A stretch of 36,484 nt of DNA from an uncultured Candidatus Peribacteria bacterium (GTDB taxonomy: Bacteria > Patescibacteriota > Gracilibacteria > UBA1369 > UBA12470), in the NCBI GenBank assembly GCA_964603905.1, contig CAZRWH010000004.1, positions 25,032 to 61,515 of the forward strand. Reading direction: 5' to 3'. The first letter of the stretch is position 1; each line of letters begins with the position of its first letter. Below the pieces are notes generated by a model. The model was not told the DNA's origin and made no database searches. It saw only the letters and a list, made by a program, of their open reading frames with translations. Made by a program: the position numbers and the translations under genes. Shown in pieces: positions 1 through 36,484 of this stretch.

Positions 1-782
1 TTCCCAATGAACTCCGCCCCCTCATAATCGGTCTTGCTATCCAGAACATCTTGTTCAGTTATTTTCTCTTCAACAACAGGGTCGGTATCGTGACCGTATT
101 TAACGTATTTGCTCAAGAAATCAACGCCATAAGAGTCATATACAAAACGGTATCCCATTCCGATTAATCCATTCATCAGTCCGATCATTAGCCATATAAC
201 AGGTAGTGCCGCAAACAGAAGGATCGTTCCGTTATCTCCAGCTAATTTATAAAGCGCAAAATTTAAAATACTCGCAAAAACCAACCCAAAAATAACATTA
301 TAAACTCCAAGTAGTGCATATTTCGCATCCGACAAAATTTCCAAAATCAAAGAACTAGCAATAATACCAAGCAATATCTGCAGAACTGCAATTAGTGCCA
401 TCATCTCAGTACTGAAACTTGATACGATAATGTACACCGGCGCCATCAGGATCAAGATGACAAGATTCACCACAAAAACCTGGTAAATCGTCGAAAAAAG
501 AGCTTTGTACTTAGACCGATCGGTAAGACCAATCAGCGTTGTACTCACAACATTCGAGAGACAACTACTCAAGAAAACCACAGCCATGAAGACAAAGATA
601 ACCAGCGGATTTAGAGTGCCCTCACTACCGCTAATCGACGACAGAACAGAAGCACCGAGGAAAACTGCGATCAAAAGAACGGCAGTTCCAACAATACCTC
701 CTCCAAGACCTGCTAAAGAGAGAAGCCCAAGAGTCAAAGGTGTGACTTTTCTAGGACCCAAAGTAGCTTTTGTACCTTCCAT
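1..782 (-). CDS. Multi-pass membrane protein of unknown function (3'-truncated by the window edge; not in the ORF track)
   Basis: Manual translation from ATG at 782: MEGTKATLGPRKVTPLTLGLLSLAGLGGGIVG...LPVIWLMIGLMNGLIGMGYRFVYDSYGVDFL...EGAEFIG. Open for 260 codons to the edge with several hydrophobic segments; starts 4 nt after the lspA stop. Confidence 0.85.
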   Translation of the reverse strand, partial: MEGTKATLGPRKVTPLTLGLLSLAGLGGGIVGTAVLLIAVFLGASVLSSISGSEGTLNPLVIFVFMAVVFLSSCLSNVVSTTLIGLTDRSKYKALFSTIYQVFVVNLVILILMAPVYIIVSSFSTEMMALIAVLQILLGIIASSLILEILSDAKYALLGVYNVIFGLVFASILNFALYKLAGDNGTILLFAALPVIWLMIGLMNGLIGMGYRFVYDSYGVDFLSKYVKYGHDTDPVVEEKITEQDVLDSKTDYEGAEFIG

Positions 783-786
783 AGTT

Positions 787-1245
787 TTATTTTTTATTTT
801 TACTGATGACAATTTTATCATACAGAACAAAAAGTGCCACCACGCCAAGCACAATAGTTGTATCGGCAAGATTAAAAATCGGCCATTTCCAGATAGAAAT
901 ATAGTCGATTACAAATCCATAAAGTGCTCGATCAAATAGATTTCCAAGAGATCCACCAATCAAAAAACCGAATATCAAAGGACTCCAATAAGTTTTCCAA
1001 TCAAAAAATCGGCCAGCTAAATGAGATCCCACGCCAAGAAAAGCAATTGTCACGATAATTATAAACCCCATAGGAATCGGCAAACTGAAAGCAACTCCAG
1101 TGTTTTCGCTGTAAACAAGCTCGATCCACCCTGGAATCAGTTCGAAATTCACTCCAATCGCAAGCCGTTTAAGCAGGAAATCAATCCCGAAAATAAGGAG
1201 CGCAAGTCCAATACCAATTAGCTTGTTTTTGATTTCTTTATTCAT
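787..1245 (-). CDS. lspA: Signal peptidase II (lipoprotein signal peptidase)
   Basis: Motifs NTGVAFS, GGSLGNLFDR, VIDYI, WPIFNLAD; four TM segments. Confidence 0.95.
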   Translation of the reverse strand: MNKEIKNKLIGIGLALLIFGIDFLLKRLAIGVNFELIPGWIELVYSENTGVAFSLPIPMGFIIIVTIAFLGVGSHLAGRFFDWKTYWSPLIFGFLIGGSLGNLFDRALYGFVIDYISIWKWPIFNLADTTIVLGVVALFVLYDKIVISKNKK

Positions 1246-1253
1246 CGGGGCTG

Positions 1254-1282
1254 ATTTTACACAAAATCGCAGCCTCAGTCGA
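1254..1282 (-). promoter_or_regulatory. Putative sigma70 promoter for lspA (near-leaderless)
   Basis: Minus strand reads TCGACT-17nt-TAAAAT with TG extension, ending 8 nt before the ATG. Confidence 0.5.
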
Positions 1283-1358
1283 TAGGCGCAAAAGAAAAGT
1301 TGATTGGCTCAAGCCAAATTATAAATAAGAGTAGTTTCATCTTCCAAACCTCGCACAT

Positions 1359-1385
1359 AACCGATAAGATATGATCGGTTTTTTT
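1359..1385 (+). terminator. Intrinsic terminator-like hairpin upstream of ftsW
   Basis: AACCGAT-8nt loop-ATCGGTT followed by TTTTT. Confidence 0.45.
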
Positions 1386-1423
1386 GATAAACGAAAAACC
1401 GTTCGCAAAAATAAATCCTAACT

Positions 1424-1529
1424 TGCGCGAAGCGCACCACAAACTTGCGACTTGTGACTAAAATTAAAAACGTTTTCGCGTCAGCAAAAACACCATGACT
1501 ACAACTACCACTACTCGCTACCACTACCT
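1424..1529 (+). repeat. Dispersed leader element, copy A (GCGC mini-hairpin, ATTAAAAA, GTTT..AAAC hairpin, CCATGACTAC, ACT-rich tract)
   Basis: attaaaaacgttttcgcgtcagcaaaaacaccatgactac aligns with attaaaaatacgtttcgcaacgcgaaaccccatgactac (from 20671) and tgtttctgcccaggcagaaacaccatgactac (from 20746). Confidence 0.75.
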
Positions 1530-2762
1530 ATGCGCAAACCCTACAACCAAATCGACCAGATACTGCTTATAACGGTTTTTGCACTTATCGTTGTGGGGAT
1601 TATTATGATTACAAGTATTGGTGTGCCGAAGTCGATTCAATTATCGGCGCCAGGTGTTGCTTATCCTAACTGTAGCGATGCGGCGGTGGACTGTTATTTG
1701 GTTTTGAAAAAGCATCTGACGAGGGTGCTTATCGGGGTTGTGGCGTTTTTGATAACGCTTAAGATAAATTACAAGACATGGGAGAAGACGGCTCCATTAA
1801 TTTACTTGGTTTCGGTGGGGATGCTTTTGGCGGTGTTTATATTTGGATCTGCAAATAATACGATTGCGAGGAGTTGGATTAACATTCAGTTCATTCCATT
1901 TTTGAGTTCGGTTCAGCCTGCAGAGATTGCGAAATTGGGGCTTGTTATGTACATGTCGATGTGGATTACGAAGAAGATGCAGACTAGAGATGGGTTGGAC
2001 GATTGGAAGGAAGGTTTTTGGTCGTTCGTAATAATATCCGGAGTTATAGTTCTGCCGGTTATTATGCAGCCGGATTTGGGATCGACTCTTGTTTTGGCGT
2101 CAATTGCAACAATTATGTATTTCGTGGGAGGTGCACCTGTTAAGCATCTGTTGGTGGGGGCACTTATTGCAGGAATTTTTGCTATGGGGGCGATTAGTAC
2201 TCAGGATTATTTGAAGAATAGATTTAAAGCTTTTATGTTCCCGGACGACAACTGTAGTGAGGACTATTGTTGGCAATCAGAACAGGCAAAAATAGCGATA
2301 GGAAGTGGTGGAATTTGGGGAAAAGGTTTGACCCAGGGCATCCAAAAATCTTATTGGCTTCCTCAGGCTTCGGACGACTTTATTTTTGCGGCGTCAGCTG
2401 AGGAGCTTGGATTTTTCAGGATCATATTGGTGGTTTTGGGGTACGGAATAATAGGTTATCGAGGGTTTCAAATTGCAAACCATGCGCCAAGCCGATTCTC
2501 AATGATGTTAGCCACGGGGATAACGGTATGGGTGACGGCACAAGCTTTTATAAATATTATGGTTAACATTTCGTTGTTCCCGGTTACGGGGATTACGCTT
2601 CCATTCATAAGTTATGGAGGGTCATCAATGGTGACAACTCTTATGGCACTTGGAATTCTTTTAAATATATCCAAATACACAACCAACCATGCGTATACTT
2701 CTAACAGGAGGAGGAACAGCAGGCCACGTTATTCCCAATCTCGCCGTATCAGAAGAGCTTAA
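1530..2762 (+). CDS. ftsW: SEDS-family peptidoglycan polymerase FtsW/RodA
   Basis: ARSWI, QPAEIAK, QPDLGS, AIGSGGIWGKG, DDFIFA, LPFISYGGSS; adjacent to murG. Confidence 0.92.
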   Translation: MRKPYNQIDQILLITVFALIVVGIIMITSIGVPKSIQLSAPGVAYPNCSDAAVDCYLVLKKHLTRVLIGVVAFLITLKINYKTWEKTAPLIYLVSVGMLLAVFIFGSANNTIARSWINIQFIPFLSSVQPAEIAKLGLVMYMSMWITKKMQTRDGLDDWKEGFWSFVIISGVIVLPVIMQPDLGSTLVLASIATIMYFVGGAPVKHLLVGALIAGIFAMGAISTQDYLKNRFKAFMFPDDNCSEDYCWQSEQAKIAIGSGGIWGKGLTQGIQKSYWLPQASDDFIFAASAEELGFFRIILVVLGYGIIGYRGFQIANHAPSRFSMMLATGITVWVTAQAFINIMVNISLFPVTGITLPFISYGGSSMVTTLMALGILLNISKYTTNHAYTSNRRRNSRPRYSQSRRIRRA

Positions 2763-3768
2763 AGGGGAAAAACTGCTATACATAGGTTCCAAAAACAAGA
2801 TCGACCGAGAGCTGGTCGAAGGAGCTGGTATAGAATTTCAGGCAATTTTCACAGGGAAATTACGCAGATATTTATCAATCCAAAATTTCGTAGATCTTTT
2901 CAAAATACCGATTGGATTTTTTCAGTCCATTTATCATATTCACAAATTCCAGCCCGACGTAATTTTCTCGAAAGGTGGTTTTGTGGCGGTTCCTGTGGTT
3001 TTTGCAGGATGGATTTTAAGAAAAAAAATCGTAATTCATGAGGCGGATGCAAGTCCCGGGCTGGCAACAAAGCTTACAGGGTTGGTAGCGGACAAAATAC
3101 TGACTTCATACGAAGAGACAAAGAAATATTACAGACGAAAGAAACGCGCAAAAATCGAATACGTGGGGCTTCCAATCAGGCCAGAAATAGCAAAGGGAAG
3201 CAAGAAAGAAGGATACAAACTCACAGGGTTTAACGACAAAAGACCTGTTGTGTTGGTGATGGGAGGTAGTTTAGGTGCTGTGAAAATAAACAATACTCTT
3301 TGGAGCGCGCTAACACAGTTGATACCAGACTTCCAGGTTGTACACATCTGCGGGAAAGGTAAGTCAGGGAAAGTTTTTAGTAATTTTCTTCTCGATAAAA
3401 TCCAAGGTTCGTACTCAGAATTTGAATACATTGGGGAAGAGATGAAAGACGTATATGCAATCACTGATATCATCGTATCTCGAGCAGGGGCAAACAGCTT
3501 GGCAGAGATAGAAGCACTAGGATTGCCATCAATACTTGTGCCACTTCCAAGCAAGTCGAGCCGAGGAGACCAGCTTGTTAACGCAAAGCTTTTTAGAGCT
3601 CGTGATGAAAAGAGGCGAAAGATAATAAAAAACGAAAAATTCACATCAAAATCACTAGTTGAGGCGCTGGAAGAACTTAAAAAATTATCCAGACACAGTT
3701 CGGTACAAGACCCTGCGAAACCTGCAAAAGACATAGCTAAAATATTAAAATCATGCGTATCGGAGTAA
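2689..3768 (+). CDS. murG: MurG, lipid I N-acetylglucosamine transferase
   Basis: GGGTAGHV, GKLRRY, KGGFVAVP, GGSLGA, SRAGAN, DQLVNA. Overlaps the ftsW 3' end by 74 nt. Confidence 0.96.
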   Translation: MRILLTGGGTAGHVIPNLAVSEELKGEKLLYIGSKNKIDRELVEGAGIEFQAIFTGKLRRYLSIQNFVDLFKIPIGFFQSIYHIHKFQPDVIFSKGGFVAVPVVFAGWILRKKIVIHEADASPGLATKLTGLVADKILTSYEETKKYYRRKKRAKIEYVGLPIRPEIAKGSKKEGYKLTGFNDKRPVVLVMGGSLGAVKINNTLWSALTQLIPDFQVVHICGKGKSGKVFSNFLLDKIQGSYSEFEYIGEEMKDVYAITDIIVSRAGANSLAEIEALGLPSILVPLPSKSSRGDQLVNAKLFRARDEKRRKIIKNEKFTSKSLVEALEELKKLSRHSSVQDPAKPAKDIAKILKSCVSE

Positions 3769-4853
3769 ATGCGAGGCTACTTGAAAAAGCTGTTGGCATC
3801 GGCCAATATACCCTGAATTTATACAAGCATATGGCAGAAGACCATCCAGAAGATGAGTTTGTTTTGGTGACTCGGAAGAATGTAAAAGTTGATCTTCCGA
3901 ACAACGTTTCAATCAAAGTTATTCCAGAGAAAAAATGGATACCATTTGCTAGTCTCAAAAAAGGCTATTGGGAACAAATTCAAGTGCCAAAATTTTTCAA
4001 AAAAGAAAAGCTCGACGTAATTCATTACACATATCCAGCGAGCCCATTGAAAAAACTCAAGACCCCATCAACAGTCACAGTTCACGATACGATTCCTTGG
4101 GACGACAAAAGATATACGAAATCTTTTAGGTCGAAAATTTATTTTTGGTTAACAAAAAGATCTCTAAAAAAAGAAAAGACGATAATAGCGGTTTCCGAAA
4201 CCTCAAAACGAGACCTACTAAACTTGATACATGGAGACCCAAAAAGAGTTCACGTGACATATGAGGCGGCATCAGAGAGCTTCGCTCAGAATGTAGAATG
4301 TAGAATGAAGAATGAAGAATATCTGATATATGTCGGTGGGTATGATGTAAGGAAAAACGTACCACAGTTGATTGAAATTTTCGAAAAAATATCGCCAGAA
4401 TTCCTAAACTTGAAATTGCTACTTGTATCAGGGGAAGGGTTCTTGCAAAAAAACGTCAAAAATAGTAATATCAATATACTCACAACAGGGTTCGTAGAAG
4501 AACAAGAGCTAGCGAAATTATACCGAGGCGCCAAAGCGTTCATTAACATCTCCGAAAAAGAAGGATTCAATCTCCCTATTTTGGAAGCAGCTTACTCAGA
4601 AACGCCGATACTTACATCTGACATACCTTTGCACAGGGAGCTTTACGATCCACATGTGTTGTTTTTGCCTCTCCAAGATCAAGAGAAGGCGGCTACACTG
4701 GTCAGTAATTTTATAAAAAATCCAAAAATCCAAAAAAAGCTCCGCGAGGAGACGAAAAAATTACGCGAAAAATACACCTGGGAGGAAGCGGCCAAAAAAA
4801 CTTACGAGATCCTAACCACTCTCAAATGCTCTGGATCATCGCCACACATTTAG
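3753..4853 (+). CDS. Glycosyltransferase family 4 (GT-B)
   Basis: GIGQY, VTVHD, IAVSETSK, YVGGYDVRKN, EGFNLPILEA, TSDIP. Confidence 0.9.
   Translation: MRIGVNARLLEKAVGIGQYTLNLYKHMAEDHPEDEFVLVTRKNVKVDLPNNVSIKVIPEKKWIPFASLKKGYWEQIQVPKFFKKEKLDVIHYTYPASPLKKLKTPSTVTVHDTIPWDDKRYTKSFRSKIYFWLTKRSLKKEKTIIAVSETSKRDLLNLIHGDPKRVHVTYEAASESFAQNVECRMKNEEYLIYVGGYDVRKNVPQLIEIFEKISPEFLNLKLLLVSGEGFLQKNVKNSNINILTTGFVEEQELAKLYRGAKAFINISEKEGFNLPILEAAYSETPILTSDIPLHRELYDPHVLFLPLQDQEKAATLVSNFIKNPKIQKKLREETKKLREKYTWEEAAKKTYEILTTLKCSGSSPHI
4288..4322 (+). repeat. Heptamer tandem array inside the GT4 gene
   Basis: AGAATGT AGAATGT AGAATGA AGAATGA AGAATAT, preceded by the GAGC-TTC-GCTC palindrome (4277-4287). Confidence 0.85.
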
Positions 4854-5047
4854 TTTCAATCTGTTTCGCAGTTATTGCGATCAGGTTAATAATGCGACAC
4901 ATCAAGAGATACAGGTTACCAAGCTCCCAATACAGAAAATTGTGGGGCTTTTTTAGAATAACCTATTTGATTTGGATTTATGCGATTGCAGCGACAGTGT
5001 GGGCGCTCGTTACGATAGGATTATTTGCGGTAATTAATTTCGTATGA
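4826..5047 (+). CDS. Small two-TM membrane protein
   Basis: Two hydrophobic helices with a basic loop; overlaps both neighbours as in an operon. Confidence 0.7.
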   Translation: MLWIIATHLVSICFAVIAIRLIMRHIKRYRLPSSQYRKLWGFFRITYLIWIYAIAATVWALVTIGLFAVINFV

Positions 5048-5652
5048 CTATAAGGCAAGACAATACAAATAGACATTTTCAGGGGCAGCAAAAAAACGAA
5101 CGCCTTGTGTATTTCGCACGGAAGCATTGGATTACATTGGTGCCTATTTTGATTGAAGCAGCTTTGTGTATTGGAGCAGCTGTCGGTGTTGTAGTGGGGA
5201 CATTGTTATATGCGAGAGAGGGATCATCGACAATGGGTTTTGCGATTGCAGCAGTTATTGTAATGACAATCTGGATGCATCACGTTTTTGTAAGGTTGTT
5301 AAATTATTTTTTGGACATAGTTTTGATAACAAATTTCCGGATTATAAACATCGAAAAGACCTTGTTTTTGAAAAACGATAAAAACGTGGTTGATCTCCAC
5401 GAAATTCAGGATATAAAAAAATTCCAACACGGTATTACTCCAAACCTTCTAAATTATGGTAAACTTGTTGTCGTAGTGCCGACAATGATAGAACCAATGA
5501 TTTTGGAGAAAATGCCAGCACCTGACAGATTCTTCCGAAAGATAAATAATGCCAAGCGAGACTACATATACGGACGTCAGCAGCAACGGCTAAATGTTCT
5601 ATCGCAAAGGCAACATAACCAAATAAAAGATGCAGTTTCCAGGACAGCGTAA
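5044..5652 (+). CDS. Membrane protein with bacterial PH (bPH_2-like) domain
   Basis: FQGQQKNE..RKHW, two TMs, then LITNFRII..IQDI..LLNYGKL. Confidence 0.75.
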   Translation: MTIRQDNTNRHFQGQQKNERLVYFARKHWITLVPILIEAALCIGAAVGVVVGTLLYAREGSSTMGFAIAAVIVMTIWMHHVFVRLLNYFLDIVLITNFRIINIEKTLFLKNDKNVVDLHEIQDIKKFQHGITPNLLNYGKLVVVVPTMIEPMILEKMPAPDRFFRKINNAKRDYIYGRQQQRLNVLSQRQHNQIKDAVSRTA

Positions 5653-6145
5653 ATCAGAGAGAATACAGTTCATGGTAAGGAAACATTGGGTTATAGACTT
5701 CAAGATATTCCTGACAATGATGATTGTTTATGTTATCCCGGGGATGCTACTCGTTTCGGCAATTTTGGTTTATTGGCCAAATTTCTTCAATAATTTCCGG
5801 TCAATCATAATGGTGTACACATTGATTTACCTGCTTTTTGCTGGGCTTGTTTTGTACATAAAATGGCTAAACGAGGAACTAGACCTAATTGTGGTCACGA
5901 ACTTGCGTGTGATCAGCCTAGACCAGGTGAAGTTCATGGAAAGAACTGTATCAGAAACAGGTTTGACCCAAATCCAGGATGTGAAAGGGATAGAGAAAGG
6001 AGTTTTGAGCAATATTCTGCATTATGGGGATATAGAAATTCAAACAGCAGCAGAACAAATAGTTTTCAAAATACAAAACGTACCTTATCCATTCAGAGCT
6101 GCGCGACGAATACTTGAGATGAGGGATAAACTAACAAAAACATGA
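5630..6145 (+). CDS. Membrane protein with bacterial PH (bPH_2-like) domain, paralog of the upstream gene
   Basis: FPGQRKSE..RKHW, two TMs, VTNLRVI..IQDV..ILHYGDIEIQTA. Confidence 0.8.
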   Translation: MQFPGQRKSERIQFMVRKHWVIDFKIFLTMMIVYVIPGMLLVSAILVYWPNFFNNFRSIIMVYTLIYLLFAGLVLYIKWLNEELDLIVVTNLRVISLDQVKFMERTVSETGLTQIQDVKGIEKGVLSNILHYGDIEIQTAAEQIVFKIQNVPYPFRAARRILEMRDKLTKT

Positions 6146-6639
6146 CAAATACAATAATTGTGATCGTTGCGATCGCCACTTTAATTGTGCTGGGATTAAT
6201 TACGGTGCTAAATATATTGACGCAAGAGAAGCGAAAGCTCGACATAACCTGGTCAAAGCTCGACAAAGCATTGATCAAAAGGCGTGACACCGTGCCATAC
6301 CTACTCGAAAGCGCCCGAATCTCAGATCCTCGTTGGAAATCTCTCAAAGATGCACGGGCGGCCCTTCTTTCAAACCAGATTCCAGCTAGGCAACGCATTG
6401 AACTTGAAGAAAAACTAGGCAACGCAATTGAGGCCTTGATTGCAATCGCAAAAACTGACGAATCAGTACGGACAGATACAGGATTTTTGGAATCAAAAAA
6501 GGATTTAAGAAAAGACATACCTACAGAAATAAACCCGTTAATCGCAAAATGGACAGCTGATGCAGAAAAGTACAATGACAAATTGGAACTCTTCCCATAT
6601 AGTATTGCGGCAAAGATTTTTAGACAGCACGCAGTGTAA
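6142..6639 (+). CDS. lemA: LemA family protein
   Basis: N-terminal TM, WSKLDKALIKRRDTVPYL, YNDKLELFPYSIAAKIF. Confidence 0.75.
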   Translation: MTNTIIVIVAIATLIVLGLITVLNILTQEKRKLDITWSKLDKALIKRRDTVPYLLESARISDPRWKSLKDARAALLSNQIPARQRIELEEKLGNAIEALIAIAKTDESVRTDTGFLESKKDLRKDIPTEINPLIAKWTADAEKYNDKLELFPYSIAAKIFRQHAV

Positions 6640-6697
6640 CGGAGGGCCATAAAGAGCTCAAAAAACTTTTGCACTTAATTAGAACAAAAGCCTCGTT

Positions 6698-8035
6698 ATG
6701 AAATACTATATACAGACATATGGCTGTCAGATGAACTACTCTGACTCAGAAAGACTAGTGACTTTGCTAGAGGCATATGGTTTTGAAAAATCTGACTCAG
6801 AAACAGACGCAGATTTAGTTGTTTTCAATTCTTGCTCAGTAAGACAAAAAGCCGAGAACAGGGTTCATGGAGCAATCGCAAACCTGAAAAAAGCCAGAAA
6901 AAAAGATGGGAACCTACTGATAGCTCTAACAGGATGCATGGTAAAAGCCGGGAAAGAAGAGAAAATCGAAAAACGAATAAAACATTTGGATATAGCATTC
7001 CGCCCGGAAGACATGGGTGATCTTGGAGACAGAATCAAAGAGATGCGACCGGACTGGAAAATGGTTGAGGACGAAGGAAGTCTGGGTAAATATTTTGAGA
7101 TTCATCCACAGGTAGCAAACAAATATCAGGTTTTTGTGCCGATAATGACAGGATGTGACAAGTTCTGTACTTACTGCATTGTTCCGTATTCACGTGGCCG
7201 CGAAAAAAGTCGCGATTGGGATGAGATCATTTCTGAATGCACACATTTGGTTGAAAACGGAGCAAAAGAAATAACACTTCTCGGGCAAACCGTAGATTCA
7301 TACGGGTTGAGTAATTTGGACAAAAAGAGCGGCAAATTTGAAGGAAAAACTTTCCCAAAACTTCTTCGCGAACTGGATAAATTAAGCGAAAAAGGCCTAA
7401 CTAGGCTTAGGTTTACATCACCACATCCGAAAGATTTTTCTCAAGAATTAATAGACACAATTGCCGAGTTAGAAACCCTGTGCCCATACATCCACTTGCC
7501 GGTCCAATCAGGTTCAAATTCTTGTTTGAGAAGGATGAACAGGCCGTACACGCGCGAAAAATATATCGACATAATCGAGCGAATACGAAAAGCAATTCCA
7601 GAATGTGCAATCTCAACAGACATAATTGTAGGGTTTTGTGGAGAAACAGAAGAAGAGTTCCAGGATTCATGCGACCTATACAACCAGCTAGGATTCGACA
7701 TGGCGTACATTGCAAAATACTCAACGAGAAAAGGTACATTCGCAGATAAGAAACTGGACGACGACGTACCATATGAAGTAAAGACGGAAAGATGGTGCAA
7801 ACTCAACGAAATCCTCAAGAAAAACTCACTAAAAACCAGCAAAGTATTCGAAGACAAGACCGTAGAGGTCCTGATCGAGCAACAAGGTGACGAATTAATG
7901 GGAAGATCTCGTGAATTCAAAGACGTGCGAATAACAGATTTCGACAAGTCCAAAGATTGGATAGGCGAGGTCGTAAATGTTAAAATAAACAAAGCCAGAA
8001 CATGGCTACTACAAGGAGAAATCATTAACCTATAA
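6698..8035 (+). CDS. miaB: tRNA methylthiotransferase MiaB (radical SAM)
   Basis: TYGCQMNYSDSE, NSCSVRQKAE, GCDKFCTYC (CxxxCxxC), RFTSPHP, STDIIVGF, C-terminal TRAM-like domain. Confidence 0.93.
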   Translation: MKYYIQTYGCQMNYSDSERLVTLLEAYGFEKSDSETDADLVVFNSCSVRQKAENRVHGAIANLKKARKKDGNLLIALTGCMVKAGKEEKIEKRIKHLDIAFRPEDMGDLGDRIKEMRPDWKMVEDEGSLGKYFEIHPQVANKYQVFVPIMTGCDKFCTYCIVPYSRGREKSRDWDEIISECTHLVENGAKEITLLGQTVDSYGLSNLDKKSGKFEGKTFPKLLRELDKLSEKGLTRLRFTSPHPKDFSQELIDTIAELETLCPYIHLPVQSGSNSCLRRMNRPYTREKYIDIIERIRKAIPECAISTDIIVGFCGETEEEFQDSCDLYNQLGFDMAYIAKYSTRKGTFADKKLDDDVPYEVKTERWCKLNEILKKNSLKTSKVFEDKTVEVLIEQQGDELMGRSREFKDVRITDFDKSKDWIGEVVNVKINKARTWLLQGEIINL

Positions 8036-8046
8036 CAGACACTAAC

Positions 8047-8232
8047 ATGGGAAGAAGAGGATGGGCGCCGTCAGATGCGCCAGAAAGAAAAAAGGTTGTA
8101 GCGGACACAGAAGAACCTAGGAGCAAGACGGAAGAAGTAGGGCGTAAAGCAATGAGGCAAGTTTTTGCTAGATTCTTGAGAGAGGCCCAAATAACAGAAG
8201 AAGGATCGCCATCTAGATTCGATCGAAGATAA
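8047..8232 (+). CDS. Small hypothetical protein (61 aa, highly charged)
   Basis: ATG 11 nt after the miaB stop; fills the gap; no family recognised. Confidence 0.45.
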   Translation: MGRRGWAPSDAPERKKVVADTEEPRSKTEEVGRKAMRQVFARFLREAQITEEGSPSRFDRR

Positions 8233-8299
8233 AAAAGTGTAATAAAATTTCCAAACCACATTATACGGTTGTAAGTATGATTTTTAACCATGTAAAAAC

Positions 8300-8908
8300 A
8301 TGAAAAAAACAATCGCAATGATGGCACTGGTAGTTGTGCTAATGACAGGATGCGTCAATATAACCGTTGAGGTTGAAGACGAAGAACTTAGGGAGGTATT
8401 AACTGAGCTACAAGAAAGTTCAGACCCAATCACTATCGATATTGTCGGTGGAGAAGAGGGGGTTGAGGAGGATGAAGACGAGGCAGAAGAATTGCCTAGT
8501 TCGGTGATCGACTTTGAATCACTTGAAGAGGGAGACACTGTGGGAGGCATGGTTGTAACTGAGCTTGAAAAGCGCACAGAATCATGGCCTCTTGGGGAAT
8601 GGAATTCTATGATTACATTTGAAGGGGAGATCGAGCTAACAGGAGAATATGTACTGATGGATGAAGGATATTCCCCAATGGCAGGTTTAGTTTGTGTTAC
8701 TGGTCTTGATGACGAATCTTTAGAGGTACTTCCTCTGCCAGAAGATTACAGTAGGCTTTACTTCTGCTTTGAAAACAGTAGTGATGTAGCAACAACATTG
8801 CTTGATGGTATGACCGAGGGAGAAGGTACGTTTGTGATTGATAAATTTGATTACGTTGGAATTGAAGGAGGTGTTTGGAATGTGGCTAGGTTAGTACCAA
8901 GTATGTAA
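8300..8908 (+). CDS. Acidic predicted lipoprotein
   Basis: MKKTIAMMALVVVLMTG-C lipobox; very Glu-rich. Confidence 0.8.
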   Translation: MKKTIAMMALVVVLMTGCVNITVEVEDEELREVLTELQESSDPITIDIVGGEEGVEEDEDEAEELPSSVIDFESLEEGDTVGGMVVTELEKRTESWPLGEWNSMITFEGEIELTGEYVLMDEGYSPMAGLVCVTGLDDESLEVLPLPEDYSRLYFCFENSSDVATTLLDGMTEGEGTFVIDKFDYVGIEGGVWNVARLVPSM

Positions 8909-8918
8909 TGCTAAAATG

Positions 8919-8948
8919 CGACCTTGCGGGGAGGTGGGGTCGTTTTTT
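8919..8948 (+). terminator. Intrinsic terminator
   Basis: CGACCTTGC-GGGGAG-GTGGGGTCG stem (with G:U pairs) then TTTTTT, between convergent genes. Confidence 0.7.
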
Positions 8949-8957
8949 AGTTAATGA

Positions 8958-9215
8958 CTAACGATCAAAATTACATTTAAGACAAATCAACGAAATAGTC
9001 ATAAGAAGCGTAATCCCGCTCATAACAACTAGGGATATGCTATTTATGTAATAACCGTAAGTTATCCACAAAATTTGTCCTCCCAAATTAATCAAAGTCC
9101 ACAGTATAGAAATGTCTCGTGTAGATTTGCTGCGCCAACATTTAATTACTTGAGGGAGAAGTGATATCGCTACAAGAGCTCCTGCAGCGAAGCCTATTAG
9201 TTCAACGGTGTTCAT
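8958..9215 (-). CDS. SemiSWEET / PQ-loop family transporter
   Basis: 85 aa, three TMs, LLPQVIKCWRSKSTRDIS, LWITYG. Confidence 0.88.
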   Translation of the reverse strand: MNTVELIGFAAGALVAISLLPQVIKCWRSKSTRDISILWTLINLGGQILWITYGYYINSISLVVMSGITLLMTISLICLKCNFDR

Positions 9216-9233
9216 ATGGTAGAGTGTTTAAAA

Positions 9234-11024
9234 TTATTCAAGGACCGCCTTGATCCTTCTGACGCCTGCACTGGATGACTGTTCTTTTTTGATGCGGAAT
9301 TTTCCGAGGCCACCAGTTTTATCAGCGTGTGGACCTCCACAAATCTCTTTTGATGCGTCGCCCATGGTGTAAACCTTCACGACGTCACCATACCTTTCTC
9401 CAAAAACTCCGACAGCACCTTGTTCTTTTGCTTCATCAGGTGTCATTTCTGTGCAAGAAATTTCTAGATCAGCCTCGATCCATTCATTTACGATTTGAGT
9501 AACTTGCTCCTTCTCTTCGTCGGTCATCTTTTCGCCGTGAGAAAAATCAAAACGCAATCGCTCAGCAGTGATGTTCGAACCTTTTTGGTAAACATGGTCG
9601 CCAAGCACCTGACGTAACGCTGCCAAAAGAAGATGAGTCGCAGTATGAAGATTGGCTGTCGCCTCACTGTCATCCTGAAGTCCACCCTTGAATTTTTGTT
9701 CAGCACCAGCACGTGACATTTCTTGGTGTTTCGCAAAAGCCTGGCAAAAACCTTCTTCATCGACAGTCATGTCATTCTCACGAGCAAGATCTTTTGTCAT
9801 TTCAAGAGGGAATCCGTAAGTGTCATAAAGTTTGAATGCAAGTCGACCGCTGATAGTTGTTTGATTGTGCTCAAGCAGCTTTCCAGCAATCTTTTGGAAC
9901 TCTTTTTCTCCTTGGTCGAGGGTTCGACAAAATTTAGCTTCTTCTTGCTCAAGAGTATTTAAAATATGATCGCTTTGATCTTTAAGCTCAGGATAAATTT
10001 CAATAAATTTCTCTGCAACATCACGCAGGCTATTGTTAACTCCAATTTTGCGCATATAGCGAAGTGCACGACGAATTAAACGACGCAAAACATAGCCTTG
10101 ATCGGTGTTAGATGGAGTAACTCCACGAGGATCTCCTATTACAAAAACAGCAGCACGCAAGTGGTCCGCAATTACACGTTCAGCCTCAACATTAGTTTCA
10201 GACCCCACTTCTCTCAACCAGTCAATAACAGAAGAAAAAAGCTCAGTTTCGTAATGTGTCGCCGCTCCTTGCATCAATGCGGTTACACGTTCAACTCCAA
10301 GCCCAGTGTCGACATTCATTTGCGAAAGTGGCTCAAAATTCCCCTCCGCAGTTTTGTTGTACTGCATGAAAACATTGTTCCAAATCTCAACATATTTTCC
10401 GCAGTCACAATCAACCCCTTTGGTCGCACATTCCTCGCAAGTTTCTTCTTTTACTTGATAAAAAATTTCAGTATCAGGCCCGCAAGGTCCTGTTTGTCCA
10501 GCAGGTCCCCACCAGTTTTCTTTTTTTCCGTAAAACCAAATTCTTTTAGGTCCAATACCTTCATTTTCAGCCCTAACAAATCCAAGCTCTTCCCAGTAAC
10601 CCGCAGACTCTTCATCTCGAGGAGCATCGTCATCTCCTGCGAAACAGCTGACATTGATTTTTTCAGGATCAAGTCCGAGTCCACTCTCTTTATCAGTCAA
10701 AAATTCGAAGCTCATTTCGATAGCTTCTTTTTTGAAATAGTCGCCAAGGCTCCAGTTCCCCAGCATCTCAAAAAAAGTACAGTGAGTATCGTCTCCAACC
10801 TCGTCAATGTCATCCGTACGAATACATTTTTGGCAATTTACCAGCCTCTTGCCAGCAGGATGAGACTCTCCCATAAGGTATGGCACAAGTGGGTGCATTC
10901 CCGCAGTTGTGAATAAAACAGTCGGATCGTTCTCTGGTATCAAGGACGCGCCAGCAATCTCTTTGTGCGCATGCCGTGAAACAAAAAATTCAATGTACTT
11001 TCGTTTTAATTCGGAGGCTTTCAT
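9234..11024 (-). CDS. alaS: Alanine--tRNA ligase (short form)
   Basis: LFTTAGMHPL, QKCIRT, FFEMLGNWSLGDYFK, GPCGPDTEI, LYDTYGFP, editing HTATHLL..CGGPH, GVRRIKA. Confidence 0.96.
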   Translation of the reverse strand: MKASELKRKYIEFFVSRHAHKEIAGASLIPENDPTVLFTTAGMHPLVPYLMGESHPAGKRLVNCQKCIRTDDIDEVGDDTHCTFFEMLGNWSLGDYFKKEAIEMSFEFLTDKESGLGLDPEKINVSCFAGDDDAPRDEESAGYWEELGFVRAENEGIGPKRIWFYGKKENWWGPAGQTGPCGPDTEIFYQVKEETCEECATKGVDCDCGKYVEIWNNVFMQYNKTAEGNFEPLSQMNVDTGLGVERVTALMQGAATHYETELFSSVIDWLREVGSETNVEAERVIADHLRAAVFVIGDPRGVTPSNTDQGYVLRRLIRRALRYMRKIGVNNSLRDVAEKFIEIYPELKDQSDHILNTLEQEEAKFCRTLDQGEKEFQKIAGKLLEHNQTTISGRLAFKLYDTYGFPLEMTKDLARENDMTVDEEGFCQAFAKHQEMSRAGAEQKFKGGLQDDSEATANLHTATHLLLAALRQVLGDHVYQKGSNITAERLRFDFSHGEKMTDEEKEQVTQIVNEWIEADLEISCTEMTPDEAKEQGAVGVFGERYGDVVKVYTMGDASKEICGGPHADKTGGLGKFRIKKEQSSSAGVRRIKAVLE

Positions 11025-11057
11025 GTTGTAGTTGGAATATTAAAAAAATGCCTCAAA

Positions 11058-11086
11058 AGTCTACTGGAAGATCAGGTTTAGAGCAA
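11058..11086 (-). promoter_or_regulatory. Putative sigma70 promoter for alaS
   Basis: Minus strand TTGCTC-17nt-TAGACT. Confidence 0.45.
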
Positions 11087-11087
11087 G

Positions 11088-11483
11088 TTAGGCTGTATTG
11101 CGATGCGCTATTTCAAGTGCTCTTCTAAGTTCATCAAGTCCGGTGCCGGTGCCCATGAAGTTTGAAGCAAGATCTCTAAGCTCATCGAGCGTTTGCCCTC
11201 GAAAACAACCTTGGAAAGTGTCGGTTGTACGCAATCTTTGCAAAACAAGCTCAGGATCACGGCCTCCAAATATTTCGCAAACAATTCCTTCGATCTGAAA
11301 AGCTCGATCAGTGAGTTCAGTTTCGTTTGGGTGCAGCGTAGGGACATAGTCAGCTATAGTAGCAAGGCAGCCAATATTATCCCTTACAAGTGCAGAGACA
11401 GCGATTCCCACAGGATCACAAGCTTGCCATTCAAAGCTTAGCTTTTTAAAGTCTACACCAGGACTTTGAGAAGGAGAGTTCAT
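11088..11483 (-). CDS. Hypothetical protein
   Basis: 131-aa ORF co-oriented with neighbours; no family recognised. Confidence 0.65.
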   Translation of the reverse strand: MNSPSQSPGVDFKKLSFEWQACDPVGIAVSALVRDNIGCLATIADYVPTLHPNETELTDRAFQIEGIVCEIFGGRDPELVLQRLRTTDTFQGCFRGQTLDELRDLASNFMGTGTGLDELRRALEIAHRNTA

Positions 11484-11516
11484 AAAGTTGTTGTTAAATC
11501 AGGAACCGATCATACC

Positions 11517-12380
11517 CTAAAGCACAACACTCCTCAATCTTTTCGCAATTTGCCTCGAAGTACGACCAATAGTTGCGGTGCTCAAAGACTCTCTAGTTGG
11601 CAGTTCGTTCTTTTTATGAATCAACTCCAAGAAGACAGGGAAAAGTTCATCAAATATTGAATGGTCGTCTCCAGCAAGTTCTTTGATTTTTAAAAACCGT
11701 GTAAGCAAGCTAGGTTCGCAAGGGGCATCTTCTCCATACAATAGAAAGTCTTCCTCGCTAGGACCCCCAACAACCTCACACCAAAAACTTTCAAAATCTT
11801 CAATCTCGCGCTTCCCACGCAAAGCCGAAACCATCAAAGGTTTCAAAACCAAATCATCAAAAGCATTAGCCCAAGCTGGATCTTCTTCCCAAAGCCCCTC
11901 CTCATTAAGCCTCAAGCTATAAAGCTCCCAGCCACGTTTCAAATTTTCAATATTGTCGAAATAAGTATATTCGCGATCTCCTTCCGGATTTCCATCATGA
12001 ATCAACTGGTGCAATTGCACAGCAGATTGAACCATAGACGCAATAATATCTGTCCGCACAGATGGATTTAATTCTTTGATGTCGTTGGTCATCTTCTTTA
12101 CATCATGGACTCCGGTCGTCATCAAATATTTTGGATCAAAAACCATAGAGACTAGAGCATAAGCAACTTTCTCGCTGAAGCATCCAAGTATCTCAGTCAC
12201 TGACGGGTCTAGTTGCGGCCTAGGTCTTTTTCCGCGTTTCATGTTCGACAAATCAACCATAATTCTTGCTACACTTTTTGGAATGTGTTTGTTGAGAGCG
12301 TGAATATGGCCCTCCTCAACGCTGGATTTGATGGCGCGAGGATCTACGATTGTATTAACTATTTCGGGGTGAATACGCAT
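11517..12380 (-). CDS. Hypothetical protein
   Basis: 287-aa ORF with an upstream TTGATT-16nt-TAAAAT promoter-like site; no family recognised. Confidence 0.8.
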   Translation of the reverse strand: MRIHPEIVNTIVDPRAIKSSVEEGHIHALNKHIPKSVARIMVDLSNMKRGKRPRPQLDPSVTEILGCFSEKVAYALVSMVFDPKYLMTTGVHDVKKMTNDIKELNPSVRTDIIASMVQSAVQLHQLIHDGNPEGDREYTYFDNIENLKRGWELYSLRLNEEGLWEEDPAWANAFDDLVLKPLMVSALRGKREIEDFESFWCEVVGGPSEEDFLLYGEDAPCEPSLLTRFLKIKELAGDDHSIFDELFPVFLELIHKKNELPTRESLSTATIGRTSRQIAKRLRSVVL

Positions 12381-12440
12381 ATTTTAAAAAAAACACAGTA
12401 CGAAAGCCCATTTTACTGATTTGTAAGCGAAAATCAAGGC

Positions 12441-12848
12441 TTAATAGCCATGTGGGAACGGCATATAAATCAATGCGTCCCGCATAGCAAATCGAAATGC
12501 GTCTGGGTTTCGTGGAAGCATCATGTCTCCTTCCAAATATTGTTGTAGTTTTCTTGCAAAAATTTGATGCAATTGAGCTTCATTATGGGCAAAAACATCT
12601 TTGGCATCAGCTTTGACTCGCGGAATAACCAACTCAACCAATTCTGCCAAATAACGAACGTGCGGAACAATCGAAGGATGTAGTCGTAAATCTTCTATTG
12701 GTGCACCAGCAGCAATAAATCCACCGACAGAATTACCATTTAGTAGTTCTTTTGTTGCCACAGGATCGTTAATCAAAATCCAAGCTAGAACTTCAGGACG
12801 GTCAGACGTTTCAAGAGATGTAGTAGTAGGAGCAGAGGATGGGCGCAT
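12441..12848 (-). CDS. Hypothetical protein
   Basis: 135-aa ORF starting 11 nt after the 677-aa gene; S/T/P-rich N-terminus. Confidence 0.7.
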   Translation of the reverse strand: MRPSSAPTTTSLETSDRPEVLAWILINDPVATKELLNGNSVGGFIAAGAPIEDLRLHPSIVPHVRYLAELVELVIPRVKADAKDVFAHNEAQLHQIFARKLQQYLEGDMMLPRNPDAFRFAMRDALIYMPFPHGY

Positions 12849-12859
12849 AAATATTTTAA

Positions 12860-14893
12860 TTAAAGTCCAAGTTTAGAACGGCAAACAGCAACAAATTCCT
12901 CCGGGCTTAAAGCAGGTTGGTCGGTTGCCATGATTAAATCAAAGAAAGCTTGTTGGATGACATGATAAGAAGCCGTAGGTTGTCCAAATTCTCTGCGCAA
13001 TTGTTTAATATCCTCTTCGGCAGCAACAACAGCTAGAGCTTTTTCAAAAAGTAACGAGTGTCCGTGAGGAATTGCCATGACCGCTGTTGTAATATTTCCA
13101 TTTCGGTCTGGAACATTTGTGAATACAGCTTTATGAAGTGCAGTTGCTTGTTGAATTGTAGGTCTAAAGATCACATCCAGTTGTTCGTCTTCAAGTCCAG
13201 CCTCCTTAGCAAGAGACGCAAAAGTTTCCATGAACTGATTTGTGTTGTAAATTCTTATGCCGCCATCGAGTAGTACCTTCATCGTTTCTACAAAGATAGG
13301 CATAACTTTATCTTCTCCTAGTTCAGCAGACAGTGCTCGGATATTTGGAGTAACGTCGTTTGCAATGTCCAGTTTTTCTGCAAGGCTTTCAATATTGCAT
13401 CGTGTTCTACGCAAGGCATCACGGAATGGGTTGCTAAGCGACGTGCGCAGACGTTCATCAAGTAGGATACGAGTCAATTTCTCAACCATTGCGTCGTCAA
13501 GAAATCTCTCAGAAGGGAATGCCCATTCAAGGTTTTTCTCAAGCAAAGCCATGAACTCTTCGGAAGGGTTGTCCGATTTGAGAGGTGTGCTACCTGTCAA
13601 AATTCCTCTAATAGTTGGCAGCATTACAGTATTTCGGAAATTGAGTGCGCGGTCTTCCATCTCAGCGATCTCATCTTTGTTAGCAATTCGAGCAGCAACT
13701 ACCAGCGCCAAACGCTCGGTAAAAATCGTGCGGTACTCATTAGGTATAGGCATAAGGGCATTCTCCAAAAACCAAGTACTAGATTCGTATGAGTCTAAAG
13801 CGTAAAAAACAAGCGCCTCAATAAGATTTGCATCAACTTTTAGATCCCAAGACTCTTCGGTTGGCGTGACTTTCGTAAACAAGTGCTCATCCAAAAAATC
13901 AGCAGTTGTCCCTGCGTCTCTAGGAGATCTTACGAAAGTTGAGACAGAATCGGAAATCCCCTGCAACGAATCACGCGTAGCATTTTTAGCAGAATGCATC
14001 GCATAAAGAGCAGGATACGCCTCTATCAAAACTTCAGCTTTCTCTCGCAAAACTGAGGAGTCCCCAGGCAAATTTTCAACATAAGAAAGAAGGTCAGAAT
14101 CACGACTCTGGTCTTCATTCCAAAAACTCACAAATATTCCACTAGCTTGAGCGTGAGTTGGAAGGAAAATAAAACGCACAGACTCTTCTCTAACACCACG
14201 AGCGTTGGCAAATTCAGCAAAAGCAATTGCAAACTCTTGCGAGTTGCGAATTCTAGCTCCTCCACCAAGAAGAAACCTAACTGTGTCATCAAATGCAGCT
14301 CTTGCTTTGGCAGCTTCGTCTGGACGATCCATCAATAACAGGTCCATATTGTCGAGAAGCTCTTTTACTATGTTGATTTTTCTTCGTACTCCGGCACCTT
14401 GATTCATATCAAGTCCCAGATGTCTAACTGCATGACTAAGGCTAGATCCTTGTTGGTGAGGCATACAGCGCCACCGAAGCAATATATCTGCAATTGCATT
14501 TGAGGCAGCATCATCAACAACATATTCACTTGGATAGCAAGCTTCAACTCCGTCCGCAAGCATGCCAAGAAGATGCTCAGACTTAGGCTCCGGCAAAACT
14601 ACAGTGCCTGTCATGATATTGGTCAGTACCGGCTCAAGTATCATGTCTCGAAATCCGATCGAAAGCTCCTCTAGTACTCGGATGTCATCCTCAATTTCTC
14701 TTACAACTTGCAGCATATCAGCAATCCTAGTCTTAATTTCTTGATTCCCATCTCGAGGTTCAAGCATTCTTTGAACATATTCATCATCAAGGTTGTCATA
14801 ATGAGAAGCGATAACGCTTGCAAATCCAGAGACCTTGCTGCGTTCCAAGAAATCACTTAGTTGATCATTACCTCCAGGAGTTTGTATAGACAT
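12860..14893 (-). CDS. Hypothetical protein made of two tandem ~338-aa repeats
   Basis: Paired motifs FRDMILEP/FRNTVMLP, YPSEYVVDDA/FPSERFLDDA, LLGGGARIRN/LLDGGIRIYN, IFLPTHAQA/IFRPTIQQA. Confidence 0.85.
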   Translation of the reverse strand: MSIQTPGGNDQLSDFLERSKVSGFASVIASHYDNLDDEYVQRMLEPRDGNQEIKTRIADMLQVVREIEDDIRVLEELSIGFRDMILEPVLTNIMTGTVVLPEPKSEHLLGMLADGVEACYPSEYVVDDAASNAIADILLRWRCMPHQQGSSLSHAVRHLGLDMNQGAGVRRKINIVKELLDNMDLLLMDRPDEAAKARAAFDDTVRFLLGGGARIRNSQEFAIAFAEFANARGVREESVRFIFLPTHAQASGIFVSFWNEDQSRDSDLLSYVENLPGDSSVLREKAEVLIEAYPALYAMHSAKNATRDSLQGISDSVSTFVRSPRDAGTTADFLDEHLFTKVTPTEESWDLKVDANLIEALVFYALDSYESSTWFLENALMPIPNEYRTIFTERLALVVAARIANKDEIAEMEDRALNFRNTVMLPTIRGILTGSTPLKSDNPSEEFMALLEKNLEWAFPSERFLDDAMVEKLTRILLDERLRTSLSNPFRDALRRTRCNIESLAEKLDIANDVTPNIRALSAELGEDKVMPIFVETMKVLLDGGIRIYNTNQFMETFASLAKEAGLEDEQLDVIFRPTIQQATALHKAVFTNVPDRNGNITTAVMAIPHGHSLLFEKALAVVAAEEDIKQLRREFGQPTASYHVIQQAFFDLIMATDQPALSPEEFVAVCRSKLGL

Positions 14894-14964
14894 AATTTTT
14901 TATTTAAAAAAACAGGAGCGCATAATAACAAGTATAGGTTGTTGGGAGCAAGGTGTTTTAATCG

Positions 14965-17091
14965 CTAATCAACCTTCCTAGCCCTCAAGCTATTTCCAAC
15001 AACGCTTACTGAGCTCGCGCTCATAGCAATGCTTCCAAAAATAGGCTGAAGGAACCCGAGAGCGGCAACAGGTACAAACACGACGTTGTAAACGAACGCC
15101 CAGAATAGATTCTGTTTGATGATTCGGTATGTTTTTCGTGAAAGTTTGATTGCGGAGACAACCTTATGGGGGTCACCTTGTACTAGGACCATGTCGCCTG
15201 TTTCGATGGCAACATCGGTGCCGGTGCCGATTGCAATTCCAAGGTCAGATTGAGCAAGAGCAGGAGCGTCATTGATTCCGTCGCCAACAAATGCAACGAA
15301 TTTCCCATCCTTCTGAAGTTTTTTGACCACATCAGCTTTCTCCCCTGGTAGGACGTCAGCAAAATAAGAATCTATGCCAAGTTCTGCGCTGATTGCGGAG
15401 GCTGTTTTTTCGTTATCTCCGGTTAAAAGAGCGACTTCTATGCCCATAGAATGCAATTCGTCGACTGCACGTTTAGAGGTCTCTTTGGCCGAGTCGCTAA
15501 GGGCAAAAACACCAACAATTTGGTTCCCGTGTGAAACGTACGAAACCGTATTCCCGGCAGATGCGAATTTTTCACCAGCCTCTTTGAATTTTTCTGTGAT
15601 TTTGACACCAGACTGCTCCATCAGCTTGGCATTCCCGAGCGCGAGAGTTGTTTTGTGAGCCTTGCATTTTGCAGTGAGCCCCATTCCGCCTTTTTCTTTG
15701 AACTCGATTAATTCGGTGAAGTCAGCCTTTTTATCGGTAGCATATTGTCCGATTGCCTGTGAAAGTGGGTGGTGGGAATTTTTGACTAGGCTGTGGCTGA
15801 TTTTTAAAAATTTTGTTTCGGGAAAATTATCGACAAAAGTATCTGTTACCCGTGGCTTCCCTTCTGTTAAAGTGCCAGTTTTGTCAAAAATAACAGCGTC
15901 AACTTTTCCAGACTTCTCAAGAGTTTCTCCGTCCTTAATTAGAACACCAATATTGGCCCCAGTACCGGATGCAACCATGATTGCTGTAGGAGTTGCAAGC
16001 CCGAGAGCACAAGGACATGCAATGATTAAGACCGCAACGGTCGGGAGAATGCTGGATTCAATATCTCCTGTGATCAAATACCAAGAAACAAAAGTTATTG
16101 CAGAAATCGCCATGATAACAGGTACAAAAATGCCGGCAACTTTGTCAGCCAAATGCTGGATAGGGGCTTTTGAACTTTGCGCATTTTCGACCATTTGGAT
16201 GATGCGAGATAGTACAGTGTCAGCACCAGTTTTGGTGACTCGAACCTGGAGAGTGCCGTCAAGATTGATGGTTGAGCCAAAAACCTCACTACCAATGTTT
16301 TTGTAAACAGGCATGCTTTCACCGGTTAGCATAGCTTCATCAAGACTTGCTTCTCCTTCGATGATTTCGCCGTCGAGAGGTACTTTTTCACCGCTTCGCA
16401 CAAGGACGACGTCTCCAGGATTTAGGTCATCTATATCAACCTTTTCTTCTTTCCCCGCATTAATACGAGTAGCTTTTTTTACCTGCAATTCAAGAAGTTT
16501 TTTTATCGCCTGGCTGGCTTTTCCTTTGCTTTTATATTCAAACCATTTACCAAGATTTATAAAAACAATAATCAGGACAGCTGTCTCGAAATAAACGTGT
16601 TTTCCTACAAAAAACGCCCAAATACTATAAAAAAGAGCAGCCAACGTACCAATACTTATAAGGCTGTCCATGTTGAACTGTAGATGTCTCAGTTTTTTAA
16701 GAAAGCTGATGTGAAAATGTCTCCCAGCAACCAAAACAACAAATATAGACAGGATCATGGACACGAAATTTAGCTCGCGCGAATCCATAAAAAACATAGT
16801 CATGGCAACAGGGACAGCAAGCACAGCAGAAGTCAAGAAACGCCGAAAATATCTTTTCGCCAAATCTGGTTGTTTTTCATTGTCGTCAACAACACTGTAT
16901 CCCGCGCTTTTGACCGCTTTTGAAATATCTTCAAAAGAGATTTTGTTTTCGTCGAACTCGACATAAGCTTTTCCGTTAGCGTAATTGACGTTCACGCTTT
17001 TAACACCGTCGAGATCTGTTAAAACGTGTTCGTTGATCTTGGCACAACTTGCGCAAGTCATCCCGGATATTTTGAAGTTTATTTTTTTCAT
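14965..17091 (-). CDS. copA: Copper-translocating P1B-type ATPase
   Basis: GMTCASC metal-binding domain, TGES, CPCALGLATP, DKTGTLT, GDGINDAP, YN and MxxSS TM ligands. Confidence 0.93.
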   Translation of the reverse strand: MKKINFKISGMTCASCAKINEHVLTDLDGVKSVNVNYANGKAYVEFDENKISFEDISKAVKSAGYSVVDDNEKQPDLAKRYFRRFLTSAVLAVPVAMTMFFMDSRELNFVSMILSIFVVLVAGRHFHISFLKKLRHLQFNMDSLISIGTLAALFYSIWAFFVGKHVYFETAVLIIVFINLGKWFEYKSKGKASQAIKKLLELQVKKATRINAGKEEKVDIDDLNPGDVVLVRSGEKVPLDGEIIEGEASLDEAMLTGESMPVYKNIGSEVFGSTINLDGTLQVRVTKTGADTVLSRIIQMVENAQSSKAPIQHLADKVAGIFVPVIMAISAITFVSWYLITGDIESSILPTVAVLIIACPCALGLATPTAIMVASGTGANIGVLIKDGETLEKSGKVDAVIFDKTGTLTEGKPRVTDTFVDNFPETKFLKISHSLVKNSHHPLSQAIGQYATDKKADFTELIEFKEKGGMGLTAKCKAHKTTLALGNAKLMEQSGVKITEKFKEAGEKFASAGNTVSYVSHGNQIVGVFALSDSAKETSKRAVDELHSMGIEVALLTGDNEKTASAISAELGIDSYFADVLPGEKADVVKKLQKDGKFVAFVGDGINDAPALAQSDLGIAIGTGTDVAIETGDMVLVQGDPHKVVSAIKLSRKTYRIIKQNLFWAFVYNVVFVPVAALGFLQPIFGSIAMSASSVSVVGNSLRARKVD

Positions 17092-17126
17092 ACTGATTAG
17101 TTGTTATCTGTTAAATATAATTCCAT

Positions 17127-17168
17127 CACTAACCACTGTCCACTGTTCACTGTCCACTAACCACTATC
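17127..17168. repeat. Heptamer tandem array
   Basis: CACTAAC CACTGTC CACTGTT CACTGTC CACTAAC CACTATC, spanning the stop codon of 17147..18487. Confidence 0.85.
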
Positions 17169-18487
17169 TTCCCGCCTACCATCCCCATCCAGCAGCTAAA
17201 GACAAGTTCGCCAGATTCGGTAGGGGTAAACTCAATGATGTTTTCGCCAGCCTTCAACTCTTTGGAAATGCCAAGTTTTGGCACAATAATTTCCGAAATA
17301 CATCCCGACACATTGACACCTTCGATGATCCAGCGAACAGGGGTGTCTTTTTGGACAACAAAATAGTTAGGCTCAAAACCCCAGTCGGCGACCATGTAAA
17401 TTTCTTGATAGCCGTCTTCATTAATTGTTATTTCTATGTTTTCAGTGTCAGTAGGAGAGAGGCTTAAGTCGAATCCGAGAAGTGTCGCCCCATTATTGAA
17501 AGAATAAAGCGCAAAGAAAATAATCAAAACACCTATTATCTTCTTGAAAAATGTAGCCTTTAAATCCTTTGCATAACTGCTGCCAATTCCAAGTCCAAGA
17601 AGGACTGGCATAGTTCCAAGCGCAAAAGCACCCATTGTCAACGCTCCAGGGACGAATCCACCAGAGGCAACAGATGCAAGTTGAACACTTTGAGTGAATC
17701 CACAGGGTAGAAAGAAGGTAAGCGCACCTAGTAAAAATGGAGCAGCTTTATGCTCGGTCTTTTGGAGAATCTCAATTTTGGTGGCAAATCGTCTTGGCAT
17801 ATGAAACCCAAGTTTTGTGATGCTTGGTACGATATTTAAAATTTGTAGACCGATATAAAACATCACAGCGGCAACGATAAATGGAATATACCCTGTAAAA
17901 GAAAACGAAAAGCTGAAGAACTGTCCCAGTGCACCCAGAAGTCCGCCAAGAACGATGAAAGTTCCGAGTCTGCCGACATGAAAAAAGGCATGAGGCCTAA
18001 AGTGAGAGAATAGATTGTGTCCAGGAGTAGAATCTATCTCATAGCTGGTTCCAAAGCTAATAACTATTCCTCCAACAAGAGCCAAGCAGGTTGATACAGA
18101 TGCAATTAAACCAAGCAATAACGCAACTCCAACACTTGCTGTGTCTCCAACCTCAGGGAAGTAGCTATTAATCTGAAAATCCTTCAGTAAAGAAATGACA
18201 AAAATTAGTGATAGGGCAATAGTAGCGATCTGGAAATAATCTTGAATTGAGTTGCCTTTTTTTACTTCTTCAGTCGCAGTATTAGCAGCAGAATAACCTG
18301 CGTCGGAGATAGCATTATTTACCTGCATTTCTAGCTGATTGCTTTTGAGAGTTACATCTATGGTTCCCTTTTTATGGCAGACAGAATGTATTTTTACTCC
18401 ATCGATTTTTTTAAGATTTTGACTGACCAAGACTTCACAGCTAATGCAGTGCATTCCCTCTATGTAGAAGGTTTTTCTATGGGTCAT
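17147..18487 (-). CDS. HMA + DsbD_2/TauE-like membrane domain + cupredoxin fusion (copper homeostasis)
   Basis: GMHCISC; STCLALVGG, FHVGRL, FFLPCGFTQ; C-terminal GCISEI..FSCWMGM. Confidence 0.85.
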   Translation of the reverse strand: MTHRKTFYIEGMHCISCEVLVSQNLKKIDGVKIHSVCHKKGTIDVTLKSNQLEMQVNNAISDAGYSAANTATEEVKKGNSIQDYFQIATIALSLIFVISLLKDFQINSYFPEVGDTASVGVALLLGLIASVSTCLALVGGIVISFGTSYEIDSTPGHNLFSHFRPHAFFHVGRLGTFIVLGGLLGALGQFFSFSFSFTGYIPFIVAAVMFYIGLQILNIVPSITKLGFHMPRRFATKIEILQKTEHKAAPFLLGALTFFLPCGFTQSVQLASVASGGFVPGALTMGAFALGTMPVLLGLGIGSSYAKDLKATFFKKIIGVLIIFFALYSFNNGATLLGFDLSLSPTDTENIEITINEDGYQEIYMVADWGFEPNYFVVQKDTPVRWIIEGVNVSGCISEIIVPKLGISKELKAGENIIEFTPTESGELVFSCWMGMVGGKIVVSGQ

Positions 18488-18489
18488 AA

Positions 18490-18765
18490 TTATTTGTTAG
18501 AAATACCAAGGACTCGAATCAATTCAGCAATCATTTCGTCCTGCTTTGATTTGTTTTTTGTTGAAAATGCTGAGCTAAAACACGAGGCAAGATGGTTTTT
18601 TAAGAGGGTGGATTGCGCCGATTTTAGCAATCCTTGGGCCGCACGAACTTGTTGAATTATATCAATGCAGTACCTTTCATCCTCTGTCATTTTGATGATG
18701 CGATTGATTGAGCTCGAAGCTTTTTTAAGCGCTATCAGTGTTTTTTGTTTGTTTTCTGGGATCAT
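18490..18765 (-). CDS. csoR: CsoR/RcnR-family metal-sensing repressor
   Basis: ERYCIDIIQQVRA..LKNHLASC (C-H-C Cu(I) ligands). Confidence 0.88.
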   Translation of the reverse strand: MIPENKQKTLIALKKASSSINRIIKMTEDERYCIDIIQQVRAAQGLLKSAQSTLLKNHLASCFSSAFSTKNKSKQDEMIAELIRVLGISNK

Positions 18766-18784
18766 GTTTTTAGTTTAAATATTT

Positions 18785-18827
18785 AAGTACCTATACCTAT
18801 GGTACAGGTACTTGGCAAGTGTGTCAA
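18785..18827 (-). promoter_or_regulatory. CsoR operator overlapping the copper-operon promoter
   Basis: Inverted repeat AAGTACCTATACC-TAT-GGTACAGGTACTT (18785-18813, one mismatch); minus strand TTGACA-17nt-TACCAT. Confidence 0.75.
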
Positions 18828-18908
18828 TCGACATGAATTTCTTCTTTGGATTAACCTGACAACTTGATACAATAACAAATACCCAGCCACTACCTAAAAA
18901 TTGACAAA

Positions 18909-20633
18909 ATGGCAGCGAAAACAGAAACCAAAAAAACGAAAAAAAAGGCTCCTGCAAAAAAGAAAACTACAAAAAAAGAGAAGAAGCAGGAGAAGAAGAA
19001 AATCGATATTTCAAGCAAGCTAATTAACGGGATAGTTCTTGCAATCATATTGGTTGCATTTACGTTGCTCGCAATATTGCTAGGAGGGAAGATGCTTGAT
19101 CCAACAAATCTTGCAAAAATCTTGCCTGCAGAACAAACAGTAGGATTCATCACAGTCGATACATCGGATCTTTCAGTCAAAATGGACTGGCCGGCAGAGT
19201 ACGCATTTGCTCCAGAGAATCTAAAAGAGCAAGCTTCAACATACCTAAACCAAGAAAGTTTCGAAATCTTGGAGTCTTGGTTTGGTGGGCAAGTGGCGGT
19301 CGCATATTTGATGGGGCCAAATCAACAACTTGAACAAGTCTATTTCGTTGAATATTCGAACCGCGCCTTTGCAACAGAATTTTTAGAATCAATTTCGGCT
19401 CCAGAAGAGGAAATCGAAAGAGAAAGGTATCAAGGTATAACAGTTTATTCGTATCCATTGAGTCAAAATTTCTCTGCAGCCTTCATTGCCAATTACGTAG
19501 TGATTTCTTCAAGAAAAGCCAATGTGCAGTTACTAATCGACTCTTTCAAAGGTGAGTCATCAAGCTTGAAAACAAACGGCAGTTACAACGCAATTGCTGA
19601 CAACTTGCCTTATCAACCAACGTTCCTGACCTACTGGAACATTGAGCAGTATCCAGAGGTCATAGAGAAATACGTTCCACTTTATGAAGTTGTTCCAGAG
19701 TCTTTGATCGCACCATTCATGTCGATATTTACAGGTTTCGGTGCTGCTGGAGAACTAACGGAAGATGGACTGCTTGTTCAGACATATACAACTGTGCAGA
19801 AAGAGCTTTTGGATGATGAATACTACTTCAGCTTCATGGACAAATATCAGGCGAATCTGACGAAATATGTTCCAGAAAACCAAACAATATTCTGGGGAGG
19901 ACACGATTTGTATGCGGAATCACAAAGAGTAATTTCGATTTTCAATCAATTACATCCGTCAGCAGCTTTGATATTCGAAGGAATGTTACAAGCGGTTGCA
20001 ACCGAATACTTTGGCAAAAACATCGAACTGGATGAAGACATTTATCCTTTGCTGACAGAGGAGTACGCAATAGCAGTTTATGGAGACGAATATCTAGGGG
20101 TTATTCAGTTAGGAGATGCTGAAGCAAAACAAATTCATATCGATACGCTCAAGCAGGGGTTCCTAGAGCAGCAAATTTATAGCGATCCGTATGTTCAAAC
20201 TTACGAATTGGAAGACGGTTCAACAGGACAAGAAATCGTCGCAGACTTGGTGGAAATTTTGCATCAAGAGGTCGATTACGAAGGGGTAGAAATAGATAAG
20301 TTCTATCTGTCAAACGAAGAAGTTTTGGGTTACATGACAGTTTTTGATGGCAATTTTGTATTCTCAACAGACAGCGAAATACTCAAGAAGGCAGTGGATC
20401 TAATGAAGTCACCAAACGGAAGCCTGTCCGCTAGCTCGGACATGGATGCAATCAACGCAATTATGAGATCGGCAGACGAAGCTAGCTACATAGATTTGGA
20501 GGAAGTAAGGGAATCAGAAATCTGGGGATTAGAAGCTTTATCAATATTTTCAGGATTTAGTTCGACAAAGAATTTCTTCGACGATGGAGTGGCAACATTC
20601 CATTTGTTTGAGTTCGGATTAGTCGGCAGTTAG
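18909..20633 (+). CDS. Membrane-anchored acidic protein, DUF3352-like
   Basis: Lys-rich N-tail, one TM, large acidic ectodomain with two similar halves (ILPAEQ/YVPENQ, YQGITV/YEGVEI). Family call from recall only. Confidence 0.65.
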   Translation: MAAKTETKKTKKKAPAKKKTTKKEKKQEKKKIDISSKLINGIVLAIILVAFTLLAILLGGKMLDPTNLAKILPAEQTVGFITVDTSDLSVKMDWPAEYAFAPENLKEQASTYLNQESFEILESWFGGQVAVAYLMGPNQQLEQVYFVEYSNRAFATEFLESISAPEEEIERERYQGITVYSYPLSQNFSAAFIANYVVISSRKANVQLLIDSFKGESSSLKTNGSYNAIADNLPYQPTFLTYWNIEQYPEVIEKYVPLYEVVPESLIAPFMSIFTGFGAAGELTEDGLLVQTYTTVQKELLDDEYYFSFMDKYQANLTKYVPENQTIFWGGHDLYAESQRVISIFNQLHPSAALIFEGMLQAVATEYFGKNIELDEDIYPLLTEEYAIAVYGDEYLGVIQLGDAEAKQIHIDTLKQGFLEQQIYSDPYVQTYELEDGSTGQEIVADLVEILHQEVDYEGVEIDKFYLSNEEVLGYMTVFDGNFVFSTDSEILKKAVDLMKSPNGSLSASSDMDAINAIMRSADEASYIDLEEVRESEIWGLEALSIFSGFSSTKNFFDDGVATFHLFEFGLVGS

Positions 20634-20655
20634 AAGTAAGCAGAGAGCAGAGATG
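20621..20655. repeat. Degenerate heptamer array
   Basis: AGTCGGC AGTTAGA AGTAAGC AGAGAGC AGAGATG, spanning the stop of the upstream gene. Confidence 0.5.
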
Positions 20656-20657
20656 GA

Positions 20658-20807
20658 GCGCTTAGCGCAGATTAAAAATACGTTTCGCAACGCGAAACCC
20701 CATGACTACCAGGGCGGCCAAAGGCCAGCCCCCAAATATAAATTCTGTTTCTGCCCAGGCAGAAACACCATGACTACTACAACTACTCACTACAACTACC
20801 TATACCT
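20658..20807 (+). repeat. Dispersed leader element, tandem copies B1 and B2
   Basis: GCGC-TTA-GCGC; GTTTCGC-AAC-GCGAAAC + CCCATGACTAC; GGGCGGCC-AAA-GGCCAGCCC; TGTTTCTGC-CCAG-GCAGAAACA + CCATGACTAC + G-free tract up to CCT-ATG. Confidence 0.75.
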
Positions 20808-22910
20808 ATGCGCCCACGCACAATCAAAATGCCAGAGGCCTCGATAAAAGAGGGGGGAACCCCTCAAAGTTCGCCGTATGTGCTTAAGATTGAGCGGAAA
20901 ACAGGGGTTGCTCCAAAGAAGTGTGTCGACATAGTTCTGCCAGAGAAAAAACGCGCAAAAAAAATCAAAATGCCTAAGCGAGAAAACCTTTTTGCGAAGA
21001 GTGAAGTTCTCAGGATGGCAACAATCGCAACTCTTGTGGTTATGATTTTGAATATGGGACAGATGTATTTCAAAGCAGGAGAGACAAAGGACGCGATTTT
21101 TGATGCGGCATATGCAGGAGTTGATCAGCTGATGGAGATCGATACGGACGACATGGAAGGAGCAAACGAAGCTTTTCAGATTGCAAATTATCAATTTGAA
21201 ATGGCTGAAAACATGCTTTGGTATCTAAACGACTCTGGGAATATCGAAGGAGCAAATAAGTACATAAAAACGGCCGACGGGATCCTGAATGCAGCTGTAG
21301 CAATTACAACAGCAGGAGAACTTTTTGCTGAGTTTGTTGTTAACACAACAGAACTTAGCGAAGGGTTGTTTACAGATAACACAGAAGGGGTGAAGCCTTC
21401 TTTGACAGAGGCTTTGAAAGCAGGATATTCAGAATATTTGGAGCCTGCGTATGATGAGCTGGTTTTGGCGCAAACACACTTAGATAATGTAGATGTTACG
21501 GTCCTGCCAGCTGCGTATGTTAAGCAGGTTGCGCTTGCTCAAGAACAGCTGAAGGTGGTTAACAATATGCTGGGGAAGGTGTCAGAAAACTTCAACGCAA
21601 TCATTAAATTGTTAGGAGATGAATTGCCGCAGAAATATATGATCCTATTTGAAAACAACAGTGAATTAAGACCTGGTGGAGGATTCATGGGAAGCTTTTT
21701 GTTGGTTGATATCAACGACGGATACATAGACTCAATGGAGTTCTCAGATATTTATGAATGGGATGGCGCATTTACTGAATTTATTGAGCCACCAGTAAAA
21801 GAAATTGAATATCTGACATGTTGTTGGGGACTTAGGGATGCGAATTATTCGCCAGATTTTGTTGTTTCATCGGAGGCGGTAAGATGGCTTTTTGAAAAAG
21901 AAAACGGTCCATCCGTAGACCACGTAATCATGGTGGACCTGAGTTTGGTTTCAGACATAATTAATAAAATTGGTCCGCTTGAGTCGCCAAGTCTTGAAGG
22001 GCAATTAACAGGAGAGAATTTCGAGCTGATTTTGAGCTACATCGTTGAGTCAAAATTGATGGGAGAGACCAGCCCGAAATCAATTGTCGAAGAAATTGTA
22101 CCGATTTTCAAAGAAGAAATTTTGAAGCCTCAAAACCTGCTTAGCGTCGCAGGGGCTTTCATGCGAGGAGCCGAGGGGAAGCACTTTGCTGCTTACAGCG
22201 TTGATGAAGAAATGCAAAACTTTTGGAGGAGTTGGAATTTGGATGGTGAGCTTTATAGGCCTGGAGAGAATGAAGACTATTTGCTAGTCACTGTTAGCGG
22301 TATTGGTGGAAACAAAACGGATCGATACGTGGAGCAAGAAATCCTTCACCAAACACTGATATCTCGTGAGGGCGAATTAATGAATAAGTTGACGATTACT
22401 CGCGAGCACACTTGGACAGAAGAGGTGAGAACATGGCAAATGGATCAATTAAATTTGTTTGGTTTTGAGACGGTCTCAGAAACTGTTCAAGATATACTGG
22501 GGCAAGGAGACAACGTTGCAGGTATTCGGGTTTATGTGCCAAATGGGTCTAGCATTATTGATACAGATGGAATCTTTGAGCATATACCGGAAGTTCTTTA
22601 TGACGAGCAACTTGAGATGGAATATTTCTATTTCGTAGTAAGGACAAAACCAGGTGAAACAACAGAAATTCAATTAACATACGATCTGCCTTTTAATCTC
22701 ACTTTTGAGCCTGCAGACGACTACTTCTTGTTTGTTGAAAAACAGCCTGGACTGGACAACACAGTCTTCACGAAAGAAATAATAGCGCCAGCAATAAACA
22801 ATCATGCTCTTTATCCAAAAGGGGAATTCCAAAAGGACCAAGATTTAAATTACACACTGACTCTAGACTTGGATAAGCCAATTCATCTAGGAGGAGTTTT
22901 TACTAACTAA
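20808..22910 (+). CDS. DUF4012-domain membrane-anchored protein
   Basis: YMILFENNSELRPGGGFMGSF, LRDANYSPDF, GGNKTDRY, VEKQPG; N-terminal TM. Confidence 0.8.
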   Translation: MRPRTIKMPEASIKEGGTPQSSPYVLKIERKTGVAPKKCVDIVLPEKKRAKKIKMPKRENLFAKSEVLRMATIATLVVMILNMGQMYFKAGETKDAIFDAAYAGVDQLMEIDTDDMEGANEAFQIANYQFEMAENMLWYLNDSGNIEGANKYIKTADGILNAAVAITTAGELFAEFVVNTTELSEGLFTDNTEGVKPSLTEALKAGYSEYLEPAYDELVLAQTHLDNVDVTVLPAAYVKQVALAQEQLKVVNNMLGKVSENFNAIIKLLGDELPQKYMILFENNSELRPGGGFMGSFLLVDINDGYIDSMEFSDIYEWDGAFTEFIEPPVKEIEYLTCCWGLRDANYSPDFVVSSEAVRWLFEKENGPSVDHVIMVDLSLVSDIINKIGPLESPSLEGQLTGENFELILSYIVESKLMGETSPKSIVEEIVPIFKEEILKPQNLLSVAGAFMRGAEGKHFAAYSVDEEMQNFWRSWNLDGELYRPGENEDYLLVTVSGIGGNKTDRYVEQEILHQTLISREGELMNKLTITREHTWTEEVRTWQMDQLNLFGFETVSETVQDILGQGDNVAGIRVYVPNGSSIIDTDGIFEHIPEVLYDEQLEMEYFYFVVRTKPGETTEIQLTYDLPFNLTFEPADDYFLFVEKQPGLDNTVFTKEIIAPAINNHALYPKGEFQKDQDLNYTLTLDLDKPIHLGGVFTN

Positions 22911-22916
22911 AAAAAC

Positions 22917-23771
22917 ATGCACAAAGTATTACTCGCAGCACAGCGAAACGAAATTACCGAACACTTTATCTACAAAAAACTGGCAAAGTCGACCAAGAAC
23001 AGGCATAACCGAGACACGCTCAATCGAATTGCAGACGACGAACTTAAGCATTACAAGATCTGGATAAAATACACAAAAACAGAAGTGAAGCCGGATAAGC
23101 TCAAGATTTTTATGTACTACTGGATATCGAAAATCCTCGGCCTTACATTTGGGGTGCGACTCATGGAAAAAGGAGAATCAATGGCGCAAGTTAACTACAA
23201 AAAACTTGTAAAAACATATCCAGAGGCCGCAAAAATCGCACAAGAAGAAGATGAACACGAACAGAGATTGATAGAGATTCTGAATGAGGAAAAGCTTGAA
23301 TACATCGGGTCAATGGTCCTTGGTCTAAACGACGCATTGGTCGAGCTGACAGGAGTTTTGGCAGGTTTGACACTGGCTCTACAAAACACCTCATTGATAG
23401 CTTTGACCGGAGGAATAACAGGTATTGCAGCCTCATTATCAATGGCGGCATCTGAATACTTGTCGATCAAGTCAGATGATAGCAATCAGGACCCAGTCAA
23501 AGGGTCTCTGTATACAGGATCAGCTTACGTAATGACCGTAATAATCCTGGTTGCACCGTACTTGATTTTCGAAAACTATTATTACGCACTTGCAACCGCT
23601 CTAGTTTCAGCAGTGCTAATAATTTTGATCTTCACATTCTACATATCCATCGCAAAAAATCTTCCATTCAAAAGAAGATTCTTTGAAATGGCAGGGATTA
23701 GTCTGGGGGTTTCATCCCTAACCTTCGGGATAGGATATCTAATCCGCTTGTTGTGGGGAATAGATCTGTAA
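22917..23771 (+). CDS. Rubrerythrin/ferritin-like domain fused to VIT1/CCC1 transporter
   Basis: ExxH motifs (DELKH, EDEH); VLGLNDALVE and SLSMAASEYLS VIT1 motifs; five TMs. Confidence 0.85.
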   Translation: MHKVLLAAQRNEITEHFIYKKLAKSTKNRHNRDTLNRIADDELKHYKIWIKYTKTEVKPDKLKIFMYYWISKILGLTFGVRLMEKGESMAQVNYKKLVKTYPEAAKIAQEEDEHEQRLIEILNEEKLEYIGSMVLGLNDALVELTGVLAGLTLALQNTSLIALTGGITGIAASLSMAASEYLSIKSDDSNQDPVKGSLYTGSAYVMTVIILVAPYLIFENYYYALATALVSAVLIILIFTFYISIAKNLPFKRRFFEMAGISLGVSSLTFGIGYLIRLLWGIDL

Positions 23772-26700
23772 TCTTTTCGGAATCAGGGTGATCTAACAAG
23801 AAAGAGTTAGGTGCCATTTGAACAACCTCAACAGCAGGTAGGCGGTGAGATTTTAGTATGACGCTAAGTATTTGGTAGCTAGACATGTCATCCGGAAACT
23901 CTAGGACAAGAGGGAAGACATTACCTGGCTTTGCTAAGGCTGTTTGCATTATCAAAGGGTCTATATTAGCCCCATGTTTTGCAAGGAAACCAGTGAGTTC
24001 TTCAAAAGCACCTCGTCGATTAGTTAACTGAAAAGAAACAGAAATTGGCCTTTCTCGATCAAGGTACATATCGATAGCATGCAAAGGATCTAGGCGTCCA
24101 TCTCCAATACACTCCATTGTTCTTTGGCGACGGTCTTTGTAGTAGGCTGTGTGCCTTTCTACATCACGTCGATGAATCATTTGAGTTGTCATGTCTGCAA
24201 CGACTCTTTGAATACTAGCAAGTGCAGAAGGATCCTCTTCGCGTTTAGCAAGTTCGGAATATTCTTGGAGCTCAGAAAATCTTTGATCGATCTCTATGAT
24301 GTCTTGAGGTACTTCCTCAGGATTAAGAAGGTGATCTATGCATTTCAGCTCAATGATCCCATGTTTTTTTTCAAGGCCCAAAACAGGAGCAAGAACGTAT
24401 TCGATATAACGCTTAGCATAGGATATACATATCGCTGCCCTTGCCTTATCCATGTCTTCAGGGAGAGGAGTTTTTTGTTGGATAAGATCTGTAAAATATT
24501 GTCTTACGCGAGTAGCAAAGCGCCTGCGATCAGCACAATGAGTTAGGAGGTCTAGCCCAAAAGTGCTGTTCGTTTTTGATGGATCAATGACGATTTGGCA
24601 TATATCTTCATCTTCCAAAGGTTCAAACAAATGGACACGTTTCTTTTTTAGTTCGATGTAGCCGTCAACAACAACTCTATGAAGCACAACAGCATGAGAA
24701 GCTTGGAATAGATATTTAGGGAAAGCTCTATCATTAAATGCGGCAGCAATAACATCTAAAGGGGTTGCTCCTTGAGGTACAACAATCGGGCTTTCAAGCA
24801 GCTCTTCAGCTCCATGCTTAAGGAATATCCTCATGTTAGGACGCAAAACTTCAGTTTCAATAACCTCCAAGATTGGCCTGTTTGTTGCTCGTGCTTCGTC
24901 GATAGCATGCTTAAGTTTTTCAATTAATTCTTCAGGGATGGAGCCAGCTATACCTTTTTTTGCAGCAGTCTCATTTCTTACTGTGTTAACTCTGACACGA
25001 ATACTTCGCCCTGTTAGTGGATCGGAAAGATCAAGCTTGATTCCATGAAGTTCATCGTCTTCCGGGTACGTTGTCATTTTGTGGCCAGCCGATATAGCGT
25101 TTTGTATTTTTGCAGCGACTGATGATAAATCGTCAGGACTACCTACCAAAACTGCAATTTCAAAAAGAGGATCTTCCGGTATTTCAGGTACATATTTCGG
25201 GTCTCCAAGTCGGGACAAATCAATATGACTTTCGAGAGCGCTCGGGATGATATCAATTGAACGAATTCCTGGATCGATTGGAGTGAAGACGCTCATTATT
25301 TCTCCTCGTATATCACCGATAGCATCCCAAACTTCACCCTTAGGAAGATTGAAGCTGTGAAGCATTTGACCACAAAGTGATCCTGCATCAGGTCTATATT
25401 TATCGCGATCCATGAAACTAAGCATCCTCTTTAGGATTTTTACTTCAAACAAGTGGGCAGGAATAGAGTCGAAATGTTGGTTTAGTCTCAAGCGATCTTC
25501 AATGTCTTTCCTCTGTTTTTTATAAAACTTTTTGCGAATTGAAGTCTTGTTTTCCTCTTCATAAAAATCGAACGCTAGTCCAACAAGCATGTTGTAAACT
25601 TCAGTTAGACCGAGCATTTTGGCAAGGATAGAGTAGTCGCGTAGTGAACGCATTTTTTCGCGAGCGCGCTCAGAACTAAGGCCATCAAGAGTTTCGAAGT
25701 TTTGAATTTGTTCAAGTACTTTGCATACAAAAATTTCGGGATCAAGTATCCCTTTTTCAAAAAATGCTAGAAGATTTACTTCGTCACGATCAGGCGTGGG
25801 GAAGTCCTGTTTCTTTGTCATTCCCAATACTCTTCTTTCAACATCATGAGAAACACCCTGGAAAAATTCTCTAGGACTACAGCTGTATTCATCGTTGTAG
25901 TCATCACTCAATTTATCAGCATACAGAGGATAGCAACACACCCAGTCGAGGTTTAAATTAGGACTGTTTTTGTCATGGACGCCGACATCTTCGATACTGT
26001 CATGTTTGAACGCAGAGAATATATCGGCAGAGTCGGTAAATGAGTACTTGGCGTGATTGCTGGCAGCAGCTTGGAGGTGCTCATCGAAGTAAGATTTTGA
26101 AGGGTCAGATTTTCGAGTTTTATTTCGGAAAAGATAGTGGTCATAAACCATTTCATAGGCGAGTGCAATTAAGAAATCCGGCCCGTGCAAAGGTTTGCCT
26201 TCAAGTCTGCGTTGGTGCTGAATTTTAATCGCAAGCTTTTCAATAATCTCTTTTAGTGGCTCATTTTCTTCGAGATGTTTAGCAAGAATATATGTAAAAA
26301 AACTAAATTTAATCTCCTCAAGTTTGGTCAACTGCATCTGGTAATCTTGCAGGGTAAGTGAAAACCATGCAGGTCCGCTCATATCCAAATCGATACGGTT
26401 TTTGTTAAGCCAAATGAATGCCAAAATATCATTAAAGCCATTCGTGTTTTTTGCATCAGGATCGCATTTACCCCTGATTGTTCTTCGGAACTGGTTAAAA
26501 TCTTTTGCCTCAAGGAGCGCTATTTTCGCTCGGACAAAAAGCATATCAAGCAACTTTGGATTGTCTGTAAGTGCAGATTGGCAGACATGGATTGATTTTT
26601 TTGTATCCATGACTTCTTGCGCAATATCAACCTCAGAATCAAAAGAAACGATGTCGCCGTTTATGTCTTCGTAGCTTTCAAAAAACACTTCTTCAACCTG

Positions 26701-26892
26701 TGTAGCATCAAAAGCAATTGATCGAAAAGCCCGATTAACACCTTTGATCGTATTAGTAAATTCGGTTTTAGATAGGCCTGGAGTTCTTCTGTAAATTGAA
26801 AAACGTTCAAGCTTATTGCGTCTCGGAGGATCCGTCGAAATTCGGTCAATAGTTCTGTCTAAATTTTCGCCTGGCTGCAACACTAAGTCCAA
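23698..26892 (-). CDS. Highly divergent long RelA/SpoT homolog (HD + pseudo-synthetase + TGS + ACT) with N-terminal extension; start (TTG) uncertain
   Basis: RKS..Y..H, KHDSIEDV, VLGMTK, KVLEQIQNFETL, LAKMLGL; RVRVNT..AAKKGIA; PQGATPLD..LEDEDICQI; TNRRGAFEELTGFLAKHGANI. Confidence 0.78.
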   Translation of the reverse strand: MDLVLQPGENLDRTIDRISTDPPRRNKLERFSIYRRTPGLSKTEFTNTIKGVNRAFRSIAFDATQVEEVFFESYEDINGDIVSFDSEVDIAQEVMDTKKSIHVCQSALTDNPKLLDMLFVRAKIALLEAKDFNQFRRTIRGKCDPDAKNTNGFNDILAFIWLNKNRIDLDMSGPAWFSLTLQDYQMQLTKLEEIKFSFFTYILAKHLEENEPLKEIIEKLAIKIQHQRRLEGKPLHGPDFLIALAYEMVYDHYLFRNKTRKSDPSKSYFDEHLQAAASNHAKYSFTDSADIFSAFKHDSIEDVGVHDKNSPNLNLDWVCCYPLYADKLSDDYNDEYSCSPREFFQGVSHDVERRVLGMTKKQDFPTPDRDEVNLLAFFEKGILDPEIFVCKVLEQIQNFETLDGLSSERAREKMRSLRDYSILAKMLGLTEVYNMLVGLAFDFYEEENKTSIRKKFYKKQRKDIEDRLRLNQHFDSIPAHLFEVKILKRMLSFMDRDKYRPDAGSLCGQMLHSFNLPKGEVWDAIGDIRGEIMSVFTPIDPGIRSIDIIPSALESHIDLSRLGDPKYVPEIPEDPLFEIAVLVGSPDDLSSVAAKIQNAISAGHKMTTYPEDDELHGIKLDLSDPLTGRSIRVRVNTVRNETAAKKGIAGSIPEELIEKLKHAIDEARATNRPILEVIETEVLRPNMRIFLKHGAEELLESPIVVPQGATPLDVIAAAFNDRAFPKYLFQASHAVVLHRVVVDGYIELKKKRVHLFEPLEDEDICQIVIDPSKTNSTFGLDLLTHCADRRRFATRVRQYFTDLIQQKTPLPEDMDKARAAICISYAKRYIEYVLAPVLGLEKKHGIIELKCIDHLLNPEEVPQDIIEIDQRFSELQEYSELAKREEDPSALASIQRVVADMTTQMIHRRDVERHTAYYKDRRQRTMECIGDGRLDPLHAIDMYLDRERPISVSFQLTNRRGAFEELTGFLAKHGANIDPLIMQTALAKPGNVFPLVLEFPDDMSSYQILSVILKSHRLPAVEVVQMAPNSFLLDHPDSEKITDLFPTTSGLDILSRRLGMKPPD

Positions 26893-27082
26893 ATTACTAA
26901 AATAGAATAAAACTTATACCACGACTCGGTAAATATGTAAAGGGCGCCAACAGGTTTGAACGATGATTGTAAAAAAAACGGAATATATATCTTGGTTTTA
27001 TATGACAAAATAAGCCAAATTAAACCTGTTATAAGCATGTAAAATATGCTAAAATCCAGGCACAATTAATAACTAATTAAAA

Positions 27083-27619
27083 ATGGTTTTATCAGACAAG
27101 ACTCTCAAAGCAATGATCGAATCAGGCGAACTCAAAGTTTCTCCTCTTACAGATCAATCAATTCAACCTGCATCTATTGACTGCACGCTCGGATCACACT
27201 ATTTAGTTGTGGAACACAACAAAATGGAGACCCTAACACTCGATTCAGAAATCCATTACCGTGAAATAGAAGGTGACTCAATCACAATCCCAGCGCATTC
27301 ATTTCTTCTCGCAACAATTGAGCAGTACGTTGAATTGCCAGACGACCTAACTGCATTTGTGGAAGGGCGAAGTTCAATCGGACGTATCGGACTTTTTATT
27401 CAAAACGCAGGATGGGTGGACCCAGGATTCAAAGGTCAAATAACGCTCGAACTTTACAACGCAAACTCACTCCCAATTAGGCTCGAAAAAGGACGACGAA
27501 TTTGTCAGCTTGTCTTCTGTAAAATGGATCAAGCAGCAGAAGTTCCTTACGACGGCAAATATCAAGGTCAGACGAATGCAACGGGAAGCAGGGTGTTTAA
27601 GGATGTTGAGGTGAAGTAA
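27083..27619 (+). CDS. dcd: dCTP deaminase
   Basis: IQPASID, EGRSSIGRIG, AGWVDPGFKGQITLE, ICQLVF, YDGKYQGQ. Confidence 0.95.
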   Translation: MVLSDKTLKAMIESGELKVSPLTDQSIQPASIDCTLGSHYLVVEHNKMETLTLDSEIHYREIEGDSITIPAHSFLLATIEQYVELPDDLTAFVEGRSSIGRIGLFIQNAGWVDPGFKGQITLELYNANSLPIRLEKGRRICQLVFCKMDQAAEVPYDGKYQGQTNATGSRVFKDVEVK

Positions 27620-27630
27620 GTATAACAACA

Positions 27631-27659
27631 AAAAACCTGCCATCACTGGCAGGCCTTTT
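27631..27659. terminator. Probable bidirectional terminator between dcd and ahpC
   Basis: AAAAA-CCTGCCA-TCAC-TGGCAGG-CCTTTT. Confidence 0.7.
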
Positions 27660-27690
27660 GCTTAGGGTGTCAAAACTTAACCGGTAAGAT

Positions 27691-28245
27691 TTACGCTTTC
27701 CCAAGTGTGTCATCACCTTTCTTCCATCCTACAGGACAAAGATCCCCTGTTTGGAAAGCAGTGATAAGTCTTAGAAGCTCATCAACATTTCGTCCAACTC
27801 CAAGATCGTTTACCATGTAAGATTTCAAGATTCCGTTTGGATCAATCAAGAAAGCTCCACGCAAACTAATTCCTTCGTCCTCAAGAAGAACATTGTAATT
27901 GAAACTTGCATCTTTTGTGAGGTCACTTAGAAGCGGGTAGTTAAGATCTCCAAGATCTCCTTTGCACCAAGCTTCGTGAGAGTAGACGCTGTCTACGCTT
28001 ACACCAAGAACTTGAGTGTTAAGATCTTCGAACTCTTTGTGTCGTTTGCTGAGCTCAATTAGCTCTGTTGGGCAAACAAAAGTGAAGTCAAGTGGGTAGA
28101 AAAATAGAAGGGTCCATTTTCCTTTGAAGTCTTCGAGAGAGTATCGGCGTTTCTCGCCTTTGTAGTACCCCTCCATCTCGAAATCAGGGGCAGGTTGATT
28201 GATTTGTAGAGGTGCGCAGCACCCGAAATCATCGTCTTTGTACAT
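27691..28245 (-). CDS. ahpC: Typical 2-Cys peroxiredoxin
   Basis: FFYPLDFTFVCPTE, SVDS..SH..W, GRNVDE, resolving Cys in LCPVGW. Confidence 0.93.
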   Translation of the reverse strand: MYKDDDFGCCAPLQINQPAPDFEMEGYYKGEKRRYSLEDFKGKWTLLFFYPLDFTFVCPTELIELSKRHKEFEDLNTQVLGVSVDSVYSHEAWCKGDLGDLNYPLLSDLTKDASFNYNVLLEDEGISLRGAFLIDPNGILKSYMVNDLGVGRNVDELLRLITAFQTGDLCPVGWKKGDDTLGKA

Positions 28246-28326
28246 TTTTTTTGGGTTAAATTGTTAATTATTTATGAATTTTGTTTAAAGAAAACAAGCG
28301 GCCATAAAGGCTCAAAATTTCTCTCC

Positions 28327-28368
28327 TCTATAATCTGTAATCTGTCATCTGTGATCTGTCATCTGTGA
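28327..28368. repeat. Heptamer tandem array
   Basis: TCTATAA TCTGTAA TCTGTCA TCTGTGA TCTGTCA TCTGTGA, immediately after the SOR stop codon. Confidence 0.85.
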
Positions 28369-28369
28369 T

Positions 28370-28798
28370 CTAACTAGACTCCCAAACCCCATGCAGATTG
28401 CAGTAGGCAAGAGCATAAAGATCATCCGAATACTCAACTCCTTCAAAGAATGCAACAGGCTGATCTCCAGCTTTGAGTGTGATTTTTTTGATAGGAGAAG
28501 CTCCATTGTCTCCATAAAGTTCAACTGTTGTAATTGAGTGAGCATCTTCCATCGGATGAGGGATCGATCCAACTTTTACATTAACGCCACCGTCAGTAGC
28601 TTCAATAACGGGGACATGTTTCTCTTGCGCTTCACCACCAGTGAACTCTTCACCAAGATGATGGACAACTTCGAACTCATTTTTCCCAACTTTACAAAGT
28701 GGGCATTTGTAATCATCTGGCTGATCTTCGAATGAAGTTCCGTCGTTTTTTGCTGGGTCGTAGATCCAGGCGCAAACTTTACATCTATGTTTGTGCAT
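28370..28798 (-). CDS. Rubredoxin-superoxide reductase fusion
   Basis: Rubredoxin [14 protein letters not shown]; SOR active site [18 protein letters not shown]. Confidence 0.9.
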
Positions 28799-28812
28799 AA
28801 TATTTTTTTTAT

Positions 28813-29217
28813 TTAAGATTTACAGTCTTTGCAAAAGCCTGGGATCTCAATGCGTTCTGTGTTGATTTGGAATCCAGAATCTTTGATTTGTTTTGAGCAA
28901 GGCATTTTGCATTCACAGTCAAATATATCTGTTACTTCTCCACATTCTTTGCAGATCAAATGAATATGCGGATTAGTATTACCGTCGTACCTAGTTTTTT
29001 TGTCTTTGGTTTGTAGCTTGATTATAAAATCGTTCGACGCTAAGAAGTCGAGATTTCTATAAACCGTAGCAAAACTAACATTTGGCATCCGTTTAATAAC
29101 CATTTTGTGGATCTCTTGTGCAGTCGGATGACATCCAACATTGCACAGTTCCTCAAGGATTACTTGCCTTTGTTTGGTTAAACGGTGGTTCGTATTTTTG
29201 ATATATTCTTGTAACAT
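28813..29217 (-). CDS. perR: Fur-family regulator, PerR-like
   Basis: [36 protein letters not shown]-terminal CKDC; heads the SOR/AhpC genes. Confidence 0.8.
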
Positions 29218-29220
29218 AAC

Positions 29221-29252
29221 TTAATGATATTCATTATCATTAAGAAAGTCAA
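29221..29252 (-). promoter_or_regulatory. Fur/Per box overlapping a leaderless promoter of the regulator
   Basis: TTAATGATA-TTCAT-TATCATTAA perfect 9-bp inverted repeat; minus strand TTGACT-17nt-TATCAT-6nt-ATG. Confidence 0.78.
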
Positions 29253-29270
29253 AGGTTTTTTTGTTTTTTT

Positions 29271-29305
29271 TAGGCGCAAGGATAAAGGCGTAAGGCAAAA
29301 GTAGA
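29271..29305. repeat. Degenerate heptamer array
   Basis: TAGGCGC AAGGATA AAGGCGT AAGGCAA AAGTAGA. Confidence 0.5.
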
Positions 29306-29308
29306 TGA

Positions 29309-29509
29309 TTAGACTTTGTCCCTCGGATGGCCATTGTGATCGTAATCTCGCATAGGGAAAACTCCATTAGTAGGTTTGCCTTTGCTCGACCTCCTTAATA
29401 TTTTCATGACATCCGATATTTCAGGGTCAATCGATTCATCTTCTTTAGGACGAACATCTTCAGAATCATTGCCATCATCATGGCACACTTCTAGTTTATT
29501 TATGGTCAT
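29309..29509 (-). CDS. Small hypothetical protein
   Basis: ATG at 29509 (MTINKLEV...) downstream of mutL; no family recognised. Confidence 0.4.
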   Translation of the reverse strand: MTINKLEVCHDDGNDSEDVRPKEDESIDPEISDVMKILRRSSKGKPTNGVFPMRDYDHNGHPRDKV

Positions 29510-29552
29510 TCTCAAACAGTTAATTTATAAACAGAAAAATTATATCACTTCA

Positions 29553-31289
29553 CTAAAAATTCTTCCTCTTAAAACCCTTTTCAAGGTCATCATAAGTCAT
29601 CCTAATCATACTTGGGCGACCATGTGGACAAGTTTCGCATCGATCAATTTTTGTAAGTTGATCAAGCAAAGCCTGCATTTCTACAAGAGACAACTTTTGT
29701 CCAAATTTAATAGCACTTCTACAAGCTGCATAGTGCAGAAGATGTTCGCGTTTGTCCTGTAAAGAGTGAGTTCGGCCATCATTCATAATGTCATCAACCA
29801 TGCCGCGAAGTAGCTCTCCAGGGTCTTTTTTTGCCATGTCAGCAGGGACAGAAGTAACAATAAAGGTATTGCCGCCAAACTCCTCAATTCCAAATCCAAT
29901 CTCAGAAAGAGCCGAAACGTTTTCGCGCAAAGCGTCAGCTTCTGAAGCAGAGAAGTCCACGCTTTGTGGAGCCAAAACAGGTTGAGAAACAACCTGAGCC
30001 TCACGAAGTGCGGCCATAAGTTTTTCATACATTACGCGTTCATGAGCAGCATGTTGGTCAATAATTACAAGCCCCTCTTGGTCCTCGGCCAAAATATAAG
30101 AATTTCCAATTTGAGCGACAGCTCTTAGATTTGGCACTTCCTCCTCAATACGACCTGCTTGCGCAATTTTGAAGCTTTCTTCTCGGTTAACATTTTCGAT
30201 GTGTTGCTTGATACCACGTGGTTCTCGCAGATCCATTTGGATTGGTGTGGCGCTAGTCGTTTGAGGTACGAAATCTCGATCCACGGTCATTTTCGGCATG
30301 AGCATGTGTTTGTCGAGAGCCGCTTTTGTGCTTTTTAATACAGTTTTATAAACCTCGTTTTGATTCAAAAATCTAACCTCCAATTTTCGCGGATGTACAT
30401 TTACATCAACCTCGGATTCAGGGAGGTTAATCTTAAGAAAAAACCAAGGATGTTTCCCGTGCATCAACATAGAATGAAACCCTTCCTTTACGGCATGTGC
30501 CAGAAGGTGGTTTTTTATCATACGTCCATTCAAAGAGATGAATTGCCCTTTCCTATTAGATTTAGAAATGATTGGCTTGCCAACAAAACCTGTGATTTGT
30601 AATGAAGATGCACAGTAGTAAATTGGAACCAAATTCTCAGCAACCTCAGAGCCAAAAAGAGCCTCAATTCGTTCCTCAAGTGTGCTTGCTGCAACATCCA
30701 AAACTATCTTGCCGTCACTAACAAGACGAAAAGAGATTTGCGGATTAGTTAATGAAAACTCCTGCAATAGCTCGGTTATATATTTGTGCTCAGTATTTTG
30801 AGTTTTCATATATTTGCGTCGAGCAGGAGTGTTATAGAAAAGATTAAAAACAGAAATCTTGGTGCCTTCAGGACAACCGTGCGCTCTATTTTCAACAATT
30901 TGTCCGTCATCAATCTTAAGGAAAAGACCTTCAACTTCGTCTCGAGCTTTTGTCTCCATTTCACATTTGGCAACAGAGGCAATTGAAGCGAGAGCCTCTC
31001 CACGAAAACCAAGACTTGATATCCGGAAAAGATCCTCAGCAGAAGAAATCTTGCTTGTTGCATGCCTTTCCCACGCCATTTTGGCATCATCTTCGCGCAG
31101 ACCAAATCCGTTGTCAGTAATAATAATAGCTTCAAGTCCACCCGCAACAATTTCACAAGTAACTGAAGTTGAGCCAGCATCAATCGAATTTTCTATCAAT
31201 TCTTTAACAACAGATGACGGCCTCTCGATGACCTCTCCAGCCGCTATCTTGTTGATTAAGTCGGGTGATAATTGCTTTATTTGAGCCAT
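29553..31289 (-). CDS. mutL: DNA mismatch repair endonuclease MutL
   Basis: IAAGEVIERP, ELIENSIDAG, HATSKI, GFRGEALASI, DVNVHP, DQHAAHER, ACR, CPHGRP. Start taken at MAQIKQL (31289). Confidence 0.96.
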   Translation of the reverse strand: MAQIKQLSPDLINKIAAGEVIERPSSVVKELIENSIDAGSTSVTCEIVAGGLEAIIITDNGFGLREDDAKMAWERHATSKISSAEDLFRISSLGFRGEALASIASVAKCEMETKARDEVEGLFLKIDDGQIVENRAHGCPEGTKISVFNLFYNTPARRKYMKTQNTEHKYITELLQEFSLTNPQISFRLVSDGKIVLDVAASTLEERIEALFGSEVAENLVPIYYCASSLQITGFVGKPIISKSNRKGQFISLNGRMIKNHLLAHAVKEGFHSMLMHGKHPWFFLKINLPESEVDVNVHPRKLEVRFLNQNEVYKTVLKSTKAALDKHMLMPKMTVDRDFVPQTTSATPIQMDLREPRGIKQHIENVNREESFKIAQAGRIEEEVPNLRAVAQIGNSYILAEDQEGLVIIDQHAAHERVMYEKLMAALREAQVVSQPVLAPQSVDFSASEADALRENVSALSEIGFGIEEFGGNTFIVTSVPADMAKKDPGELLRGMVDDIMNDGRTHSLQDKREHLLHYAACRSAIKFGQKLSLVEMQALLDQLTKIDRCETCPHGRPSMIRMTYDDLEKGFKRKNF

Positions 31290-31352
31290 TTGTAGGAAAT
31301 TAATGTGGACTTCATTGTGCAAATTTAAAAGGCGGTTGCATACTAATTGGAA

Positions 31353-31380
31353 TTGACAAAACGCCTAAAATCCGTAAAAT
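31353..31380 (+). promoter_or_regulatory. Putative sigma70 promoter
   Basis: TTGACA-16nt-TAAAAT upstream of the LysM/M23 gene. Confidence 0.6.
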
Positions 31381-31430
31381 AACCAACTTAAGTGGTAGAA
31401 TACCGCAAGCGAAAAAGAGACCTCCATTGC

Positions 31431-31458
31431 CACTTACTTCTCACTACTCATTACTCAC
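31431..31458. repeat. Heptamer array in the leader of the LysM/M23 gene
   Basis: CACTTAC TTCTCAC TACTCAT TACTCAC. Confidence 0.55.
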
Positions 31459-31464
31459 TGATAA

Positions 31465-32682
31465 ATGTCACAAGTAAACGAAGAAGCACGAAAAGCCAGA
31501 CATAAAAAATTCTTTTCAATATACGCCTCAAAACCAACAACAGGTCGTCTAAAGCATGGTCTGTCTAAGGTTAGAAGGTCGCTAAACGCATACTCTCCGG
31601 CAAAAGCTGGATCTTCTGCGTTTGAAGCACCAACATCTCGTATCCACACACCACAAAAATTCGCCAAGAACATGATTATGCTTACATTGGCGTTTTTCTT
31701 AATAACATCTTTTGATATTGGACGTGCGGCAATCGATGCAGGAGAGGGTTGGCAAGTACAGTTCGAAGCAGGGGATACTCTGGCAATAAGCGCTGACGTA
31801 AGTATGCTGGCAGATCAAGAAGGATATTTATTGAAATCGATGCCTCTTACAGGTGAGGCAACTTACAGCACAAACAGAAAAGATGACGTTTTCTACATGG
31901 TTCAAAGTGGAGATTCTCTATCGCTCATCGCGTATAGATTTGGACTCAGTCAAAACACGATCATGGCAGCGAACGAAATGAAAAATGCCAATTACCTAAA
32001 AGTAGGAAAAGAGCTAAAAGTACCACCAAAAGACGGAGCATACGTTGAAGTAGATAGCGGCGATACGCTGACAGAGCTGGTAGACGAATACAAAGGAGAC
32101 TTAGCTCTTACACAAGAGCTTAACGAAATCGCAGATGCAGGAGCTATCGTCGATGGAGAAGAGATTTTTATCGTTGGAGACGACGTTGCAGCAGAGTACT
32201 TGTCATCAATTGCACCGGTATATGTAGGATCAAGTTATTCATACACAGGAGGGTCCGATGTAGGAACCTCTTATATAAATACTCAAGTTGATACAACTTA
32301 CGCTTCAGCAGATTTTGTATATCCAACACAAGGAGCTCTAACACAAGGATATTATGCAGGTCATTACGCATACGATGTTGCAGATAGAAGCAAGCCAGCA
32401 ATTGTCTCAGTATCTAGCGGGGTTGTAACAACAGCAAAATATGGATGGAACGGAGGATACGGTAATTACATAATTGTTGACCACCAAAACGGATACAAAT
32501 CATTGTATGCTCACAACGAAGAAATTTACGTTTCAGCAGGAGAATATGTCTCTACAGGACAGGTTATCGGTAAGATGGGTAACTCAGGACGTGTTTATGG
32601 AGCTACAGGTATTCACCTTCACTTCGAAATCAGTTACAACGGGTATAAATTCCCTGGTTGTGACGTAGGTATTTGTTACTAG
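31465..32682 (+). CDS. LysM-domain M23 peptidoglycan endopeptidase
   Basis: TM, LysM (YMVQSGDSLSLIAYRFG..LKVGKELKVP), second degenerate LysM, HYAYD, YAH, TGIHLHFEI. Confidence 0.9.
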   Translation: MSQVNEEARKARHKKFFSIYASKPTTGRLKHGLSKVRRSLNAYSPAKAGSSAFEAPTSRIHTPQKFAKNMIMLTLAFFLITSFDIGRAAIDAGEGWQVQFEAGDTLAISADVSMLADQEGYLLKSMPLTGEATYSTNRKDDVFYMVQSGDSLSLIAYRFGLSQNTIMAANEMKNANYLKVGKELKVPPKDGAYVEVDSGDTLTELVDEYKGDLALTQELNEIADAGAIVDGEEIFIVGDDVAAEYLSSIAPVYVGSSYSYTGGSDVGTSYINTQVDTTYASADFVYPTQGALTQGYYAGHYAYDVADRSKPAIVSVSSGVVTTAKYGWNGGYGNYIIVDHQNGYKSLYAHNEEIYVSAGEYVSTGQVIGKMGNSGRVYGATGIHLHFEISYNGYKFPGCDVGICY

Positions 32683-32695
32683 TTTTAATCTGGAA

Positions 32696-33211
32696 ATGAC
32701 GCTCGAAAGATGCAAAAACTGCGAGGGGGGAACTCGATGTGTTTTGTTAGAAACATTTTTTGATTCTGGAAAAGACATCTCAAGACTAGACGAGATAATA
32801 GAATTTGGAGTTGGTCCTCATATAAATATTTCAGACTTGTCTATAAATGAGTCAAAATGGAGCATTGACGAGGAGATTAGAGATAAATGGAATTCAATCA
32901 CCCCAGAGGTGAGAAGAAGATTGGTCCGGTCGATGAGAAGACGAAGATTTTCCGCGTGGGAAAGTCTTCAAGAAGCAATAGAATCAGAAGATCCTCTTTC
33001 GGTGCTGTTTACCGATAGTGAAATAGATGCACTTTACATCGCATTTCACAGCGGCGGGAGATGTCACGTCGATTGTCGAGGGATAATAGTAGGAAACGAT
33101 TTGAGACCGAGGCTACAGGAGAAATGGAATAGCTTGCCAACAGATCTGAGGATGGGAATGCTAAGGTCTATCCGAACACCAAAAATGGCTCCATGGAAGC
33201 CAAGAACGTAA
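32696..33211 (+). CDS. Hypothetical protein with internal repeat
   Basis: IRDKWNSITPEVRRRLVRSMR versus LQEKWNSLPTDLRMGMLRSIR. Confidence 0.7.
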   Translation: MTLERCKNCEGGTRCVLLETFFDSGKDISRLDEIIEFGVGPHINISDLSINESKWSIDEEIRDKWNSITPEVRRRLVRSMRRRRFSAWESLQEAIESEDPLSVLFTDSEIDALYIAFHSGGRCHVDCRGIIVGNDLRPRLQEKWNSLPTDLRMGMLRSIRTPKMAPWKPRT

Positions 33212-33274
33212 AAACGTCTTTCGCGTAGATTGTTTTTCCACTACAATACCCCCGGTCTAACCTCCAAAGCCTAA

Positions 33275-33529
33275 ATGTGGCGTAAAATACTACACCTACC
33301 TCGCAATTTTGCCGTGACACTAATCAGTGTGTATCAGCATACGCTGTCACCTGACCACGGTCCTCTTAAACATGTTTTTAAAGGTGGGTTTTGTCGCTAT
33401 ACACCCAGTTGTTCCGACTATACAAAAATGTCTTTGAAAAAGGACGGCTTGATAAAAGGCGGCATCAAAGGTGCTTGGCGCATTTTGCGTTGCAACCCAT
33501 GGAGCAAAGGCGGGCTGGATTTACCTTAA
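33275..33529 (+). CDS. yidD: Membrane protein insertion efficiency factor YidD
   Basis: YQHTLSP, CRYTPSCSDY, RILRCNPWSKGGLD. Confidence 0.93.
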   Translation: MWRKILHLPRNFAVTLISVYQHTLSPDHGPLKHVFKGGFCRYTPSCSDYTKMSLKKDGLIKGGIKGAWRILRCNPWSKGGLDLP

Positions 33530-33531
33530 AT

Positions 33532-33590
33532 AGCCTGCCCGCAGGGCTCCAATACTACAACCACCACTACAACTACTAACTACTTAAACT
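33532..33590 (+). repeat. Degenerate leader element, copy C (hairpin + CCAATACTAC + G-free ACT/AAC tract)
   Basis: AGCCTGC-CC-GCAGGGCT then ccaatactacaaccaccactacaactactaactacttaaact-ATG of purH. Confidence 0.55.
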
Positions 33591-35186
33591 ATGAACCCCG
33601 AAAGTACCGAAGGAATTCTACCAATAAAAAGAGCACTCATCTCAGTTTCCGATAAAACGGGAATCGTCGAACTAGCCCAAGCTTTACAAGAGCACGGGAC
33701 GGAAATACTGTCGACAGGCGGAACTGCAAAAGTACTTAAAGAGGCAGGAGTCGAAGTAAGAGAGGTTTCAGAATACGCAGGATCACCTGAAATCATGGAA
33801 GGCCGCGTAAAAACTTTACACCCAAAAATTCACGGAGGACTACTTGCAGTACGGGAGTCAAAAGAGCACATGCAACAAGCAGAAGAGAACGGCATCGGTA
33901 TGATCGATATGGTTGTGATTAACCTTTATCCTTTTCAAAAAACAATAGCGCAGGAAGGAGTTACAGAAGAAGAGGCGATCGAGCAAATAGATATCGGAGG
34001 GCCATCAATGCTTAGAAGCGCAGCAAAAAATTTCAAATATGTTGCGTCAGTCACAGCAATCAAAGATTACCCAATGATAATCGACTCCATCAAAACACAC
34101 GGTGGAATCGGATTTGAAATGAGACGAACTTTGGCTTCAAAAGTTTTTGCAAAAACTTCTTACTACGACCAAAAAATCGCAGAGTACATGAAGAGCAAAG
34201 GCGGAGAAGTGGAACTTCTAGACCTACATTACGAAAAAGTACAAAAGCTTCGATACGGAGAAAACCCTCACCAAAAAGCGGCTTTCTTCCGAGACCCACA
34301 CAATCACTACCCAAACGTAACAAACGCCAAGAAACTTCAGGGAAAAGAGCTGTCTTTTAACAATATAGTTGATGCAGACGGAGCTCTTGAGCTGGTAAAA
34401 GATTTCGACCGCCCAACAGCTGCCGTAATCAAACACACAAACCCTTGTGGAGTTGCATCTGCCGATACTATGACAACAGCACTAATTAAGGCTCACCAGG
34501 TTGATCCGATGTCAGCATTTGGATGTGTAATTGCAATGAACCGTGAATGTACAAAAGAGATTGCTCAATACGTAAAAGAGAATAAACTTTTTGTTGAGAT
34601 GATTATTGCGCCTGCGTTCGCAGCTGAAGCGCTTGAAATTTTCTCAAAAAGAAAGAACCTTCGACTGCTAGAAACTGGAAAGCTAAGGCTAAATCCAATA
34701 CAGCGTTCTATCAAAACTGTCTCAGGAGGAATCCTAGTTCAAAATGCAGATCAATACGTGGTAACAGAAGAAGATCTCAAGACGGTCACAAAAAAAGCTC
34801 CAACAAGCGAAGAAATAAACGCGATGCTTTTCGCTCGAAACGTTGTAAAACACGTCAAATCAAATTCAGTTGTATTCGCAAAAGTTATAAAAGATGAAGA
34901 AACAGGCGAAATGGTTGAGGTAACAACCGGTATCGGTGCAGGACAAATGTCGAGGGTCGATGCGGTCCATATAGCAACTTACAAAGGCGGCGAAAACATC
35001 AAAGGATCGGTCATGGCTTCAGACGCATTCTTCCCATTCCCTGACGGGGTTGAAGAAGCAAGCAAGGCAGGTGTGACAGCAGTTATTCAACCTGGAGGAT
35101 CAATTCGTGATGAAGAGGTCTTCAAGAGGGCAGACGAGCTGGAGATTTCGATGGTCACTACTGGGATTAGAAGCTTTAAACATTGA
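33591..35186 (+). CDS. purH: Bifunctional AICAR transformylase/IMP cyclohydrolase
   Basis: RALISVSDKTG, STGGT, GRVKTLHPKIHGG, IDIGGPSM, LRYGENPHQ, KHTNPCG, GAGQMSRVD, ASDAFFPF. Confidence 0.97.
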   Translation: MNPESTEGILPIKRALISVSDKTGIVELAQALQEHGTEILSTGGTAKVLKEAGVEVREVSEYAGSPEIMEGRVKTLHPKIHGGLLAVRESKEHMQQAEENGIGMIDMVVINLYPFQKTIAQEGVTEEEAIEQIDIGGPSMLRSAAKNFKYVASVTAIKDYPMIIDSIKTHGGIGFEMRRTLASKVFAKTSYYDQKIAEYMKSKGGEVELLDLHYEKVQKLRYGENPHQKAAFFRDPHNHYPNVTNAKKLQGKELSFNNIVDADGALELVKDFDRPTAAVIKHTNPCGVASADTMTTALIKAHQVDPMSAFGCVIAMNRECTKEIAQYVKENKLFVEMIIAPAFAAEALEIFSKRKNLRLLETGKLRLNPIQRSIKTVSGGILVQNADQYVVTEEDLKTVTKKAPTSEEINAMLFARNVVKHVKSNSVVFAKVIKDEETGEMVEVTTGIGAGQMSRVDAVHIATYKGGENIKGSVMASDAFFPFPDGVEEASKAGVTAVIQPGGSIRDEEVFKRADELEISMVTTGIRSFKH

Positions 35187-35240
35187 CAACGGAACTCCCG
35201 TATAGTGAAATACATTTGAACACTTTAACCAAACACAAAA

Positions 35241-35708
35241 ATGAACATCAAAAAAATCGCAGTTATCACAGGAGCGATAGTTCTACTGGCAGGCTGTACC
35301 ATAACGATTCCTTATTTTGACATCGAGCTGAACCTTGGTGGGGAAAAGGCACCTGAAACAACAATGGATTACTTAGAACTGTTCCTAGCTGACGCAGACC
35401 CAAGTGCGGATGCTTCGGAATACAAAATTTTCGAAGAAATTTCTAGCCCGAATGGAACAGGAAAAGCTGTGGTGTTTGGATTGGATGCGGCAAAGTCAGC
35501 AAGCGAATGTTGCGAGAACCCAATCGGAATTTTTGTAATACTTGATGGAGAAGTTAGCGAGGAATACGAACTGCTAACAGGAGACGTAGCGAATCTATCT
35601 CTAGAAACTATTACCTGGGAGGACGACAACACAATTACTTACATGTCGGCAATAGTTAATGAGACAGGTGGGAAAGACGGACAAAGCATGGTATTGGAGC
35701 TAGAATAA
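35241..35708 (+). CDS. Acidic predicted lipoprotein
   Basis: MNIKKIAVITGAIVLLAG-C lipobox; acidic mature domain. Confidence 0.8.
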   Translation: MNIKKIAVITGAIVLLAGCTITIPYFDIELNLGGEKAPETTMDYLELFLADADPSADASEYKIFEEISSPNGTGKAVVFGLDAAKSASECCENPIGIFVILDGEVSEEYELLTGDVANLSLETITWEDDNTITYMSAIVNETGGKDGQSMVLELE

Positions 35709-35730
35709 AACCGAATTAAAATTACAGACA

Positions 35731-36483
35731 ATGACAATAATAGAATCCATAATACTTGGTGTGGTTCAAGGTATCACTGAATTTCTTCCGATCTCATCCT
35801 CTGGACACTTGGTTCTCAGTGAGTCACTGCTTGGACTTGAAGTAGAGGCGCTCAAGAGTTTTGATGTCGCTCTGCATGTGGGATCTTTACTGGCTATATT
35901 GTTTTACTTCCGGAAAACTATAGCCGAAATCTTGCTCAAAGATCATAAGTATATTGGTCTTCTGTTGGTGGGAACGATACCTGCAGTAATTGCAGGTTTT
36001 ACATTGGAGGATAAGATAGACGCACTGTTTCGTAGCATAACGGCGGTAGGTGTTGTGATGATTATTACGGCCATTTATTTTTTGATTGCAGAAAAATTTG
36101 CACCGAAGAAAGGAAAGCTAACAATAAAAAACGCAGTACTAATTGGAATTGCACAAATGTTTGCATTGATACCTGGTGTTTCGAGATCTGGATCAACGAT
36201 AGCAACAGGTGTGCTGACAGGTCTTGAGAGGACAAAAGCTGCAGAATTTTCATTCCTGCTTGGTTCAATAGCAATAACAGGGGCAGGGCTTTTGACAGCA
36301 TTAAAAGTTGAGGCTGGAACTTTGGATTTAACCACAATGTCGCTAGGATTTTTTGCGTCAATGATTGCAAGTTATTTTGCAATTAAATTCCTAATGAATT
36401 TTTTCAAAAAAAACACACTAAGGCCGTTTGCGTATTACTTGTTCGTGATAGGTGTAATTGCAATAATGGTAAGCTACGCGTAA
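35731..36483 (+). CDS. uppP: Undecaprenyl-diphosphatase
   Basis: QGITEFLPISSSGHL, ALIPGVSRSGSTI, AAEFSFLL. Confidence 0.96.
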   Translation: MTIIESIILGVVQGITEFLPISSSGHLVLSESLLGLEVEALKSFDVALHVGSLLAILFYFRKTIAEILLKDHKYIGLLLVGTIPAVIAGFTLEDKIDALFRSITAVGVVMIITAIYFLIAEKFAPKKGKLTIKNAVLIGIAQMFALIPGVSRSGSTIATGVLTGLERTKAAEFSFLLGSIAITGAGLLTALKVEAGTLDLTTMSLGFFASMIASYFAIKFLMNFFKKNTLRPFAYYLFVIGVIAIMVSYA

Positions 36484-36484
36484 A

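Follow-up and report, generated by a model that had tools for sequence, protein, structure and literature searches.

A dispersed hairpin and G-free tract at start codons in a Candidatus Peribacteria genome that does not use Shine-Dalgarno sites

The window (the whole stretch of Candidatus Peribacteria DNA that was analysed, 36,484 nt in length) contains three full copies of a repeated element, which lie directly before ftsW, a DUF4012 gene and purH, and one truncated copy. The features are as follows, with the basis for each.

1425..1463, + strand: upstream sister module, comprising mini-hairpin GCGCGAAGCGC (1425-1435), ACCA (1436-1439) and a tract of 7-nt period, CAAACTTGCGACTTGTGACTAAAA (read from sequence)
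1463..1471, + strand: A-rich box ATTAAAAAC, directly 5' of hairpin A (read from sequence)
1472..1495, + strand: hairpin A, GTTTTCGC / GTCA / GCAAAAAC (1472-1491), then ACCA (1492-1495) (read and folded)
1496..1529, + strand: copy A tract, degenerate (ACTACN)n, up to the ftsW start codon (ATG at 1530) (read, TRF)
1530..2762, + strand: ftsW (FTSW_RODA_SPOVE), led by copy A (Pfam, E = 1.3e-81)
20658..20709, + strand: copy B1, truncated, with mini-hairpin GCGCTTAGCGC, then ATTAAAAATAC, hairpin GTTTCGC-AAC-GCGAAAC (20682-20698), CCCA and TGACTAC (read)
20712..20746, + strand: GC-rich hairpin GGGCGGCCAAAGGCCAGCCCCC and A/T box AAATATAAATTCT, between B1 and B2 (read and folded)
20747..20807, + strand: copy B2, with hairpin GTTTCTGC-CCAG-GCAGAAAC (20747-20766), ACCA and tract (20771-20807) (read and folded)
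20808..22910, + strand: DUF4012 gene, led by copy B2 (Pfam PF13196, E = 3.1e-21)
33532..33590, + strand: purH copy, with weak hairpin AGCCTGCCCGCAGGGCT (33532-33548), TCCA and G-free tract (33552-33590) (read)
33591..35186, + strand: purH (AICARFT/IMPCHase), led by the purH copy (Pfam, E = 1.7e-109)

Copy A matches our covariance model for the element over 1472-1528 with 61.2 bits. Its stem has one C.A mismatch on the + strand, which is a G.U pair on the - strand, and its tract holds two G residues (1497 and 1517), the final 12 nt before the ATG being G-free; the tract is predicted to be unpaired. TRF reports this tract as 5.0 copies of the period 6 unit ACTACC at 1498-1528, with 80% matches and a score of 39 that is below the usual threshold of 50. 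The GCGC-NNA-GCGCA mini-hairpin that had been pointed out before copy A in an earlier, sequence-only reading is indeed present at 1425-1435, but is itself part of a second module, with ACCA and a tract of 7-nt period (1436-1463). That reading also had two tandem copies before the DUF4012 gene. Both are present, but B1 is broken off after TGACTAC and has only a partial match to the covariance model (20682-20711, model positions 1-32). The B2 tract reaches the start codon (ATG at 20808) with a 35-nt G-free run, its sole G being at 20772 in the conserved TGAC word; the model match is 51.7 bits and the region folds with z = -6.1. The GC-rich hairpin together with ATATAAATTCC is an arrangement also found 5' of several other copies. 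The purH copy matches the model at 33533-33584 with 38.7 bits and has a 44-nt G-free run before the ATG; its fold is weak (z = 0.32).

The word CCATGACTAC is present exactly at 1493, 20700 and 20768, and with up to one mismatch occurs six times in the window, compared with 1.06 +/- 1.11 in shuffled sequences, none of 100 shuffles reaching six. The genome has 12 exact copies. The word is not invariant as had been thought; the consensus is WCCA(W)(G/A/T)ACTAC. The window also has true 7-nt repeat arrays at 17127-17168, 28327-28371 and 31432-31459 (TRF), and contigs assembled from two DNA runs break at copies, at 1446/1487, 20729/20737 and 17137-17165, and yield no variation in the tracts that could be used. 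The earlier reading did not recognise a known RNA family in the element, and there is no Rfam match in the window at gathering thresholds and none at E<=1 in 1380-1560. A whalefall-1 RNA candidate at 20723-20768 on the - strand was rejected, as it has only 17 bits for a gathering score of 37 and is absent genome-wide and family-wide; RF01762 had no match in any of the 8 family genomes at E<=0.01.

The element consists of two parts that can be separated. The first is a hairpin with a stem of 7-9 bp and consensus GTTTYGC...GCRAAAC, followed by WCCA, and the second is a G-free tract of about 35 nt, a degenerate (ACTACN)n that reaches the start codon. The tract unit is ACTACC or ACTACA, with period 6, TRF scores of 32-39 and 80% matches, and the tract keeps one arrangement of variants over dozens of copies; in fold predictions it stays unpaired. 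The plan of hairpin, NCCA and short-period tract recurs across the whole genome, and the hairpin and tract modules are also found separately, many tracts having neither hairpin nor A/T box. The element is two modules that also occur apart, and not one structured RNA family. In 60 hairpin modules of the genome the 5' flank is A-rich from -9 to -4 (A = 0.78 at -6), with C at -1 in a proportion of 0.68.

For the hairpin, 10 copies with matching geometry served to build a covariance model, by which the copies were then realigned, because MAFFT alignments are not structure-aware in the hairpin. In the resulting alignment of 43 copies, which is fitted to the same structure and made up of related repeats, 97.0% of 301 cells are paired as against 75.2 +/- 1.6% in shuffles (none of 500 as high), and when the partners are slid at most 58% pair. 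Both sides have changed in 7 of the 8 hairpin pairs. The proposal that the stems keep pairing while the sequence changes agrees with these counts across the copies; copy A itself has the C.A mismatch on the + strand. G.U pairs are nearly absent from the hairpin (1 of the 301 cells), and over two genomes, as a gauge of which strand folds, wobble pairs number 9 forward and 14 reverse. The 4-mer that most often follows a perfect hairpin with a stem of 7 bp or more is ACCA, in 39 of 1364 flanks, with TCCA in 18.

In the 1.31-Mb genome of this ultra-small bacterium, which is of Peregrinibacteria type, nhmmer finds 78 copies (E<1e-3) and the covariance model 107. The repeated leader architecture first noticed in the window is real, and the scan that had been suggested gives many further copies, and covariation. 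Among the 78, 53 are sense and upstream of an ORF, 21 are antisense and 4 have no ORF. For the 73 copies that can be classified by neighbouring genes (M being the element), the layout is >M> in 40, <M> in 12, <M< in 14 and >M< in 7. The sense orientation is a bias and not strict, with 52 copies facing a start and 21 facing a stop, and the bias is weaker for hairpin modules of all tract types (27 toward starts and 20 toward stops). An ORF of at least 60 aa begins within 12 nt of the end of the tract in 45 of the 78 copies, with ATG as start codon in 38, GTG in 5 and TTG in 2. In these the start codon lies -1 to 8 nt from the last CTA, and in 21 of the 45 the final A of the tract is the A of the start codon.

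The 21 copies that point at the 3' end of a gene are in a place that is useless for a leader, and speak against that reading. In 18 of these inverted copies the stop codon of the gene is inside the reverse-complement tract, with the hairpin coming after it, and a convergent gene usually ends at the first TAG on the reverse-complement strand. The reverse complement provides TAG stops in all three frames and a terminator-like hairpin at gene 3' ends. In both orientations it is the tract side that adjoins the gene boundary, and not the hairpin side.

The genes led by copies match Pfam families in 35 of 43 cases but share no pathway. They include those for FtsW, PurH, two Lgt proteins, Def, S18, L28, L6, L15 and EF-G, and also NusA, DnaB, UvrA, GlmS, SHMT and V-ATPase subunits D and F. 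Copies precede rpsC and fusA, and also rplF and rplO, which are internal cistrons of the spc operon, a position that favours a function in translation over one in transcription. Within the ribosomal-protein operons almost all junctions of 20-60 nt are G-free tracts of A, C and T.

The genome does not use Shine-Dalgarno (SD) sites: an SD-like word is upstream of 60 of 986 genes, compared with 11.7% of random sites. The 16S rRNA retains CCUCC and has a canonical 3' end, ...ACCTCCTTTCT. G-free runs of at least 20 nt are found before 276 of 1104 starts as against 1.3% of random positions, although the gene calls are crude (longest ORFs, first start codon) and this will have inflated the frequency of runs ending exactly at the called start. 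The same test for the other bases gives 44 for C-free, 3 for T-free and none for A-free runs. G makes up 10.5-11.8% of positions -30 to -1 compared with about 20% after stop codons and genome-wide, and start-codon trinucleotides are halved before starts (0.0235 and 0.0518). The tracts, being G-free, hold no SD sequence. A gene for an S1-like protein is present in the genome at C22:21717-22763, and a search of it for bS21 found none.

Comparison with relatives shows both conservation and turnover. Each of the 7 other family genomes searched has the hairpin with WCCA, as against only 5 of 113 from outside the family. Confined to one family yet kept across genera, the hairpin with WCCA points to a specific recognition partner. 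Some leaders are kept at orthologous genes, those of lgt and rplF in the source genome (G000) and relative G003, and that of fusA in the source genome and relative G001. Tracts of 20-60 nt are at nearly every ribosomal-protein junction in two genera, G001 filling the same junctions with its own word, GCCTAAA. Tract words vary in this way between genera and the G001 word has one G in 7, so neither the exact sequence nor strict freedom from G is required. G001 carries 82 copies of the hairpin, but hairpins are not retained at orthologous junctions, as rpsK and rpsD carry one in G001 and not in the source genome. An exact 16-mer is present in 37 copies in the source genome as against 0-3 in 40 relatives (2-3 in two of them), which looks like recent spread and not old selection.

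A literature search found no published description of leaders or intergenic repeats in Peregrinibacteria, and the words 'intergenic', 'Shine', 'motif' and 'upstream' are absent from the Peribacteria genome paper. A repeat reported from Gracilibacteria (PMC6851277) is, from the part of that paper available, a coding repeat and has no bearing on the element. The nearest counterpart in the literature comes from Beggiatoaceae, giant sulfur bacteria with an unexplained repeat of the word TAACTGA. As given in the accessible part of the account (MacGregor 2015, PMC4679880), these are lineage-specific direct repeats of marine Beggiatoaceae that lie just upstream of start codons where SD sites are rare, in ribosomal-protein operons and before fusA, with S1 proposed to bind them and the mechanism unknown. 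As in those excerpts, our forward copies end a few nt from start codons (45 of 78 copies), SD sites are rare in the gaps with repeats, there are copies inside ribosomal-protein operons and before fusA, and the led genes share no common function. The differences from what is described there are that the unit is a degenerate hexamer, ACTACN, in a conserved G-free arrangement of about 35 nt rather than a pure heptamer array, that the tract is usually joined to a family-conserved hairpin and WCCA, and that it belongs to a CPR bacterium, with G-free leaders as the rule throughout the genome.

The Bacteroidia provide another comparison. Near the starts of SD-less Bacteroidetes there is a shortage of AUG (Baez et al. 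2019, PMC6847099), and from the portion of that paper available to us they resemble our genome in keeping the anti-SD sequence in 16S rRNA while not using SD sites, in having initiation regions of low structure and in depletion of start trinucleotides. Their leaders, in the same portion, are A-rich and single-copy, with A favoured at -3, -6, -12 and -13, and are not dispersed hairpin repeats. The anti-SD in Bacteroidia is hidden with the help of bS21, according to the section available of PMC7797042, and the failure to find bS21 in our source genome is a further difference.

We think there is about an even chance that the element is a lineage-specific leader for SD-independent initiation, unfoldable and without a start codon, which spreads and turns over in the manner of mosaic intergenic repeats. 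It would be a two-part leader cassette in a non-SD bacterium, with the tract most likely being the translation-initiation region. The tract cannot form stable structure as it is without G, and has no AUG, GUG, UUG or SD-like word, so that a ribosome could load on it and take the first start codon. What loads may be the 30S subunit, the genome having a gene for an S1-like protein, or else a ribosome fresh from termination upstream, and the start codon taken would be that at the end of the tract or a few bases past it. On this reading the tract would be transcribed into a 5' leader and would promote initiation. The hairpin with WCCA would be a family-conserved accessory module, whose likeliest task is to mark or shield the 5' boundary of the initiation zone as a 5'-end stabiliser or processing signal. 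The family probably evolves as mosaic intergenic repeat DNA, having multiplied in this genome, with hairpins and tracts recombining and words changing between genera.

TMV omega and the CA-rich enhancers are G-poor, CAA- or ACA-rich unstructured leaders that allow initiation without an SD site, and are single viral or synthetic leaders. The tract is like them in being G-poor and predicted to be unstructured. Start-codon choice without SD sites has hardly been studied in CPR bacteria, and here one gene in four has at least 20 G-free nt immediately upstream of the start, with one conserved version preceding dozens of housekeeping genes. Should the tract prove to drive initiation, it would be a compact, portable SD-free leader, and this would be a second, independent lineage beside the Beggiatoaceae with their TAACTGA for the use of repeat words as ribosome-binding sites.

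The earlier interpretation is partly supported, as each of the two alternatives it offered captures part of the picture. The orientation bias, the tight junction with start codons, the copies before internal cistrons of ribosomal-protein operons and the genome-wide lack of SD motifs along with G-free leaders all agree with the SD-independent module that it proposed, but this is not the whole picture. Its other suggestion was a REP- or MITE-like element, and this is in accord with the copy number, the presence of both orientations, the mosaics, the turnover and the contig breaks. Taken as a full explanation, it becomes a dispersed repeat akin to STRR, BIME or MITE, selfish or neutral and playing no part in translation, spread by slippage, recombination or an unknown mobilising activity, and with selection purging harmful copies to leave those that are G-poor before starts and TAG-bearing after stops. 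We consider this unlikely. The many copies in both orientations with mosaic combinations of hairpin and tract, the degenerate hexamer repeat, words that differ by genus, hairpins that come and go at orthologous junctions, the breaks in contigs of two runs and the amplification of the exact 16-mer in the source genome only are all as expected for such a repeat, and the near absence of G.U pairs fits a DNA palindrome. It accounts less well for the adjoining of the gene boundary by the tract side in both orientations, for the retention, in a 1.3-Mb genome, of tracts at nearly all ribosomal-protein junctions of two genera, and for a depletion of G that is specific to the 30 nt before starts and absent after stops.

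Nor does the element fit well with particular repeats of this sort. REP and BIME are small extragenic palindromes, found in many copies and both orientations as mosaics with other short motifs, and are associated with RAYT transposases. The hairpins here are likewise extragenic, mosaic, in many copies and in both orientations, but are much shorter and A/T-rich with a polar tract attached. No Y1/RAYT transposase was found in the source genome or G001, the two copy-rich genomes. A RAYT/REP system was rejected, as PF01797 is absent from both (94% and 99% complete respectively); it has matches in only 3 of the 8 family genomes. The palindrome here is extragenic and conserved, and the REP foot motif GTAG occurs near it only in the ACTAC tract family, and there on the other strand, being absent in other tract families. 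For a MITE, the alignment of 43 copies shows no terminal inverted repeats, there being no visible complementarity between the element ends. The STRR heptamers of heterocystous cyanobacteria and other bacterial heptamers are short-period intergenic tandem repeats with several families per genome and fast turnover, and to our knowledge have no known function. The ACTAC tract differs in its period of 6, its fixed arrangement of variants and its polarity to start codons, and has true 7-nt arrays beside it.

It is also conceivable, but quite improbable, that the hairpin with WCCA mimics a tRNA acceptor stem and that RNase P cuts at its 5' foot, so punctuating polycistronic RNA and leaving the mRNA with a protective hairpin at its 5' end and then the G-free leader. 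We give as little weight to the extension of this in which punctuation is like that by mitochondrial tRNAs and ribosomes slide without SD sites along the leader to the first AUG, in a manner like scanning. The stem of 7-9 bp followed by WCCA is as in a tRNA-like minihelix and begins with a G-C pair, ACCA is as noted the 4-mer favoured after perfect hairpins, CCA is encoded in 27 of the 28 tRNA genes here, and the genome has an RNase P RNA of type A at C21:2798-3186 (177 bits). The 5' flanks of tRNA genes and hairpins are both A-rich with C near the junction. However, the acceptor/T minihelix is of 12 bp, and these stems are short by comparison and A/U-rich. U is usual at -1 before tRNAs, and while -1 for the tRNA genes here is T in 12, A in 9 and C in 5 (n=26), for the hairpins it is mostly C. 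In addition the motif is limited to one family whereas RNase P is universal, and the hairpin is also present inverted at 3' ends. Bacterial RNase P RNA does cleave small non-tRNA substrates in an RCCA-dependent way, as described in the part available of PMC12710915.

A promoter cassette, with the A/T box as -10 element and transcription from at or near the first G of the hairpin, we think slightly less probable again. The box is at a fixed distance, as TAYTATNAACC before the G in G001 and TANNAAATTCC or AAAAAC before the G here, giving a pyrimidine then G, and 12 copies are in divergent gaps where a promoter is needed. Before starts, TANNNT is not sharply peaked in position. Against the cassette there is no -35 signal (information <=0.28 bit at -45 to -14), and the best-conserved positions are -4 and -1 and not a -10 hexamer. 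Shuffles of the window have as many promoter-like sites or more (39 in the window compared with 40.2, and 33 with 40.8), many tracts have neither hairpin nor box, and the cassette precedes internal cistrons of the spc operon.

There is even less to recommend the other strand as the functional one, with the hairpin and a T-rich tail as intrinsic terminator, or a GTAGT-rich 3' UTR or small RNA pairing with leaders. Each of the three hairpins in the window was marked as terminator-like on the - strand, and the position of the stop codon and hairpin in the 18 of 21 inverted copies is as required. However at 52 of the 73 copies that can be classified no gene in the same direction comes to an end, the stems are A/T-rich and weak, the tail in G001 is not T-rich on the - strand, and terminator-like sites in the window are barely above those in shuffles (24 compared with 19.0 +/- 4.8, and 24 with 16.2 +/- 4.2).

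Two further readings are scarcely credible. One is a leader peptide or attenuator (MTTTTTT...) that begins at the ATG in CCATGAC, and the other is an alternative SD interaction with the 3' end of 16S rRNA. In copies A and B2 a short Thr-rich frame does begin at this ATG, but only 16 of the 78 copies have the ATG and the frames end at different places. The canonical 16S 3' end has no complement of the tract.

Derivation of the hairpin from tRNA was likewise discarded, as none of the 28 tRNA genes starts with GTTTYGC. The N-terminus of FtsW, MRK.Y, is common to relatives in which the upstream DNA is unrelated.

The element noted before ftsW consists, in its general form, of a hairpin with WCCA and a tract of about 35 nt, free of G, that reaches the start codon. 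To judge from the sequence comparisons made here, it is the tract, a degenerate hexamer repeat of the form (ACTACN)n predicted by folding to be unpaired, that most likely takes the place of a ribosome-binding site in this organism. The layout that the sequence-only reading gave for 1424-1529 was borne out by reading of the window sequence.

Copies of the element in the window, as read from the sequence
1425-1435, + strand: small GC hairpin upstream of copy A
between the small GC hairpin and hairpin A, + strand: A-rich box
1472-1491, + strand: hairpin A, GTTTTCGC-GTCA-GCAAAAAC
directly 3' of hairpin A, + strand: ACCA, then ACT-rich tract up to the ftsW ATG at 1530
20682-20698, + strand: hairpin of truncated copy B1, before the DUF4012 gene, with CCCA and TGACTAC
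20747-20766, + strand: hairpin of full copy B2, with ACCA and tract up to the DUF4012-gene ATG at 20808
33532-33548, + strand: weak hairpin of the purH copy, with TCCA and G-free tract up to the ATG at 33591

The 10-mer CCATGACTAC occurs 6 times in the window at up to one mismatch, as against 1.06 in shuffles (0 of 100 reach 6). It had been called invariant, which it is not, its ATG being present in just 16 of the 78 copies in the genome. The mini-hairpin reported upstream of copy A is present, but itself leads into ACCA and a tract of 7-nt period and is a module in its own right, so that the copy A locus is two tandem modules of one plan. True 7-nt tandem arrays are found in the window at 17127-17168, 28327-28371, 31432-31459 and 4288-4320, with units CACTATC/CCACTGT, TCTGTAA, ACTCACT and AGAATGA. 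In predicted folds of copies A and B2, pairing is possible between GCGC in the upstream mini-hairpin and GCGC(A) just 3' of the AUG (1424-1428 with 1532-1536; 20666-20669 with 20809-20812). Both ftsW and the DUF4012 gene begin ATGCGC, and the pairing would loop off the whole leader; the leader may be closed in this way, though with two cases only it may also be chance.

No known RNA family had been recognised, and none was matched in a search of Rfam. The sole resemblance, to whalefall-1 (RF01762) at 20723-20768 on the - strand, is sub-threshold at 17 bits (the family's gathering score is 37), and RF01762 has no match in the genome holding the window (G000) or the rest of the family. Literature searches found no paper that treats leaders or repeats between genes in Peregrinibacteria.

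The G000 assembly is 1.31 Mb in 67 contigs with 41% G+C, and every relative retrieved with the window's FtsW is a MAG labelled Peregrinibacteria, Peribacteria or Gracilibacteria. Further copies, for which a covariance-model scan had been proposed, are many, with 107 matches to a model of hairpin and tract at E<=0.01, and 78 at E<1e-3 to a profile built from 10 copies. When each of the 78 is classified by the longest ORF flanking its tract, 53 are sense and upstream of the ORF, 21 antisense and 4 without an ORF. By both neighbouring genes, 40 lie in tandem gaps facing a start and 12 between divergent genes, 14 in tandem gaps facing a stop and 7 between convergent genes, with 5 at contig ends; for the tandem gaps an orientation-blind repeat would give 1:1 rather than 40 to 14. 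The bias towards starts thus stands, but the strict sense orientation looked for does not. In 45 of the 78 copies an ORF of 60 aa or more begins no more than 12 nt past the tract (38 ATG, 5 GTG and 2 TTG); the tract closes with CTA, and for 21 of the 45 its final A doubles as the first base of the start codon. Among the 21 antisense copies there are 18 in which the stop codon of the convergent gene is 5-31 nt inside the G-free stretch, and these genes end on a TAG furnished by the tract's reverse complement. Whichever way a copy points, the gene boundary adjoins its tract side and not its hairpin side.

The tract belongs to a wider pattern of leaders. The 16S rRNA 3' end is canonical (...ACCTCCTTTCT), and despite this SD sites are not used in G000: SD-like words precede 60 of 986 gene calls, which are crude for all of these start statistics, as against 11.7% of random sites. 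At G000:C27:12670-12698 the 16S end reads GGATGGAATACCTCCTTTCT instead of the usual GGATCACCTCCTT, with CCTCC retained. At positions -30 to -1 the share of G is 10.5-11.8%, whereas downstream of stop codons and in the genome at large it is about 20%, and ATG/GTG/TTG are at half the frequency found further upstream (0.0235 vs 0.0518). A run of 20 nt or more with no G at all abuts 276 of 1104 starts, as against 1.3% of random positions, the corresponding controls being 44 C-free, 3 T-free and 0 A-free; just 38 of the 276 have ACTAC words. In the S10-spc-alpha operons (G000:C1:47000-68000, - strand) almost all junctions of 20-60 nt are G-free A/C/T tracts of short repeated words, often terminating in CTAA(N)ATG, with ACTAC tracts before rpsC, rplF and rplO. 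In G001, of a different genus, GCCTAAA/GCCTAAC arrays occupy the same ribosomal-protein junctions.

The genes that follow ACTAC copies have ordinary housekeeping roles and share no theme (Pfam matches for 35 of 43); they include FtsW, PurH, two Lgt, Def, S18, L28, L6, L15, EF-G, NusA, DnaB, UvrA, GlmS and SHMT. For operon-internal cistrons the requirement is a translation start, not a promoter. Leaders of hairpin and C/A/T tract are found at orthologous lgt and rplF in both G000 and G003, and at orthologous fusA in both G000 and G001. G000 encodes an S1-like protein in which the S1 domain occurs several times (gene at C22:21717-22763, near a contig end); the gene scores far below the rpsA cut-off (233 vs 577 bits). 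A search of G000, which is 94% complete, found no bS21 gene (PF01165), in agreement with the frequent lack of bS21 reported for Peregrinibacteria (PMC9297842).

The tract has neither a start codon nor an SD-like word, and is predicted to stay unfolded; we suggest that it ends at the true start, so that it could be engaged by a 30S subunit together with S1, or by a ribosome fresh from terminating on the cistron before it, which would then take the first AUG. We infer such a role for G000. In Bacteroidia, similarly, initiation was shown to depend on low structure, with AUG depleted in the neighbourhood of true starts (PMC6847099). In Beggiatoaceae the TAACTGA repeats directly precede start codons, in gaps where SD sites are few, within ribosomal-protein operons and also before fusA, and the same kind of mechanism was proposed there (PMC4679880). 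Repeat words replacing SD just before start codons are already in print for Beggiatoaceae (PMC4679880); what is new is the conserved G-free ACTAC leader and its tie to the genome-wide G-free rule, and the conservation of hairpin and WCCA at family level.

The element is two separable modules rather than one RNA. Hairpin and WCCA also lead other short-period tracts (CACTGTY, CTGCTSC, ATCTGTA, TCGACTS and more), and the ACTAC tract is found joined to another type of hairpin (YTGCYCGAAGRGC) or lacks one altogether. The hairpin itself is well supported: in an alignment of 43 mutually related copies fitted to the structure, 97.0% of 301 cells pair, where shuffles give 75.2% (none of 500 attains the observed figure) and sliding the partners gives at most 58%, and 7 of 8 pairs have changes on both sides. 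The stems thus keep pairing overall, as had been claimed, but on the + strand the stem of copy A is interrupted by a C.A mismatch. There are almost no G.U pairs (1 cell), and transition mismatches (9 forward strand, 14 reverse, in two genomes) prefer neither strand. GTTTYGC-N3-6-GCRAAAC-WCCA occurs 26 times in G000 and in all seven other genomes of the family, with 82, 44, 20, 2, 12, 3 and 14 copies in G001 to G007 respectively; in other families of the order 5 of 113 genomes have 1-3 copies, and the reversed-pattern control gave 0 in every genome searched. The exact 16-mer CTACAACTACCACTAC of the tract occurs 37 times in G000; two other genera have 3 and 2 copies, and 38 further genomes have none. 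The tract is younger or quicker to change than the hairpin.

The sequence-only reading had offered an initiation or regulatory module, or a REP/MITE-like element. The initiation reading is favoured, and the behaviour is indeed repeat-like: hairpins and tracts are freely combined across copies, tract words vary from genus to genus, a quarter of all copies lie in inverted orientation where genes end, and contig breaks fall at copies. However no RAYT/Y1 transposase was found in G000 or G001 and no terminal inverted repeats are visible in the alignment of copies, and spread by slippage and recombination therefore seems likelier. In our view leader function and repeat dynamics are compatible, as repeat words meeting the needs of a leader would be first tolerated and then retained before start codons.

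With regard to the hairpin, it is not retained at orthologous junctions of the ribosomal-protein operons (G000 vs G001) and many tracts have none, and it is thus accessory to the tract. Its conservation in one family, with fixed WCCA and a 5' box, implies a specific partner. We rank first a 5'-edge stabiliser or processing signal. Second is a tRNA-acceptor-like RNase P site, with which it is consistent that 27 of the 28 tRNA genes of G000 encode CCA, that G000 has a type A RNase P RNA, and that A-rich 5' flanks are common to tRNA genes and hairpins. A promoter is ranked third and a terminator for the other strand last.

A single hairpin is flanked by a tract and its reverse complement at G000:C17:17463-17581, C27:13147-13222 and locus L104 (G002:C21); such gaps may fold as one long stem, and two of them sit between tRNA genes, or tRNA and rRNA genes. 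Two more conserved composite sequences, (...TTAGCGAAAGAGTATCAGCAGYGCT...) and (...AACGACTAAACGTATATATTAGTGCA...), adjoin tRNA genes on the opposite strand (G000 C34:1100-1750, C25:9900-10400, C6:12850-13250, C23:9700-10100 and C2:33850-34200). Both have hairpin and ACCA modules embedded within them, and may be tRNA promoters or small RNAs of no named family.

Follow-up and report, generated by a model that had tools for sequence, protein, structure and literature searches.

To our knowledge, the only hydrolase-only long RelA/SpoT homologs (RSHs) with a fossil synthetase domain documented by experiment so far are the SpoT proteins of Moraxellaceae. Long RSHs have reportedly been divided into 11 subgroups (Atkinson, in 2011) and into 13 (Jimmy, in 2020). 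In three of the supplements of PMC7229694, neither "Peregrinibacteria" nor "Peribacteria" is mentioned. Tamman et al. (PMC9974481) describe A. baumannii SpoT as a long RSH that only hydrolyzes and does not respond to ribosomes; its HD hydrolase domain is tuned by the pseudo-synthetase, Core, TGS, and C-terminal domains.

A 36,484-nucleotide stretch of DNA (the window) from a Peregrinibacteria (CPR) bacterium with a genome of ~1.3 Mb encodes a comparable protein, here called RSHx. The ORF map and translation bear out a single stop-free frame of 1,064 aa with a TTG start, and an alternative gene call in the source collection begins 3 residues downstream (1,061 aa). Profile and model agree on a collinear long-RSH architecture, consisting of a helical N-terminal extension, HD domain, synthetase fold, Core, TGS, helical domain, and ACT domain (Table 1). 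A preliminary description made from the DNA alone had proposed a long RSH in which the HD site looks intact and the synthetase fold is dead; the motifs it quoted are all located in the translation, and profile, fold, and residue alignments support the proposal. Because the site for breakdown is kept and the site for synthesis is lost, RSHx most likely does nothing but break down the alarm signal. It is probably a monofunctional alarmone hydrolase that works in the cytoplasm and belongs to the long RSHs of type [H s].

Table 1. Features of RSHx and of the region upstream of it, in window coordinates
Feature	Position	Strand	Basis
RSHx, whole gene	23698..26892	-	Open frame; family of relatives; AlphaFold pLDDT 80.8, pTM 0.78; Foldseek
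N-terminal extension, aa 1-~210	26263..26892	-	Rel structures align only downstream, from model residue 204-218
HD (putative alarmone hydrolase) domain, aa ~211-470	25483..26262	-	Z 11-12.7 to small alarmone hydrolases/Mesh1 over model residues ~223-447
HD..ED catalytic motif (H297 D298 .. E301 D302), aa 297-302	25987..26004	-	Aligned to HDxxED of canonical paralog
KVLEQIQNFETL, aa 391-402, counterpart of canonical KLADRLHNMRTL	25687..25722	-	Alignment with canonical paralogs
Variable helical linker between HD and synthetase fold, aa 471-535	25288..25482	-	17% pairwise identity, length 12-90 aa; helices in model
Pseudo-synthetase domain, aa 536-652	24937..25287	-	Aligns with HD as one body onto Rel catalytic halves
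Core-like helix-turn-helix between pseudo-synthetase and TGS, aa 653-683	24844..24936	-	Helices 654-670 and 674-681, pLDDT 81-89
TGS domain, aa 684-772	24577..24843	-	Z 10.5 to Rbg1 TGS, Z 9.6 to DRG1 TGS
Expanded helical domain ending IGDGRLDPL, aa 773-944	24061..24576	-	Long helices in model; 92-396 aa in family
ACT/RRM-like C-terminal domain, aa 945-1030	23803..24060	-	Z 9.4-8.7 to ACT domains of AHAS regulatory subunits; Pfam ACT E 0.01
C-terminal tail (aa 1031-1064) and stop	23698..23802	-	Low confidence: pLDDT <50 for residues 1035-1064
Intergenic region RSHx/dcd, 190 bp	26893..27082		ORF map; presumed promoter region

Standard profiles hardly register this protein. TIGR00691 scored 31.2 bits over aa 348 to 487 (E 7e-8) against a curated cut-off of 499.2 bits, which none of 28 relatives reached either (maximum, 96.2 bits). 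The sole Pfam match was the subthreshold ACT domain; HD_4 gave no match to RSHx even at E <= 1, RelA_SpoT (PF04607) was absent from RSHx and from 27/27 relatives scanned, and the relatives produced weak TGS or ACT matches, with ACT reaching E 2e-6. A profile built from 15 family sequences, searched against the PDB, retrieved 15 RSH structures and two ACT-bearing dehydrogenases, led among the RSHs by Rel 8fr8 (E 1e-11) and A. baumannii SpoT 7qpr (E 6e-8). Failure of profiles to recover HD, TGS, and ACT had been named beforehand as a refutation; all three were recovered, as collinear pieces. The AlphaFold model, for which the alignment was shallow (31 sequences), led Foldseek to full-length SpoT, Rel, and RelA as top matches (best, 7qpr SpoT, E 3e-11), and it aligned to the HD and synthetase domains of S. 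aureus Rel (VIA) with Z 16.8 and rmsd 3.5 over 309/327 residues and to A. baumannii SpoT (VIA) with Z 14.9. The resemblance to long RSHs exceeds chance.

Conservation in the family peaks in the HD domain, with 34% pairwise identity, and this domain carries the RKS..Y..H motif at aa 260 to 272 and VLGMTK at aa 355 to 360, although the Lys of this GxTK motif is not conserved across the family alignment. R260, H272, H297, D298, E301, D302, N398, and T401 align to the canonical hydrolase residues in the genome's own paralogs and in Rel 8fr8, are invariant in 15/15 close relatives, and are retained in 27 to 29 of 29 family members (H297, E301, and D302 in all 29, D298 in 28). In the hydrolase set, which is otherwise present and unvarying, Glu (E394) takes the place of the last metal-ligand Asp, as the preliminary description had read it and as alignment with the canonical paralogs shows. 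E394-Q395, invariant in 15/15 close relatives, replaces the canonical D-R, and Q397 replaces His, next to the retained N398 and T401; in 14 more distant members the ligand position is Glu in 6 and Asp in 8. Glu at the fourth metal ligand, together with Q395 for Arg, could change the metal or the substrate.

These same substitutions bear on whether RSHx is instead a specialized hydrolase whose HD domain acts on something other than (p)ppGpp. Candidates are (p)ppApp, pGpp, NADPH, 3'-phosphorylated nucleotides resembling PAPS, and an alarmone peculiar to this lineage that one of the three canonical paralogs would synthesize. Besides E394-Q395 and Q397, a family-specific insert directly after the ED motif (aa 303 to 345, elsewhere counted as ~30 residues) contains H306 and Y324, both invariant in 15/15 close relatives, and structures of (p)ppApp hydrolases (6yvc, Z 11.5; 7smg, Z 10.9) and of Mesh1 bound to NADPH or PAPS (Z 12.0) match about as well as ppGpp hydrolases do. 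Against this, the R-K..Y/F..H loop, which coordinates guanine according to PMC9974481, is conserved much as in canonical enzymes, and we consider another substrate unlikely, if still a substantial possibility.

Downstream of the HD domain, the fold of a synthetase is present in the place expected for a long RSH and its catalytic residues are gone. The positions of the canonical motifs read PLFEIA (aa 575 to 580), DELHGIK (612 to 618), RVRVNT (632 to 637), and AAKKGIA (642 to 648). Compared with the genome's own paralogs, the basic ATP-binding helix (RxKxxxS) has become acidic, the catalytic Asp is Pro575, and in the EVQIRT motif the Glu position is variable, with R634 in place of Q and N636 in place of R. 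The proposed erosion of the synthetase holds for all three catalytic elements, namely the RxK helix, the Asp, and the Glu. The replacements are themselves conserved (D574-P575-L-F-E578, G617, R634-x-N636-T, and E641..K646-G647, with 646 being R or K in the family), and the pseudo-synthetase holds 11 of the 31 family-signature positions, a twelfth being P653, conserved in the family, of the adjacent Core-like segment. That segment (aa 653 to 683) may be analogous to the Core of SpoT as presented in PMC9974481.

Conserved residues where canonical enzymes have their catalytic motifs would be expected if RSHx had kept synthetase activity, or transferred nucleotidyl or pyrophosphoryl groups in some other reaction, by means of alternative residues. 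With an acidic RxKxxxS helix and no conservation at the catalytic Glu position, this is barely credible, and since the motif strands form the core of the fold, their conservation may be structural. The same residues also suit a noncatalytic sensor or scaffold, with both sites dead or binding only, that regulates a canonical RSH or another partner: a dead pocket with its own conserved positions is what a ligand-binding site would show, the evolutionary rate is very high, and the Asp-to-Glu change falls on a metal ligand. However, if RSHx were not catalytic, it would be difficult to account for the invariance of the full HD catalytic set, including the ED dyad, in 15/15 close relatives. Comparison across lineages showed no conserved partner gene, and this reading is improbable; the earlier suggestion of a pseudo-enzyme is weakened by the same conservation, which is nearly complete across the 29 members. 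A joint reading, quite unlikely as a whole, would have the dead pocket rebuilt as a new ligand site (DPLFE, G617, R634-x-N636-T, and E641..R/K-G647) that gates a ribosome-independent hydrolase with an altered metal site (Glu-Gln for Asp-Arg plus H306 and Y324) and an alarmone other than (p)ppGpp as substrate. If so, the four-RSH network of a 1.3-Mb symbiont would include a second nucleotide signal, specific to the lineage, and RSHx would be the arm that degrades it.

The C-terminal half retains the TGS and ACT/RRM domains of a long RSH (Z 10.5 and Z 9.4, respectively). PQGATPLD lies at aa 706 to 713 of the TGS domain, where GATPLD is retained and D713 is invariant. The His of the canonical TGS HT motif, which we take to be the tRNA-sensing residue, is F or P in 15/15 close relatives and His in 12/14 distant ones. 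As claimed, no Cys-rich zinc finger (CC..C) precedes the ACT domain, which in alignment with the canonical paralogs follows IGxGxxDPL directly. The finger is present in one canonical paralog of this genome (C29) and missing from the other two (C39 and C64) as well.

At the other end of the protein, the extension proposed earlier is real but shorter than stated: because alignments to Rel begin at model residue 204 to 218, it comprises ~205 to 215 residues rather than ~240. It consists of a short conserved strand-helix (aa ~29 to 64), a variable helical insert (~87 to 180), and a conserved helix leading into the HD domain, and its length ranges from 109 to 271 aa across 8 orthologs. The description of this part as a novel domain did not hold up. 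In the family, the N-terminal region has 19% pairwise identity and a length of 61 to 203 aa, and the extension alone matched nothing more specific than helical bundles of a generic kind (best Z 5.6; best Foldseek E 0.68). It is a helical extension of variable form and not a conserved domain. Residues 30 to 65 have pLDDT values of 87 to 96 in the full model and partly <50 when folded alone, and in the model the extension seems to pack on the HD domain.

A search for a canonical rel elsewhere in the genome, which the preliminary description had called for, found three canonical long RSHs, C39 (712 aa), C64 (642 aa), and C29 (818 aa), all retaining the synthetase motifs. PF04607 and PF13328 match all three and nothing else in this genome, and BLASTP from them to RSHx gave only E 0.04 to 0.4. 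In a tree from which proteobacterial sequences are absent, the RSHx family forms its own long-branched clade, split from the genome's canonical RSHs by a branch length of 2.09. The family occurs in 31/205 genomes of one order and was not found outside that order in the remainder of a 401-genome sample of the phylum. This confinement argues for an origin independent of Moraxellaceae SpoT, and a CPR lineage far from Moraxellaceae together with a clade apart from the canonical RSHs fits an independently derived, hydrolase-only RSH. The independent derivation claimed earlier is probable. Syntenic RSHx orthologs share 25 to 30% identity, compared with 55 to 86% for neighbors and 46 to 75% for canonical RSH orthologs, and this very fast evolution could reflect relaxed constraint. 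RSHx is dispensable, being missing from the syntenic site in 3/7 genomes of the same family.

Rapid evolution and a patchy distribution would also be compatible with an effector delivered into the host cell of a presumably symbiotic CPR bacterium, where it would degrade host alarmones, and in 8/30 genomes the family gene has within 1.5 kb a gene of the PrgI family, related to type IV secretion, together with a conserved ORF of 250 aa, co-directional in 3. In 5 of those 8 genomes, however, the genes are convergent, and LepA belongs to the same conserved neighborhood, so the arrangement looks like inherited synteny rather than an operon. Within the window, the neighbors are oxidative-stress and housekeeping genes: the 3' end of RSHx overlaps by 74 nt that of a convergent rubrerythrin-VIT1 gene (22917 to 23771, +), and dcd (27083 to 27619, +) is divergent, as originally noted, across a 190-bp region in which neither a sigma-70-like site on the minus strand nor an Rfam element was found. 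Neither a signal peptide nor a transmembrane segment is visible in the translation, the complete regulatory C-terminal half of a cytoplasmic enzyme is retained, and the locus is chromosomal and vertically inherited. Delivery to a host is thus highly improbable, and the earlier speculation about modulating a host stringent response finds no support.

From these features we infer that RSHx most likely hydrolyzes alarmone in a Mn-dependent manner and independently of the ribosome, which would make it an analogue of Moraxellaceae SpoT, probably of independent origin. H272, H297, D298, and E394 would bind a divalent metal, probably Mn2+, and E301/D302 would promote removal of the 3'-pyrophosphate from (p)ppGpp or a close analogue. 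The ex-synthetase, Core, TGS, enlarged helical, and ACT domains would have given up alarmone synthesis and the sensing of ribosome and tRNA and may instead support or regulate the hydrolase from within the molecule, as has been shown for A. baumannii SpoT, while the variable N-terminal helices would pack onto the HD domain and enlarge it. RSHx would then be a fast-evolving, accessory fourth RSH, with the three canonical long RSHs presumably supplying synthetase activity.

Genomes of ~1.3 Mb are usually regarded as stripped down, and those considered here retain up to four long RSH genes. As one of these is invisible to standard annotation, such enzymes will be undercounted when the stringent response is surveyed in uncultivated bacteria. 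A second, probably independent origin in a CPR lineage would show that this route of specialization recurs, and RSHx would offer a natural variant, with no zinc finger, another metal ligand, and an enlarged HD domain, for testing the tau-state model of SpoT.

RSHx has the domain order of C39, C64, and C29, and among described systems it resembles three groups. The HD and synthetase halves of bifunctional Rel (S. aureus 7OIW, T. thermophilus 6S2V, RelSeq 1VJ7, and B. subtilis 6YXA) align to it as one body (Z 15.2 to 16.8, rmsd 3.5 to 4.7, 299 to 335 residues) and share the HD catalytic residues, whereas the synthetase catalytic residues, TGS His, and zinc finger are lost in RSHx and N-terminal helices are added. 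Small alarmone hydrolases and Mesh1 (RelH 7QOC, Leptospira SAH 7QOE, Mesh1 3NR1/5VXA, and P. aeruginosa SAH 6YVC) have the same HD fold and motif (Z 11.4 to 12.7, rmsd 2.5 to 2.9, ~170 residues) and, like RSHx by prediction, only hydrolyze, but they are single domains of ~180 aa, in contrast to the full long-RSH regulatory train of RSHx. With Moraxellaceae SpoT (7QPR), RSHx has in common an active-type HD domain, a noncatalytic synthetase fold, and Core, TGS, and ACT/RRM domains; ribosome insensitivity, published for A. baumannii SpoT, is predicted for RSHx. The full model and the SpoT tau-state cannot be overlaid as rigid bodies (rmsd 17 A over 476 residues). RSHx differs further from Moraxellaceae SpoT in its Peregrinibacteria lineage, its lack of a zinc finger, Glu rather than Asp as metal ligand, an extra N-terminal helical extension of ~210 residues, and an HD insert of ~30 residues, and, unlike Moraxellaceae SpoT, it is a dispensable, much faster-evolving fourth paralog and not the only hydrolase of its cell.

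Single-sequence searches are nearly blind to RSHx (protein P0001), the divergent long RelA/SpoT homolog of this window. The sole Pfam report was a sub-threshold ACT match (E = 0.01, 16 bits versus a cutoff of 27), with no HD_4, RelA_SpoT, or TGS match even at E ≤ 1, and the NCBIfam model TIGR00691 (spoT_relA) matched aa 348 to 487 (E = 7e-8) at 31.2 bits versus a cutoff of 499.2. PDB sequences yielded no phmmer match at E ≤ 1, a word-indexed protein search recovered only RSHx itself among 7,173 candidates, and BLASTP against the three canonical RSHs of the same genome gave E values of 0.036 to 0.36. These weak alignments placed HD..ED, GxTK, the KLADRLHN counterpart, and GATP of the TGS domain in register, and an ESM Atlas feature search returned only RSH clusters.

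Relatives were collected by searching 1.84 billion representatives exhaustively with HMMER, which yielded 35 proteins at E ≤ 1e-3, 12 of them at E ≤ 1e-30 (counting the entry for RSHx itself). Fourteen close relatives, P0003 to P0016 (799 to 1,318 aa, 21 to 28% identical), were designated tier 1, and 14 of the weaker relatives (697 to 1,088 aa) tier 2. Among 27 scanned relatives, Pfam RelA_SpoT was matched by none, HD_4 by 8 (all tier 2), TGS by 6, and an ACT-type model by 9. TIGR00691 matched 3 of 14 tier 1 and all 14 tier 2 proteins, at 23 to 96 bits, nowhere near its cutoff. When the 15 tier 1 sequences, RSHx included, were combined into one profile (A1) and compared with the PDB, 15 of the 17 distinct sequences at E ≤ 0.1 were RSH enzymes, the other two being ACT-bearing dehydrogenases. 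The best matches were a ribosome-bound Rel (8fr8, E = 1e-11), Acinetobacter baumannii SpoT (7qpr, E = 6e-8), and Bacillus subtilis Rel (6yxa), with HD, TGS, and ACT pieces collinear. PADLOC defense models gave no family for P0001, P0003, or P0018 and one weak coiled-coil match, in P0009. Long, charged insertions resembling coiled coils, up to about 400 aa in size, expand the helical domain that separates TGS from ACT in this protein, P0011, and P0015 (locus L020, G556), bringing their lengths to 1,126 to 1,318 aa.

An AlphaFold2 model of RSHx built from a 31-row alignment (mean pLDDT 80.8, pTM 0.78) gave 21 Foldseek matches at E ≤ 1e-3, led by full-length SpoT (7qpr, E = 3e-11), with B. subtilis Rel and Escherichia coli RelA next. 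With VIA-align, the catalytic half of Staphylococcus aureus Rel superposed on model residues 215 to 652 (Z = 16.8, rmsd 3.5, 309 of 327 residues) and SpoT scored Z = 14.9. Small alarmone hydrolases and Mesh1 matched residues ~223 to 447 (Z = 11.4 to 12.7), a TGS domain residues 684 to 770 (Z = 10.5), and ACT domains residues 946 to 1030 (Z = 9.4). A helix-turn-helix (aa 654 to 681) of the RSHx model occupies the place of the Core in SpoT.

At the hydrolase site, invariant columns of A1 include R260, H272, H297, D298, E301, D302, N398, and T401, which correspond to the canonical R..H..HD..ED..N..T set. Across 29 family members, H297, E301, D302, R260, H272, and N398 are kept in all and D298 in 28. 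As first noticed from the sequence, the metal-ligand Asp is replaced by Glu: E394-Q395 is invariant in A1, versus D-R in canonical enzymes. Tier 2 proteins carry either residue here (Glu in six, Asp in eight), so the Asp-to-Glu change arose inside an otherwise canonical-looking site. In SpoT, these HD and ED motifs and the two His residues are described as the Mn2+ and catalytic site (PMC9974481).

Compared with the canonical paralogs of the same genome, four motifs of the synthetase fold are altered, in agreement with the preliminary description. The RxK helix, basic in the paralogs, is acidic here; the catalytic Asp position is Pro575, inside a conserved D574-P-L-F-E578; NGYxSxH is cut down to G617; and EVQIRT has become x-V-R634-V-N636-T, with the Glu position variable. 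The replacement residues of this fold are conserved in their own right. Among the 31 positions that 80% or more of the family retain, 11 fall in the synthetase fold and one more, P653, in the Core next to it. Farther downstream, the family TGS retains GATxLD, with D713 invariant. The histidine of the TGS HT motif, the presumed reader of the CCA end of tRNA in both RelA and Rel, is replaced by Phe or Pro in all 15 tier 1 sequences; 12 of the 14 tier 2 sequences retain it. ACT comes straight after an IGxGxxDPL motif in RSHx, so the zinc finger is indeed absent; it is also absent from two of the three canonical paralogs, the CC..C motif occurring only in the 818-aa protein. The most economical explanation is a hydrolase-only long RSH with a predicted active HD site.

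Rel structures superpose on the model from residue 204 to 218 onward. The extra N-terminal part proposed earlier is therefore real, at about 205 to 215 residues by the start of the Rel alignment rather than 240; in eight orthologs it spans 109 to 271 aa. With the linker between HD and synthetase (17% pairwise identity), this extension (19%) is the least conserved region. Folded alone, it reached pLDDT 70.1, with residues 9 to 38 and 62 to 69 below 50. In the full model, aa 30 to 65 have pLDDT 87 to 96, so this element probably packs against the remainder of RSHx. Phosphodiesterase catalytic domains align by VIA-align with model residues 3 to 452 (Z = 8.7 to 8.8), which suggests that the N-terminal helices enlarge the HD domain. 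The idea of a discrete novel domain is not supported: the lone extension resembles generic helical bundles only (many at Z = 4.8 to 5.6, the best being FliS at 5.6; Foldseek E = 0.68), and VIA and Foldseek found no specific fold for it, which does not prove the fold novel.

The ORF map and translation show RSHx as one uninterrupted frame; in a public protein collection, its start is placed 3 residues further downstream (1,061 aa). Its G+C content of 0.41 matches the rest of the window and the flanks, and the window has the content of an ordinary chromosome (FtsW, MurG, MiaB-like, AlaRS, P-type ATPase, MutL, PurH, and BacA). A foreign island was rejected on this composition and on the synteny kept with relatives. 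No Rfam match was found across the window at gathering thresholds, and a promoter and terminator scan of 26700 to 27150 found none on the RSHx strand. The features are collected in the table. The RSHx tail within the 3' overlap (aa 1035 to 1064) has pLDDT below 50, and the AlaRS ORF is, we presume, shorter than the usual bacterial enzyme.

Locations of RSHx, its surroundings, and related loci
Feature	Location	Coordinates (strand)	Remarks
Alanyl-tRNA synthetase ORF	Window	9234-11024 (-)	Just 596 aa; catalytic core plus second additional domain
Four successive ORFs	Window	11088-14893 (-)	131, 287, 135, and 677 aa; between AlaRS and P-type ATPase; no Pfam family at E ≤ 0.01
Rubrerythrin-VIT1 fusion gene	Window	22917-23771 (+)	Convergent with RSHx
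Overlap of 3' ends	Window	23698-23771	74 nt; RSHx and rubrerythrin-VIT1
RSHx	Window	23698-26892 (-)	1,064 codons; TTG start
dcd	Window	27083-27619 (+)	Divergent from RSHx, as first described
Oxidative-stress/iron cluster around RSHx	Window	22917-23771 and 27691-29217	Fur-family regulator, rubredoxin-desulfoferrodoxin, peroxiredoxin, rubrerythrin fused to VIT1 iron-transporter domain
Canonical RSH, 712 aa	Own genome, C39 (L001)		
Canonical RSH, 642 aa	Own genome, C64 (L002)		
Canonical RSH, 818 aa	Own genome, C29 (L003)		
PrgI-family gene, then 245-274-aa ORF	L057	6805-8010	Beside LepA
PrgI-family gene, then 245-274-aa ORF	L020	4313-5598	Beside LepA
245-274-aa ORF	Own genome, C35	360-1073	At contig end
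ORF pair, 68 and 87 aa	L067 (G002:C64)	9460-9935	Antitoxin-toxin-like by eye

Within the family of the window's genome, G001, G003, and G004 share the gene order DUF3352, DUF4012, rubrerythrin-VIT1, RSHx, desulfoferrodoxin, Fur, MutL, and M23, with Fur not detected at this locus in G004, and dcd and peroxiredoxin detected there only in G003. Neighbors are 52 to 86% identical to their window counterparts and RSHx 25 to 30%; canonical RSH orthologs between those genomes are 59 to 75%, 61 to 66%, and 46% identical. In G005 and G007, DUF4012 directly abuts desulfoferrodoxin without RSHx, and at the corresponding place in G002 lie a ferritin-like gene and two small ORFs that resemble a toxin-antitoxin pair. 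RSHx is therefore a dispensable gene that is passed on vertically and evolves fast. Ferritin-like genes flank it in G001 and G003; in G001 and G004 the ortholog lies immediately downstream of desulfoferrodoxin or ferritin, in the same direction.

In two other families (8 of 30 genomes), a PrgI-family gene and an ORF of about 250 aa, conserved at 53 to 78% identity between lineages and without a Pfam family, adjoin the RSHx-family gene beside LepA. Their common location ties tier 1 and tier 2 together as orthologs but is no proof of an operon. The two genes are codirectional in three cases and convergent in five of the eight, and no neighbor is kept across lineages, so an operon or partner gene was rejected.

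The genome of the window (1.31 Mb, 67 contigs, 94% complete) also answers whether a canonical rel lies elsewhere: it encodes three canonical long RSHs, the only proteins in it matching PF04607 and PF13328. The 818-aa protein, its only canonical RSH with a zinc finger, has HDTPNHKE in place of HDxxED, a hydrolase motif eroded as in RelA. Each of the 41 searched relatives had one or more canonical RSHs, two or three being common. Related public records bear the names Candidatus Peregrinibacteria, Peribacteria, or Patescibacteria group. The A1 profile found only the window's own genome among 401 in a phylum sample (E ≤ 1e-20) and 31 of 205 genomes within the order (E ≤ 1e-15). Strong matches over the full length came from 10 of these 31 (tier 1, in five families) and weaker ones from the other 21 (tier 2), with no genome having both. 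A quick IQ-TREE analysis of 49 rows separated 20 canonical sequences from 29 family members by a branch of length 2.09 (SH-aLRT 100) and placed tier 1 as a clade (100) inside tier 2, in a tree that carries a long-branch warning and is unsure in its details. RSHx probably arose independently, in the Peribacterales.

The literature searched contained no description of the RSHx family; Datasets S1 and S2 of PMC7229694, outside this comparison, may bear on prior classification. No link to the family was evident among the entries listed for Peregrinibacteria with ppGpp, and no title or abstract on CPR, the stringent response, and SpoT concerned it. The closest model is A. baumannii SpoT, a hydrolase-only long RSH in which the disused domains are an established intramolecular scaffold (PMC9974481). 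By likeness to SpoT, the RSHx domains that no longer serve synthesis or ribosome sensing would be retained as such a scaffold.
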